A program made the position numbers and the translations under genes. This document shows positions 1 to 57,449 of a stretch of 57,449 nt of DNA, one piece after another. The notes under the pieces were generated by a model. It was not told where the DNA came from. It saw only the letters and a program-made list of their open reading frames with translations, and ran no database searches. The stretch comes from Candidatus Brocadiia bacterium (lineage in GTDB: Bacteria; Planctomycetota; Brocadiia; SM23-32), in contig JBKHIT010000030.1 in NCBI GenBank assembly GCA_046538485.1, positions 1 to 57,449 of the forward strand, given 5' to 3'. Positions within the stretch are counted from its first letter, which is position 1, and the number at the start of each line of letters is the position of its first letter.

Positions 1-247
1 CTATAAATCTTACAGCAGGAACGGCCTTCATATTAACTACGTCTGCTCCGGCCCTTTGGGCCTCTTTTGAAACGGCAGTCGACACGCTAAACGCATATCG
101 GCGTAAAGCCGGTGGTGACGCGGGTGTGGGTGGACCGCCGGTAGTGTAAAGTACGGCTCCACCGGGGTGAACGCGGTGATCGGAGCAACGGCAGTTGTGA
201 GTAACGACAGTTCAGAGTGAACGGGGAACGGAAAACGGACACGCCGT

Positions 248-343
248 CAGCCCTCGCAGAGGGCGCCGGCTTTCTAACCCCGGGTGTGAACCCGGGGTTT
301 GGGGCCACAAGCCCCAAAAATGAACCCCCGCAGGGGGTGACAC
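248..343 (+). repeat. REP-like three-hairpin module
   Basis: Hairpins CCCTCGCAGAGGG, CCCCGGGTGTGAACCCGGGG and AACCCCCGCAGGGGGTGACA; same architecture occurs inverted at 489-585. Confidence 0.65.
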
Positions 344-347
344 AAGC

Positions 348-396
348 GGACAGAGGACAGAGCTGCAGAGGACAGAGGACAGAGGACAGAGGACAG
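348..396 (+). repeat. Heptamer tandem repeat (GGACAGA), about 7 units with one degenerate
   Basis: ggacagaggacagagctgcagaggacagaggacagaggacagaggacag read directly. Confidence 0.9.
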
Positions 397-488
397 CGAC
401 GACATTACGGGATAACGACGATACGACAACGGCAATACGGAAAACGACAACGGCGGAACGACAGAACGGCGATATGGCAACGACGAGG

Positions 489-585
489 TGCCACCCGCTG
501 CGCGGGTTCGGGGTTGTTTTTTCCCGCACCTGTCCCACGGGTTTGCACCCGTGGCTATCCGAGTGTCACCCGCTGCGCGGGTTGA
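489..585 (-). repeat. REP-like three-hairpin module (inverted relative to 248-343)
   Basis: CACCCGCTGCGCGGGTT occurs twice, flanking the CCACGGGTTTGCACCCGTGG hairpin. Confidence 0.65.
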
Positions 586-598
586 ACGACGAACGCGA

Positions 599-647
599 AC
601 GACTGACGACAAAGCGGTGGCGAGCCACCGCACTCCGTAGCCGGCGG
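599..647 (+). repeat. REP-like palindrome AAGCGGTGGCGAGCCACCGCACTCC (copy 1; degenerate copy at 903-950)
   Basis: Shared ACGACTGAC...AGCGG...CCGCACTCC..AGCCGGCG frame at both sites. Confidence 0.65.
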
Positions 648-747
648 CACCGGCCGGCGAAATGTCCCGCGCGCCAACGGCGCGCTGTGGATTGCGGTGT
701 GTTAAAATGGGCCGGAGGCGCGTTTTACTCACCGCTGTGTCGTTCCG
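645..747 (+). repeat. Dispersed repeat of about 103 bp, copy 1 (copy 2 at 17389-17491)
   Basis: Ungapped manual alignment shows about 13 mismatches in 103 nt. Confidence 0.9.
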
Positions 748-1108
748 GAAAACGTCGGATACCGCACACTTTCATTTTGGGGGGCCTGGGGTAAAAATCG
801 GCGTGCTGCGGTCCAACACGGTCCTCAGCGCCGACAACGGCGATACGGAAAACGGCAACGGTACGCGGCGAACACGAGAAACCAGCTAACCAGAAACCAG
901 CAACGACTGACAGCATAGCGGCAAAAAATCGCCGCACTCCACAGCCGGCGCGCTGCGCCGGCGGGTGCCCAGCACAAGCCGATTCGGAGACGGTTACCCT
1001 GCATTTCTACTGAACCTTAGAGAAAAATTGTCATAAACGGCAGTTCAGAGAGATATTGGAACGCATAAGGCGCGCATTCATAAAAGAAGATTTTTATCGG
1101 AAAATCAT

Positions 1109-1137
1109 TTGAACAGATCTCGCCGATTCTGTACTAT
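1109..1137 (+). promoter_or_regulatory. Putative sigma70 promoter for the riboswitch leader
   Basis: TTGAAC-17 nt-TACTAT just upstream of the aptamer. Confidence 0.5.
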
Positions 1138-1147
1138 GAATGATGTA

Positions 1148-1305
1148 GCGAGCGGAGCCTGTCGTTGTTAGCAGGCCAGGGAAAACGGTGAGACTCCGTT
1201 GCGGACCCGCCGCTGTAACCGGTAGTGAGTGCCCGGTTCCGACCACTGTCCGATTGGATGGGAAGGTTGGGCGCCGCGTCGACCGGAAGCCAGAAGACCT
1301 GCTCG
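1148..1305 (+). ncRNA. Cobalamin (B12) riboswitch aptamer
   Basis: Conserved blocks AGGGAA..CGGTG.GA.TCCG, CCCGCCGCTGTAA, CCACTG...GGGAAGG and B12 box AGCCAGAAGACCTGC; lies upstream of a Btu-type ABC transporter; boundaries approximate. Confidence 0.93.
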
Positions 1306-1406
1306 TTGCACAGTGCTGTTTGTATCTTCGGGTTGCAGTGCGGCGTATGGCCGACTGCCAAGAGATGCGGCACGGAGCCCGATGGGTTCCTTTCTTCTGC
1401 AACTTG

Positions 1407-1436
1407 CCCGATGCAACAGCTGCATCGGGTTTTTTT
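1407..1436 (+). terminator. Intrinsic terminator of the riboswitch expression platform
   Basis: CCCGATGCA-ACAGC-TGCATCGGG followed by T7. Confidence 0.85.
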
Positions 1437-1495
1437 GTTGCCTGCCGCCTCCCGAAGGGATTTCCTGTATCTCGTTGGATCCCTGGAGGTTTGTT

Positions 1496-2290
1496 GTGTT
1501 CCGTTCTAAAGGCTTTACTCTGATAGAACTTCTGGTTGTCATCGCGATCATCGCGATCCTTGCAGCCATGTTAATGCCCGCCCTGGCTTCTGCCCGGGAA
1601 TCGGCTCGTCAAGCAAGTTGTCTCTCAAATCTCAAGCAGCTGGGGCTGGCGTCGCAGATGTACCTGAACGCCGGGGATGATCTGCTCCCACCGATGGACT
1701 ATCATCCAGACCCCCAAGACAACACCTACTACACTGTGGTTTTCGGCAGCTATAACACGGGCAATCAAGACGTTCACTACGATCGTGGGTCTCTGTCCGA
1801 TTTCATATCCGGTTCGAATGGGGACATCTGGCGCTGTCCAGAACTCAAATCCGGTGACGTGATATCCCGTGTTTTGCCGGACAACCGGGTAGCATCCGCG
1901 TATGGTTACAATTTCAACCTTGCCAACACGTGGACGGGACCGGGGTGGTACGATTACGAATATCACCGCATCCAGAGCATCGAAAAGACATCGAAAACAC
2001 TTTGCTTCATAGATTCTGCCATCAATTATCTGGTTAGCTGGGGAAGTCCAAACGATTACGGCAACCTAAGGGAAAACTGGACCATCGACTGGTACCCGGT
2101 GGCTGATAATGATTTCAACGATCCGGATCGCGATGGTTCGGGGCATTTTCGACACAATGGCCGACTCAATGCTTTGTTCTGGGACGGACATGTTGAGGGT
2201 CTTCAGCCGCCGAGGCCCGACTTTCTGGAAACCAACAACAACTGCGATTTTGTCTATCGCAGCACATCGCCCTACTACGACGGCAATTGA
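1496..2290 (+). CDS. Prepilin-type N-terminal cleavage/methylation protein, DUF1559-like, with C-terminal H-X9-DG motif
   Basis: GGAGG RBS then [62 protein letters not shown]. The ORF-track start (1229) lies inside the riboswitch. Confidence 0.9.
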
Positions 2291-2360
2291 ACGGTGGAAC
2301 AGAAAGACACGCCGGGGTATCGATTCCGAAACGGTTGATGAAGAGGCTCCGGGATAGATC

Positions 2361-3290
2361 ATGCAGAAGACAACGATCATGAGCGTGGCTCTTGCGCTGA
2401 TTGCAGGTGTTATTGGATCGGCGTCTCTCCAAAATATTTCTCCCCACCACGACGCTTCCCCGGAAGCTATCGATCGCGTCATCTGCATGTCGCCGGCGGT
2501 CACTGAAATCGTCTTTGCGCTCGGGCAGGGAGACCGTGTGGTGGGTATCAGCCAGTATGTCACCTATCCCCCCGAAGCGCTCGATATTCCTACATGCGGC
2601 GGTTTCTTTAATCCAAATTTTGAACAGGTGATGGCTCTCGAACCGGATCTCGTCTTGAGCCAGGGTTTGAGCGAAAGCGTCAACGAATTTTGCAGCGACC
2701 GCGGGATTAATTTTCACTCGGTTGAGTTGAGCGATCTGGAATCGGTTTTTGCGGCCATTCGCGAGATCGGGGATGAACTCGGAACGCCGGGGAAGGCTGC
2801 GGAGCTCTGCGATAGCTTGCGCGAGCAACTGCGCGACATCGCGCGGAAGACACGCAACCGTCCTCGGCCCGAAGTGCTGCTTATTATCGGTCGCGACTCG
2901 GGCACATTGCGCAATCTTTCCACGGCGGGGAGAGGAAGTTTTCTGCACGATATTCTCAAGATCGCCGGTGGGAAAAACATCTTTGCGGATATCGAAAAGA
3001 ACTACTCAAGCGTCGGGAAAGAAGCGGTCACCTCGCGATCTCCGGAAGTCATCATCGAACTCCACGGAGAAGGCATGTTTGACAATAAAAGAAAAGCCAG
3101 GATTCGGGAGACATGGAGCGAACTGTCTTCGATCCGGGCCGTCAAAACCGGCCGAATCTACGCGATCGGGGCGACGTACGCCCTTTTGCCGGGGCCTCGC
3201 CTGACGAAAATCGCCCGCAGATTTGCTGAATTTCTCCATCCCTCCATTATGGAAAGATCCACGCATGCAACCGGTGATGTCGGTCAATAA
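2361..3290 (+). CDS. btuF: Cobalamin/Fe-siderophore ABC substrate-binding protein (BtuF-like)
   Basis: Signal peptide; ICMSPAVTEIVFALG..RVVG, PNFEQVMALEPDLV, PGPRL; B12 specificity inferred from the riboswitch. Confidence 0.85.
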   Translation: MQKTTIMSVALALIAGVIGSASLQNISPHHDASPEAIDRVICMSPAVTEIVFALGQGDRVVGISQYVTYPPEALDIPTCGGFFNPNFEQVMALEPDLVLSQGLSESVNEFCSDRGINFHSVELSDLESVFAAIREIGDELGTPGKAAELCDSLREQLRDIARKTRNRPRPEVLLIIGRDSGTLRNLSTAGRGSFLHDILKIAGGKNIFADIEKNYSSVGKEAVTSRSPEVIIELHGEGMFDNKRKARIRETWSELSSIRAVKTGRIYAIGATYALLPGPRLTKIARRFAEFLHPSIMERSTHATGDVGQ

Positions 3291-4071
3291 CTGTTCTTTC
3301 TCCTACGGAGAGGGGGAATTCCGCCTGCAGGATGTTACGCTCGATGTGCATGCGGGGGAAATGCTGGGGATCGTCGGGCCTAACGGATCCGGCAAAAGCA
3401 CGCTCTTGCGGATAATGGCGGGTCTTCTTTCGACTTCTACCGGTGAGGTTACGATTGACGAACACCCGGTATCATCGATGAAACGAAGGGACTTTGCCCG
3501 GGAGGTAGCGTTTCTGCCACAAAGTCCTGAATCCTCCTTCGAATTCACCGTTCGTGAAGTGGTTGCCCTCGGACGTCACCCGTATCAGGGCGCTTTCGGA
3601 CTTCTGACAGCGGGAGATCAGGAGGTGATTTCCGAAGCGCTGGCCGAAACCGAATCCGAAAATCTGGGGAACAGATTTTTCTCCAGCCTGTCGGGCGGGG
3701 AAAAACAACGGGTTCTCGTGGCGAGTGTCCTGGCGCAGGAACCACGCGTTCTTCTTCTGGACGAGCCGAGCGCATCACTGGATATTCACCACAAATCGCA
3801 CGTTTTTGATCTGCTGTGGACGATATCGCGCAGAGAGATGGCCGTGGTGGTGGTCACACACGATCTGAACACCGCCAGCCGTTACTGCGATGTTCTGGCA
3901 CTTTTACATCAAGGGTCGCTGGAGCGCAAAGGAAAACCGGAAGAAGTGATGAATCAGGAATTGCTGGCCAGCGCTTATGATACACCGGTTAAGGTTGTGG
4001 GCCACCCGGTAACGGGCAAACCGATGGTTCTGGTTCTGGGGAAGAAAACTCGTGAACAAAATCAGACATGA
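3265..4071 (+). CDS. btuD: ABC ATPase (BtuD/FepC-like)
   Basis: GPNGSGKS, LSGGEKQR, LLLDEP, THDLN. Confidence 0.88.
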   Translation: MQPVMSVNNCSFSYGEGEFRLQDVTLDVHAGEMLGIVGPNGSGKSTLLRIMAGLLSTSTGEVTIDEHPVSSMKRRDFAREVAFLPQSPESSFEFTVREVVALGRHPYQGAFGLLTAGDQEVISEALAETESENLGNRFFSSLSGGEKQRVLVASVLAQEPRVLLLDEPSASLDIHHKSHVFDLLWTISRREMAVVVVTHDLNTASRYCDVLALLHQGSLERKGKPEEVMNQELLASAYDTPVKVVGHPVTGKPMVLVLGKKTREQNQT

Positions 4072-5086
4072 CCTGAGCGCCCGCAAACTGGGTCTGATAA
4101 TTGCCGTATTTCTTGTTATCAGCCTCCTGGCGGGCATCGTATGCGTTTTTTTTGGGTCGGCTGCCCTCGGTGTGGGGGAGGTGTTCTCGATACTTTTGCC
4201 CGGCGGTGGACCCGCCGAGGAGATTCCGTTCAACATTGTGATTTATCAGAGGGTGCCACGGGTTCTCCTGGCGCTTATGGCCGGTGGCGGGCTTGCGGTG
4301 GCCGGCGCGGTTTTTCAGGCGCTTCTGCGCAATCCACTCGCGACCCCCCATACGCTGGGGGTCTCGGCCGGTGGAGCGCTCGGTGCCGCGGTTGCAATAC
4401 TTTTCGATCTCACTTTTCCATCGTTCGGTGCGTTCGGAATGGTGCAGATCTGCGGCCTGGCGGGTTCGCTTGGCGTCATGATAATTATCTATCTGCTGGC
4501 CCGCCATAAAGAACGGTTTTCCACACTGAAACTCCTTCTCGCGGGCGTAACGATGGCCCTGGTGGCTTCGGCGATGATCATGTTCATCCGGTATATGGCC
4601 GACCCGCACAAACTGGTCCGGCTGGACCGCTGGCTCATGGGTGGTTTGCAGGTTAACAGTTACAGAACACTGGCGGCCGTGCTCCCGCTTTATCTGCCAG
4701 CCGTTGTTTTACTGTTCAGCCAGTTGAGCAATCTCAACCAGCTCGCTTTCGGCGAAGAGCTTGCGGCCGGACGCGGTCTCAACGTCCCGGCGGTTCAGAT
4801 CAGTGCGTTTGTGGGAGGATCGCTCCTGACTGCTTCCATTGTTTCGGTGGCCGGTCCGATCGGATTTGTGGGCCTGATCATACCCCACACAATTCGCTTG
4901 ATTCTCGGACCGGACCATCGGGTATTGCTGTTCGGATCTTTTTTCGCGGGGGCTGCGTTCCTGGCGATCGCCGACACGTTTGCCCGGACCGTGCTGGCGC
5001 CGACAGAGCTCCCGGTGGGGGTTTTGACGGCAATGCTGGGTGGGCCCTTTTTCCTGGTACTGCTGATTCGGAAAAGAGATTGGTAA
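4052..5086 (+). CDS. btuC: FecCD/BtuC-family permease
   Basis: RVPRVLLA, FQALLRNPLA.P..LGVS.G, GPIGFVGLIIPH, ELPVG. Confidence 0.88.
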   Translation: MNKIRHDLSARKLGLIIAVFLVISLLAGIVCVFFGSAALGVGEVFSILLPGGGPAEEIPFNIVIYQRVPRVLLALMAGGGLAVAGAVFQALLRNPLATPHTLGVSAGGALGAAVAILFDLTFPSFGAFGMVQICGLAGSLGVMIIIYLLARHKERFSTLKLLLAGVTMALVASAMIMFIRYMADPHKLVRLDRWLMGGLQVNSYRTLAAVLPLYLPAVVLLFSQLSNLNQLAFGEELAAGRGLNVPAVQISAFVGGSLLTASIVSVAGPIGFVGLIIPHTIRLILGPDHRVLLFGSFFAGAAFLAIADTFARTVLAPTELPVGVLTAMLGGPFFLVLLIRKRDW

Positions 5087-5144
5087 ATTGGTCCATTCCA
5101 CTTGAGTTTGTGGGTTCAGGCCAAATACTCTGAATGATTTTCAC

Positions 5145-5540
5145 ATGGAAAGGATCTCTATTTTGGCTTCCACAGTCACCGACGCTCGGCCCTTTTTTCC
5201 AGAGGATTGGATAATTTTGTTGGTTCTCGCTCTGCCGATTCTTTCGTTTGCCGGATGCGGAGGCGAATACTCCACCTCCGGGACCTCCGAAAAAGAAATT
5301 AAGCAGGTAACATCGGCGGTTGAAGCATATTTTGCCGAGGCAAAGGGGGCGTCAGCCTCGGAGAAAAAACGGATGCCTGCCTGGTTGCACGGAGCTGAAA
5401 AACCCAGAGTGAAAAACGTGGAGAAGATGAATGGCCGATACAAGGCTCTCGTTGAAATTGGCTTCGCCGGAAAGACGCTATCTCACTATTTTATTCTGGA
5501 AGACAAAGATGGCGAGCTGCAGGTTACCGGGGTGATCTGA
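5145..5540 (+). CDS. Hypothetical lipoprotein
   Basis: Hydrophobic stretch ending FAGC (lipobox-like); fills the gap before convergent aroA; start uncertain. Confidence 0.6.
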   Translation: MERISILASTVTDARPFFPEDWIILLVLALPILSFAGCGGEYSTSGTSEKEIKQVTSAVEAYFAEAKGASASEKKRMPAWLHGAEKPRVKNVEKMNGRYKALVEIGFAGKTLSHYFILEDKDGELQVTGVI

Positions 5541-5543
5541 CAC

Positions 5544-6821
5544 TCATTCAGTCTGAATACGGGCTCCGATTTCGCGCATAAGATCGGCAAACTCCGGGAA
5601 GGTTATTGACACAGCCTCTGCCGTTTTCACTGTTGTCTGACCGGACGCTGCGAGCCCCGCCACTGCGAGGGCCATGACGACCCGGTGGTCGGCATGCCCA
5701 TCGACAACGTTGCCTGCCAGGCTGTCGCCTTCAATAACCAGTCCGTCTTCCAGTTCTTCGATGGTGGCTCCCATTTTCCGCAATTCAGCCGTCATCACAG
5801 CGATGCGATCGGTTTCTTTCATGCGAGCCTGAGGAACGTTGATTAGCCGCGTTTCCCCGTCCGCCAGGGTTCCCGCCACCGCCAGCGCGGGAAGCGCATC
5901 GGGCGTTGCGTTCAGGTCAAACGTTACGCCCTGCAGTCGTTCCGGTCCCTGGATGCGAATGGTTCGTTCGCTGGCATCGACGCGGCACCCCATTTCTGCC
6001 ATCATCGAGACGACGGCTTTATCGCCCTGGCTATCGTTCATGTCGAGTCCTTCGAGGACCAGTTCCGAGCCCGTTATCGCGGCCGCGACGAGGAAAAAGG
6101 TCGCGCTGGAGAAATCGGCCGGGACGGTTTTATCGAAAGCCCGGTATTTCTGTTTTCCGGGGATCCGGAAATTCTGGAGGTCTTCGGACGCCTCCAGCTC
6201 AATTCCGACACTTTCCACCCACCGCCGTGTCATTTCGACGTATGGTTTTTCGTGGAGTAGCGGGGTATTGACACAAGATTCATTTTCTGCGGCCGGGCAG
6301 GCGATGAGAAGGGACGACATGTACTGGCTGGTGGGGCATTCAATTTCGACCTCTCCCCCATTTAATCCACCTCCGACGATGAGGGGGGCACATCCGTTTT
6401 TCTTTTTGGAGTAGGCAGTCGCGCCAAGGGATGAAAGTGCTTCCAGGAGCAGCGCTCCCGAGCGGCGCTGGATCTGATCGTCACCCGTCAACTCAGTGAG
6501 CCCGTTCGCCAGGGCGGCCGCGCCCATACCCAGGAAGAGCGTTGTCCCGGAGTTCCCGATATCGACGGTTTGCTCAGAGGCCACAGGCTGACGGTTTGTG
6601 CCTGTTATTTTCCAGACCGAAGGATCGGAGTCGTCGACCGCAGCGCCGAGGCTGCGGACGAGTTTCAAGCAGCTCCGTGTATCGGAGGAATCCAGGGGTT
6701 CACGGAGGTTGGATTGTCCGTGGGCGAGCAGACCGAGGATAAGGCCGCGGATTGTATGGGATTTGCTTCCCGGAATGCGGATTTGACCTCTGAGATTGCT
6801 CTTTTTAATTTTGAACTGCAC
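5544..6821 (-). CDS. aroA: 3-phosphoshikimate 1-carboxyvinyltransferase
   Basis: PGSKS, GNSGTT, SQYMSS, R.KETDRI, DHR motifs; GTG start after AAAGGAG. Confidence 0.95.
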   Translation of the reverse strand: MQFKIKKSNLRGQIRIPGSKSHTIRGLILGLLAHGQSNLREPLDSSDTRSCLKLVRSLGAAVDDSDPSVWKITGTNRQPVASEQTVDIGNSGTTLFLGMGAAALANGLTELTGDDQIQRRSGALLLEALSSLGATAYSKKKNGCAPLIVGGGLNGGEVEIECPTSQYMSSLLIACPAAENESCVNTPLLHEKPYVEMTRRWVESVGIELEASEDLQNFRIPGKQKYRAFDKTVPADFSSATFFLVAAAITGSELVLEGLDMNDSQGDKAVVSMMAEMGCRVDASERTIRIQGPERLQGVTFDLNATPDALPALAVAGTLADGETRLINVPQARMKETDRIAVMTAELRKMGATIEELEDGLVIEGDSLAGNVVDGHADHRVVMALAVAGLAASGQTTVKTAEAVSITFPEFADLMREIGARIQTE

Positions 6822-6999
6822 GTTTTCTCCTTTCGAAGTCAACGGCGAGTTTAATTTCGCAGATCGCCGAGTGCAACCTCATAGGGGTTTTCCCTCGCGA
6901 GGCGGAGGTTACGGGACATATTTTTATTATTATCGAGGGGCCAGTACCCCTTATGAAACCTATCCAAAAGCATCTGAGGTGGTTTAAGGGCATTTTTAA

Positions 7000-7028
7000 T
7001 TGACAGAAGTGCGGTCTATCCGTACAAT
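7000..7028 (+). promoter_or_regulatory. sigma70 promoter of the rpmF-plsX-fab operon
   Basis: TTGACA-17 nt-TACAAT. Confidence 0.7.
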
Positions 7029-7201
7029 AATTTCACTCGTGAGAGAACCTTTACCACTTGGAGAACATTCCAGGTCAGTACAGAGCCCCGCACAAAGGCG
7101 TTACTTCCTATCATCAGTGCTTTTCACGAGTTCAAATTTATGGGATTGTGTGATAGGGTTTTTGTATGTCTGACTTTTGACGACGGGAGACGTATATAAC
7201 A

Positions 7202-7426
7202 ATGGCTGTTCCGAAGCGGAAAACGAGCAAATCAAGAAAACGGAAACGACGGACCCACCAGGGATGTGATCCCCCAAACGTTCCGAAGATGCAGAAATCC
7301 CATCCCCCGAGTTCTCGGTCTCAGCGCTTTTTTTGCAGTAATTGTGATCAACCGAAACCGCCCCATTCGATTTGTCCCAACTGCGGTTATTACCGTGGTC
7401 GGGCGATGATCGAAGTGGAGCGCTAA
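7202..7426 (+). CDS. rpmF: 50S ribosomal protein L32 (Zn-binding type, with insertion)
   Basis: MAVPKRKTSKSRKRKRR, CSNC...PH.ICPNCGYY; located before plsX. Confidence 0.93.
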   Translation: MAVPKRKTSKSRKRKRRTHQGCDPPNVPKMQKSHPPSSRSQRFFCSNCDQPKPPHSICPNCGYYRGRAMIEVER

Positions 7427-7460
7427 AGCTTCATCAGGTAGGCTGCATTCCGAGCAAAAT

Positions 7461-8552
7461 ATGGCGATACCCGAAAGCGCGAATCAGAAACGTTCTTTTG
7501 ATGACGGCAAGCTCCATATAGTAGTTGATGGTGTCGGCGGGGACAGAGCGCCCTCAGAACCCGTTGCAGGAGCCGTGACAGCGGCCAGGCGTTTTGATAA
7601 GACCCTCATTACCCTGGTGGGCCCTCGCGAACTCCTGGAGGAGGAAGTAACCAAACACGGGGGGCAGCCTTCCAACCTTCAGATCGAAGGGGCGCCCGAG
7701 GTCATCGGGATGCATGAATCGCCCGTTCGTGCGTTGCGGGAGAAACGCGATTCCTCAATAAACCGGGGAGCGACTCTTGTTGCCAGCGGGACTGCTGATG
7801 CTTTTGTGAGTGCCGGGAACACCGGCGCGGTGGTGGCCGCCAGCACGCTGGGAATGGGGTTGATCGAGGGCGTTCAGAAACCCGGCATTGCCATTCCAAT
7901 TACCGCTCTGGACCATTCTGTCCTCATAATCGATGTCGGGGCAAACGTTCATTGTAAGCCGACCCACCTTTTCCAGTATGCTCTGATGGCCGATGTCTTT
8001 GCGCGGGATATTCTTAAGCAACCTGAACGTCGTGTCGGCCTTCTGAATGTCGGAGAGGAAGAGCGCAAAGGGACAACTCTGCTGAAGGAAGCCCACGAAC
8101 TTCTCGCCGATGCCCCCATCAACTTTGTCGGCAATATTGAGGCGCGGGAGATCTTTTTCGGCGGATGCGATATCGTTGTCTGCGAAGGGTTTGTTGGAAA
8201 CGTTCTTCTGAAAACCAGTGAAAGTCTTACGATGAAACTGGTCCAGTATCTTAAAGAGGAAATCAGCAAAAAGTTTCTCCGGCGAATCGGTTTTGCACTC
8301 TGTAAAGACGTTTTTAAAGCCGTGCGGAATTCCGCCGATTACGCCGAATACGGCGGGGCTCCCCTGCTGGGTATCGATGGAGTTACAATCATCGGTCATG
8401 GGCGGTCCGACGCGAAAGCGATTGAGAACGCGGTGCGCGAAGCCCGGAGTTTTGTGAGCCATAAGGTCAACAGCAGCATTATCGAAGCACTTCGCTCGGC
8501 TCAATCGATGAGTGAGAATTCCGACCAGGAACACGCGGCGAAATTCAGTTAA
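7461..8552 (+). CDS. plsX: Phosphate acyltransferase PlsX
   Basis: VDGVGGDRAP, SAGNTGA, DVGAN, NVGEEE.KG, YGGAPLLG, HGRS. Confidence 0.95.
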   Translation: MAIPESANQKRSFDDGKLHIVVDGVGGDRAPSEPVAGAVTAARRFDKTLITLVGPRELLEEEVTKHGGQPSNLQIEGAPEVIGMHESPVRALREKRDSSINRGATLVASGTADAFVSAGNTGAVVAASTLGMGLIEGVQKPGIAIPITALDHSVLIIDVGANVHCKPTHLFQYALMADVFARDILKQPERRVGLLNVGEEERKGTTLLKEAHELLADAPINFVGNIEAREIFFGGCDIVVCEGFVGNVLLKTSESLTMKLVQYLKEEISKKFLRRIGFALCKDVFKAVRNSADYAEYGGAPLLGIDGVTIIGHGRSDAKAIENAVREARSFVSHKVNSSIIEALRSAQSMSENSDQEHAAKFS

Positions 8553-8580
8553 CCCCCCTACTCTTTTGGCAACGGATGGA

Positions 8581-9576
8581 ATGAAAAGCCTCTGTAAACT
8601 TCCGGTCGAGTTTGCCGGTCTCGGTTCGTATGTGCCCGATAAAGTGTTGACCAATTACGACCTTGAGAAAATGGTTGACACTTCCGACGAATGGATCACC
8701 AAAAGAACAGGCATTAAGGAACGACGGTTGGTGGCGGACCATCAGGCGACAAGTGATCTTGCTGTCGCGGCTGCCAAACAAGCGCTGGACGATGCCGAGC
8801 TTGCTCCCGAGGATGTGGATGTTTTGACCGTCTGCACCTGCACCCCGGATCATTTTTTTCCGGCCACCGCGTGCCTTGTTCAGGATGCTATCGGCGCAAC
8901 CAACGCCGTCTGCTACGATCTTGAGGCCGCCTGCAGCGGATTTGTGTTTGGCACAACCCAGGCGGCCGGTATGGTTCAATCGGGAATTGCCAAAAATGCA
9001 CTGGTGATCGGCGCTGAATCGCTCAGTCGGTTCACGGATTTTGAAGATAGACGTTCGTGTATTCTTTTTGGTGACGGCGCGGGAGCGGCCGTTTTAACGG
9101 GCACCGACAGATCGGCAGAAATCATTTACTGCGACCTGGGAGCCGACGGATCGGAACCGGATATTCTTGTCATCCCCGCCGGTGGATCGCGAAAAACGGC
9201 AAGTCATCAGACCGTCGACGCGGGTGAGCACTACATGAAATTGAAAGGCCGCGAGGTCTTTAAATATGCCGTTAACAAACTCGGCGAACTCGTCCAGAGG
9301 ATCCCGGAAGAGACCGACGTCGCGCTTGAAGAAATCAAGATGATCATCCCCCATCAAAGTAACGAGCGTATAATCCGAAGTGTCTGCGAACGGGCAGCTC
9401 TCCCGCTGGATGTTGCCTATCTGAACATTGACCGTGTCGGTAATACGAGCGCCGCGTCGATTCCGATGGCCCTCACTGAATCGGTCGAAAAAGGTATTGT
9501 TGAACGAGACGACTATGTGCTGCTGCTTGCTTTCGGTGGGGGTTTGACGTGGGGCTCAATACTGTTCCGATACTGA
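8581..9576 (+). CDS. fabH: 3-oxoacyl-ACP synthase III
   Basis: DTSDEWI..RTGI, AACSGF, LFGDGAGA, PHQSN, GNTSAAS. Confidence 0.95.
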   Translation: MKSLCKLPVEFAGLGSYVPDKVLTNYDLEKMVDTSDEWITKRTGIKERRLVADHQATSDLAVAAAKQALDDAELAPEDVDVLTVCTCTPDHFFPATACLVQDAIGATNAVCYDLEAACSGFVFGTTQAAGMVQSGIAKNALVIGAESLSRFTDFEDRRSCILFGDGAGAAVLTGTDRSAEIIYCDLGADGSEPDILVIPAGGSRKTASHQTVDAGEHYMKLKGREVFKYAVNKLGELVQRIPEETDVALEEIKMIIPHQSNERIIRSVCERAALPLDVAYLNIDRVGNTSAASIPMALTESVEKGIVERDDYVLLLAFGGGLTWGSILFRY

Positions 9577-9713
9577 ACGCTTCCGCTACAATTATGGATT
9601 TCATTCAGACCTGACTGAGCCCGGATTTTACGGATAAATTGAACCGACTATTGCCAAATTTCACGGGGCTTGTTCGTTGTGCAAAAAGTGAACTCGTTGC
9701 CAGGAGACAACAA

Positions 9714-10673
9714 ATGGCTGTAGAGGTTCTTCTGTTCCCCGGTCAGGGAGCGCAGAAAGTCGGAATGGGTGCGGATATTTGTGAGACGTATGATTCGGCG
9801 TGCCGTGTCTTTGAAAAAGCTTCAGCGAGCATTGATGTCGACCTGGAAAGTGTATGTTTTGAGGGGCCCCGGGAAGAATTGAACCGAACCGACCTGTGCC
9901 AGCCTGCCATCCTTACGGCCAGTATTGCTGTTCACGAAGCCATTGAAGAAGAGCTGGGGCGAGAGCTGGCGCCTTCCATTGTAGCCGGCCTGAGTTTGGG
10001 AGAGTATTCGGCCTACGTTGTAGCCAAAGCCATTGAGCTGGAGGATGCTGTCCGGCTTGTCTTTGCACGCGGTACGTATATGCAGGAAGCCTGTGATCAA
10101 AATCCCGGAACAATGTATTCGATTATCGGTCTTGACGATGAGGTCATCGAAGATGCATGCAGCCAGGTGCGCGAGCGTGGTGGTCAGGTTTGGCCGGCCA
10201 ACTACAATTCTCCCGGCCAGCTGGTTATCAGCGGTGGGAAGGAAGCGGCGGCGGAGGCGGCGCAGATTTGTGAAGACAACGGTGCGCGACGTGCCATCGA
10301 GCTGAAAGTCGCGGGAGCGTTCCACACCCCGCTGATGCAGACGGCGGCTGAGAAGCTGGGGGCAGAACTGCAAGCGACCGATTTCAAGGAACCGATATGC
10401 CCGGTTGTTGCCAACACATCCGCCGAACCCTGTGAGAATCCGGACGATATTCGGGATCTACTCAAGCAACAGGTAACTCACCCCGTCCGGTGGAGCCAGA
10501 GCATGCAGTGGTGTCTGTCAAGAGACCATAATGAATACGCAGAGCTCGGTCCCGGACGTGTCTTGAGAGGTTTGTTGAAACGGATTGATAAGAGAGCGGA
10601 CTGTGTATCAATCGGGGATGTTGAGGGCGTTAAAGAAAATTACGCGGATTTGTCGCACCGCGAAACTGAATAA
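9714..10673 (+). CDS. fabD: Malonyl-CoA:ACP transacylase
   Basis: FPGQGAQ, GLSLGEYS, GAFHT. Confidence 0.95.
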   Translation: MAVEVLLFPGQGAQKVGMGADICETYDSACRVFEKASASIDVDLESVCFEGPREELNRTDLCQPAILTASIAVHEAIEEELGRELAPSIVAGLSLGEYSAYVVAKAIELEDAVRLVFARGTYMQEACDQNPGTMYSIIGLDDEVIEDACSQVRERGGQVWPANYNSPGQLVISGGKEAAAEAAQICEDNGARRAIELKVAGAFHTPLMQTAAEKLGAELQATDFKEPICPVVANTSAEPCENPDDIRDLLKQQVTHPVRWSQSMQWCLSRDHNEYAELGPGRVLRGLLKRIDKRADCVSIGDVEGVKENYADLSHRETE

Positions 10674-10693
10674 CAAAGGATAAGGAGAATCTC

Positions 10694-11437
10694 ATGGGTA
10701 TTCTGGACGGTAAAACGGCGCTTGTTACCGGAGCTTCGCGGGGTATCGGTCAGGCGATCTCACGGCGTCTTGCTGTGGCCGGCGCCAATGTGGCGGGACT
10801 CGATGTCGACGCCGGACCGTTGCACGAGACACAGGCGCTCGTCGAGGAAAACGATAGGGAGTTTATGGCCATTGAAGCCGACGTGACGGAATTCGATCAG
10901 ATGGAGGAGGCGGCGAGACAAGTGGTGGATACGTTTGGTTCACTCGACGTAATGGTTAACAACGCAGGTATTACCCGTGACAATCTTTTGATCCGCATGG
11001 ATCAGCAGGATTGGGACCAGGTGATTGCCGTGAACCTGACCGGTGTTTTCAACGGTGTGAAAGCTGTTGCGCGACCGATGATGAGGCAAAAAAGCGGGAG
11101 CATCGTCAACATATCCAGCGTTGTGGGGTTGCTGGGAAATCCGGGGCAGGTCAATTACAGCGCAAGCAAAGCGGGCGTGCTGGGCGTAACAAAGTCCGCG
11201 GCCCGGGAGATGGCCAAGCGCGGGGTCCGCGCCAACGCTGTGGCTCCGGGATACATTAAAACGAGGATGACGGAAGAGCTCGGAGATGAAGCCCGCGAGG
11301 CGTTGATGAACCAAATTCCTCTTCAACAGCTGGGGACACCCGAGGATGTTGCGGAAGCAGTATTATTCCTTTCGTCCGATGCTTCTCGCTACATTACCGG
11401 ACAGGTTATAAGCGTGGATGGTGGGATGGCCATGTAA
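10694..11437 (+). CDS. fabG: 3-oxoacyl-ACP reductase
   Basis: TGASRGIG, NNAGITRD, YSASK; fab operon context. Confidence 0.95.
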   Translation: MGILDGKTALVTGASRGIGQAISRRLAVAGANVAGLDVDAGPLHETQALVEENDREFMAIEADVTEFDQMEEAARQVVDTFGSLDVMVNNAGITRDNLLIRMDQQDWDQVIAVNLTGVFNGVKAVARPMMRQKSGSIVNISSVVGLLGNPGQVNYSASKAGVLGVTKSAAREMAKRGVRANAVAPGYIKTRMTEELGDEAREALMNQIPLQQLGTPEDVAEAVLFLSSDASRYITGQVISVDGGMAM

Positions 11438-11601
11438 AATGATAGCCGAGAACTGGGTGGCATTTACTTGAAATGCGATACACACTGACGTTAAAGTTCT
11501 TGAAACCCTGGGGTGGCATAAGTGCCAGAGGTTTCCCGATTGTCGGGTCCCCGGGCGCCAAAGCGAGAAGCCGTTTTTAATTCCATGAGGAGGTTAAAGA
11601 A

Positions 11602-11841
11602 GTGACCGACGACGACATCGCACAAGCGGTTAAGAGTATGGTTGCAGAAAGAATGGATGTGGAAGAATCCCAGATTACCGACGGAACGCATTTCGTCAAC
11701 GATCTCCAGGCCGATTCTCTCGATATGGCAGAACTGGTCATCGATATGGAAGAAGAATTCGATGTTCAGATCAGCGATGAAGAAGCCCAGGATATCGAAA
11801 CTGTTGGGCAAGCGATCCAATATATACAGGGGAATAAGTAG
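11602..11841 (+). CDS. acpP: Acyl carrier protein
   Basis: DLQADSLD phosphopantetheine site; GAGGAGG RBS with GTG start. Confidence 0.95.
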   Translation: MTDDDIAQAVKSMVAERMDVEESQITDGTHFVNDLQADSLDMAELVIDMEEEFDVQISDEEAQDIETVGQAIQYIQGNK

Positions 11842-11846
11842 CAGTA

Positions 11847-13094
11847 ATGGGGTCCAGACGCGTTGTCATCACTGGAATGGGAGCGGTGTCTCCCGTCGGG
11901 ATGGACTGCAAGAGCACATGGGAAGCCGTCCGTGAAGGACGGAGTGGAATCGGACACATTCAGGCGTTCGATTCCAGCGAGTACCACGTACATATTGCCG
12001 GGGAAATCCCCGAATTTGACCCCCTCGACTACGTTTCGAAACGCCGGTCAAGGAGGATGGACAGGTTTGTGCAGTTTGCGATTGCGGCAAGTGATCAAGC
12101 TCTCGAACAGAGCGGCTTGCTCGATGTTGGTGTCGATCCCAAACGTGTGGGAGTTTATATCGGTACCGGCATTGGAGGTCTTCATGAAATCGAAGATCAG
12201 CACACCCGTCTGATGAATTCCGGTCCCACGCGCACAAGCCCCATGATGATCCCAAAGCTGATGACAAACGCGGCAGCCGGCCAGGTCAGTCTGCGTAACG
12301 GTTTCAAGGGGCCGAGTTTCTCGGTCTCGAGTGCCTGCGCATCAGGTTCTAACGCGATTGGTGAAGCATACCGCAGTATACGGGAGGGTATGGTCGACTG
12401 GCAGGTTTGCGGTGGTTCGGAAGCCGCTGTGACGCCGATGGGGGTCTCTGGTTTCATGCAAATGAAGGCCATTTCACGCCGAAACGACGAACCCGAAAAA
12501 GCCAGTCGTCCTTTTGATAAAGATCGCGACGGATTTGTGATGGCCGAAGGGGCGGCTATATTCGTCATGGAAAGCCTTGAAAAGGCCGAGGCACGGGGAG
12601 CGGAGATTTTCGCCGAGATAGTCGGGTACGGTGCCAGCAGCGATGCGTATCACATGACCCTCCCCTGTCAGGAAGGCGCCGGGGCTCGTTATTCCATGAT
12701 AAATGCTCTTGCAGATGCGGGGATGGAAACCACAGAGATCTCATACATAAATGCACACGGGACCGGGACGCCTGCCGGTGATGGTATCGAGGCGAAGGCG
12801 ATTAGAGAGTTGTTCAAAGAATATGCCAGAGAACTCCCCGTCAGCTCATCCAAAAGTATTTTTGGGCATCTTCTCGGTGCTTCCGGAGCACTGGAAACTT
12901 TCGTTTGCATTCGCGCCCTCCAGGAGAATGTGTGTCCCCCGACGATCAATTTGGAGACTGTCGATCCCGAGTGTGAAGGCATTAACCTGGTACCGCACAC
13001 GGCGCAGGAACATACCCTGAGGTCAGTTATGAATAACTCCTTTGGGTTCGGCGGGCACAACGTTTGCCTTATCCTTCAGGAGTTTGAGAAATAA
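11847..13094 (+). CDS. fabF: 3-oxoacyl-ACP synthase II
   Basis: SACASG, NAHGTGT, GHLLGA, NSFGFGG. Confidence 0.95.
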   Translation: MGSRRVVITGMGAVSPVGMDCKSTWEAVREGRSGIGHIQAFDSSEYHVHIAGEIPEFDPLDYVSKRRSRRMDRFVQFAIAASDQALEQSGLLDVGVDPKRVGVYIGTGIGGLHEIEDQHTRLMNSGPTRTSPMMIPKLMTNAAAGQVSLRNGFKGPSFSVSSACASGSNAIGEAYRSIREGMVDWQVCGGSEAAVTPMGVSGFMQMKAISRRNDEPEKASRPFDKDRDGFVMAEGAAIFVMESLEKAEARGAEIFAEIVGYGASSDAYHMTLPCQEGAGARYSMINALADAGMETTEISYINAHGTGTPAGDGIEAKAIRELFKEYARELPVSSSKSIFGHLLGASGALETFVCIRALQENVCPPTINLETVDPECEGINLVPHTAQEHTLRSVMNNSFGFGGHNVCLILQEFEK

Positions 13095-13131
13095 TTCGTA
13101 GCGTATCTGAACTGAAAAAAAACCGTTTTGC

Positions 13132-13168
13132 CGGCGCCGCCAATAAAAAGCGGCGCCTTCGCTATTTT
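13132..13168 (+). terminator. Possible hairpin/terminator after fabF
   Basis: GGCGCCGC-loop-GCGGCGCC with a displaced T run. Confidence 0.4.
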
Positions 13169-13188
13169 TGGCCGGGCAGAGGCTCCTG

Positions 13189-14367
13189 ATGGCAAAAAAA
13201 ATCGTCCATATTATTACGCGGATGATACTTGGCGGAGCCCAGGAAAATACTCTGCTCAGCTGTGAAGGGCTCAATCGTTCGCCGGAATGGGATGTAACGC
13301 TTCTGACCGGCCCGGCGATCGGACCCGAGGGTGAGCTCATTCGGCGCGCCAGAAAATCCGGCATTCGCACGGTTGTCATACCGGAGATGCGCAGGGCTAT
13401 TTCGCCGTGGCGTGACAGCGTCTCGCTTGGGAAAATTCTCGAGTATCTGCGTGTGAAAGAGCCTGACATTGTGCATACGCACAGCTCCAAAGCCGGGGTG
13501 CTCGGACGTCTCGCGGCCCATTTCGCCCGGGTCCCCGTGGTCATTCATACGATCCATGGTCTCCCCTTTCACCCGTATGAGAATGTTTTCTCGAACGCGG
13601 TTTATATTGCCGCCGAAAAACTGGGAGCTGCATGCTGCGGTCGCATCGCGTGCGTCGCCGATGCCATGGCTGAACAGGCTCTTGCCGCCGGCGTGGGCAG
13701 TGAGAGTCAGTTCGCTACAATTCACAGCGGCATGGAAGTGGACGCCTTTCTGGAGGCGGGCAGTCGACGACATACAATCCGGGAGCGATACGGCTTCACG
13801 GAGGATGACGTGGTGATCGGCAAAATTGCCCGTCTTTTCCACCTCAAAGGCCATAAGTACGTCCTTCAGGCCGCCCCGGAGATCGTTCATGAATGTCCCG
13901 AAGCGAAATTTATGTTTGTCGGCGATGGGATCCTACGATCCCATCTGGAAAGCATGGCCCGTGATCTGGGGGTGGCCGATCGGGTGGTTTTCACGGGGCT
14001 GGTCGATTCAGCAGAGATTCCGGACATGATCAGCGCGATGGATATGCTGATCCATGCTTCCCTGCGCGAGGGGCTCCCACGGGCCGTCGTGCAGGCTTTG
14101 CTGGAAGCCCGACCGGTCGTGTGTTATGACGTCGATGGAGCGCCTGAAGTTGTTATTGACGGAGAGACAGGCCGTCTCGTCCCGCCTGAATCAGTCCAGG
14201 AACTCGCTGAAGCAGTCACTGAGCTGATTAAAATCCCCGAAAAGGCCCGGACTATGGCTGAAAATGCCCGGGGTCGGTTTGCGGACCAATTTCGAGCTGA
14301 AACGATGGTTCACGAGCTTGAGAAGCTCTATCGCAATGAATTATCGCGGGCTGGCGGCTTTGCATGA
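13189..14367 (+). CDS. GT4-family glycosyltransferase
   Basis: GGAQ, VHTHSSKAG, KGH, EGLP...QA..A.RPVV. Confidence 0.9.
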   Translation: MAKKIVHIITRMILGGAQENTLLSCEGLNRSPEWDVTLLTGPAIGPEGELIRRARKSGIRTVVIPEMRRAISPWRDSVSLGKILEYLRVKEPDIVHTHSSKAGVLGRLAAHFARVPVVIHTIHGLPFHPYENVFSNAVYIAAEKLGAACCGRIACVADAMAEQALAAGVGSESQFATIHSGMEVDAFLEAGSRRHTIRERYGFTEDDVVIGKIARLFHLKGHKYVLQAAPEIVHECPEAKFMFVGDGILRSHLESMARDLGVADRVVFTGLVDSAEIPDMISAMDMLIHASLREGLPRAVVQALLEARPVVCYDVDGAPEVVIDGETGRLVPPESVQELAEAVTELIKIPEKARTMAENARGRFADQFRAETMVHELEKLYRNELSRAGGFA

Positions 14368-14469
14368 GAAAAAACGGGACATGAAAAATGATTTTCCGCT
14401 TTTGATCGATTTAATCATGCGGTATTATATGAGCGGTATTTCAGTAACACGTTGAGCGGAAGAAAAAAG

Positions 14470-14889
14470 ATGGCAGTCGAAACGAAAAGTTTTACATTCA
14501 GCACCAGAGCCGACATCGATATCGTCGATGTCACCGATGATGTGGCCGAACTGGTCGATGACGGATCGATCGAGGACGGTGTCGTTACGGTTTTTATCCC
14601 CGGATCGACGGGAGCTGTCACCACAATAGAGTGTGAACCGGGTTTGGTTCAGGATGTTAAAGAGTACTTTGACCGGGTTGTGCCAAAAGATGATTACTAC
14701 CACCACGAAGAACGCTGGCACGATAAAAACGGGCACTCACACGTCCGCGCCAGCCTTGTCGGTCCGTCGGTGTCCATCCCATTTCGCGATAGACGGCTGA
14801 TGCTGGGGACATGGCAGCAGATTGTGTTCATGGATTTCGATGTCCGGGCCCGTGAACGCGAGCTAATTGTTCAGATAAACGGCGAGTAA
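14470..14889 (+). CDS. YjbQ/UPF0047 family protein
   Basis: GSTGAVTTIE.EPGL..D, NGHSHVRASL.G, LGTWQQI. Confidence 0.9.
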   Translation: MAVETKSFTFSTRADIDIVDVTDDVAELVDDGSIEDGVVTVFIPGSTGAVTTIECEPGLVQDVKEYFDRVVPKDDYYHHEERWHDKNGHSHVRASLVGPSVSIPFRDRRLMLGTWQQIVFMDFDVRARERELIVQINGE

Positions 14890-14938
14890 AAATTCCATTT
14901 GTGCTTATTCTTCTTCGACGATACTCTGCGAGGAAACC

Positions 14939-15580
14939 ATGAAACGATTCGAACAAATCCAGCGAATGCTCAAGACAGCGTTTTTTGCAGTTATCAGGGC
15001 CGACAGTTCAGAACAGCTTATCGAGGTGGGCTGGGCCCTTAAAGAAGGCGGTTGTGATCTCATCGAAGTAACAATGACCACGCCGGATGCTCTGTCGGTA
15101 ATTGACAAAACCGTGGCAGAACTCGGCGAAGATGTCATCGTGGGCGCAGGGAGTGTGCTTGACGCTGAGACTGCCCGTGCGGCGATCTTGAACGGTGCTG
15201 AATACGTGGTAAGTCCCATTACTGACCTGGATATGATCGAGATGGCGCATCGGTACGACAAGCCCGCCGTTCCCGGTGCCTACACCCCGACCGAAGCGCT
15301 CGATGCTTACAAAGCGGGGGCCGATTTCGTGAAAATATTTCCCGCCAGCATTGGAGGCCCGAAATATATCAAAGCGATAAAAGCACCCATGCCCCAGCTC
15401 TCATTGGTCCCTACGGGCGGTGTGAATCTTGACAATATCCTCGATTTTCTCGAAGCCGGGGCGGATGCCTGCGGGGTCGGCAGTGCATTGGTGAAAAAAG
15501 ACGCCCTGAAAGAGGGAGACATGGACGAAATACAGCGAACCGCGGCAGCTTTCATGGAAAAAGTGGAAAGCGCAAGATAA
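14939..15580 (+). CDS. eda: KDPG/KHG aldolase
   Basis: IEVTMTTP, GAGSVLD, PG..TPTE, VKIFPA, PTGGV. Confidence 0.9.
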   Translation: MKRFEQIQRMLKTAFFAVIRADSSEQLIEVGWALKEGGCDLIEVTMTTPDALSVIDKTVAELGEDVIVGAGSVLDAETARAAILNGAEYVVSPITDLDMIEMAHRYDKPAVPGAYTPTEALDAYKAGADFVKIFPASIGGPKYIKAIKAPMPQLSLVPTGGVNLDNILDFLEAGADACGVGSALVKKDALKEGDMDEIQRTAAAFMEKVESAR

Positions 15581-15653
15581 TACGGTGAGTGTGTCACGAC
15601 CGGGGAGCAGTTTGCAGTGTCAGATGCCGTATTTTTTTTGAAGGGAAAGGGCA

Positions 15654-15857
15654 ATGGCCAGAGTGCTCATTCTATCAGGGAGCCCGAGGGAAGGTGGCAA
15701 TACGGATGATTGTGTCGCCAGAGTCTCCCAAAGGTTGGGAGAAGGCGGCCACGAGGTCGAGACCATCCGTGTGTGTGATCTGGACCTGAAACCGTGTATG
15801 GGTTGTCGCCGGTGCATGGAACTGGGTCGATGCGCCATCGTCTTGCCCCCCTGCTGA
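15654..15857 (+). pseudogene. Truncated iron-sulfur flavoprotein / FMN reductase (N-terminal 67 aa only)
   Basis: LSGSPR.GGNT and CMGCRRC-x5-C, then an abrupt stop; the family is normally about three times longer. Confidence 0.7.
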
Positions 15858-15891
15858 AAAAGAGACAAGAGGTGATTCTGCATCTGGTGGC

Positions 15892-15920
15892 TTGACTCTA
15901 CAGCCTCTTGCGGTTACTTT
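15892..15920 (+). promoter_or_regulatory. Putative tRNA-Pro promoter
   Basis: TTGACT-17 nt-TACTTT. Confidence 0.5.
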
Positions 15921-15931
15921 ATGATAGTTGT

Positions 15932-16010
15932 CGGGGCGTGGCCCAGTCTGGCTTAGGGCGCTACACTGGGGGTGTAGAGGTCCCCGGTTCGAATCCGGGC
16001 GCCCCGACCA
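15932..16010 (+). tRNA. tRNA-Pro(GGG)
   Basis: CGGGGCG acceptor stem, CTACA-CTGGGGG-TGTAG anticodon arm, GGTTCGAATCC, encoded CCA. Confidence 0.95.
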
Positions 16011-16106
16011 TTTTGCAAAACAAGCCCTTGGGCGAGCACGTCGAAGGGCTTTCTCCATACGGGACGGGTTAAGAAGGGCGGTGGGAAACGCTAGACACCG
16101 CAGGGT

Positions 16107-16592
16107 TTGGCCACGCCCGACCCCGCGGAGGTCGTCGAGGGCTCCGTCATTCTTTCGCGGCGGATTGGCAGGGGGATTGCCCTGTTCGTGGCCGCCGATC
16201 TCGGACGCCACTATGCGGCCAGCGGTCCTCATGCGTTGAGTCGCGAAATCATAGCTCGGTTGCTTTCGCAGCGCGTTACGCCGCCGTTCACGACCAATGC
16301 CCCGCCCAATGTGACCGTCAACCTGTGGCGCCGGGAAAACCGTGCGGTTTTGCATCTGCTTAACACCCCGAGCGATCTGCTGCGTCTGCCCGGGGGGAAT
16401 AATGTGGCGCCGCCGATTGCGCCGGAGGATTTCGTGTCGACAGCCCCGATCCGGATCGAAATTCCCAGTCGGTGGAAAAACGGATTCACGCCCGGCTCTG
16501 CCGAACGCTTGAAAGTCGAAACGAACGAGGGAGGCGCCCTGGTGACCCTCACCCGGCTGGACCGGCACGCGGTTGTGGTGTTGGAGGAATGA
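16107..16592 (+). pseudogene. C-terminal fragment of a glycoside-hydrolase-like protein (beta-galactosidase-trimerisation-type tail)
   Basis: TNAPPNVTVNLW...AVLHLLN...RHAVVVLE resembles such tails; in-frame TAG at 16092 and no good RBS. Confidence 0.5.
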
Positions 16593-16599
16593 TGAAAAA

Positions 16600-17520
16600 G
16601 GATCGTCGAAAGGACCAATCCCCCGACTCCCGTTGGTCGCCAGGCCTACGCGCTCACACGCCCCTTTCAGGGGCTCTTACCGTCGCGACAGGTAGCCCCC
16701 ACGTGGATCGTTCAGCACTCCGAAGGAGTGCCTGAGAGTGTAGCCCCGTGCGAAGGCGCCGTCAGCCGCCGGAGTTCGGGGTTCTGGGTGCGAAAAATAG
16801 AACGCGTCCCGAAGGGGGCGCTTGAGTGGAAACTGGCCCCCCCGTGGGGGATGTGATGGGCAGACGTGCCTGCCATTTTGAATCTTATTGGCATTGGTAT
16901 ACCCCCCTTCCAGGTAGTCCACCATGACTCGAAAGCGCAACGGCATAACGGAAAACGAAAAAAGGCAATCAAGGCGGTGGAACCTGCAAAACCGGGAGCG
17001 GACTGGACTTCAGCCGGAGGCTGGAGTTCAGCACGCGGTGTGATTTCCCTGGAGATTCCAGGCGCATTTTCATTTTCCGGCATTTGTCCGCCTCAAGTCC
17101 AGTTTCGCGCGCCGATGGCGGGCTCAGCTGAACTCGAGTCTCCGTTTCCCCTGCGAGCGGACTGGACTTCAGCACCGCTCCCGCGGGGCTGGTTCGCGGC
17201 AATCGGGGTCACCGGATGGGGCTGTTCCGACCTGAAAGGGCGTAACATAATATCCCGGGGTGCAAATGGCTGAAGGTCGTCGGAGCCCCGGGGTACAGTG
17301 TGCATTGAGAAAAAAGTGGGCTGAAAGTCCACCACAAAACTGTCGCCTCTTGCAGCACGAGACATTGCCCGAAAACCGGGGATGCTACCGGCACCGGCCC
17401 GTGTGGTGTCCCGCGCGCCAACGGCGGGCTGTGGATTGCGGTGTGTTAAAGCGGACCGACGGGACGTTTTACTCACCGCTGTGTCGTTCCGCTTTACCTC
17501 ATCTCTCCTTCTCTAAACGG
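16600..17520. repeat. Second composite array of REP-like palindromes
   Basis: GCCCCTTTCAGGGGC, GCACTCCGAAGGAGTGC, GCGTCCCGAAGGGGGCGC, GCGGACTGGACTTCAGC twice, and modules shared with 645-747 and 52706-52763. Confidence 0.75.
17389..17491 (+). repeat. Dispersed repeat of about 103 bp, copy 2
   Basis: Matches 645-747. Confidence 0.9.
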
Positions 17521-17659
17521 AGAACGACAACAAAAGATACTTGCAGCCGTTTTTCAACGGCAATTCGCCTTTACCTTCCGCGCAACAGTAGCGCTGAAGT
17601 CCTGTGCCTTTCCACGGTACACTGAAATATCTGGTAGAAGATGCAGGCTGGACCGTTAC

Positions 17660-17788
17660 TTATGTGACCGGTCTCTGCGTCTTCGCCGGATTGCGCGGGA
17701 ACCAGTTCGTGGTATGCAGGCAGATCTTCACCAGCATCAGCATGACGGGGACCTCGATCAGCACGCCCACAACCGTGGCGAGCGCGGC
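17660..17788 (-). pseudogene. acr3: 3' fragment of an ACR3-family arsenite efflux transporter
   Basis: Manual translation AALATVVGVLIEVPVMLMLVKICL...*, the ACR3 C-terminal motif; upstream sequence in this frame is unrelated. Confidence 0.8.
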
Positions 17789-17929
17789 GTCACGTTCGTG
17801 GTCAACAAGGAGGACAATCCGCTTGTCGCCGCCGAGAGGGCCCTTCGGCTTGCCGAGCGTATGGTCGAGCAGGAGCGTTTTGAGGCTGCGAAAGCCAATC
17901 TCCAGCTTGCCAAGAACCAGCTCGTGCTC
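17786..17929 (+). pseudogene. Internal fragment of a helical protein (possibly YfdX-like)
   Basis: GVTFVVNKEDNPLVAAERALRLAERMVEQERFEAAKANLQLAKNQL; GC-rich coding-like codons; family uncertain. Confidence 0.4.
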
Positions 17930-18097
17930 TTACGCACATAACTGAAGACTATCCTGCGGACCGCCGAGCAGGGGGACGTGCGCGTGCTGTTCCCGATGGT
18001 GCTGGGCGCCGCGGATTTGGAGAGCGCGGTAAATGAGGTGAGAATGATATCCGCGAACCAGGCGAGAGACGAGGCCCCGAAGATCGGTGCCATGGTC
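17930..18097 (+). pseudogene. ptsI: Internal fragment of PTS enzyme I
   Basis: LRT*LKTILRTAEQGDVRVLFPMV...KIGAMV matches EI QLRAILRA..G.VRIMFPM...IG.MVE; TAA sits at the conserved Gln. Confidence 0.7.
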
Positions 18098-18359
18098 GCC
18101 CCCCCGTGCGCTCTTCGAGCTACCGGAGATAAAGGTAGCTCTACCCTTTAGGAAAACACATGTCCGGGCGCCAAATTGTTCTAAAAGAACAAAAAGCGGA
18201 CGCTGAGAGGCCGGGGGGAGAAAAACGACACCTTCAAAGTCCGCTTTTTCTGTTGGGGCGGACGAATTCAAGTCGTTTCTGCTTTCAAGCAAACTTTATC
18301 GCGATTAAAATAAAGGGCTTTTGAATACTGCCTATTCCTTTCACACTTCGGCGAAAGTC

Positions 18360-19361
18360 ATGGAAAAAACATCACTCGGTCCAACTGGTTTGGAGATTAC
18401 CCGTGTTGGGTTCGGTGGAATTCCTATTCAAAGGCTCTCCCGCGAAGACGCCGTAAATGTCCTGCGACGGGCTCTTGATCTCGGTTGCGGGTTGATCGAT
18501 ACCGCGCGTGTTTACACTGATAGCGAGCGGAAAGTGGGCGCCGCCCTGGCAGAATGTCCGGACCCTCCAGTTCTGGTTTCCAAGACCTACGAACGCGGAG
18601 CCGAAGGTGCCAGAAACGACGTGGATATCACCCTCGAAAACATCGGCGTTCAAACCATCGACGTTTACCTTGTGCATAATGTCAACAGTGTTGCTTTGCT
18701 TGACAGTATTCTCTCCCCGGGAGGTGCGCTTGAAGGGCTTCAAGCGGCCCGGGATGAAGGGCTGATCGGCCATATTGGCATTTCGAGTCACAAACCCGAG
18801 GTGCTCGAGGAAGCGCTGGCGCGGGAGGTGTTTGAAGTTATTGAGGCCCCTTTTAATGCTATCGAGCAACAGATGCTTTCTATTTTGGAGGATGCCCGGA
18901 GACGCCAGGTGGGTTCAATTATAATGAAACCACTGGCCGGAGGAGCTCTTCAAAACGGCGATCTGGCCCTCCGTTTCATACTTGAACATCCCGTTGACTG
19001 CGTCATCCCCGGCATGCAGCGCATAGAAGAGGTGGAAGAGAACTTCTCGATCGAAGGCCCTCTTTCGGATGCCGAACGCGATACCCTCCTCGCCGAAGCT
19101 CACGAGTGGCAAGGTCGTTTCTGCCGCCGCTGCGAATATTGTCTGTCGGCCTGTCAAGAAGAGATCAACATTACGGGGATATTGCTCTTCGCAACGTATT
19201 CGCAACGTTACGGACTTACGGACTGGGCGCAGAGACGATACAGCGAAATGGATATTCACGCCGACGCCTGTCGCGATTGTGCAAAATGCGAGGAACGATG
19301 TCCTTACGATCTCCCGATTCGAGAGATGTTGAAAGAAGCCCATGAAGAATTGACCCGCTGA
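18360..19361 (+). CDS. Aldo/keto reductase with C-terminal 4Fe-4S dicluster
   Basis: GFGGIPIQR, IDTARVY..SE, HIGISSH, MKPLAGG; CRRCEYC...C and CRDCAKCEERCP. Confidence 0.9.
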   Translation: MEKTSLGPTGLEITRVGFGGIPIQRLSREDAVNVLRRALDLGCGLIDTARVYTDSERKVGAALAECPDPPVLVSKTYERGAEGARNDVDITLENIGVQTIDVYLVHNVNSVALLDSILSPGGALEGLQAARDEGLIGHIGISSHKPEVLEEALAREVFEVIEAPFNAIEQQMLSILEDARRRQVGSIIMKPLAGGALQNGDLALRFILEHPVDCVIPGMQRIEEVEENFSIEGPLSDAERDTLLAEAHEWQGRFCRRCEYCLSACQEEINITGILLFATYSQRYGLTDWAQRRYSEMDIHADACRDCAKCEERCPYDLPIREMLKEAHEELTR

Positions 19362-19438
19362 TCTGCCCCGCCCACGCGCCGGTACCGTTAACAATGCCCA
19401 TGATATGACATTCCCGTTTTCTTACGGATGAAGAAATT

Positions 19439-21172
19439 ATGTGGCAGTATGTAAAAAGATTTTTCAAGCAGTATGTCAGGCCCCGGGGCAAGCTGTTCGG
19501 GTTGGTGCAACTGATGCATGTTATCAGCGCTCTGATGTTGCTTCTCCCGCCCCTGATGATTCGACACGCAATTGATAATTTGATCCCTGGGAAAAACTAT
19601 CACGGGTTGATTTTTCTGGCAGTTGGCCTGGTTGTGCTTTACGGGATTTGGGCGCTGATGGCCGCTGCCAAAGAATACTGGGGTCACGAAGTTGCTCAGC
19701 GAATAACGGCCTGGTTGCGCAACGATCTTTACGGGCATTTCCAGAAACTTTCAATGTCGTTTCACGACGAGAAAAAGACCGGAGAATTACTTTCGCGTAT
19801 CGTGGACGACATCAACGTCATCGAAGAGATTCTCCATCACGGTCCCGAAACCATTCTGCTTGCGTTTGCTGGTCTGGGAGGCACCGTGGTGGTTTTGTTC
19901 TACCTGAACTGGCAATTGGCGCTGGTCAGCGTCGCGTTTTTGCCGCTTTTGATCATTTATGCGCGGCAAACCGCACGTCACATGTGGGAAAAATTTCGGG
20001 AAGTGCGCAAGCAAAAAGCCACATTGTCGGAAGTTTTGGAAGAGAACCTGTCCGGCATACGAATTATCAAGGCTTTTGTGGGCGAGGAACGCGAAGCCGG
20101 AGCGGTATCCGAAGCCAACGAACGCCATTACCGCAGCCGGATGCGTGTCATTAAGTGGGTCTCAATGCTTTTCCCCGGAGCGGTTTTTATCAACGGTGTT
20201 GCCCTGGCCGTTGTCCTCCTTTACGGGGGAATGTTGACCATTGAAGGGACCATTACGGTCGGCGTCCTCGCGGCTTTTATAATGTATCTGAGACGGTTTC
20301 TGGAACCAATTATCCGCACCATGATCATGGTGGAACGCGGGGGACGTTTTTTTGCCGGGATCGAGCGTTTTTTCGACTACATGGATATTGACCCGGAGAT
20401 CAAGGATCAGCCGGATGCCGTATCGCTGGATGATGTCGAAGGCAATGTTACCTTTGATAACGTTTATTTTCGGTATGAGGAAGAAACCATACTTCGGGGG
20501 GTACGTTTTCAGGCAAAACCCGGTCAGATGCTCGCATTGGTCGGCCCCAGTGGGGCCGGGAAAACCACCATTACACGTCTGATCCCCCGCTTCTACGATC
20601 CCTATCAGGGAGCTGTCAAAATCGATGGTAATGATGTGCAAAAGATCAAGCTGCGTCACCTGCGTTCTTACATTGGGATGGTGATGCAGGACGATTTTCT
20701 GTTTTCCGGATCCATCGCAGAGAATATCGGGTATGGCAACCCAGGCGCGTCTCGCGCAGAAATAGTATCAGCTGCGGAAAAGGCCAATGCAGGCCAGTTT
20801 GTTGAAGAACTCCCGGATAGTTACGATACAGAGATCGGTAAACGTGGCGTGAAACTTTCGGAAGGCCAGCGGCAGCGGATATCGATTGCACGTGCTCTGA
20901 TAAAAGACCCACGCATATTGTTGCTGGACGAAGCGACATCGTCGGTGGACTCGGAAACTGAATTGATGATCCAGCAGGCCGTTGAAAAGTTGCGGAAAGG
21001 TCGCACAACATTCGTTATTGCGCACCGACTATCCACAATTCTTGAAGCCGATCAGATCCTTTTTGTGGAAGATGGCCGGATCGTGGAACGCGGCACACAC
21101 GGTGAACTGATGGAAATAGACGGCAAATACGCGCGGTTCTACCGGATTCAATTCGAACGCGAGCTGGTTTAA
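19439..21172 (+). CDS. ABC exporter, fused TMD-ATPase
   Basis: N-terminal TM helices, GPSGAGKT, LSEGQRQR, LDEATSS. Confidence 0.92.
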   Translation: MWQYVKRFFKQYVRPRGKLFGLVQLMHVISALMLLLPPLMIRHAIDNLIPGKNYHGLIFLAVGLVVLYGIWALMAAAKEYWGHEVAQRITAWLRNDLYGHFQKLSMSFHDEKKTGELLSRIVDDINVIEEILHHGPETILLAFAGLGGTVVVLFYLNWQLALVSVAFLPLLIIYARQTARHMWEKFREVRKQKATLSEVLEENLSGIRIIKAFVGEEREAGAVSEANERHYRSRMRVIKWVSMLFPGAVFINGVALAVVLLYGGMLTIEGTITVGVLAAFIMYLRRFLEPIIRTMIMVERGGRFFAGIERFFDYMDIDPEIKDQPDAVSLDDVEGNVTFDNVYFRYEEETILRGVRFQAKPGQMLALVGPSGAGKTTITRLIPRFYDPYQGAVKIDGNDVQKIKLRHLRSYIGMVMQDDFLFSGSIAENIGYGNPGASRAEIVSAAEKANAGQFVEELPDSYDTEIGKRGVKLSEGQRQRISIARALIKDPRILLLDEATSSVDSETELMIQQAVEKLRKGRTTFVIAHRLSTILEADQILFVEDGRIVERGTHGELMEIDGKYARFYRIQFERELV

Positions 21173-21263
21173 CGAAGACGCAACATTCATGTAATATATC
21201 CAGAAAGTCCAGTCGAGTGTTTGCAATTTGGTGCGTGACAAATTCTGTAAGGAGTATGAAGTA

Positions 21264-22106
21264 ATGACCAATAATGCGGATAATGAAGTGCCCATTTTAG
21301 ACGGACCTGATGGCAGCATGCCGGGTCTTGGGCTCGGCACGTGGAAACTCAAAGGCGATCAGTGTGTGCAGGCGGTACGCGCCGCTCTGGGAATGGGATA
21401 CAACCACGTTGATACGGCGCAGATATATGGGAATGAAGCTGAAGTGGGTGAAGGTATTGGCAGTTCGAATGCGGAGCGTTCAGACATCTTTCTGACGACA
21501 AAACTCTGGCACGAATGGCTTGATGAAGACGGTGTGCAGAATTCTCTGGATGGAAGCCTCGAGAAGCTCCAGACTGATTACGTCGATCTGTTACTGATAC
21601 ACTGGCCAAATCGCGATGTGCCGGTTGGTGAAACCTTGGGAGCGATGGCGGAAGCGAGCGAACAGGGCAAAGTTCGCCACATCGGCGTGAGCAATTTCAC
21701 GGTGTCGTTGCTGGAAGAAGCCACGGAAGCCTCTGACATGCCGATTTTCTGTAATCAGGTGGAATACCACCCCTTCCTGTCGCAAGATCCTGTGCTGGGC
21801 TGGTGTCGCACTCACAACGCGCTTCTGGTTGCCTACAGTCCCCTGGCGCGCGGTGGCATACTTGAAGAACCGCGCCTTGAGGAAATCGGAAAGAAATACG
21901 ATAAAACCGCCGCTCAGGTCGTTCTTCGATGGTTTATGCAGCAACCGTCCGTTGTTGCTATTCCAAAAGCGAGTTCAGTGGACCACCTCGAAGAGAATTT
22001 TGACATATTCGATTTCGAACTTGGCGAGGATGAGATGGATGCCATCTTTGGATTGGCAAAGGACGGCCGTCTTATCAACCCCGGCTGGGCTCCCGACTGG
22101 GACTGA
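21264..22106 (+). CDS. Aldo/keto reductase (DkgB-like)
   Basis: LGLGTW, DTAQIY.NE, LLIHWP, IGVSNF, NQVEYHP, IPKAS. Confidence 0.92.
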   Translation: MTNNADNEVPILDGPDGSMPGLGLGTWKLKGDQCVQAVRAALGMGYNHVDTAQIYGNEAEVGEGIGSSNAERSDIFLTTKLWHEWLDEDGVQNSLDGSLEKLQTDYVDLLLIHWPNRDVPVGETLGAMAEASEQGKVRHIGVSNFTVSLLEEATEASDMPIFCNQVEYHPFLSQDPVLGWCRTHNALLVAYSPLARGGILEEPRLEEIGKKYDKTAAQVVLRWFMQQPSVVAIPKASSVDHLEENFDIFDFELGEDEMDAIFGLAKDGRLINPGWAPDWD

Positions 22107-22373
22107 TGAAATTTGCGGGTCGGGACTGGGTTAATCTGAAGTTAAGAGTGTGCGATAGCGGAATATCTTCGGAGCGTTTCCACTGTTGATCACCTTTTTA
22201 GGTCTTTTTGCAGGCAATCCCGGCCGTGGTTTCGCGATCTCGAAAGGTTGAAACTTTCGGCGCTGTGATTATACTGTGCCAGAGGGCTGCTGAGGTTTTG
22301 ACTGATCCGAACACGGTGCATGGCGCCCGTGTTGGCGGAATCGACATCTGAGACTGTTTGAAGTGAGGCAACT

Positions 22374-23531
22374 ATGCGTGACGATAATCAAAAAGTGGCG
22401 TTGGGCGTTGTTGGACTCGGGAGCATGGGCATGGCGCACTGTCGGCAGGCGCTGGATGTCGAGGGAATCGAGCTGCGGGCTGTTCTTGACGTCGATGAAG
22501 AACAGGCGCAAAAGGTGGGCGAACAGTACGGTATCCCCTATTTTCCGGACCACGAGGAGATGTTTGACAGCGGTCTCGTGGACGCCATCATCATTGCGAC
22601 GCCGCATTTTTATCATGCTGACGTGGCCGTTGCGGCTTCCCAAAATGGCGTACACGTATTGTGTGAAAAACCGCTGGCGGTGCGCGCAAGCAGCGCGAGT
22701 CGTATGGTCGAGGAGGCGGAGAAAAACGATTGTATATTTGCCGTGATGTTTCAGATTCGCACCGAACCGATCATGCGGAAAGCGCGGGAAATTGTTGAGA
22801 ATGGAGAGCTCGGACGGATCCGCCGCACGTTGCTGGTGCTTCCAGAGTTCCGCTCACAGGCTTACTACGACGCCGGGACGTGGCGCGCGACATGGGCCGG
22901 AGAAGGCGGCGGCCCCCTTCTGAATCAGGGTCCGCACATGATGGACATCTTTCTTATGCTGGGCGGACTTCCCTCCCAGGTCCTGGGGTGGACCCGGACC
23001 GTCATGCACGACATTGAGGTCGAAGACGAGGCCGAGGCGCGGCTCACTTATGAAAATGGTGCTTCGGGTTATCTTTACGTCTCGACCTGCGAACCAGGAC
23101 CGGGTTTTCTGCTGCAAATTTTCGGCGACAAAGGGAAATTGCGCATTATGGGCGAGCAGATGAGCTTTGTGCAATACGATACTCCAGTGGAAGAGTTCAG
23201 TAAGAACAGTGATTCCATGTGGGGTTCTCCGAAAGCAGAACGCAGTCCGATAGAACTCCCGGAAGCCAACTCAGGTCAGGCGGAGATCATACGAAATTTT
23301 GCTGCCGCCATTTTGCACGGGGAAGAGCTTTTATCCCCCGCCCGGGCCGGTCTTAATCAACTGGAATTGTCCAATGCGATCATGCTTTCTTCATGGACTG
23401 ATTCTCCGGTTTCGATTCCAGTGGACCGTGAAAAGTTCAATGCCTTACTGGATGAACGTATTGCAAAGTCAAGTTTCGAACCCGGCGGCGAGAGTCAGAC
23501 CACCCGCATTACTGATCCCAAGCTTGGATAG
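22374..23531 (+). CDS. Gfo/Idh/MocA oxidoreductase
   Basis: GLGSMG, ATPH..H, CEKP, GGG.LLNQGPH. Confidence 0.9.
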   Translation: MRDDNQKVALGVVGLGSMGMAHCRQALDVEGIELRAVLDVDEEQAQKVGEQYGIPYFPDHEEMFDSGLVDAIIIATPHFYHADVAVAASQNGVHVLCEKPLAVRASSASRMVEEAEKNDCIFAVMFQIRTEPIMRKAREIVENGELGRIRRTLLVLPEFRSQAYYDAGTWRATWAGEGGGPLLNQGPHMMDIFLMLGGLPSQVLGWTRTVMHDIEVEDEAEARLTYENGASGYLYVSTCEPGPGFLLQIFGDKGKLRIMGEQMSFVQYDTPVEEFSKNSDSMWGSPKAERSPIELPEANSGQAEIIRNFAAAILHGEELLSPARAGLNQLELSNAIMLSSWTDSPVSIPVDREKFNALLDERIAKSSFEPGGESQTTRITDPKLG

Positions 23532-23570
23532 AGTTTCTACAAAACAGTTCACCAAAAAAGGAGAAAACTC

Positions 23571-24551
23571 ATGGCTGTCGGCCAGGATTTTATTTCGAAT
23601 AAAAAGGTGCTGGTGGCGGGTGTAACCGGGCTTTTTGGGCGGGGACTTTCATATCTTCTTGCGAAAAACAACGAGGTCCACGGACTTTGCCGCTTTAGCG
23701 AGCCGCGGCTCAGGGAAGAAGTTTCCGAGTGGTGCGAGAATCTGTGGCCCGTTGATGGGGCCAATCCAAAGTGTCTGCAGAATGTGCCGAGAGATTTCGA
23801 TTATGTGTTCAACGAGGCGGTCCAATGGGGATTGGATGATACCTATACCTGGCCGACGTTCAAACGTTTGATGGAGATAAACAGTTTTTTCCCGGGACAA
23901 CTGATGGAACATTTCGCCGGCAGCGGCGCCGGGCTGATTTTTGGTTCGACGGGCGGTGTTTATCAGCACTCGGAGGACAAAGACGATCTTAATAAGGAAG
24001 GGATCACAACTCTGGAAGGCGGCTTTCATCCGTACGATGATACAAAACTCGGCGGGGAGATGATGGTCCGCTACTTCTCCCGGGAACACGATATACCGGC
24101 GGTTATTCTGCGGTATTATTGGCCGGCGGCTCCTTACGGTGAAGGCGGCCGTGCCGGCCGAACGTGCCGGGCCTGGCTCGAAGGCAAACCTACCCATGTC
24201 AGCCACAAGAACCCCTGGTATCACACCGTGGGCTACATCTCGGATCTTTTGTATGCTACATGCGCTGCGGCGAATAGGTGTAGCGCTCCGGTGAACATCT
24301 ACAACGTGACCGGGGATCAGATCGTGAACTATCGCGACGTCGATCTCGCGGTAGCCGAAGCGATGGACATCGATCCTATTTTTGAAGAAGTCGAACAGGA
24401 ACGGGATATCCCGATGTATGTTGCAGACATCGAGAAAATGACGGCGGAACTCTGGAAACCTCGCGTTGGGCTGAAAGAATATGCCGTCCGAGTGGTCAGG
24501 GCGATCCAGAACGATATTCGAACGCCGCAGGACTGGATGTTTGAATTTTAA
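23571..24551 (+). CDS. NAD-dependent epimerase/dehydratase (extended SDR)
   Basis: AGVTGLFG, STGGVY, YDDTK. Confidence 0.8.
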   Translation: MAVGQDFISNKKVLVAGVTGLFGRGLSYLLAKNNEVHGLCRFSEPRLREEVSEWCENLWPVDGANPKCLQNVPRDFDYVFNEAVQWGLDDTYTWPTFKRLMEINSFFPGQLMEHFAGSGAGLIFGSTGGVYQHSEDKDDLNKEGITTLEGGFHPYDDTKLGGEMMVRYFSREHDIPAVILRYYWPAAPYGEGGRAGRTCRAWLEGKPTHVSHKNPWYHTVGYISDLLYATCAAANRCSAPVNIYNVTGDQIVNYRDVDLAVAEAMDIDPIFEEVEQERDIPMYVADIEKMTAELWKPRVGLKEYAVRVVRAIQNDIRTPQDWMFEF

Positions 24552-24565
24552 ACCAATTCGCTACC

Positions 24566-25717
24566 TCAAAAACCGGACAAGTCCGCCAGATTGACCGGTT
24601 GACTGCCGCTGTCGATGGATTTTTGGGCAGCCAGCGCCATCGCGATGGCCAGTTTCCCCTCCTGTCCCGTGGCCGCGTTGGGGGCGCCTTTCGTTACGGT
24701 TTTATGGAACCGCTCGAGCTGCACCACCCCCGCTTCCGCCAGTGAAAAAAGGCCATACTCCATCTCCAATTTTCCGTTTTCCAGGGCCAGTGTTTCGCTG
24801 AGCCTTTCCGTGTACTTTAAGCACCTGTCGAAAAGATCGCCCTGCACTTCTTCTCCATTGCGGCCAACGACGCGGATGGGATGGACAATCCCGTAGTCGG
24901 AATTGAGGAAAAAGCACACGTGGTATGAACATCGCATCCCGTCTTCGTATTCAACTGTGACGTGCGCATTATCGTAAATTCCGCTTTTATCTTCTATCTC
25001 TGTGACGTTTCCGAGCACATCGGTGAATTCGCCCGTATCAATGACTTCGGTTCCACCGGCACCCACCACGCGCACGGGTTGCTTTTCGCTGATCCAATTG
25101 AACAGATCAAGCGTATGGCAGGATTTTTCCACAAGCAGTCCCCCGCTCATCTCAGTATTGTACTTCCATGCGGATGCAAAGGGACTTCGGACCTCTTCCA
25201 CAAGCATATAACCCGGATCGAATCCCGGGGAATGAACGGCCTTTTTCACGTTTTGGTAGAACTCCATGTGGCGGCAGACCATGGCAATTTGGAGGATTTT
25301 ATTGCTTTTTTCTGCCGCTTCGATGATACGGTTGCATTTCTCCAGCGAGGTCTCCATGGGTTTCTCAAGAAGGACATGTTTTCCCGCTTCGAACGCACGA
25401 ACAGCGTAGTCCATGTGGGTGGCGTTGGGGGTGCAAATGAGAACAGCATCGACGTTATCCCTGGCCAGAAGACGTTCATAGGAAGGCCATGTATTTTTCT
25501 TGTCGGCTTCGAAAAGTTCGGGCGTGCCGTGTTCCACTTTGCTCATAGCATCGGCATTCTTTTTGGGGTTTGTGCCGAAGATCGCCGTGATTTCATATTT
25601 GTCCGGAAGTTGGTTCAAACACGGAATATGTGCTCCGCCGCGTTCTTTGCCGGGACCTTTTCGTTCGAGCGTTACGATGTTACCGGTTCCGATAATTGCC
25701 AACTGAACGCGTGACAT
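24566..25717 (-). CDS. Gfo/Idh/MocA oxidoreductase
   Basis: IIGTG, CTPNATH, LEKP, GGLLVEKSCH.LD. Confidence 0.9.
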   Translation of the reverse strand: MSRVQLAIIGTGNIVTLERKGPGKERGGAHIPCLNQLPDKYEITAIFGTNPKKNADAMSKVEHGTPELFEADKKNTWPSYERLLARDNVDAVLICTPNATHMDYAVRAFEAGKHVLLEKPMETSLEKCNRIIEAAEKSNKILQIAMVCRHMEFYQNVKKAVHSPGFDPGYMLVEEVRSPFASAWKYNTEMSGGLLVEKSCHTLDLFNWISEKQPVRVVGAGGTEVIDTGEFTDVLGNVTEIEDKSGIYDNAHVTVEYEDGMRCSYHVCFFLNSDYGIVHPIRVVGRNGEEVQGDLFDRCLKYTERLSETLALENGKLEMEYGLFSLAEAGVVQLERFHKTVTKGAPNAATGQEGKLAIAMALAAQKSIDSGSQPVNLADLSGF

Positions 25718-25846
25718 TTATTGTTCTCCTGAAAGGGAAAGTATGCAGGTTACAGGCGTTAAGGCACCGAATGCAAATGCAGGGCAGGCAAGCACATCCC
25801 AACAAACTTTACTGCCCTACTGCCTCGGGACTCGTGCATGTACTGT

Positions 25847-26143
25847 TCACGCCAGGTCGTCCCAGGCATCTGTAGTTTCGATCGGATCCAAATCTTCGCA
25901 TTCAGATTCTTCCTTTGCCCCTTTATTCATTTCACTCTCTGGAGACGGTTGTGTCTGCGTGTGGGCTTCGAATGCAAAGCCCGGAGCAAGCGGTTGAAAT
26001 TTGGCGTCGCCTTCGTAGGCCAGAGATCGGACGAACTGGCGGAACTCTTCTCGCCCCTCGACAAAAAGATCCAAACCCATTTTTTTGCCGACGAACCCCT
26101 GTTGGCCGGGGCACATAATGAACATAAATTGATGACGTCCCAC
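25847..26143 (-). CDS. Hypothetical protein (doubtful)
   Basis: ORF between tRNA-Val and the oxidoreductase; acidic tail; no motif. Confidence 0.25.
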   Translation of the reverse strand: MGRHQFMFIMCPGQQGFVGKKMGLDLFVEGREEFRQFVRSLAYEGDAKFQPLAPGFAFEAHTQTQPSPESEMNKGAKEESECEDLDPIETTDAWDDLA

Positions 26144-26217
26144 GGGGATTGCCTGCGCCCCCCATTTTTGCGATACGGTAGAGGTCAGGCGGGCTGCGGC
26201 AAGGTGGTACGTAGGAA

Positions 26218-26294
26218 TGGTGGGCGGTACTGGACTCGAACCAGTGGCCTCTACCGTGTCGGGGTAGCGCTCTCGCCAGCTGAGCTAACCGCCC
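26218..26294 (-). tRNA. tRNA-Val(GAC)
   Basis: Reverse complement GGGCGGTTAGCTCAG...CTACC-CCGACAC-GGTAG...GGTTCGAGTCC...CCA. Confidence 0.93.
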
Positions 26295-26308
26295 ACCGAT
26301 GAAATTAG

Positions 26309-26337
26309 ATTCTAACTCCCCGGCTCTCGCATGTCAA
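26309..26337 (-). promoter_or_regulatory. tRNA-Val promoter
   Basis: TTGACA-17 nt-TAGAAT on the minus strand. Confidence 0.7.
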
Positions 26338-26439
26338 ATTCGGCCGAATAGAATGCATGACCCTGGCGTCCGTGTGGACAGAGCAAGGCAAATCAAATAA
26401 GATAATGAACCGCCACTTTTAACTGCGGGAGGCCGGTCT

Positions 26440-27168
26440 GTGATTCCGATACGGGACAAAAATCCATCAGATAAAACACCGTGGGTTGTTTACGGGTTGA
26501 TTGTGATCAATGTTCTGGTTTTTCTGTTTGAGATTTCTCTACCGGCTCCTGAGCGCGAGCAGTTGTTCTCACAGTATGGTCTCATCCCCCACCGGGTAAA
26601 ACAAGGGTTTCAGGGTGAGGTTTCCTTTCTGACGGGCATTGTTATTCCGGCTTTCACGTCCATGTTTCTACACGGGGGTTGGGTTCACCTGCTGGGGAAT
26701 ATGTGGTTTCTTTACATATTTGGCGACAATGTGGAAGCCAAGCTGCGCAAGGTGCCCTTTTTGCTGTTCTATCTTTTTTGCGGTCTTGCCGCTTCTGCAG
26801 GCCAGGTTTTGGTGAGCGGAGACGCTCCGCTACCGATCGTTGGTGCAAGTGGTGCCATTGCCGGCGTTTTGGGAGCGTATATTATAACGTGGCCAAAAGC
26901 GCGAATTCTTACGCTTTTGCCTTTGTTCTATCTCATTACGTTCGTTGACCTGCCGGCGTACGTTGTTCTCGGGATGTGGTTTTTGATCCAATTTTTCCGC
27001 GGTTTTGGCAGCATTGCATCTGGAGTCACCGGAGGAGTGGCATACTGGTCTCATGTAGGCGGTTTTGCCGCCGGCGTCCTCCTCATATTTATCTTGCCCA
27101 AGCGGAAAGACGTCCGTCCCTCAAAGAACGTATCGCCGCGTTCCGATTTCAGACGGCGCAGGCGTTGA
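26440..27168 (+). CDS. Rhomboid-family intramembrane serine protease
   Basis: SMFLHGG..HL.GNM, FGDNVE, GASGAI, AYWSHVGGF. Confidence 0.92.
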   Translation: MIPIRDKNPSDKTPWVVYGLIVINVLVFLFEISLPAPEREQLFSQYGLIPHRVKQGFQGEVSFLTGIVIPAFTSMFLHGGWVHLLGNMWFLYIFGDNVEAKLRKVPFLLFYLFCGLAASAGQVLVSGDAPLPIVGASGAIAGVLGAYIITWPKARILTLLPLFYLITFVDLPAYVVLGMWFLIQFFRGFGSIASGVTGGVAYWSHVGGFAAGVLLIFILPKRKDVRPSKNVSPRSDFRRRRR

Positions 27169-27217
27169 AAATGATGCAAACTGCTGCTTCTTTCCAGGAA
27201 ATACGGAAAGGTACAAA

Positions 27218-28903
27218 ATGGAATTTACAAAAAATCAACAAAACCTCACCGTGGAAGGGCGTCGCATTAAAGCAGTTTTCGAAGGTGGGTGTCTGCTGCA
27301 ATTACAAGACAAGGATACGGATCGTCAATTGGTTGACGCCCATCCCGACCACGCGCCTCTGGAATTGCTAAAACACGATTCTACACTCCACCCAATTGGA
27401 ACCGGAGACCATTCGGAATGTGAACTGCGGATGCTCGGCGACCATGTCGCACATTTTTGGTTTTCGGATTGGGAGGCTGACGCCTGTATCTGTATTACGT
27501 GCGATGATGAACGTGATGAGATCATCGTCGAGCCATCGCTGACGGCAATTCAGGACGGTGTGGCGGGAGTGCGGTGGAACATGAGTGGGATTGTCGAGGA
27601 AACCGATCTCGTGGCGCCTTTTTACCAGGGGACACGCCTTCCGGTGGGCGATGAGCTTCTTGTCGGGCGTGATTGGGTCTGGCCTCAAAAATGGGAAGCG
27701 GGTTACGTTTCGTTCCTGCAGAAAGACGGGACGGGTTTTTACTGTCTGACGGAGGACAAAGATTTTCGCCCCAAAACGATAACAACCGGAACACAGGAGG
27801 CGCGGCGGACCTGTGGATTCACCTCGGAAAATGATGGCCCATGGGAAGGAAAACGAGAAGCAGGCGGTCTTTCCTGGCGGGTGGGCCTGTTTTCGGACGG
27901 CTGGCAGAGCCCTGCCGTCCGCTACAAAGATTGGTTATGGAATACTTATCCGCTTCAAAAGGCGGCGTCGTCAAAACCGGATTGGGCCGACTCGGTGACG
28001 CTTGCTCTGTCGTGGTGCCCGTGCAGGCCAAAGATTTTAACGGTTTTGGCTCAGCGTCATCCTCCTGAGAAAACACTTCTCCATGTCCCTGGGTGGCGTG
28101 CAAACAATTATGATCAGAATTATCCGGACTATGAACCCGACAAGGCAGGGGTAACGTTTATCGAATCGGCCCGGGAGATGGGTTTCCGTGTGATGCCGCA
28201 TTTTAATTTTTTTGCTGTTGATCCATCCCATGCGCTATATCGGGAGTTGGGACCGTATCATCTTCGCAACACAAATACACGTCGGCTACTGGGTTGGAGC
28301 TGGAAGGAAGGGCAAATGCTTGGCAATCCTCAGTCGCCCAGTCAGATTCAAGAACACCAGAATATAAACGCGATGGCATACATTCATCCCGGGCTTTCAA
28401 AATGGCGTCGTGAGCTTGCCGAGAGAATCGGAGCTATTGTGAAAAGGTTCGACCTGGAGGCCGTATTTGTCGATCAAACCCTCTGTACGGGCAATTACCT
28501 CAATGCGATTGTGGAAGGCACGTCCACAACCGAAGGGATGTGGCATTTGACGCGAGAATTGGCCAGAATCCGCTCTGGCCTGGCCATCGGCGGCGAGGGC
28601 CTGAATGAAATATCAATGCAGTGGCAGACTTTTGCGCAGGCCCATCTGTTCGATAGCCACCACGATACGATCGACAGGTTGGACGAGGTGCCATGTCCGG
28701 TTAATGATTTTCTTTTCGGAGATTTGTGCCGAACGATCGGGTATTCAGCCCTGAGCGGGAAGGATGCAAACAGCCGTCTGAGGCTCCAAGCTCACGCAAA
28801 GCTGAATACGCTGCCGACAATTACGGTTCATTCGCCCGAAGAAATCAGCGATCCGAATCCTGCCATAGAAATAGAATTGGAAAGGGCCAGTTACCTGGGA
28901 TGA
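27218..28903 (+). CDS. Hypothetical protein, putative glycoside-hydrolase-like TIM barrel (DUF6259-like)
   Basis: Long ORF; WR..YDQNYPDY, GFRVMPHFN, AVFVDQ, GGEGLNE; family assignment tentative. Confidence 0.65.
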   Translation: MEFTKNQQNLTVEGRRIKAVFEGGCLLQLQDKDTDRQLVDAHPDHAPLELLKHDSTLHPIGTGDHSECELRMLGDHVAHFWFSDWEADACICITCDDERDEIIVEPSLTAIQDGVAGVRWNMSGIVEETDLVAPFYQGTRLPVGDELLVGRDWVWPQKWEAGYVSFLQKDGTGFYCLTEDKDFRPKTITTGTQEARRTCGFTSENDGPWEGKREAGGLSWRVGLFSDGWQSPAVRYKDWLWNTYPLQKAASSKPDWADSVTLALSWCPCRPKILTVLAQRHPPEKTLLHVPGWRANNYDQNYPDYEPDKAGVTFIESAREMGFRVMPHFNFFAVDPSHALYRELGPYHLRNTNTRRLLGWSWKEGQMLGNPQSPSQIQEHQNINAMAYIHPGLSKWRRELAERIGAIVKRFDLEAVFVDQTLCTGNYLNAIVEGTSTTEGMWHLTRELARIRSGLAIGGEGLNEISMQWQTFAQAHLFDSHHDTIDRLDEVPCPVNDFLFGDLCRTIGYSALSGKDANSRLRLQAHAKLNTLPTITVHSPEEISDPNPAIEIELERASYLG

Positions 28904-29229
28904 GCAAACCTTCCCAAGAAAAAGTTGGTATCGAATCCGGAGAAGACCCATCACGGCCGGAGTGTCCCCTGTGTGGTTGCAGGATGCAGAAAACCGGGAA
29001 GAACCCTCTGGCCCGCTTTTCAGGTCTGGTCGCCTGGTATGTTGCCTTGTTTTTGCTGTTTTGGTGGGGTCCGGCAATCGGGGCGGGTCGTTTGACGGCG
29101 CTCTTGTTGTTGACAGGAGGTGGAATGTTCCTCGTGCGGGAGCGCACCGTCCGGTGGTGCCCGAACTGCAGTTATGCGCCCCGTGACCTGGCATCACCCG
29201 GAACGCCGACTGACAGCTTAAAACAATGA
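28900..29229 (+). CDS. Small membrane protein with a split Zn ribbon
   Basis: ATGA overlap with the upstream stop; CPLC, two hydrophobic helices, CPNC. Confidence 0.6.
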   Translation: MSKPSQEKVGIESGEDPSRPECPLCGCRMQKTGKNPLARFSGLVAWYVALFLLFWWGPAIGAGRLTALLLLTGGGMFLVRERTVRWCPNCSYAPRDLASPGTPTDSLKQ

Positions 29230-29239
29230 TCGTCGTAAT

Positions 29240-29866
29240 TTATTCCTCGGTGTAGAAACCGTATTCGTATTCTTGTTCGTCTTCTTCGGCCGTGCTCGCT
29301 ACCTCTTCTTCCTCCTCTTCTTGTTCGCGAACGAATTTTTCTTCTTTGAACAAGACATCATCGGAGATGGGGACAAAATCATGAGCGGCGCGGATGAGGT
29401 CGTTCGAAGTGCTTTGATCGAACGAAACGATTTCTACCCGACAACCTTTTGGTTTAATAGCGTCAACGAGGGGCAAAAAATCCCCGTCTCCCGTGACGAG
29501 AATGATGGTATCCAGGCGATTTGCCATGGTCATAACATCAACAGTAATGCCCACGTCCCAATCCCCTCGGGCGGAACCGTCGTCTCGGACGGTTAGCTCT
29601 CGTATTTTAACTTCGTAACCTGCGCGCCGCAGAGCTTCCAGGAAAGCATCCTGATCGACGTCAGGTTTTTGGACGACGTATGCCACGGAGCGGATGAGCT
29701 GCCGACCGCCGACAAGTTCGCCAAGAAGTTTGCTGTAATCGACTTTCGACTGGTGAAGAGTTCTGGCGGAGTAAAACATATTTTGGACGTCGACGAAAAT
29801 TCCGACTCGCTGGTGTGTATCTCTTGCTACTGAATCCGATAACACGAAAGTGTCCTTCCTTTCCAT
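29240..29866 (-). CDS. NYN domain (LabA/DUF88) protein
   Basis: IFVDVQN, GDWDVGITVD, LVTGDGDF.PL. Confidence 0.9.
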   Translation of the reverse strand: MERKDTFVLSDSVARDTHQRVGIFVDVQNMFYSARTLHQSKVDYSKLLGELVGGRQLIRSVAYVVQKPDVDQDAFLEALRRAGYEVKIRELTVRDDGSARGDWDVGITVDVMTMANRLDTIILVTGDGDFLPLVDAIKPKGCRVEIVSFDQSTSNDLIRAAHDFVPISDDVLFKEEKFVREQEEEEEEVASTAEEDEQEYEYGFYTEE

Positions 29867-30159
29867 GGGAAAAGACAGATATCCCGAACACAGAAGTTGA
29901 CTGAACCCCGTTCAGAATAGCTGCAAATAAACGAACCGGTATTATAGTCATGTGAGCATGGCTTTTCAAATATATGCCTGAGCTTCTGACCCTTATCCTA
30001 TTTCACAATCCCAACTTATGTTTCAATAATCTTACCCCGGAAGTTACAAAATATCACTTGACTTGAGAGATGAGGCAAATATCATTATGAATATGATTTT
30101 TGCGGGTTGAGAAAGAGTATTCGTACGGCAAGCCCCAGCAAAGAGGGCAGGAGTTTGAT

Positions 30160-33100
30160 ATGGGAAAACAGGCACGGCAGTTCCATGAAAGCTTTTTGGG
30201 GAGCCATATTATCGGGCGTTTTTTCTTTTTGATATTGGCACTCTCAGCCTGCTGGCTATGGGCCGGGCAAACTAAAGCTCAGAAAAAACCTCCGTTATTG
30301 GTGCCGATACGTTTTACACTTCCCACAGATTCCCGGGTCACGCTGGTCATTGAGGACGATCAGGGGCTCCGGGTGCGTAATCTCATCTCGGATATGCCTT
30401 TTAAAGCCGGGGAAAATACAGTTTGGTGGGATGGATTGATTGCAAAGCCTGTGAACATAGAGCGCAAAACCCGACACGCAAGTCACGATGTTAAATACGA
30501 ACTGGCTCCGCCGGGCAATTACAGTATTCGCGGGCTCTATCACGAGAAAATCGATCTTCTCTACCAATTGACGCCCTACCATCCCGGTTCCCCGCCCTGG
30601 TATACGGACCTTCGGCGAGAACCAGACGCTCCCTGGAGCTGGACTTCCCGAGGGGGTTGGCTTTCCGATATGGTCCCCCCCTCCGATGTGCTCTTTTTGC
30701 CTCACGGGAGTCCCTTTTCTCCGAAACGGCAGATGATGCTATCGGCAACGCATGCCGACCGAGGAGACGCGCTGGCCTGGGTCGATATCGACGGGCACAA
30801 ACTCGCGGGCCGTAACAGGATTCGGCCACCCGATGTGGGTGCTTTGAGGCTGGCCCTGGACGCAGGGCAGAGCCCCGAGCGGATCTACGCTGTGTATGTG
30901 GTTCAATCCGATCAAAAGCATCATTTAGGGATCTGTGAAATACAAAAGAACGGTCAGAAAGAGATCTTTGAAAAGACCTTTATTAACACAAAAACACTCG
31001 ATATCGGTGGCAGCGCGGCAAAAAACGGCGTTTTGGTGGTGAGCCTACCGTCCGATGACAAACTTCTGCTCATTGATGCCGCAGCGGGCAAACTGATGGG
31101 CCATTATCCGCTCAAAGAAGCTCGGGGGGTTTGTTACGATTCCCGAGGGCGCCTTCTTGCTATCTCGGCGAAATCGGTGGTGAGGTTTAAGGGAGGTGTT
31201 GGCTGGGCCGAAGGCACCTGTTTCGTACCCGACACCGAGACTTTTATCAGCGACTCACTGGTCCGGCCTTTTGATCTGGCTATCGGGCCGAATAAGCGAA
31301 TATACGTCACCGATGGAGGGACTCATCAGGTTAAGGTTTTCTCGCCCGATGGTAATAAAGTCCGTTCCATCGGCAAACCCGGGGGACCCCAGTTGGGCAG
31401 ATACGATCCAGAACGCATGCATAATCCGCGCGGGATTGCGATCACCAGAGGTGGCGCTCTGTGGGTTGCTGAATATAGCACATCACCGAGACGTATCAGT
31501 GTTTGGCGGACCGATGGTCGTTACGAGAAAGCTTTTTATGGCGGGCCACAATGGGATTCTCAAGGTAGTGTTGATCTTGTCGATAGGTCAATATTCCACT
31601 ATGCAGAAGGCGATCTCGGTATGCAATTCAGACTCGATTTGGCAGACGGCACAGTCGATTTAGAGACAATCTACCGACGCTCTGGATTTCTTGGGCGGGC
31701 TCCGCATGTCCCCATATACGTTCAGGGACGAAAATATATGGCAAATAGATATGATGTGCATGAGAGTGGCGTAGGTGAACCTCTCGGTATATGGCTATGG
31801 CGCGATGATCGCGTCATTCCTGTCGCGGCCGTCGGTCACACAAGCCAATCCAAAGATTTTGAGCCGTTTTCGCAGGTGTTGGGGAAGAACCCGAAAAGTC
31901 TTTTTATATGGTCTGATCTCAATGGGAACGGAAATGCCGAGTCGGAAGAGTTTTCTTTCAAGAAACTTGAACCCTGCAGGCTCTACGTAGGGTCAGATTT
32001 GACCATTTATACGTCTCATTCTTACCGTTTGCATCCCCGTCAATACACTGCAGGTGGTGTCCCGGTTTATGATGCTGATGAAGCACAGAGAGTAACCTCT
32101 GCTTGTGATGGTTTTGCGGGTTTTGGCCAGGGCGTAACGTTTCCCGGAGCTGATGGATCGGTCATCGTTACCGGGGCGCCAATAAGAGGTTATAAATCGG
32201 GGAAGCAACTCTGGTGGTACCCGAACCAATGGGTGGGTGCCAACCTGGCCAAAAAAGTCCCTCATACGTCTCGCCGAGGGCAGCTTAATGCTGCGGTAAG
32301 GCTATTGGGGCAGCCCTTTTACCCCCATTCTGTAAAAAAGATGGGCGTGTGGGGAATTGCCAGCTACAACGGACCATGTTACCTGTTCACCACAGACGGG
32401 TTGTTCATCGGCGAGTTGCTTGGAGATGGGCGGGAAGAAGATATTACATCACCCAAGTGCCGTCAGGGGGATTCGATTAAAAACATGAGCATGGGCGTTG
32501 ATACACCGGCTATTTCTCTTACCCATACAGCGGACGATCAGACTTATCTGGTCGCCGGTAAAAGCCACCATAGCATTGCCCGGATAACAAATCTCGCATC
32601 AATCAGACGGATCAAGCCTTTTGCAATTGAACTGGTCCCGAGTGATCTGGCGAAAGTTCTGGAGTATTTTAAGAACACCGGGGCGGAACAGGCGGAGCCC
32701 TATTTAATGAGCGGCTTCAAGGTGACGGAGAAGGTCCGGGAAAAACTTGCTCAGTACCGAATCCGTTACGAAAGCGAACGAATCAAACGGGAAGGGCGAC
32801 TTTCTTTGCAGGTATCGGCTCTGAATCGAGCCCCAATTCTGGACGGTCGGTTCGACGGATGGCGAAAAGCCGACTGGGTACACATTGACAAGCACACCCG
32901 CGCCGCGGTCGGTTTTTTAAAGCCTCGTCTTTACGTTGCCTTCCAGACCAAACATGATAAACTTCTCATGAACAATGCGGAGGATCCAAAGCAGATTTTT
33001 GCACGCGGCGGTGCTCTGGAACTGTTTGTCGGGAGCAACCCTGATGCTGACCCCGCAAGACAAAAACCGGTGGCCGGGGATAAACGACTTGTCGTGACCC

Positions 33101-33468
33101 GGATTGACGGAAAGGTTTGCGCGGTTCTCTATCAACCTGTGTCCCCCGACGAGAAAAAGCCTCACACGTTCAAATCCAAGGATTCCAAAATTCACTTTGA
33201 TCTCGTCAAAGAATGTACGGCGGACATAACTATCGGACAGCGTCCCCGCCATTATGAGATGTCCGTTCCTCTTAAATTGCTTGGTATCAAGCCGAAGAAC
33301 GGGCTCGTTCTGCGGGGAGATTTGGGTATTATTAAAGGCAGAGAGGGATCATGTGTTTGGCGGAAGTGCTGGAATAATCAGGCGACCTCGTGCGGGGCAG
33401 GGTTGAAATATGAGGTGAAGATGTACCCACAATTTTGGGGTGAGTGGCATTTTCCCAAAGGAGATTGA
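30160..33468 (+). CDS. Large secreted NHL-repeat/beta-propeller protein with FlgD-Ig-like N-terminus and CBM9-like C-terminus
   Basis: Signal peptide; TLVIED..G.RVRNL....AGE.TV.WDG; P.DLAIGP..RIYVTD...HQVKVFSPDG; WSDLNGNG; P.LDG..DGW. Confidence 0.75.
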   Translation: MGKQARQFHESFLGSHIIGRFFFLILALSACWLWAGQTKAQKKPPLLVPIRFTLPTDSRVTLVIEDDQGLRVRNLISDMPFKAGENTVWWDGLIAKPVNIERKTRHASHDVKYELAPPGNYSIRGLYHEKIDLLYQLTPYHPGSPPWYTDLRREPDAPWSWTSRGGWLSDMVPPSDVLFLPHGSPFSPKRQMMLSATHADRGDALAWVDIDGHKLAGRNRIRPPDVGALRLALDAGQSPERIYAVYVVQSDQKHHLGICEIQKNGQKEIFEKTFINTKTLDIGGSAAKNGVLVVSLPSDDKLLLIDAAAGKLMGHYPLKEARGVCYDSRGRLLAISAKSVVRFKGGVGWAEGTCFVPDTETFISDSLVRPFDLAIGPNKRIYVTDGGTHQVKVFSPDGNKVRSIGKPGGPQLGRYDPERMHNPRGIAITRGGALWVAEYSTSPRRISVWRTDGRYEKAFYGGPQWDSQGSVDLVDRSIFHYAEGDLGMQFRLDLADGTVDLETIYRRSGFLGRAPHVPIYVQGRKYMANRYDVHESGVGEPLGIWLWRDDRVIPVAAVGHTSQSKDFEPFSQVLGKNPKSLFIWSDLNGNGNAESEEFSFKKLEPCRLYVGSDLTIYTSHSYRLHPRQYTAGGVPVYDADEAQRVTSACDGFAGFGQGVTFPGADGSVIVTGAPIRGYKSGKQLWWYPNQWVGANLAKKVPHTSRRGQLNAAVRLLGQPFYPHSVKKMGVWGIASYNGPCYLFTTDGLFIGELLGDGREEDITSPKCRQGDSIKNMSMGVDTPAISLTHTADDQTYLVAGKSHHSIARITNLASIRRIKPFAIELVPSDLAKVLEYFKNTGAEQAEPYLMSGFKVTEKVREKLAQYRIRYESERIKREGRLSLQVSALNRAPILDGRFDGWRKADWVHIDKHTRAAVGFLKPRLYVAFQTKHDKLLMNNAEDPKQIFARGGALELFVGSNPDADPARQKPVAGDKRLVVTRIDGKVCAVLYQPVSPDEKKPHTFKSKDSKIHFDLVKECTADITIGQRPRHYEMSVPLKLLGIKPKNGLVLRGDLGIIKGREGSCVWRKCWNNQATSCGAGLKYEVKMYPQFWGEWHFPKGD

Positions 33469-33516
33469 ACGCTTTCGCCCATTTAATCTATGCCAACCGC
33501 GGGCTCCGAAAGTACA

Positions 33517-33547
33517 AAAAAGGCCGGGGAATTTACCCCGGCCTTTT
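33517..33547. terminator. Bidirectional intrinsic terminator
   Basis: AAAAAGGCCGGGG-AATTTA-CCCCGGCCTTTT between convergent genes. Confidence 0.85.
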
Positions 33548-33584
33548 CTCTATTTCAGTCTGTCCCTCTGGGGCAACGCTTGCG

Positions 33585-33791
33585 TCAACGCATGGTTTCG
33601 TCAAACGTGCCAGAAGGTTCGTGCAGGCCCAGAACCCAATCAACGTCGTCAACAATGTGATCAAGATCTGTCTCAATCACGTACCTGCGTCTGCGTTGTC
33701 TCTGGGCGCTGAATGCGTTACAACCACAGACAAACAAAATGGCCAAAACACCCATCAAACAAATGATTCGTGCTGCCCAGGAGTTCTTCAT
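33585..33791 (-). CDS. Small putative lipoprotein
   Basis: GGAGG RBS; signal peptide ending VCGC; DLDHIVDDVDWVLGLHEPS. Confidence 0.65.
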   Translation of the reverse strand: MKNSWAARIICLMGVLAILFVCGCNAFSAQRQRRRRYVIETDLDHIVDDVDWVLGLHEPSGTFDETMR

Positions 33792-34144
33792 GCTTATTGT
33801 ATCCTCCGCAAAAACTTAAATCCATTCTTGTAGGAAATATACTACTTTGGTGTGCCGATGTCAAACAAATTTGGCATAGTTTTCGTAAAACCATTTTTGA
33901 TGCGTTATTGTTGAACATTCCGTAATATTTTGTTTCGGCTGATTAGTGTTACAGCAACCAAACCGGCCGATACTCAGCAGGGCTGACAGGCACGACGTTA
34001 CTTTATATTACGGAGAACGGCGTTCTAAAAAAGCATGTGGACAAGAATACTGACAAAGAAGCTGATCGTCGGTGGCAAGGGCGTTGTTATCGGATCGATT
34101 GCCGCCCCCCCGGGCATCGTGTCAGCCTATATGGCAAAATATGC

Positions 34145-35194
34145 TTAAAGGGCTTCGGCCACCAGATCGCCCACTTCTTCCGTGGTGTAGCCCATTTTCC
34201 CCGCCGACAGGCTCTCAAGCTTGTCGTTTGTGACGGACATTACGGATTTTTCAACTCGCTCTGCGGCCTTTGATTCTCCAAGATGTTCCAGCAACATACT
34301 GACCGCACAAATGGCGGCAAGAGGGTTGATTTTTCCCTCTCCAGTGTATTTGGGGGCACTTCCGCCAATAGGCTCAAACATCGACACACCATCGGGATTG
34401 AGATTCCCCCCGGCGGCAATACCCATACCGCCCTGAATCATCGCTCCGAGGTCGGTAATAATATCGCCGAACATATTGGGAGTCACAATGACGTCAAACC
34501 ATTCCGGATTCTTAATCATCCACATACATGTCGCGTCAACATGCGCGTAATCCGTTTCGATGTCCGGATATTCCTCCCCGATTTCATTGAATGTGCGCCA
34601 CCACAGATCATGCGCATATGTCAGGACATTAGTCTTTGCGCACAATGTCAGACGTTTTTCCGCGTTCCTTTTTTTGCAATACTCAAACGCATACCGGATA
34701 CACCGTTCCACTCCCATACGCGTGTTAACCATCTCCTGAATAGCGACTTCATCTGGAGTCCCTTTGTAGACGAACCCTCCAGAACCGCAATAGAGCCCTT
34801 CGTTGTTTTCCCGGACCACGACAAAATCTATATCCTCGGGCCCCTTGTTGGCGAGAGGACACTCTACACCGGGATACAACCTCACCGGACGCAGGTTTAT
34901 ATATTGTTGCAGTTCAAAACGTAGCCGCAGCAACAACCCTTTTTCGAGAATGCCCGGTTCGACGTCGGGATGTCCCACGGCACCCAGATAAATAGCATCG
35001 AATTTGCGGAGTTCATCCAGGGCCCCTTCTGGAAGGACCTCCCCGCTTTTAAGATAACGTTCGCCCCCGAAATCGAAGCTCGTGGTTTCGCAGGCGAAAT
35101 TTTCCAATTGGGTGACGGCCATGAGAACTTTCAATCCCTGCTCGACAACTTCAGGTCCGGTTCCGTCCCCGGGAATAACGGCGATTTTGTACAT
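34145..35194 (-). CDS. leuB: 3-isopropylmalate dehydrogenase
   Basis: [40 protein letters not shown]. Confidence 0.88.
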
Positions 35195-35262
35195 TTTGAG
35201 TTAACTCCGTAGCTTTCGAATCGAAGCCGACAAAATGAAATTACAGGATTTTATCAAACGTG

Positions 35263-35297
35263 AAAAGCGCAAGTCCCGATATGCTCGGAACTTGCGC
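35263..35297 (-). terminator. Terminator after tRNA-Glu
   Basis: Minus strand GCGCAAGTTCCGA-loop-TCGGGACTTGCGC then TTTT. Confidence 0.65.
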
Positions 35298-35310
35298 CAT
35301 CGGCAATTAA

Positions 35311-35385
35311 TGGTGACCCCACGGGGATTCGAACCCCGATTGCCGGATCGAAAGTCCGGTGTCCTGGCCATTGGACGATGGGGCC
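35311..35385 (-). tRNA. tRNA-Glu(TTC)
   Basis: Reverse complement GGCCCCATCGTCCAATGGCCAGGAC..CCGGA-CTTTCGA-TCCGG..GGTTCGAATCC..CCA. Confidence 0.93.
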
Positions 35386-35459
35386 ATTTTGGCTGCGCGC
35401 CGATAGAATAGCAGCTTTTCGAATAAATTCCAACTGAATCTTCTCAGCCAGGGCAATCC

Positions 35460-38060
35460 CTATTCTTTTTGTTCCCCTCGTTTTTCAATCGCTGCGAAAT
35501 CAAGCTTGTCCAACAGATCTCCCACGTCCGCTTTTTCTCCTTTGTTTTCTCCTTTCTTCTGCCTGCCTTCCTGGCCCTCTTCCGAGTTCTGGGCCATCGC
35601 ATTTTGCCCCTCGCTCTCCTTATCAAATTTCGCAAGGCGTTCCATACGACGGCTTTTTTTGCCTACGGTACTCTTTGGTTTTTGAACGGATGACGGGAGT
35701 TCAACGTCGGGGACCTCAGTCGGTATTTTGCTCTTTTGTTTCTGTTTGCGTCTCTCCTTCTTCTGCTCTTTCTTAGATTCAGCTTTCCGTTTGCGTTCAG
35801 ATGCTTTGCGAACCGCGTCCTCGGAACGCATAGAGAGAGCAATTCGGCGTTTGTCTGGGTCAACTTCAACGACACGCACTTTTATTTTCGAGCCCACCCA
35901 AACGACATCGTAAGGGCTTTCCACGTATTCGTCCGCTAGCTCACTGACATGAACCAGGCCATCTTCACTGACGCCCACATCTACGAATGCGCCAAAATCG
36001 ACAACTTTTCTAACGGTACCCCGCAGGACCTGCAGAGGCTCAAGATTCTGAAAACGGAGCGGTTTTTGCCGCAGCACAGGCCCTTCTTCGTTTTGTCTCG
36101 GATCCGGCCATGGATCGCACAGCTCATCGAGAATGTCTTTCAGAACGAGGTAATGAACATCAAATTCCTTCTCCAGGTCCGCAAATTTTATTTCCCCGCG
36201 CTTTTCGCGGATTTTCTCGAGGGTTTCCTCGTTTTTGAGATCCTCCAGTTTACAGTCCAGTTCCGCAACTATCTTTTCAGCAACTGGATACATTTGCGGG
36301 TGGATTCGCGTGTTGTCCAGTGGGTTGTCGGAATCTTTGATTCGAACAAATCCCGCCGCGCGTTCCCAGGTCTCTTTGTCTGTTTTGGGAACTTCGCGCA
36401 ACCGCCACCGTGTGTCGAACGGACCGTTGTCATTGCGGTACTTGACAATTTCGTTTGCTGCTCGGCCATGCAGCCCCGGCACATATTTAAGCATACCTCT
36501 CGGGGCTTCGTTAAGCTGGGGGCCGACCTGCCCAACCGATTCTTCCGCGACAGAGCGGATAGTCTCTTTCAACGCAATATTATCCACTTCTTGCACGTAG
36601 CGGGACGGGCAGAGATCTTTGAGGTTTACTTTGCAGAGTTCTCGAAGCGGATCAAGAAGACGACGCGCCAACGATATAGCCGACTGGATTCCCTTTTTCC
36701 GAGATCCGCACTCCCGTTTTGCCAGTGAACTTCCGGCATAAGCGTCGGACGGGCGTTCGTCAAGCACGCAGTATTGCAAGTCGTCGAAGCTTTCCTCAAT
36801 GATTTCGCTCAGCAACTTCTCAGTTTCGTCGCAAGCTGTGCCGTCGCCGATACTGACCACACTTAAATCGTGTCCCTGAACCAGTTCTACAATTTTCTCT
36901 TTCGCCTTTTCCTTTTCATCCCGCGGGGTGTTAGGGTAGACCACCGCTGATTCCAGGACACCACCATTTTCGTCCACGGCAGCCAGTTTGCAGCCCGTTC
37001 TATAGCCCGGACTAATGCCAAGCACCCGAGCGCCCTTGAGAGGCCGCCTCATCAGGTGTGATCGCAAATTCGACTTAATGATGTCCAAACCAAGTTTTTC
37101 TGCTTCTGCTCGCAGTTCTTTTTCCAGCTCTCTGTTCAGGATAGGTATAAGGACATTGGACAGACTGACCCGAATGCACCAATACAGGAATTCCGCCGCG
37201 TTCAATTCCCCCAGGGCCTTGCCGTCCGGTTTCTCGTCCACGTCGTAGAAGCGGGTTTCAATCTGGCTGAATTGTTCTCGCCCCCCCCGAAGATAAAGAT
37301 CCGCTGCGGTCTGAAAGACCTCTTCCATAGGGGCTTCAACGCGATAATCAAGCACCTTCAGGCGTTTCCCCCTCATCATACACAAGATGTGGTAGGGATG
37401 GACATCTTTGACCGGGCTTTCGAATTTCATGTAATCGCGCAGTTCACTGCGATAGCGTTTCTTCGATCGCCCGGTCCCTTCGGAAACAACCTTCCCTTTC
37501 TCGCGAAGAACGCGGCGCTGTTTATCCCGATGGGATTTCTCTTCAGCAATCCAATCGCAGATAATGTGAAATGTTCCGTCCAGGACTTCGCCTACCTCTT
37601 CAAGCCCCTGCGCTTCGTCAGCGTATGATTCCGCTTCATCCGATAGCAAGGGTATCGGATCTTCCTGGTGGAAAATCTTTAAAGCAAGAGCCTCCAGACC
37701 TTGACTCAACGCAAGCCGGGAGCGAGACCGTTTGCGCGGCCTGAAAGGCACATAATAGTCGATCAGCTCGCTCATCGAGCTGGCGGACTCTATATCTTTT
37801 TCCAGGTCTCCAGTAAGAACACCCTGATCTTGCAATTTCTCCCGGATTTTTTGGCGCTCTTTGTCCAATCTATTCAGCCGCCGTGCCTCGCGTCGCAATT
37901 CGTCCAAGACCTCATAATCGAGGTTGGCCGCGAGATCTTTGCGGTACCGGAGAATATAAGGTGCACTATATCCCGCATCCAGAAGCTGGAGCAGCTCCTG
38001 AATTTGGTCTACGTCAAGATGATGCTTCCCGGCGAGGTTCTTCAGGACCTTTTCAGACAT
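35460..38060 (-). CDS. tex: Tex-family RNA-binding transcriptional accessory protein
   Basis: PYILRYRK, PGYRTGCKLA, IGDGTA, NPLDNTRIHP, S1 domain GTVRKVVDFGAFVDVG. Confidence 0.92.
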   Translation of the reverse strand: MSEKVLKNLAGKHHLDVDQIQELLQLLDAGYSAPYILRYRKDLAANLDYEVLDELRREARRLNRLDKERQKIREKLQDQGVLTGDLEKDIESASSMSELIDYYVPFRPRKRSRSRLALSQGLEALALKIFHQEDPIPLLSDEAESYADEAQGLEEVGEVLDGTFHIICDWIAEEKSHRDKQRRVLREKGKVVSEGTGRSKKRYRSELRDYMKFESPVKDVHPYHILCMMRGKRLKVLDYRVEAPMEEVFQTAADLYLRGGREQFSQIETRFYDVDEKPDGKALGELNAAEFLYWCIRVSLSNVLIPILNRELEKELRAEAEKLGLDIIKSNLRSHLMRRPLKGARVLGISPGYRTGCKLAAVDENGGVLESAVVYPNTPRDEKEKAKEKIVELVQGHDLSVVSIGDGTACDETEKLLSEIIEESFDDLQYCVLDERPSDAYAGSSLAKRECGSRKKGIQSAISLARRLLDPLRELCKVNLKDLCPSRYVQEVDNIALKETIRSVAEESVGQVGPQLNEAPRGMLKYVPGLHGRAANEIVKYRNDNGPFDTRWRLREVPKTDKETWERAAGFVRIKDSDNPLDNTRIHPQMYPVAEKIVAELDCKLEDLKNEETLEKIREKRGEIKFADLEKEFDVHYLVLKDILDELCDPWPDPRQNEEGPVLRQKPLRFQNLEPLQVLRGTVRKVVDFGAFVDVGVSEDGLVHVSELADEYVESPYDVVWVGSKIKVRVVEVDPDKRRIALSMRSEDAVRKASERKRKAESKKEQKKERRKQKQKSKIPTEVPDVELPSSVQKPKSTVGKKSRRMERLAKFDKESEGQNAMAQNSEEGQEGRQKKGENKGEKADVGDLLDKLDFAAIEKRGEQKE

Positions 38061-38375
38061 AACTTAGCCCGGCAGACGTCCCCATTTGAGGTACAGAAAA
38101 AGGTGGGTGAACGTGAATTGAAACAGGAAGTCCTTGTCATACGCATACAAGGCTCAAAACAGCATCCTATCAGGAACGAACCGTTTCGTCAACCCCCTAT
38201 TGAAATTTTTTCAAAATTCCCCGGAAATGCTCGGCATAAATAAAATTCGATAGGAACTGGAATAAGGTGCAATTCAGCCGGGCTTGCTCCTTTTGGACAC
38301 TTTCGTTATACTTCTGATTCGCACTCAAATAATAACTGTTTTCTGGAATCCTGCTATCTTGGAGATTGCGATCCA

Positions 38376-39695
38376 ATGGCAAAAAAACGAGTCATTTTTG
38401 GCGAATCCGGCGGCCCTACCCCGGTGATCGATTGGGAAGTAGCCGGAGCTGTCGATCAGGCGCAAAAGGCTGGCTGGGAAGTTTACGGTATGATCAACGG
38501 TCTCGAAGGGCTGCTGCATGGAAACGTGGAAGGCAACGTCGTTGATCTGACAAAAATCGACCCGATGTCTTTTGCGTTCAATGGGCCGGGCGCCTGTTTG
38601 CGCACAACGCGCATTAAACCAAAGAAAGAACAATACAAACGCATCGGAGAAAATCTTGATGCTTTTGGGATAGACGCTGTGGTCTACTTCGGAGGAAACG
38701 ATTCCGCCGACCAACTGCGCGGTCTTGGTGCTTTCACCGACGCGCAATTGATCCACGGTATCAAAACGGTTGATAACGATCTGCCTGTGACCCATCACAG
38801 TCCCGGATACGGTTCGGCGAGTCTTTATAATGCGACGGCTCTCAAAAACGTGCATAGCGACTATTCTTCCTATCGTGTCCGTGGAAATTACAAAAGCAAT
38901 GGCGAGGTGAAACAGGGCTGGGGAGTTGCCCCTGTTGCAATCTATCAGGTTATGGGGCGAAAAGCCGGTTGGCTGGCACAGGCAACCGGCTTTGCAAAAG
39001 TTGACCCTAAGGGTGATATTCAGCCTGACCGCCCCCCCCACATCATCCTTTCCCGTGAAGTTCCTTTCTCGCAAGAGATTTTCCTGGAACAGTTGCAGGA
39101 ACTTATAACCAGACTGGGCGAAGCGGTCGTCGTGGTGCAGGAAGACCTGACCGATGCTCAAACGGGAGAAAGTCTGGCCGAAAAATACACCGCAGATGTG
39201 GAGCGGGACGAACATGGTAACATACAGCACGGGCGTTCGACGTCCTTCTCCCCGGCTATTTTCCTTTCACAACTCTGCACTCAGGAACTCAAGGTCGATT
39301 GCGTTTATGGCAAGGTTAAAGATGTGGCTCTGGTTCCCCAGCACGTCCAGCGTAGCTGTATGATGTCGAGAATTGATGCCTCTGAAGCATATCAGGTTGG
39401 TGCCGCGTGTATTGAAGCGCTTGAATCCGGAGAAAACCTCAAGTCAGTCATTCTCGAGCGTAGCGCGGGCTACACGATGACCGGCCTGACTGACGTTCAG
39501 AACATTGCTGCCAGGGAGGAGACGGTTCCATTGGACTACATCAAAAATTTTGCTGGACCCACTCAGGAGTTCATTGATGAATATATCTATCTCATTGGTG
39601 GTCCGGCAGCAATCCCGCATTACTCTTTGAGGCGATTTGAAAACGTACCGGTGCCCGAAGCCATCAAAGACAAGCCTTATTTCCGCGCCGAATAA
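38376..39695 (+). CDS. pfp: 6-phosphofructokinase, probably PPi-dependent
   Basis: SGGPTPVI, GGNDS (Asp typical of PPi-type), KTVDNDL, VMGRKAGWL. Confidence 0.85.
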   Translation: MAKKRVIFGESGGPTPVIDWEVAGAVDQAQKAGWEVYGMINGLEGLLHGNVEGNVVDLTKIDPMSFAFNGPGACLRTTRIKPKKEQYKRIGENLDAFGIDAVVYFGGNDSADQLRGLGAFTDAQLIHGIKTVDNDLPVTHHSPGYGSASLYNATALKNVHSDYSSYRVRGNYKSNGEVKQGWGVAPVAIYQVMGRKAGWLAQATGFAKVDPKGDIQPDRPPHIILSREVPFSQEIFLEQLQELITRLGEAVVVVQEDLTDAQTGESLAEKYTADVERDEHGNIQHGRSTSFSPAIFLSQLCTQELKVDCVYGKVKDVALVPQHVQRSCMMSRIDASEAYQVGAACIEALESGENLKSVILERSAGYTMTGLTDVQNIAAREETVPLDYIKNFAGPTQEFIDEYIYLIGGPAAIPHYSLRRFENVPVPEAIKDKPYFRAE

Positions 39696-39782
39696 CAAAA
39701 GGCGATGTTACTGAGCGGGAGCTTCTCTGCAGCTAAACGTTTGAGCCGGGCATCAAAATCCCGGTTCCGTTCTTCGGAGACA

Positions 39783-40043
39783 TTACTCTGTTTCCGTGGC
39801 TTCTTGCGGCTCGACTCCAACCACTTCCTTGACGTCGGGGATTTCCTCCTTGAGTTTGCTTTCCACGCCCCGCTTGATGGTCATTTGAGCCATAGGACAT
39901 CCCCTGCATGCCCCACTCAGGATTACCTTCACCGTGCCATCCCCCGTTACCTCGACAAGCTCACAATCTCCGCCATGCGTTTGCAGAGCCGGCCGAATTT
40001 GGTTCGCGATTATCTCTTTGACTTTTTCCGCATCGATCATCAA
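39783..40043 (-). CDS. NifU C-terminal domain protein
   Basis: IRPALQTHGGD, GACRGCP. Confidence 0.9.
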   Translation of the reverse strand: MMIDAEKVKEIIANQIRPALQTHGGDCELVEVTGDGTVKVILSGACRGCPMAQMTIKRGVESKLKEEIPDVKEVVGVEPQEATETE

Positions 40044-40136
40044 TCGCTCCTTTTAAACAAATATACTCAACGGTCAAGCATAACAATGTAGACAATATCC
40101 AGCGTGACGGTTCCGCGAAGAGAATTCAAGCGAAAG

Positions 40137-42083
40137 TCATTTCGTTCCGCTCACGGCGTTGACCCTGCGCATAGCTTCGAGCAGTTCTGTGGGACCAACG
40201 TATCCCAAAATCTCTCTGCTCTCTTTCGGATCATCCCCGACAGGGACAAATACCAGGGTAGGAAATCCTCCAACGTCATAAGTTTTCACTAATTGTTGTA
40301 TCACTTTGTTTTCAAAATCTGTGGCGTCGATTTTGACGCAAACAAAACGGTCTGATTCCGCAACAACCTGTTTGTCAGTAAAACTTTTCGATTCCAGCTT
40401 CCGGCAGGACGCGCAGCGTTTCTGGCTGAAATAGATCATCATTGGCTTTTTAAGCTTTTTTGCTTTAGCGGTTGCCCGGGAAAGATCCGTCTCCCAATCG
40501 ATTGCGAGCCTCTGGCCGCCAGTACCAGAATTGGCCTGGACGAACCAGAAAGCAGCCCCAAGGAGAATAATTAAACCCACGAATTTGCGTGCTCTTTCAT
40601 GAAATTCGCTTCCCGGTGTGAGCCGATCAAAGGCGCCCACAAACACGCTCATTGCCAGAAGGTAGATGGCAATGATCGATCGTACAATCAGATCGCTGAA
40701 TACTGCTGATTTGGCGAAAAAGTAAATCGCTGCGCCAATTAGACCCCAACCGAAGATTTTTGTGATTGTGGTTTGCCACGCTCCGGATTTTGGTAACGAC
40801 GACAGTAGACCGCTGAATGTGCCCGCAATGATCAACGGAACCCCCATGCCCCAGGCAATGGCGAAAAAGCTCAAGAAACCCAGTAACCAGTCCCCTGACT
40901 CGCGCACCAGGATGAGTGCTCCGAGTATCACAGGAGCAGCGCAGGGCGTGAGCACTACGCCGCTGACAGCGCCCAGCAATAAAAGCCCCACCAGCCCCCA
41001 TCGTCCGCGAAGCCATTGCTGGAGGCGAGACACAGTTGAACTCTGGAGCTGTATGTTAAATGCACCGAACATTGCCGCAGCCAGAACTACAAATATTACG
41101 GTTAAAAACAGGTAGACCCAGGCGTTCTGAAAAACTGTACCGAAGGCCTGATCCACCGCAGCAGCAATGAGCCCGAGGGTCGCGTACGTGATCGATATGC
41201 CGAGAACGTAAACGAGCGATCGTAGAAAGCCGCTCAGTTTGCGATCTGTCGAAGCCGCGCCAATCAGAGTGACCGTTACAGGTATCATAGGATAAACGCA
41301 GGGTGTTAGTGAGAGCAGAAGACCCGCAACGAAACCGAGGGCCAAGGCGACCAGAACGCCGCCTTCGCTGATTGTTTTTGCGTACCAATCGACGCTGTAT
41401 TGGCTGATTTCGTCCTGTTTGGGACCGGCCGGCTCTGCAATGGAGGGAACTGGAACGGGCTCCGAGTCACGCGGTAAGACTTGCAAATTCAGCACGATGC
41501 TTTTTTTAGAGGGACGGTAACAAACTGTCTCCCTGCATGCCTGGTAATCTACATTCACAATGAGTTCATATTTCCCGGCGACAGAATTCTCCCCGATCCG
41601 GAGCAAATTTTTTAGCACGGTTTCTCCATCGTAATAGTCGGTGATTTCGTCCGTAGAACGGGCTTTCTCGCCCTGTGATATTCCAAGGGGGCCTTGCTCC
41701 GAAGTCACCGTTAGTTTGTCTGGATTGCGAGTTTGGACGGTAATGGTAAAGCGTTCTTTGTCAGCGTAAACGCGGCTTCCTTCCGAGATATCCAGGTGGG
41801 TGACGAGTATTACACGATGTCCCGGGACCTGTTTGGCCGGTTTTAATTCAGCCGATAACTGGACCTTTGCTTCCCTGACACCACCGATTGCCCCCTCCCC
41901 TCTCAGAAAATCCGCCCCTCCGGGTTGGGCCGCTCTGAGCGATCCCATGATTAGACACACGATTGTTACGCTGCCCAAAATTGCACAGACAAATTTCTCC
42001 GATAATGATTTCTGCGGGATAGCGGAGTCTCCGTTTTCCGTTCGGTTACCATGCAGCAAGTTCACCAACAATTTCCTCCACAA
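40137..42083 (-). CDS. dsbD: Protein-disulfide reductase DsbD family
   Basis: YQAC.ETVCY, LTPCVYPMIP, TPCAAP, thioredoxin CASC; start uncertain. Confidence 0.88.
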   Translation of the reverse strand: MWRKLLVNLLHGNRTENGDSAIPQKSLSEKFVCAILGSVTIVCLIMGSLRAAQPGGADFLRGEGAIGGVREAKVQLSAELKPAKQVPGHRVILVTHLDISEGSRVYADKERFTITVQTRNPDKLTVTSEQGPLGISQGEKARSTDEITDYYDGETVLKNLLRIGENSVAGKYELIVNVDYQACRETVCYRPSKKSIVLNLQVLPRDSEPVPVPSIAEPAGPKQDEISQYSVDWYAKTISEGGVLVALALGFVAGLLLSLTPCVYPMIPVTVTLIGAASTDRKLSGFLRSLVYVLGISITYATLGLIAAAVDQAFGTVFQNAWVYLFLTVIFVVLAAAMFGAFNIQLQSSTVSRLQQWLRGRWGLVGLLLLGAVSGVVLTPCAAPVILGALILVRESGDWLLGFLSFFAIAWGMGVPLIIAGTFSGLLSSLPKSGAWQTTITKIFGWGLIGAAIYFFAKSAVFSDLIVRSIIAIYLLAMSVFVGAFDRLTPGSEFHERARKFVGLIILLGAAFWFVQANSGTGGQRLAIDWETDLSRATAKAKKLKKPMMIYFSQKRCASCRKLESKSFTDKQVVAESDRFVCVKIDATDFENKVIQQLVKTYDVGGFPTLVFVPVGDDPKESREILGYVGPTELLEAMRRVNAVSGTK

Positions 42084-43011
42084 GGTCCTTGACTGTTACG
42101 GCCCCGACCACTTCACATTCACTTTTCACGATTGCCATTTGTTGGTGGGCCCGTTGCAGAACGTAGAGAGCTTCTCCAACCGATAGTTTCTCATCGAGGT
42201 AGACCGGAGGACGACTCAAGGACTGCATGTCCGCCCGGTCTTCATCGGCACACAGTACGTCAATGACGTTTATGATACCAGTGACATTTGAGCGTTTTTC
42301 TGCGTAAACGGGGAAACGTGAGAATCGATGCTCCCGCATTATCTTCTGCAGTTTTTCAAAAGTGCTTGATTCTGGAATCATTGCAACTTCATCCAGGGGC
42401 ACCATGGCAGCGGAAAGTTCCAGTGATTTTACTCTCAACACATTTTCTGCCATCCGATGCTGGTACGGTGACAGGACTCCGAGCGCGGCACCTTCGCTGA
42501 GGAAAAACCGGAGTTTTTCAGGCGTAAACACATCGGCATTTTCCGTCTTTCCGCCGATAATTTTCCGCATAACCCGTAATAGACCCTGGAGCAGGAAAAT
42601 CAACGGCGAGAATATAATTTCGCAGAATCTTAAGATCGGTGCTGTCCGGTACATCAATGTATCGGCACGCCGTTGATACAACGATTTTGGAATTATTTCA
42701 GCGAAAATCAGGAGAATTGGCGGCATAATAAGACTGCTGTAAAGGTCTGTCCGGTACGCAAGCCCGATTTTGTTCAGTAAACTTCCGCATAATGCTGTAG
42801 CGCAATAGATTGTAATGTTGGTTCCGATCAACATGGTGCTGATAGCCAGTTGGGGCTTGCGGCTGAGTTTGCGCAGTGAAACGGCCCCCATCCAACCATG
42901 CTCCGCCCGGAACCGCAGGCGTGTCCGATTTAAGGAGTAGAACCCGGTTTCGCTACCGCTGAAAAAAGCCTCGAGCATTACAAACAACGCAATCAGCAGG
43001 CAATCAACCAT
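42046..43011 (-). CDS. CNNM/CBS domain (hemolysin/CorC-like) protein
   Basis: FFSGSETG, IFAEIIPK, FSRFPVY, DLVEEIVG. Confidence 0.88.
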   Translation of the reverse strand: MVDCLLIALFVMLEAFFSGSETGFYSLNRTRLRFRAEHGWMGAVSLRKLSRKPQLAISTMLIGTNITIYCATALCGSLLNKIGLAYRTDLYSSLIMPPILLIFAEIIPKSLYQRRADTLMYRTAPILRFCEIIFSPLIFLLQGLLRVMRKIIGGKTENADVFTPEKLRFFLSEGAALGVLSPYQHRMAENVLRVKSLELSAAMVPLDEVAMIPESSTFEKLQKIMREHRFSRFPVYAEKRSNVTGIINVIDVLCADEDRADMQSLSRPPVYLDEKLSVGEALYVLQRAHQQMAIVKSECEVVGAVTVKDLVEEIVGELAAW

Positions 43012-44290
43012 TGAGTTCCCCCTCTGATTGCTCATTTTCCCGCTTGTTCAACAGCAATATCAACCTTGTGATGCGGTGCCCCCGCACGGCCTCCACCTCA
43101 AACTGAAGGTTACCCAGTTCCACCTGGTCGCCGGGGCGCGGCAGACGCCCCAGGAGCGCCATGACCAGCCCGCCGACCGTATCCACGGATAATTCCGGGA
43201 CATCAGTCTCGAAGGACTCCTGCCAGTCTCGAATGCTCAAACTGCCGCGCAACCGGAATTTTCTGTCGCTGAGACGTTCCACAGCTTGAGGCTCTTCCGC
43301 GTCGTACTCATCCCGGATTTCACCCACTATTTCTTCCAGGATATCTTCAATCGTCACCATACCTTCCACGGCTCCGTGCTCATCAACAATAAAAGCCATG
43401 CGGCTGTGTTCCTCGCGCATCTGCCGCAGAACTTGTTCTGTTGAGGTCGTTTCCGGCATGAAGGGCATTTCCCGTATGAGTTCACGCAAATTACTCCCCT
43501 CTTCGCGAAGCATGAAGTCCTTCGCATGAATGGCACCAAGCATATTGTCCATGCGAACTTCGTAGACGGGCATCAGAGTATGTTTGTATCTTGAGAACAT
43601 TTCCTGAAGACCTTCCACTCCGGCATCAATGTTGTGAGCGGCCATTTCAACACGAGGGATCATAATCTCGCGTACAGGGACATCGGTCAAACTTACGACT
43701 TCGGCCATCATCTCGCCGACATCTTCCTCGACCACCCCCTCTTTTTCGCTCAAATCGATGAGCATATCGAGTTCTTCAGAACGGATAAATGGATCGGGTT
43801 GCACGTGTCTTCCGAAAAGCGCTGAAATACGGTCGGTTATTTTTTCAAGAAGAAAGATGGGAACAATGAAAACTTTTTGGAAAACCAGGAGCGGGTACGC
43901 TGCAAGAAGGCTGGAAGATCGCGCGAAAACAACGGCAAGATTTTTTGGGAACAGTTCACAAAACAGAATGACAAAGATAAGTGATGCAATGCTCAGGCCG
44001 GCTGCCCCCGTCCCTGAAAGCGAGCTTTTGTAGTGAACGATTAAAAAGAAGGAAACGCTGAAAAAAACCACGTTGACAACCATGTTGCCGAACAGCACCG
44101 TCGTCAGCAGCCTTTTGGGATTCCCCAGTAACTGCGCGACTATTCCCTTTGTCCCCGGTTTGCCCTCCATATGGCGCACAATTTGGGTGGGCAGGCTGAA
44201 TAGTGCGGTCTCAGAGCCGCTGAAAAACATCGACAAAAGAGCCGATACTACCAGGACAAACAGTCGAATAGTCAGGTGAGAATTGTGCAC
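43004..44290 (-). CDS. CNNM/CBS/CorC domain (hemolysin family) protein
   Basis: FFSGSETALFSL, CELFPK, VDEHG..EG.VTIEDILEEIVGEIRDE, TVGGL. Confidence 0.9.
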   Translation of the reverse strand: MHNSHLTIRLFVLVVSALLSMFFSGSETALFSLPTQIVRHMEGKPGTKGIVAQLLGNPKRLLTTVLFGNMVVNVVFFSVSFFLIVHYKSSLSGTGAAGLSIASLIFVILFCELFPKNLAVVFARSSSLLAAYPLLVFQKVFIVPIFLLEKITDRISALFGRHVQPDPFIRSEELDMLIDLSEKEGVVEEDVGEMMAEVVSLTDVPVREIMIPRVEMAAHNIDAGVEGLQEMFSRYKHTLMPVYEVRMDNMLGAIHAKDFMLREEGSNLRELIREMPFMPETTSTEQVLRQMREEHSRMAFIVDEHGAVEGMVTIEDILEEIVGEIRDEYDAEEPQAVERLSDRKFRLRGSLSIRDWQESFETDVPELSVDTVGGLVMALLGRLPRPGDQVELGNLQFEVEAVRGHRITRLILLLNKRENEQSEGELNG

Positions 44291-44712
44291 GTCCGCCTCG
44301 CTGGAGGGAAAACGAAGTTGTTACGAAAACTGCCGCTGGGCAGGATGATACCGAAAACCGGAATCGGATACACCGCGGTTTGGATTATCTTCCAAAACTG
44401 CGCAAGAGCTTTCCGAAAGGCTGTAATATGAGCCGGTGAACTGAAAATCCAGCTGGTACGTCTCAAGGGTTGTGTTCCAGCATTCACTCTCTCCACGGGG
44501 CCACTAGCCCGGATTTTTGGCTGAGAAGGGTTGTGAACGGTGTTTCAATAAAGATTCTACCCTGATTGGGCAACAATAGCTCCCAATTATCCGTAGAACC
44601 CATGCTAGGATACAAGATGAAACTCCAGATGTTCAACCATGAAATGCAGTGGTTTGACCAATTCGAAGAAGTTGTAAGCCTTTATTTAAGTAAGCTTTTC
44701 GGATATTATCCT

Positions 44713-45999
44713 TTAATCGCCCAATAGTTCTTCGCTGATGTAATTCGAGAGGTCCGTCAAATGGCCTTCAGGCGGCAGGTCGAAACTGCTGCCGTAAACC
44801 ACGCGATTGTCCGGTCCAGCCAGACCGTGGGAGCCGCAGATGCGCGAGGCATCGGAACATACTGAGATCGGCCATAAACCCCAGAAAAGCTCGCAGGGAT
44901 CGTAGCCCGGTTTGTTATGAATATCCACATGCGATGCATATTCAGGGGCCGCTTCGCTCTGTTCCCACCACGGATAAGCGAACCAGCTATCGGGTTCAGA
45001 AACCAGAACCAGATCCCCGGTCCGGGGGTGGTCAATTCTGTACTCGCGCTTCTCCGTGTCGCGGAGAACATCGCTAATTCCCTCTTGGATTCCGAACAAC
45101 TTTTCCACTTCTTCCTTCGTTTCTTCGTCACTTGTTATCACATGGGCAATCTGGTGATCGACCACAGCGAAAGCGGAACTTGTGTGGAAATCAGGATACA
45201 GCATTGCTTTAACCCGTCGTGTTCTCAGGTACCCTTCCTGTAGGAGGATACGGTTCGGGAAAATGGGTCGGCGCACCTCATGCATCGCGTAGTCGCCAAA
45301 TATCACGAACTGATAATCACAACTTTTTGCATGACTCAGCAGTCGCTTCAGTAGAGAATTCAGCTCTTCAAGAGTTTGCGCTGATTGATTCGATTGAGGT
45401 CCCGACCTTTGCAGTTCATAGTCAAGATGCGGCAGATAGGTCAAAAGCAAATCCGGGGACGGACTTTCCATCACCTGTCGGGTCGCTTCGACAATCCACT
45501 CGCTGCTTTTGATGGAAGCCTTCGGACCCCAGTAATCGGCAAGATTGAAACTCCGGCCAATTTTGCTGGTGAGATGCCAGTGGAGTTCGGCCGGTCGACT
45601 GTAAAGATCCTGGATTATTCCCCCATGGTGTTTATGAATCGGCGCCGGCGAAAGGATTACGTCGGCCCGCGTTCCCAGGCTTTGCTGCCAGAATACCATA
45701 CCAACTGTCCCACCGTTTTCCCGAAACCTGTCCCAAATACGATCCCCATTAATCAGATTCGATGACTGTTCCCAGAACATCGGTTTTCTGAGTTCGCGTG
45801 AGAAGAACCCGTTCCCTACCATTCCATGTTCATTTGGCAATTTTCCTGTCCGAAACGAGGCCTGGACCGTGGATGTCACGGCCGGGAAGACGGTTTGAAT
45901 GGGTTTAAACTTGATGTTTGCCAGCTCGAGCTTTTGGCGATGATGGGAGAGAAATTCAGCGCCCAGTGCAGCGACTTGAACGACAAGTAGTTTTTTCAT
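44713..45999 (-). CDS. eboF: Alkaline-phosphatase/nucleotide pyrophosphatase family, EboF-like
   Basis: FPAVT..VQA...TG, YLPHLDY..QR.GP, DHQIAHV, VDIH.KPGYDP.ELF, GSHG. Confidence 0.8.
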   Translation of the reverse strand: MKKLLVVQVAALGAEFLSHHRQKLELANIKFKPIQTVFPAVTSTVQASFRTGKLPNEHGMVGNGFFSRELRKPMFWEQSSNLINGDRIWDRFRENGGTVGMVFWQQSLGTRADVILSPAPIHKHHGGIIQDLYSRPAELHWHLTSKIGRSFNLADYWGPKASIKSSEWIVEATRQVMESPSPDLLLTYLPHLDYELQRSGPQSNQSAQTLEELNSLLKRLLSHAKSCDYQFVIFGDYAMHEVRRPIFPNRILLQEGYLRTRRVKAMLYPDFHTSSAFAVVDHQIAHVITSDEETKEEVEKLFGIQEGISDVLRDTEKREYRIDHPRTGDLVLVSEPDSWFAYPWWEQSEAAPEYASHVDIHNKPGYDPCELFWGLWPISVCSDASRICGSHGLAGPDNRVVYGSSFDLPPEGHLTDLSNYISEELLGD

Positions 46000-46003
46000 T
46001 TTT

Positions 46004-46918
46004 TCAGCTTCCACGAGCGACATACGAAAGTATCTTTGCCAGAGGCCAGAGCAAACACACCGGCAACGCCCACCAGCTCGCATCCGGTTTGACTATCACG
46101 ATGTACGCCACTTGCAGAGGGATGAGTGCCCGAATAAGCGAACCGATCACCGGAGCTGCGTTTTTCACTGAGTCGCTCCCGCACAGGGCCGTCCGGACAA
46201 ACCCGACCGCCGCCACGGCGGCCGCCAGTCCGGTCCACGAAAACCCGGCTCGCCCGATCAGTATACCCAGGCCAGCGGCGGGTATCAGGGGCACAAGTGT
46301 TCTCCATTTTGCTGGAATTGGTCCTTCGGTCTCCCTGGATGCCAGTGCCGTCACGCACGCAATGTAGACCGCCTCAATAGCGGCCACCAAATATAGCATT
46401 GACCATTGCGCCGGCAACGCAATCGATCCGCCGAGAATGACATTTCCGCCCCGACAGACGCCCATTAGAAAAAAGCCAAAGGCTCCTATTCGGCGCCCGG
46501 GGCCGTCGTAAAGGACAATGAAGATCAGAAGTCCAAGCGCAATCAGAAGCGCGTCAAACCCCGCCGTTGCAGCTGCGGCTGCTCCCGCGATTCCCAAAAA
46601 AGCAAGCACCGCTCTGACGTGCTTCAGCGGAATCCGCCCCGATGGTAGCGGGCGATCCGGGCGTTCCTGCGAGTCGCGTTTCAAGTCTAACAGGTCATTC
46701 AGTGCAAGCCCGAAACCGTAAAGAAAAACCGAGGCAAGAACCAGACCGAGGAGTTCTGCCACAGTCCCCTGGACAGTACCGCCGACAAGGCAGAACCCCG
46801 CGATGATATCGCCGGGAAGTGTGGCAAAATTCGGGATTCGGAATAGTTCTATCCATACTCCCAACCGCCCCACCCGTTTCTCTGATTGACTTTCCGTAGC
46901 CATACTTTCCGGCTTCAA
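46004..46918 (-). CDS. eboC: UbiA-family prenyltransferase, EboC-like
   Basis: R.PN..T..GD, LND..D...D..ERP.RPLPSGRI, MG.CRG.N. Confidence 0.8.
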   Translation of the reverse strand: MKPESMATESQSEKRVGRLGVWIELFRIPNFATLPGDIIAGFCLVGGTVQGTVAELLGLVLASVFLYGFGLALNDLLDLKRDSQERPDRPLPSGRIPLKHVRAVLAFLGIAGAAAAATAGFDALLIALGLLIFIVLYDGPGRRIGAFGFFLMGVCRGGNVILGGSIALPAQWSMLYLVAAIEAVYIACVTALASRETEGPIPAKWRTLVPLIPAAGLGILIGRAGFSWTGLAAAVAAVGFVRTALCGSDSVKNAAPVIGSLIRALIPLQVAYIVIVKPDASWWALPVCLLWPLAKILSYVARGS

Positions 46919-47751
46919 CGCTGGAACTCGGATACTGGGACCGGCTTGATATCAAGACGGGGTTCCCAGTTGGAAGAATGTCCATACAGCTCCATAGGAT
47001 TATCGTGCACCAGCTTTTGGATCACCTGGTCCGGATGACCATCCCCTCTCATGCGCTCAACCACCCTGACGAGCGAAATGGGGTCCGAAACCCCCCAGTC
47101 CGCGGATCCCGCAACCATCATTCTTTCTGCTCCATACTGGCCGATCAGCTCTGATACTCGCTCGGGTGAGAGTTTGGAATACGGGTAGACGGTCATGCCG
47201 CAGAAACAATTGGTCTGTCGGCTCACCGGCATGCTCTCTTCGTCATTGTGGTCGATCAAAATTCGTTCCTGAGTTATCCTTTCCGATTCTATCACATCCA
47301 CGATGATTCTTGCCCCTTCAGTTTTTGGGACATGTGGGAGGTGAACGATCACGGGCATTTCGCGTTGTTCTGCCAGCAGCAGTTGTCTCCGGAACACCTC
47401 AAGCTCATTTTCGGTATTTTCGTTCAATCCGATCTCTCCGAGGGCCACACATCGTGGATGATCGAGGTATTCCTCCATTCCGTCCAGCACTTCATTGGCC
47501 AGTTCAATATTCTCAGCTTCTTTTGGATTGACCGAGATGGCCGCGTAGTGATCAATGCCGAACCGTTCCGCCCGTTGCGTCTCGAAATCAAGAATATGCA
47601 AGAAATAGTCGTAAAACGTTCCTGCATATCGCCTTTCGCTTCCGAGCCAGAAAGATGGCTCGACGCAGGCCCGTATTCCGGCTTCGTACATGGCCTGATA
47701 GTCGTCGGTAGTCCTGCTGTACATGTGAATATGGGGTTCAATAATTTTCAT
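46915..47751 (-). CDS. eboB: TatD-family metallohydrolase, EboB-like
   Basis: PHIHMYSRTTDDY, EPSFWLG, NPKEA, GEIG, IDHN, ADWGVSDP; AAAGGA RBS. Confidence 0.85.
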   Translation of the reverse strand: MKIIEPHIHMYSRTTDDYQAMYEAGIRACVEPSFWLGSERRYAGTFYDYFLHILDFETQRAERFGIDHYAAISVNPKEAENIELANEVLDGMEEYLDHPRCVALGEIGLNENTENELEVFRRQLLLAEQREMPVIVHLPHVPKTEGARIIVDVIESERITQERILIDHNDEESMPVSRQTNCFCGMTVYPYSKLSPERVSELIGQYGAERMMVAGSADWGVSDPISLVRVVERMRGDGHPDQVIQKLVHDNPMELYGHSSNWEPRLDIKPVPVSEFQR

Positions 47752-47876
47752 TGCTTTCCTTTCGATGTCAGAAAATGGTTGGGCCATCGATTATAACCGC
47801 CCCCTATCCCTCATCAAAACATCAAGAGTCACGATAACTTGACGGGCGGCCCGATAGATGGTAGCGTGCTGAACGT

Positions 47877-47953
47877 GGGCGGATAGCTCAATTGGCGAGA
47901 GCGCCTGCCTTACAAGCAGGAGGTTCGCGGTTCGAGTCCGCGTCCGCCCACCA
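47877..47953 (+). tRNA. tRNA-Val(TAC)
   Basis: CCTGC-CTTACAA-GCAGG anticodon arm, GGTTCGAGTCC, CCA. Confidence 0.95.
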
Positions 47954-48150
47954 TTATGTATGCGTAAGAACTTATTTAAAAGGGACTTAAGCGGTCAAAA
48001 ACCATCCAAATTAGACCGATTTGACGTCGGGCACAACCGGGTTAAAATGTAACATGAAGGCGAGTCATTTTTTGTTTAATAAGCCTCAAAAAGGCATGGA
48101 ACGGAGCTGAATTTTTCTCCCGATGTGGTTTTCAGGAAAGGATCGGGCCG

Positions 48151-49068
48151 ATGAAAGAGCTTCAAAAGTTGATACTTGTAATCGTTGTGTGTTTTACCGT
48201 GGGTTTAACAGTAACCGCTCAAACGGCCGAAAAGGAGAAGCCGACAATTGCAGTCTTCGATTTTGAACTCTCTCAAAAGGCAACAGAGAAGATAACTGTC
48301 GAGGGAAATAAACACAGTAGAAACTCTCAGATAAGGAAATCGTACGAAACGTCTCTCCTTTCGGGGAAATTGATCACGGCTTTGACCAAATCCGGCAAAG
48401 TATCTGTTCTCGAGCGCAAGAGGCTCCGGGCCCTTATGAAAGAGGTAGAGTTGAGCCGCAGCGATTTAAGCGATCCCAAACATTCCATCGAGCTGGGCAA
48501 GCTTCTGGGGGCGGATTATCTGTTATTCGGTTCCGTTTCAATGTTGGAAGGTTCAGTCAGTCACAAAAACCTCCCCTATGAAACAGGAAAACAACGGGTT
48601 ATGGAATACAGTGTCGGGGCCGACATGCGGATTGTCGATGCTGAGACGGGAAAAATCATAGCGGCCGAAAGCATGAAAGGCAAGCACGAAGAGAAAACTG
48701 TAAATCCTGATACTAAATACCGCCAGATTCCTGAAAAGTTTAAGCAAGAAACCTACCAGCAACTTGCCGAAAAGATGGTAGATGCAGTTTTGAACAGACT
48801 CTTTCCTGTGCGCGTGGCTGCCTACAAAAACAACACGGTCTATCTGAACCGTCCAGGCTTGAAGAAAGGCACCAAAATGAAAGTGATCGAACAAGGGGAG
48901 AAAATTGTTGATCCCACGTCAGGAAGAGGACTTGGTTTCACGGAAATCCCCATCGCGATCATCAAAATAACGGAGGGTTTGCCCACATTCTCCAAGGCGA
49001 CAATTGTTGAGTGGAAGACCGACAAACAACAAATTCCGAACGGGGCTCTCTGCCGGCCGCTGGATTGA
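48151..49068 (+). CDS. CsgG/HfaB-like secreted protein
   Basis: Signal peptide; IAVFDF, VLER..L..LMKE, GKLLGADY.LFG, RIVD.ETGKI; C-terminal DP.SG..LG domain. Confidence 0.75.
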   Translation: MKELQKLILVIVVCFTVGLTVTAQTAEKEKPTIAVFDFELSQKATEKITVEGNKHSRNSQIRKSYETSLLSGKLITALTKSGKVSVLERKRLRALMKEVELSRSDLSDPKHSIELGKLLGADYLLFGSVSMLEGSVSHKNLPYETGKQRVMEYSVGADMRIVDAETGKIIAAESMKGKHEEKTVNPDTKYRQIPEKFKQETYQQLAEKMVDAVLNRLFPVRVAAYKNNTVYLNRPGLKKGTKMKVIEQGEKIVDPTSGRGLGFTEIPIAIIKITEGLPTFSKATIVEWKTDKQQIPNGALCRPLD

Positions 49069-49145
49069 AAGCTATGCTGCTCAGGATGTAAATCCTCGGC
49101 CCATCTTATTCCGGTCTGCCTCGTTCCTGTTTGTAGGAGGGGCTC

Positions 49146-51086
49146 TTAGTTCTCGCCAGCAGGCCGACTGCCGGGCTGCATCACTTCAGAAAACAGGCGG
49201 CTTCCTTGCGAGAAATCAGGAACGACTATATGAACCCCTGCGCGAATCAGGCGGCTCCGCTTTGCCGGGTCCAAACCATAGCGTCTGACTTCGTCGCTGG
49301 CGACGCCAATGGCCAGGCCTCCCCGTTTACGCGTTTCCCGAATCTCAACGGGCCCATCACCAAAAGCCGCCAAACCCGCCTGATCAGTCTGATCAATATC
49401 GGCAAGAATCCGATCAAGCACCATTTTCTTCGTCTCTGCCTGCACCGAGCCAACGGCTCCATATATCCGATTCTCAAACAGCTGCGCATAACCGAGGGCT
49501 TCGGCCTCCGCGATGACGTCGGCGTCGTCCGTACCGCTGGCGAGGTAGAGTTTCACCCCCTCGGAGTGGAGACGTTTCAGAAAGTCCGGTGCGTTCTTTA
49601 CGGTTAAGTCCGAGACCTCAAGTTCGCCCCGTTGCAATTTGTCCAATCGCCGGTTCACTCGCTGCATTAAGGCCTCAATGTAAATTTCTTTGTAGCGATA
49701 TTCATCGAGCACTTCCGATCCATCAACGATACCGAACTCACGTATGAGATTCACCAAACCCCGCATCTGGAGGAGAGTTTCGATGCCGGTGGTTGCGTCA
49801 ATATATTTGCGAACCCGAGAAACCACCCTGTCGTAGAGCGTTTCGTCCGCAGTTTGGTATTTTTTGCCGAGGATCGCTTTGATCATCATTGGTTTCATGA
49901 CCTCTTCCCAGCCCTGACGCAGAGTCGATATGGTACCGTCGTGATCGAAAATCGCGTGCGTTATTTTTGAGAATGTCGGGGGCGTATCGATGCATTCGAT
50001 TTCCGTACCATCGATATAGCGGGCGCGACGTGGATCATTTGCGAGTTCTGGTTCGTAGATGTAATCGGGATTACTACCGATTTCTCTTATTTCCTCGGGA
50101 GAAGCCGTCCCGGTTTCAAACAATTTCTGGACAGTGACGCCTGCGACCAGGTTGCCGAATATTGCGGCTTCTTGCGGATCGGCTCCGGCTGCCAGTGATG
50201 CAGCTATGCCCGCGGTCATGCTATCGCCGGCGCCAACGGGATCCACCCCACTGACGATGTGGAGCCCAGGCACAGTGTACGGGCCGGTTTCGTCAGCCAC
50301 AAGACAACCCCGCGGGCCGCGACTGACATATACCGGTTTGCCACGGTCCTGATAGAGTTGCAGCGCTGCATCGCGGGCCTCATCCAGAGCAATTAGATCT
50401 CCCGGCTGGTGCTCGGCACCGCACATCGTGGTTGCTTCGACGGCGTTAACTTTCAAAACCGCGTTCGCGTAAACCGCCGCCAGCTTGCGGGCGTCCACAA
50501 TAAAAGTTTGCTCAGAATAAGCCTTCAACACTTCCCTGAGTAAGTCCTGAACCTGGCATGTGTGCACCCCGGACAGTAGCTGCTGGTTAATGATTACACC
50601 ATCCAGTTCGTCCAGTTGATTGTGCAGATGCTCGATCAGCCTGGTTGCAGTCGTTTCCTGGAGACGATTGTAATTGCCCAAATCGAGGCGATTCTGTTCC
50701 TCCCCGTTGCGAACCGGTTTGATATAGGTCGGAGTGTCCCACTCCTGTTCCTGCACAAGCATTCCGTCGCAACCCGACCCATATATGTCGAGTAACCTTC
50801 GCATTTCACGGCCGAATGGGTCATCTCCGGTCACCCCCATGGCTTTAACTTCACCAACCCCAAGTGATAGGAGATTACTGACCACATTTCCTGCTCCCCC
50901 CAGGCTGTAGCGTTGTTCGCGGATGGGGCATGTGGGCAAGCCAGTTTCGACCGATTTTTCCGCCGCAGAATCGTCCATCGTCCAGTAGACGTCGAGACAA
51001 AAATCACCCAACACAGCGATTTTGATATCAGGAAGTTTACCCAGCAGCTGCTCCAGCCGGAAAAAATCAAGAGATTTTTCAGTCAT
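49146..51086 (-). CDS. PfkB (HldE/RfaE-like) kinase fused to a HAD hydrolase
   Basis: VLGDFCLD, GGAGNV, DPVGAGD; then FDHDGT, LASGT, FGDG. Confidence 0.85.
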   Translation of the reverse strand: MTEKSLDFFRLEQLLGKLPDIKIAVLGDFCLDVYWTMDDSAAEKSVETGLPTCPIREQRYSLGGAGNVVSNLLSLGVGEVKAMGVTGDDPFGREMRRLLDIYGSGCDGMLVQEQEWDTPTYIKPVRNGEEQNRLDLGNYNRLQETTATRLIEHLHNQLDELDGVIINQQLLSGVHTCQVQDLLREVLKAYSEQTFIVDARKLAAVYANAVLKVNAVEATTMCGAEHQPGDLIALDEARDAALQLYQDRGKPVYVSRGPRGCLVADETGPYTVPGLHIVSGVDPVGAGDSMTAGIAASLAAGADPQEAAIFGNLVAGVTVQKLFETGTASPEEIREIGSNPDYIYEPELANDPRRARYIDGTEIECIDTPPTFSKITHAIFDHDGTISTLRQGWEEVMKPMMIKAILGKKYQTADETLYDRVVSRVRKYIDATTGIETLLQMRGLVNLIREFGIVDGSEVLDEYRYKEIYIEALMQRVNRRLDKLQRGELEVSDLTVKNAPDFLKRLHSEGVKLYLASGTDDADVIAEAEALGYAQLFENRIYGAVGSVQAETKKMVLDRILADIDQTDQAGLAAFGDGPVEIRETRKRGGLAIGVASDEVRRYGLDPAKRSRLIRAGVHIVVPDFSQGSRLFSEVMQPGSRPAGEN

Positions 51087-51390
51087 TATTGCCTCCAGCC
51101 TCTCAGTTACAAGCCGGGCTCAATTTTAAGACATTATGCCGGACACAGCCATTGCAGAGAGATTGTCTGCGAGTGAGAGACGCATGAAAATGACGGGATT
51201 GAATTTAAGGCAAGCAGGTGTTGACCTGGGTATATTTCTGTTGGTTCTACTATAAACAGGGAATGTTCAGTACAGACTGGAATAGACTACTATTTTCTAT
51301 TATGACGTCTCTCGACAGAGAGCTGCCAATTCATATGGGGTATTTGAGTTTTCGCGGTCCGATATCCCGCCGGACATCCATGTGTGTCGT

Positions 51391-52416
51391 TCATTCGGCC
51401 ACACGGACGAGATTCCGGCCGTCATCTTTTGCTTCGTAGAGGGCCTTGTCTGCCTGCCTGAGCATGCGTTCCGTATTGTACCCGGGTTCCCAGATAGCCA
51501 GCCCCACGCTGATGGTCATGGGCAGATCCTCTGAGTTTTCAACGCTTTTCCGTAATTTTTCTGCCACCAGTTCGGCCCCTTGCGGGTCGGTTTCCGGCAA
51601 TATCACGCAAAACTCATCGCCTCCATACCGCCCGACAAAATCCGTTTCCCGCACATTGCGCTGGATCAATTCTGCGCATCTTTTAAGCAACCGGTCCCCC
51701 ACCTGATGGCCCTGTTCGTCGTTGATTCCCTTGAAGAAATCCAGATCAATCATCAGCACACCAAAAGCATGGCCGGTCCGGTGGGCACGCGCCACTTCCA
51801 CTTCCAGTTCTTCATTCAGGTGACGGCGGTTTGCAGCGCCGGTTAGCTCATCGGTACTGCTGAGCTCAGCAAGCTTTTCCTGAGCTTCCATAAGAGCTGT
51901 GATATCGCGTTCGATACCAAGTGTGCCTACAATATTGCCGTTGTCCTCGTAGCGGGGAGTCTTCGTAACCGAGAACCAGCGTCTATCCCCATCGGGTCCA
52001 GTGCGTTTCTGAGTTTTTCCGACGATCGGTTCACCCGATTCCATTACGTCCATATCATCGCGCAACATGGCCGCGGCCACTTTGGGGGGATAAAAATCGA
52101 AATCGGTTTTTCCCTCGACCTCCGACGCGGGGACGCCCAATTCCTGGGCTTTGGCACTGCTGACCCGTACAAATGTGCTGTCCCGATCTTTAAAGTAGAT
52201 TCTGTCCGGGGCGTGTTCCAAAAGCGCCCGCAAAAGATGCCGTTCGAACATAAGATTTTGTTGCGCGCGGTTACGCTGCCGGATGACTTCTTCAAGCTCG
52301 CCTGAATCCAGCCACACACCGCCACAGTTCGGACAGTGATCAACTTCGACCGTCTTCCCTTCCAGTCCGATTTCGAGTTCAACGTTTTCGCATCTGGGAC
52401 ATTTCATCTTTCCCAT
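51391..52416 (-). CDS. Diguanylate cyclase: TFIIB-type Zn finger + PAS + GGDEF
   Basis: CPRC...DHCPNCGGVWLD.GEL; IYFKD...GKTDFDF; D.LTG, DLDFFK.IND, RETD, RYGGDEF. Confidence 0.9.
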   Translation of the reverse strand: MGKMKCPRCENVELEIGLEGKTVEVDHCPNCGGVWLDSGELEEVIRQRNRAQQNLMFERHLLRALLEHAPDRIYFKDRDSTFVRVSSAKAQELGVPASEVEGKTDFDFYPPKVAAAMLRDDMDVMESGEPIVGKTQKRTGPDGDRRWFSVTKTPRYEDNGNIVGTLGIERDITALMEAQEKLAELSSTDELTGAANRRHLNEELEVEVARAHRTGHAFGVLMIDLDFFKGINDEQGHQVGDRLLKRCAELIQRNVRETDFVGRYGGDEFCVILPETDPQGAELVAEKLRKSVENSEDLPMTISVGLAIWEPGYNTERMLRQADKALYEAKDDGRNLVRVAE

Positions 52417-52705
52417 ATTTCAGTCCATTTCATTAGCAGAACATATAAATGGTTTCCAGCGGAGCGCGTGAAACGTAGTTTTATATCTGCTGCGCCAGTG
52501 CTTCTCTCGGGCCAGGGAGGACAGCCAAACCATTAGGCCCACATAAGCAGTTGATATTCTAATACAGCAATAACTGGGAAACAAGGTATTCCCCCCCCCG
52601 AGTTTCCTTCGGAAAAGTCTTTACAGGTTTTTGTAACATAAACCTCATGTCTGGTGTCAATCATTCTGTAAGCTTGCAACTCCGCTTCTCGACCGCGCAT
52701 GCTGC

Positions 52706-52763
52706 AGACTCGAGTTCAGCTGAGTCCGCTCAGGCGGACGAAGGGGGACTTGAGGCGGGCAAA
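52706..52763 (+). repeat. Dispersed repeat of about 58 bp (inverted copy at 17083-17141)
   Basis: AGACTCGAGTTCAGCTGAGYCCGC...GGCG..CGAA...GGACTTGAGGCGGRCAAA at both sites. Confidence 0.8.
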
Positions 52764-53084
52764 CACTAAAGGCGATGGGATGAAAAACCGCTTCTTCAGG
52801 CTAAACCGTTTTCTCAACGGCTCTCAGAGCCGGATTTTGGGGTAAAAATTCTTTTCTGGCTATGCTAAGTCCCAACTGTGCCAATATTTCTGATCAACGC
52901 AAATGGCTCCCCCCCTTACATAGAAGAGCCGACTCTGTTGAAATGGGAGTTGCCTGGGGATATTGATGGTTCACCCAGCTTATTCTTTACCAGCACTGAG
53001 CCGAGTGGCAGCCGGATTGCTTCTGATCTGTTGTCCGTTCAGTTGCTCTTCCTATTCCGCTAACAACGCGTCTTTCATACCGTT

Positions 53085-53552
53085 CTATGCGTGCTTCCCA
53101 CCCCAGCAAAAAAAACCGAAAAGGCCCCCTATGCCCCCTGCCCATCCGACCCATGTAATGCGTTCCAAAGGCTTCAACCAGTTTATATCAAAGAACCATG
53201 AGAGCATCGAAAACGGAATGAGTACCATCATGAGGAATCCTATTGCAACCCCCATATGGTGTGTCTGCCAGGCCTCCTCGATCTGACCGTCTAAAAGAAA
53301 CGCAAGGCTCGTTGTGGTTCCGCACAGCGGGCAGGGTATCTTGGTCAGCTTAAGAAAACTACACGCCTTGGTCCCAAAGTGGGTATGTGTGCCCAGCCCG
53401 ATCGGATCGGGTTTCAGGGCGCCCCCAAAGATCAGGAACAAAATACATCCGAGGAGTACACCAACCTGCAGATTCCGATTACGGAACCTTTCGGGTGCCT
53501 GTGCCCTTTCCCTGCTATCTTGTGACTTTTGTCCGTTGCGTGGTTCAGACAT
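53085..53552 (-). CDS. DUF2752-like membrane protein
   Basis: GLGTH..FG..AC.F...T.IPCPLCG.TTS; start overlaps the upstream stop. Confidence 0.75.
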   Translation of the reverse strand: MSEPRNGQKSQDSRERAQAPERFRNRNLQVGVLLGCILFLIFGGALKPDPIGLGTHTHFGTKACSFLKLTKIPCPLCGTTTSLAFLLDGQIEEAWQTHHMGVAIGFLMMVLIPFSMLSWFFDINWLKPLERITWVGWAGGIGGLFGFFCWGGKHA

Positions 53553-55092
53553 GGTCGAATACTTTGTTGTTTTTATATAGATAAACCCCCATTCTCCAGC
53601 CGTTAACCGCTCCCATGTAACTTGCGACCGCAAGTGCCGGTGCGCCACCGATCTGGACAATTATGAAGCCGCTGGATTGTGGCACCGCAATTCCAAGAAG
53701 CACACGAATGACAAAGGAAAGAACATAATTTATCCAGAAGAACAGACAAATGCCGAGATAGGGACCGGGCGCAGCAGCAATCGCCTTAACCGTATTGATA
53801 GGATTAAGCGCTTTCACGACGCTCTGAGATGCACCCAAGATCATAAGAATCATTGGCCAGAGGAACATCGCCAGGATTCCGCCGACTATGACGAAACTTG
53901 CGCCACCGACAAGCCGTAGAAGATCGCGCAGTTGAGGTGCTTCGCCAGGCCCCATTCTGTTTGTTAACTGTTCCAGGGTAAGTGTGCCAAAAAAGATTGA
54001 CGCTCCGATCGCCAGAGCCAAAACAATCCAAACAAGCAAGCTCGCACAGCCGACATTAAAAGCCGGTTCGATCATATCACCAAGCAGAGACGGCTTGCGA
54101 GCTTTTTCAAGCGCAACAGAACCTTTACTCGCGGTGATTCCCATGAAACTGTACATAGCCCCAACAATAGCGCCATATTTAGCGCCCCAGGCGAGCGCCC
54201 ATCCGACACAGGGAATAAAAACAAGAATCATCGGCGCAAAAACACCGAGCAGCACATACATGCCAACATACTTCCAGCCCTCTTTGCCGACGGCTCCCAA
54301 GTAAGCATATGCAAAACTGCCCCAGTATGACCCTTTTATTCCACCTGCCGCCGGAGTCGCACCACCAAAATCCGCCCCACATTCGGGACATGCTATCACA
54401 TCTTTAGTGGTAACCGCGCCGCATTCCGGACAGACTTTCATCTCTCCCCCCTGAGGCGGCGTTTTTTGGGGTGGTTTACTTTCCCCTCCTTCTTTACGAT
54501 AGTCCATGATCTGGTCGTTAGAAAGTTCTATTGGCCCTTCGGTTTCGGATGAAAACCCATTTTCTGAAGTCCCCACACTGAATTCATCTGCGCTGAATCC
54601 AAGATCTTCATCGGCTCCCACTCCTTCGGGTTGCTCTGCTGCCGGCTGGCCACTCTGTTCTTGATGGCCAAATTCGGCCTCCCAATCGAGGGAACCTTCT
54701 TCTTTTTCTTCTCTGGGTTGAGTTTCAGCCGTCGACGGAGGAGTTGGCTCAGGTTCATCGGTCTTGGGTTTCTCCCCTTCGAGGGTGAACCCTTCATCCC
54801 AATCGAATTCCATTTCCCCGCTGCCTTCAGTTCCCTCAGAAGCCCCGGTTTCTGGCTCAGATTCGGGTTCTGGTTCGGGAGGTTCAGGTGTCGACGTTTC
54901 TCCCGGTTCCTGGCCTTCGAGTGCAAACTCTCCGCCCCAATCCAAATCAAGTTCGCCCCCTTCATCTTCGGGCGAAGAGGTTTGGATGGGACGGCCGCAG
55001 GCCGGGCAATTGACCACGTCTCCTTTTTTCTCATCCAGAATTTCAAAAGTGTGTCCACATTCGCATTCAACTCTCACGATTTTCCCTCGCAT
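53545..55092 (-). CDS. Membrane protein with two Zn ribbons and an acidic repeat linker
   Basis: CECG..CPACG; E/P-rich linker; CPECG..CPECG; several hydrophobic helices. Confidence 0.75.
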   Translation of the reverse strand: MRGKIVRVECECGHTFEILDEKKGDVVNCPACGRPIQTSSPEDEGGELDLDWGGEFALEGQEPGETSTPEPPEPEPESEPETGASEGTEGSGEMEFDWDEGFTLEGEKPKTDEPEPTPPSTAETQPREEKEEGSLDWEAEFGHQEQSGQPAAEQPEGVGADEDLGFSADEFSVGTSENGFSSETEGPIELSNDQIMDYRKEGGESKPPQKTPPQGGEMKVCPECGAVTTKDVIACPECGADFGGATPAAGGIKGSYWGSFAYAYLGAVGKEGWKYVGMYVLLGVFAPMILVFIPCVGWALAWGAKYGAIVGAMYSFMGITASKGSVALEKARKPSLLGDMIEPAFNVGCASLLVWIVLALAIGASIFFGTLTLEQLTNRMGPGEAPQLRDLLRLVGGASFVIVGGILAMFLWPMILMILGASQSVVKALNPINTVKAIAAAPGPYLGICLFFWINYVLSFVIRVLLGIAVPQSSGFIIVQIGGAPALAVASYMGAVNGWRMGVYLYKNNKVFDHV

Positions 55093-55149
55093 ACAGAGGC
55101 AAGGCTGTTATGACGTGTTCTCGCCGACTGGAGATGTCAAAAATGGATG

Positions 55150-56550
55150 CTATTCGCGGCCGTTTTCAGCGGTTAGCTGTTTCTTCCACTCGTCAAGACG
55201 TCTCTGCACTTCGTCGGCAGATGATGAACCACGCGAGCGGTAATGGTTTACGCAATTTTGAGGCCCTAAATAGTCGTAGACGTCCTCGGCGATGAGTTCG
55301 CTGAACGACTGCATGCTCTCTAACGTCATTTCCGGGAGGGTCTTTTCATCTTTTGTAGCTTTGCGGACAATTTGACCGACGATTTTATGCGCTTCCCGAA
55401 ACGCCAGGCCGCGTCCTACCAAATAGTCGGCCAGCGCGGTGGCGTCGAGATGATTTTTCCTGCAGGCCTTGCGTGCCTGTTCTTCCTTGAAAGTCGTCCG
55501 TGGGACGAGTTCCGCGAGCACAGCCAGGCATTTCCTCACCTGGTCGGCAGCATCAAAAACCGCCCTTTTATCTTCCTGCAGGTCTCGATTATAAGCCAGA
55601 GGTTGTCCCTTGAGCATCGTGAGCAAGCTCATCAAATGCCCGTAAATGCGTCCCGTTTTGCCACGCATCAGTTCAAGCACGTCGGGATTCTTCTTCTGCG
55701 GCATGATACTCGAACCCGTGCAAAATGATTCGTCGAGATCGATGAAATCAAACTCCGGGGTTGACCAGATAAGCCAGTCTTCTGCAAGCCGGGAAAGATG
55801 GCACGCAATAGTGGACAGACCGAAGACAAATTCCATGGCGAAATCTCGGTCGCTCACCGCGTCAATGCTGTTTTCAAAGACTTTTTCGAACTCAAGCTGT
55901 TCCGCCGTGAATCCGGGGTCTATGGGCAATGTGGTTCCGGCAATAGCGCCGGCCCCCAGCGGGCTCACATTCACGCGCGTTCGGCAATCGGCCAATCGGT
56001 CTCGGTCCCTCTGCAGCATTTCGACATAGGCCAAAAGGATGTGTGATAGCAAAACGGGTTGAGCATGCTGAAGATGGGTAACCCCCGGAACAACCATTTC
56101 TTTGAACGTATCCGCTCTCTCTACGAAGGCGACCTGGCATCTGGAAAGCAATCTGTCAATCTCATCGATGACCCCACGGATCCACAGTCTGAAATCACAG
56201 GCGACCTGATCGTTGCGGCTGCGGGCGGTGTGGAGTTTCATCCCGGCTTCGCCGATTCGGTCAATCAATGCGGCTTCGATGTTCATATGTATATCTTCGT
56301 GCTCGCGGCGAAAGTCAAACGTTTCCGTCTCAATCTCACGCTTGATCTCTTCCAGTGTTTCTTTTATCTGCACGAGTTCGGATTCCGATAACAGTCCACA
56401 GTGGGCCAGCATTTTGGCATGCGCAATACTCCCTCGGATATCCTGCTTGTAAAGCCGTTTATCGAAAGATACCGACTCACTGAACTCTTCCACAAGCGGA
56501 TCTGTGTCTTCTTCAAACCGACCTGCCCAAAGTTTGTCTTTTTCGCTCAT
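55150..56550 (-). CDS. argH: Argininosuccinate lyase
   Basis: LWAGRF, LHTARSRNDQ, THLQHAQP, GSSIMPQKKNPD, YNRDLQEDK. Confidence 0.96.
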   Translation of the reverse strand: MSEKDKLWAGRFEEDTDPLVEEFSESVSFDKRLYKQDIRGSIAHAKMLAHCGLLSESELVQIKETLEEIKREIETETFDFRREHEDIHMNIEAALIDRIGEAGMKLHTARSRNDQVACDFRLWIRGVIDEIDRLLSRCQVAFVERADTFKEMVVPGVTHLQHAQPVLLSHILLAYVEMLQRDRDRLADCRTRVNVSPLGAGAIAGTTLPIDPGFTAEQLEFEKVFENSIDAVSDRDFAMEFVFGLSTIACHLSRLAEDWLIWSTPEFDFIDLDESFCTGSSIMPQKKNPDVLELMRGKTGRIYGHLMSLLTMLKGQPLAYNRDLQEDKRAVFDAADQVRKCLAVLAELVPRTTFKEEQARKACRKNHLDATALADYLVGRGLAFREAHKIVGQIVRKATKDEKTLPEMTLESMQSFSELIAEDVYDYLGPQNCVNHYRSRGSSSADEVQRRLDEWKKQLTAENGRE

Positions 56551-56878
56551 TTGTAATCCCGGCTGTTAGACTCCAACGACTCCAATTGGTGATGCGCAGT
56601 TTCCACTGTTGCTTAATTCGAAGGCGGTGCCAAAGGCTTCGACCACCCGCCTGAAAGTGTATTGCACGCCCGTTTCTTTTGCAAAGACAAATGTCAATAA
56701 ATGCGGTGAGCGATCGCCCGAACCCTTGCGCTGTCAGGCCCCTGGCAGCTACAATCTAACATGTATCTTGGTGGGAGGAGACTTATAAACTGACAATTTT
56801 TAAACGGAAGCAAAACGGCTTGAAAATGTATATCATATCAGGGCGGCTTTTCCTGGAGACCGAGACAGGATTCGGATT

Positions 56879-57449
56879 GTGAACAGCAGATTGTCCCAGA
56901 TTAAATATAGTGCGCTTGTTTTCATGCTCAGTTTAGCCTGCTTCAGCATATGCCGCGGTGGACTCGAAACGTACGGTGAGAAAGAACCGGACGTTTCCCC
57001 TCCTGTGCAGAGCAAAGATTGGGTTCGACTCGGAAAACCCCGCCCCGGCGAATGGTTATACGTTTTCGATGAGCCTGGCCAGACTTTCCAGGAATATAAA
57101 GACGACGCCCCGAATCGAAAATCCAACCATCGGAATAAAATCTACATCGTGCCGCTGGGTAAAATCCGTAGCGAACATACTCGTATAATAAAACTCTGTG
57201 CGGAATATTACTCGTATTTTTTCGACACACCCGTTGTTCAGCTGGAACCCCAGCCTCTCCCCGATCGCGCTTTCGACAAAACTCGGAGACAGTATGATGC
57301 AGGGCAACTCCTTCGAAATGTCATGGTACCTCTGGCGCAGAAACGCGACGATGAGCTTGCGGTTGTTGGCTTCACCCACAAAGATCTTTACCATGGCAAA
57401 CTGAATTTTGTCTTCGGTGTCGGTTCCCTGCGAAACCGAACCGGCGTTT
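56879..57449 (+). CDS. Archaemetzincin (peptidase M54)-like protein, partial, runs off the window
   Basis: Manual translation: PRPGEWL....EPGQTFQEY, IYIVPLG, QYDAGQLL, DLYHGKLNFVFG.GSL..RTGV; the HExxH motif would lie beyond the edge. Confidence 0.8.
   Translation, partial: MNSRLSQIKYSALVFMLSLACFSICRGGLETYGEKEPDVSPPVQSKDWVRLGKPRPGEWLYVFDEPGQTFQEYKDDAPNRKSNHRNKIYIVPLGKIRSEHTRIIKLCAEYYSYFFDTPVVQLEPQPLPDRAFDKTRRQYDAGQLLRNVMVPLAQKRDDELAVVGFTHKDLYHGKLNFVFGVGSLRNRTGV

Follow-up and report, generated by a model that had tools for sequence, protein, structure and literature searches.

A pilin-like DUF1559 protein in the receptor position of a cobalamin riboswitch operon: a candidate TonB-independent module of corrinoid acquisition

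What is a pilin-like gene doing at the head of an operon that otherwise appears to encode an importer of vitamin B12? We have analyzed a stretch of DNA of 57,449 nucleotides (the window) from a Candidatus Brocadiia bacterium, in which a cobalamin riboswitch leads a gene for a DUF1559 prepilin-type protein, followed by genes for a transporter of the BtuF, BtuD and BtuC type and for a small anchored protein (Table 1). The pilin-like gene belongs to a transporter operon under metabolite control and lies far from any cluster of pilus genes.

Table 1. Features of the riboswitch-led operon, in window coordinates
Feature	Position	Strand	Evidence
Cobalamin riboswitch aptamer (RF00174)	1133-1320	+	98.1 bits vs gathering score 31.5
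Intrinsic terminator-like hairpin and T run	1406-1437	+	between aptamer and GGAGG (1485-1489)
DUF1559 prepilin-type (pilin-like) protein, 264 aa, B12-riboswitch-linked clade	1496-2290	+	PF07963, PF07596, TIGR02532
BtuF-like periplasmic corrinoid-binding protein (Peripla_BP_2), 309 aa	2361-3290	+	PF01497, 105.3 bits
BtuD-like ABC ATPase, 268 aa	3265-4071	+	PF00005, 117.7 bits
BtuC-like FecCD permease, 344 aa	4052-5086	+	PF01032, 278.9 bits
Small membrane-anchored NTF2-like protein, 131 aa	5145-5540	+	lipobox-like LSFAGC

The riboswitch leader and the transporter genes

The aptamer matches RF00174 over the full length of the model (positions 1-189 of 189, E = 2.6e-23), and is the sole match to it in the 5.19 Mb genome. 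It is followed at 1406-1430 by a hairpin with a 10-pair stem (6 GC) and a 5-nt loop, and then by TTTTTTTG; from the sequence, we read hairpin and T run as the probable expression platform of the riboswitch. Riboswitch and terminator lie directly upstream of the pilin-like gene, whose GTG start is placed 6 nt past the GGAGG; starts at 1148 or 1229 were considered and rejected. In related genomes such riboswitches also lead genes for radical SAM/SPASM, CbiM, CobT and CobD/Q proteins.

The best solved relatives of the BtuF-like protein are E. coli vitamin B12-binding protein BtuF (E = 5.5e-26). The top NCBIfam matches of the other two components are corrinoid-specific by name and fall under the model cut-offs, these being NF007082, 'corrinoid ABC transporter ATPase' (265 bits, cut-off 537), and BtuC NF003001 (217 bits, cut-off 334). 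The btuD-like gene begins within the end of the btuF-like gene, and is itself overlapped by the btuC-like gene by 20 nt. An alternative TTG start for the btuD-like gene is found at 3223, and the alignment with orthologues starts at residue 1 of the form that begins with the ATG at 3265. Neither the BtuF-like protein nor the BtuC-like permease has a second homologue in this genome, which accordingly has a single btuFC set. The convergent aroA gene at 5544-6842 marks the end of the operon. An initial annotation of this DNA had described tightly coupled BtuF/D/C-like genes with a lipoprotein, and no TonB-dependent receptor in the window. The profile matches, the gene overlaps and the lipobox-like motif agree with the first part, and the scan of 51 window ORFs, which revealed no such receptor, with the second. 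Nor did the profile search of these ORFs find a Plug/barrel protein, TonB or any filament assembly gene in the operon, which is best read as one for B12-repressed corrinoid uptake.

We also searched the remainder of the genome, which is 88.3% complete in 143 contigs. At this completeness, profile searches did not find the TonB-dependent receptor family PF00593, Plug, TonB_C or CbiC, and they found no B12-regulated btuB elsewhere; the presence of such a gene had been named in the initial annotation as a result that would count against a BtuB-independent route. CobS is present, as are 13 matches to B12-binding domains over cut-off, together with three secretin, ten T2SSE ATPase (over cut-off) and two prepilin peptidase matches. 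Since the organism is B12-dependent and no CbiC was found, some route across the outer membrane is needed.

The pilin-like protein and its small partner

The product of the first gene exceeds the cut-offs of PF07963 (N_methyl; 36.1 bits, cut-off 21.2), TIGR02532 (32.8 bits, cut-off 16.3) and PF07596 (DUF1559; 40.8 bits, cut-off 23.3), the last over profile positions 2-49 only. Taken with the aptamer score and the readable motif H220-x9-D230-G231, this upholds the claim that a cobalamin riboswitch directly precedes a prepilin gene of the H-x9-DG type. The model TIGR04294, which had also been expected, is absent from the NCBIfam matches at E ≤ 0.01. The class III signal reads G-1/F+1/E+5/P+22. 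E+5 and P+22 are hallmarks of polymerising pilin subunits, with a role in filament assembly, and both are invariant across 113 aligned homologues.

The AF2 model of the protein (pLDDT 88.7) gave fold matches that are consistent yet weak. The best 25 VIA rows are pilins or pseudopilins without exception, with a best Z of 5.5, and ComP (5hz7) is among the matches with Z = 4.3; no periplasmic-binding-protein chain occurs among the 50 rows listed. A Foldseek search returned no match at E ≤ 0.001. The model supports a fold that would be pilin-like throughout.

The riboswitch-linked DUF1559 proteins form a distinct clade. In a tree of 116 rows, 12 of 13 of them fall with one paralogue from the same genome into one group (SH-aLRT 98), and the riboswitch is missing at all 12 loci examined for unrelated DUF1559 paralogues. 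A prepilin gene is the first behind a B12 riboswitch in 20 of 41 related genomes, so that conserved synteny, whose lack had been raised as an argument against the proposal, is indeed found. Because the pairing recurs in this way, and is absent at 12/12 unrelated DUF1559 loci, it is not due to chance.

The small protein has no Pfam or NCBIfam match. A family HMM searched genome-wide in all 41 genomes found members in 13 of the 14 family genomes with the DUF1559 clade and in none of the remaining 27; they adjoin the DUF1559 gene in relatives, and there is a single copy in the genome studied here. The partner is missing where riboswitch-linked DUF1559 proteins occur in genomes of families f4 and f7. 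The fold modelled for it is an NTF2/cystatin-like cone (best Z 9.4), similar to that of bitopic periplasmic proteins of the VirB8-like type (8s7l, Z 8.3; 3ub1, Z 8.1). Several orthologues have an N-terminal transmembrane anchor in place of the lipobox that others retain, and an anchor of this kind suits a periplasmic complex at the inner membrane no less than it suits a fibre on the surface. The predicted complex of the small protein with the pilin head reached an ipSAE of 0.73, the best control giving 0.05; this level was attained by 116 of 157 solved complexes and by 2 of 215 mismatched pairs. Runs shared at least 89% of contacts, with a partner pLDDT of at least 84. The prediction supports binding of the small protein to the pilin head, as a putative specific partner of the DUF1559 clade.

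Exchange with the receptor and TonB genes in relatives

In three relatives (G003, G016 and G008) the gene order is riboswitch-TBDR-ExbB-ExbD-TonB-BtuF-BtuD-BtuC, and in four others (G009, G010, G011 and G014, in the last of which the contig ends before the leader) it is riboswitch, DUF1559, small protein and BtuF-BtuD-BtuC. Compared with BtuC of the window, the protein is 58-60% identical in six operons of the receptor type and 56-62% identical in those of the pilin type. Within one bacterial family, the slot between riboswitch and orthologous btuFDC holds either btuB-exbB-exbD-tonB or the DUF1559 clade. In the receptor-type genomes examined, receptor and TonB lie inside the B12 operon itself, in the position occupied elsewhere by the pilin module.

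All of the genomes are metagenome bins or drafts, the relatives being 64-100% complete, and 'not found' does not equal 'absent'. With G014 set aside, the 41 genomes were compared as 20 against 20. PF00593 was found in 3 of the 20 with the riboswitch-prepilin arrangement (G011, G030 and G035) vs 19 of the 20 lacking it, counts that are not independent; the swap may have happened once and been passed on among kin, since the well-supported branches of the BtuFDC tree, which is poorly resolved and in its best form has four changes of type, force only one. Besides the genome studied here, 16 riboswitch-prepilin genomes (completeness 66-96%) gave no PF00593 match, and it was found in all ten family genomes without the DUF1559 clade. 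TonB_C in the 25 family genomes was found in those ten receptor genomes and G011, and in none of the other 14. Full-length orthologues of the pilin-like protein are present in 13 family relatives (E 1e-25 to 1e-85) and in relatives stand behind riboswitches, and the receptor-type genomes gave N-terminal matches only (E about 1e-16 to 1e-19) or none. The DUF1559 clade and TonB-dependent receptors with TonB are close to mutually exclusive, though not strictly, three genomes having both.

There appears to be a second such swap. Behind the sister paralogue in the same genome (C51) come DUF2162, an ExbB-like gene, DUF2149 and CobN (a CobN/HmuS-like protein), an hmuTUVS-like cassette whose Pfam families would correspond to HmuT/U/V; from the gene order, the paralogue seems to take the place of the receptor in this second tetrapyrrole cassette. 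The gene order is like that of the Bacteroidota haem operon hmuYRSTUV, as described in PMC12583661, and unlike it in that a DUF1559 protein stands in the place of HmuY/HmuR. In the relative G023 the same DUF2162/ExbB-like/DUF2149/CobN cassette lies behind two B12 riboswitches and a TBDR, and the substrate may therefore be a corrinoid rather than haem.

Possible routes of corrinoid acquisition

We consider it somewhat better than an even chance (about 0.55) that the operon is a TonB-independent corrinoid acquisition module, in which the pilin-like protein and its NTF2-like partner do the job that falls to BtuB and ExbB-ExbD-TonB in sister lineages, probably by way of type IV filament machinery. 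Under corrinoid shortage, the riboswitch would let transcription through the terminator, so that the whole operon is made. A prepilin peptidase would process the pilin-like protein, which with its partner would draw on machinery of the type IV filament or type II secretion-like kind (ATPases and secretins) that is encoded elsewhere and shared. The pair would capture corrinoid, either at the outer membrane or across it, and bring it to the periplasm, for import by BtuF and BtuCD. Of the earlier proposal, the core, a BtuB-independent corrinoid route, is strongly supported by the swap, the near exclusion, the gene content of the genome and the clade; for its pseudopilus capture subunit delivering to BtuF, we infer that the protein binds corrinoid and assembles into a filament, that the ligand passes the outer membrane and is handed to BtuF, and that the genes are co-transcribed.

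It is possible, if rather doubtful, that the pair acts instead as a periplasmic trap or dock. An unassembled pilin-like protein in the inner membrane, with its anchored partner, would then concentrate corrinoid or position BtuF beside BtuCD, the outer membrane being crossed by another route, for example through a large porin or because the envelope leaks. The transmembrane or lipobox anchors of the partner, its VirB8-like fold and the lack of assembly genes in the operon are consistent with this, as is a B12 riboswitch ahead of an OprB-family porin gene in G032. In Sulfolobus, too, proteins that bind sugars and bear class III signal peptides serve ABC transporters (PMC3047682). However, this bindosome-like arrangement leaves unexplained why the module replaces precisely the receptor with its ExbB-ExbD-TonB while the periplasmic binder BtuF is kept, and the invariant E+5 and P+22 and a pilin-like head, with no periplasmic-binding-protein chain among the 50 rows listed, also argue against it.

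A B12-repressed pilin that is merely co-regulated, serving to hold the cell to neighbours that produce B12 or to alter its surface in B12 starvation, is improbable. Riboswitches do control non-transporter genes in relatives, and minor and modular pilins are often adhesive (PMC8179133), but the gene fills the btuB-exbBD-tonB slot ahead of orthologous btuFDC, across whole genomes its clade goes with a lack of receptor and TonB, its sister replaces a receptor in a second cassette, and the organism needs some outer-membrane route. Least probable of all is an extra capture factor for a BtuB-TonB system in unbinned or unassembled sequence, for which the incomplete assembly, the three genomes with both gene kinds and the additional B12-capture lipoproteins beside BtuB in Bacteroides (PMC6143338) can be cited, but which is opposed by the 16 further genomes without PF00593 vs 10/10 clade-less family genomes with it, by the same split in TonB_C, and by the location of receptor and TonB exactly at the position of the pilin module.

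The TonB-independent module resembles cobalamin uptake in E. coli in that a riboswitch leads the first envelope gene, with a BtuF/BtuD/BtuC-type importer downstream, and sister genomes of the same family carry the E. coli-type BtuB/TonB-ExbB-ExbD/BtuFCD system in one operon. Unlike that system, the slot holds the pilin-like protein and its partner, with no Plug/barrel or TonB found in operon or genome, and the energy would come from a shared type IV filament machine rather than proton-motive TonB. The closest analogue in mechanism is the uptake of DNA by retracting pili. Ligand-binding minor or modular type IV pilins such as the DNA-binding ComP and S. sanguinis PilB, as described in PMC8179133, share the class III signal peptide, the pilin fold and an enlarged head, which here presumably carries the ligand specificity; the presumed ligand is a vitamin rather than DNA or a host protein, and the fibre here is a predicted one. 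The Sulfolobus bindosome, in the account of PMC3047682, shares a pilin-type signal peptide on a protein whose gene accompanies those of an ABC importer that it presumably feeds, but its subunits are the ABC system's true substrate-binding proteins and the archaeon has no outer membrane, whereas here a separate BtuF accompanies a pilin-like head in a diderm bacterium. BtuG, a Bacteroides surface lipoprotein proposed to act early in B12 capture (PMC6143338), was likewise a riboswitch-linked accessory envelope protein of previously unknown function at a corrinoid transport locus; it works with BtuB, in contrast to a module that takes the place of BtuB-TonB, and we saw no relation in sequence or fold. 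We have found no description of such a module in the literature, and the operon points to an undescribed route of vitamin B12 uptake.

The riboswitch-led operon and its first gene product

The initial annotation had placed a cobalamin riboswitch directly before a prepilin gene, and this is borne out by a full-length match to the Rfam family RF00174. Between the aptamer and the Shine-Dalgarno sequence there is a terminator-like hairpin with a T run, a putative expression platform coupling the aptamer to the next gene. At the four junctions of the five operon genes, two pairs overlap, by 26 and 20 nt, and two are separated by 70 and 58 nt; no convincing terminator was seen between the first gene and the second. 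Downstream of the operon aroA is convergent, and the remaining window holds housekeeping genes. The window had also been said to be without a TonB-dependent receptor (TBDR), and indeed neither PF07715 nor PF00593 was matched by any of the 51 window ORFs scanned.

Features of the operon, and three further observations elsewhere in the window
Feature	Position	Strand	Evidence or remark
Cobalamin riboswitch, RF00174	1133-1320	+	98.1 bits against a gathering score of 31.5; model positions 1-189 of 189
Terminator-like hairpin, followed by a T run	1406-1430		10-pair stem; 86 nt past the aptamer, 5′ of the Shine-Dalgarno sequence
Shine-Dalgarno sequence GGAGG	1485-1489		followed by a GTG start at 1496
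DUF1559 prepilin-type gene, 264 aa	1496-2290		PF07963, PF07596 and TIGR02532 all over cut-off
Peripla_BP_2 protein (BtuF-like)	2361-3290		PF01497, 105.3 bits
ABC ATPase (BtuD-like)	3265-4071		PF00005, 117.7 bits
FecCD permease (BtuC-like)	4052-5086		PF01032, 278.9 bits
Small protein, 131 aa	5145-5540		lipobox-like LSFAGC; no family match
Four adjoining small ORFs (135, 121, 113 and 120 aa)	16866-18292		flanked by a tRNA gene and an aldo/keto reductase; no Pfam family at E ≤ 1e-6
1122-aa protein	30100-33465		NHL repeats the only recognised feature; unrelated to the operon
CsgG/LpoB-like lipoprotein	48151-49065		unrelated to the operon

The product of the first gene carries a class III signal peptide, with a short basic leader, G-1, F+1, E+5 and a hydrophobic alpha-1N segment. 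It scores 36.1 bits with PF07963 (cut-off 21.2) and 32.8 bits with TIGR02532 (cut-off 16.3), and E+5, P+22 and the cysteine pair C42/C114 are invariant among 113 homologues. Its assignment to DUF1559, which was to be confirmed with both PF07596 and TIGR04294, stands on the first of these. PF07596 exceeds its gathering score (40.8 bits against 23.3) with an alignment limited to residues 32-80, i.e., profile positions 2-49 of 268, and TIGR04294 is absent from the NCBIfam matches at E ≤ 0.01. The sequence contains the motif H220-x9-D230-G231, and alignments show its H220, D230 and G231 to be conserved; a crude H-x9-DG regular expression matched only 16 of 134 prepilin-motif ORFs.

In its AF2 model (pLDDT 88.7, pTM 0.85), the pilin-like protein consists of an N-terminal helix of about 50 residues (9-59) and a beta-rich head that is twice the usual pilin size. 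In a VIA comparison with 48,161 chains each of the best 25 matches is a type IV pilin or pseudopilin, at low Z values; the best is 6xxd_A (Z 5.5, 123 aligned, rmsd 3.3), and the matches include PilA4 (Z 5.5), ComP (Z 4.3), EpsG (Z 4.3) and PulG (Z 3.4). Foldseek against the PDB returned nothing at E ≤ 0.001, and weak matches to the N-terminal pilin helix only. The Pfam short name SBP_bac_10 would suggest a head resembling a periplasmic binding protein, an assignment that we rejected, no such chain being among the 50 VIA matches listed. Bindosome-type proteins place a binding-protein fold behind a class III signal; the matches listed for the window protein are pilins, a list that does not exclude families outside it.

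Source labels on close homologues include Sedimentisphaerales, a 'Brocadiaceae'-labelled bin, Victivallales and Lentisphaeria, and suggest a PVC bacterium, probably of the Planctomycetota. One homologue bears the source name 'DUF1559 family PulG-like putative transporter', which is the annotators' guess at a transport role. Many homologues of about 320-340 aa (P0010, P0019, P0025 and others) have a PF14375 Cys_rich_CWC domain C-terminal to the prepilin domain.

The three genes that follow encode together the binding protein, permease and ATPase of a type II ABC importer. Scores with the equivalog models fall below cut-off for BtuF (NF002894, 99.4 bits against 234), BtuC (NF003001, 217 bits against 334) and BtuD (NF002981, 160.5 bits against 281). 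The solved structures closest to the binding protein are the E. coli BtuF entries, which rank above haem and siderophore binders, and it is on this ranking and on the riboswitch that the putative corrinoid specificity of the importer rests.

Exchange with a btuB-exbB-exbD-tonB block in related genomes

The arrangement singled out in the initial annotation is conserved. RF00174 was found in 39 of the 41 related genomes, and a prepilin/DUF1559 gene is the first gene after the riboswitch in 20 of the 41. These are G000 (the genome of the window), G001, G002, G006, G009, G010, G011, G012, G013, G015, G019, G020, G021 and G024 in its own family f1; G027, G030, G033 and G035 in family f4; G032 in f6; and G037 in f7. 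For this purpose 56 riboswitch matches were examined (most downstream of tandem sets; all outside f5 plus six f5 loci). In a further genome, G014, a full-length orthologue is followed by btuFDC on a contig that ends about 100 nt 5′ of the gene, the leader not being visible. Full-length orthologues of the window protein are present in 13 f1 relatives (E 1e-25 to 1e-85); genomes with the receptor-type operon gave N-terminal matches only (E about 1e-16 to 1e-19), and G018 gave none.

We constructed a tree of 116 rows, comprising the window protein, 12 riboswitch-linked proteins of relatives and 103 paralogues of 200-370 aa from the same genome. Twelve of the 13 riboswitch-linked rows form a group together with one own paralogue (SH-aLRT 98), and the riboswitch-linked protein of G015 lies outside it. 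A background set was drawn from a pattern search keyed on the generic N-terminus FTL[IV]E[LM]LVV, which brings in DUF1559 paralogues from across the PVC phyla, most of them unrelated, and is no survey of the clade; 27 of its 78 loci were scanned for riboswitches. There was none in the 12 loci matched by the N-terminal helix alone, and riboswitches were found in 2 of the 15 with longer matches. One of these two is in a Brocadiia-labelled bin, with the riboswitch directly 5′ of the DUF1559 gene. In the other, from a Chthoniobacteraceae bin (L151:3828-6762), the riboswitch is followed by genes for a PEP-CTERM protein (351 aa) and for an unknown protein (267 aa), and then by the prepilin gene; ZnuA and two ABC-3 permeases come after the prepilin gene.

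In the relatives, btuF-btuD-btuC lies 3′ of the pilin gene, sometimes with cobU/cobT/cobS/cobC-like genes in between (names taken from N-terminal sequences together with DBI_PRT and His_Phos_1 matches). All three btu genes are present in 7 of 12 extended loci of this pilin type; also among the 12 are one with btuF and btuD before the contig end (L041) and one with the start of btuF (L014). Six further f1 loci gave a full btuFDC set in G009 and G014, btuF, btuD and the start of btuC in G006, btuF only in G024, and no btu gene in the stretch examined in G001 and G020.

A different set of genes occupies this position in the f1 genomes that lack the clade. In nine of these ten (G003, G004, G005, G008, G016, G017, G018, G022 and G023) the riboswitch is followed by a TBDR; in the tenth, G007, the receptor is at the contig start and a riboswitch was not found. 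Six of the nine receptor-type loci examined contain btuFDC; of the others, G023 has a distant BtuF-like gene only, the contig of G022 is short, and no btuFDC was seen in the locus of G005. Three operons whose ORFs were scanned (G003, G016 and G008) read riboswitch, TBDR, ExbB, ExbD, TonB, BtuF, BtuD, BtuC, and in G009, G010, G011 and G014 we find pilin, small protein, BtuF, BtuD, BtuC. Both gene orders occur at one position, and thus a four-gene block is exchanged for a two-gene block. Identity to the window protein is 58-60% in receptor-type against 56-62% in pilin-type operons for BtuC, 55-60% against 53-64% for BtuD, and 40-49% against 43-49% for BtuF. Concatenated BtuFDC sequences from 19 operons gave a tree in which pilin-type and receptor-type operons are intermixed; the best tree has four changes, and well-supported branches force one only. 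At least one swap is shown by this tree, and several are possible.

The two systems also tend to exclude one another genome-wide. The receptor barrel PF00593 was found in 22 of the 41 genomes: in 3 of the 20 riboswitch-prepilin genomes (G030, G035 and G011, both matches in the last being at contig ends), in 19 of the 20 others (all except G025), and not in G014, counted separately, these counts not being independent since the genomes compared are kin. TonB_C is present in 21 of the 41, and within f1 in exactly the ten receptor genomes and G011, and in none of the 14 others.

The genome of the window is represented by an assembly of 143 contigs and 5.19 Mb that is 88.3% complete, and an absence from it means that a gene was not seen in a bin of 88% completeness. 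It has a single RF00174 match and a single btuF/btuC set, and the PF00593 barrel, the PF07715 Plug and TonB_C were all not found in it. A B12-regulated btuB elsewhere in this genome, which would count against the proposed reading, was likewise not found in the bin. CobS is present, there are 13 B12-binding domain matches over cut-off, and CbiC, a marker of de novo corrin synthesis, was not found at this completeness. With this combination the organism looks like a heavy corrinoid user that would have to import or salvage the cofactor. There are also 3 secretin, 10 T2SSE ATPase (over cut-off) and 2 Peptidase_A24 matches, so that, judged by its gene content, the organism seems to have machinery for pili or secretion and to lack a TonB system.

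Other genes were seen after cobalamin riboswitches. A radical SAM/SPASM gene of about 470-550 aa recurs in this position in G009, G005, G029, G035, G030 and G032 (loci L051, L055, L060, L061, L062 and L066, respectively); such a gene also closes a btu operon (L070:7301-8791), with one 3′ of btuC in G016. In G032 (L064:1677-3086 and L065:301-1755), one riboswitch-led gene is an OprB-family porin and another, at a separate place, is a DUF1559 gene with CbiX after it. In G029 (L004) the riboswitch is directly before exbB-exbD. The sole riboswitch found in G025 (94% complete) precedes a PQQ_2/BamB-like beta-propeller protein (L023:1859-3172), and there was no TBDR or TonB_C match in this genome; the protein may be another receptor-free capture protein.

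The small partner protein and a second exchange

An HMM finds the small protein right after the pilin gene in G001, G002, G006, G009, G010, G011, G014, G020 and G021. The window differs, the small protein being at the end of the operon, and G019 gave a weak, contig-cut match. The same HMM gave no match in the nine receptor-type loci or in the f4, f6 and f7 loci. Genome-wide it occurs in 13 of the 41 genomes, all of them f1 carriers of the clade, and in none of the 27 others; among the f1 carriers only G024 is without a match. It is single-copy in its own genome (HMM, E ≤ 10). The possibility that each DUF1559 gene has its own small partner was rejected, there being one HMM copy and the neighbours of the other paralogues looking unrelated or spurious. 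The anchor varies among the orthologues, with a lipobox in some and a plain transmembrane segment in others.

The model of the small protein is good from residue 45 (pLDDT about 80-94 for 45-131), with a helix at 49-68 and four long strands; the modelled fold is an NTF2/cystatin-like alpha-plus-beta cone. The best VIA matches are 6w3w_A (Z 9.4, 82 aligned, rmsd 2.6), which is a designed NTF2 protein, the VirB8-like OrfG (8s7l_A, Z 8.3), 3ub1_A (Z 8.1) and TraM (4ec6_A, Z 7.5), a common fold that does not show a common function.

A predicted complex of the pilin head (30-264) with the partner (38-131) gave a median score of 0.73, against 0.05 for the best control. Solved complexes score this high in 116 of 157 cases and mismatched pairs in 2 of 215, counts that are rough, custom alignments having been used. 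The runs have at least 89% of contacts in common, with partner pLDDT of at least 84, and the interface takes in head loops 179-184 and 206-207, which are the low-confidence parts of the monomer model. The prediction, whose score expresses the confidence of a model, supports binding of the partner by the pilin head.

The paralogue of the clade in the same genome lies on contig C51 (L042:5244-11597). The genes after it encode DUF2162, a protein of the MotA/ExbB family, DUF2149 and a CobN-family protein of 1334 aa; no riboswitch was found upstream. Among the 41 genomes this DUF2162 cassette occurs in two, this one and G023. In G023, where its CobN is 39% identical over 1348 aligned columns, the cassette comes after two B12 riboswitches and a TBDR. 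Thus a member of the clade is again at the receptor's place before a tetrapyrrole-related cassette. The hmuTUVS-like layout on C51 recalls hmuYRSTUV of Bacteroidota, in which HmuR is a TonB-dependent transporter that HmuU/HmuV are thought to energise, and HmuS is a CobN-like de-chelatase (PMC12583661). By analogy, the DUF2162, ExbB-like and DUF2149 families would be counterparts of HmuT/U/V.

A possible filament-based route of corrinoid uptake

The slot exchange, the genome-wide exclusion, the need for corrinoids and the second swap would be most simply explained if the pilin-like protein and its partner supplied the envelope step that is done elsewhere by BtuB-TonB. Two points make a filament-based route attractive: the energising ExbB-ExbD-TonB belong to the displaced block, and pilins draw on machinery encoded elsewhere. 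In such a route the pilin-like DUF1559 receptor, here with its NTF2-like partner, would capture the vitamin, and extension and retraction of the filament through a secretin would bring it into the periplasm, to BtuF. The two proteins might instead form a periplasmic complex with no part in a filament; we keep this as the main rival because an anchored partner fits it just as well. For the filament-driven reading we put the probability at roughly 0.3. It holds that corrinoids, and perhaps other tetrapyrroles via the sister paralogue, cross the outer membrane independently of TonB by means of a type IV filament, and by extension that the 100 or more DUF1559 paralogues per PVC genome would be substrate-specific uptake receptors and would correspond in function to the sets of TonB-dependent receptors in Bacteroidota and Proteobacteria.

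DUF1559 is among the largest paralogous families in Planctomycetota and other PVC bacteria, and we know of no member for which the function is known. There are 104 candidates of 200-370 aa in the genome studied here, and Planctopirus limnophila is described as having 68 members, two of them essential (PMC10632474). The literature covered, which was seen in part and lies outside subscription journals, gave no account of a role in B12 or in uptake for DUF1559. Added here are the exchange with btuB-exbBD-tonB at the level of whole cassettes inside a single family, a specific partner of NTF2-like fold, and the hmu-like second case.

The locus links one DUF1559 clade to a defined ligand class, a regulator and a downstream transporter, and a natural control is at hand in the sister genomes, where btuB-exbBD-tonB fills this slot. 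If the filament-driven reading is true, it would explain the import of a 1.3 kDa vitamin by bacteria that have no TonB system, it would extend the biology of type IV filaments from DNA uptake to the uptake of small nutrients, and it would change models of B12 exchange in the mats, sediments and guts that house such bacteria.
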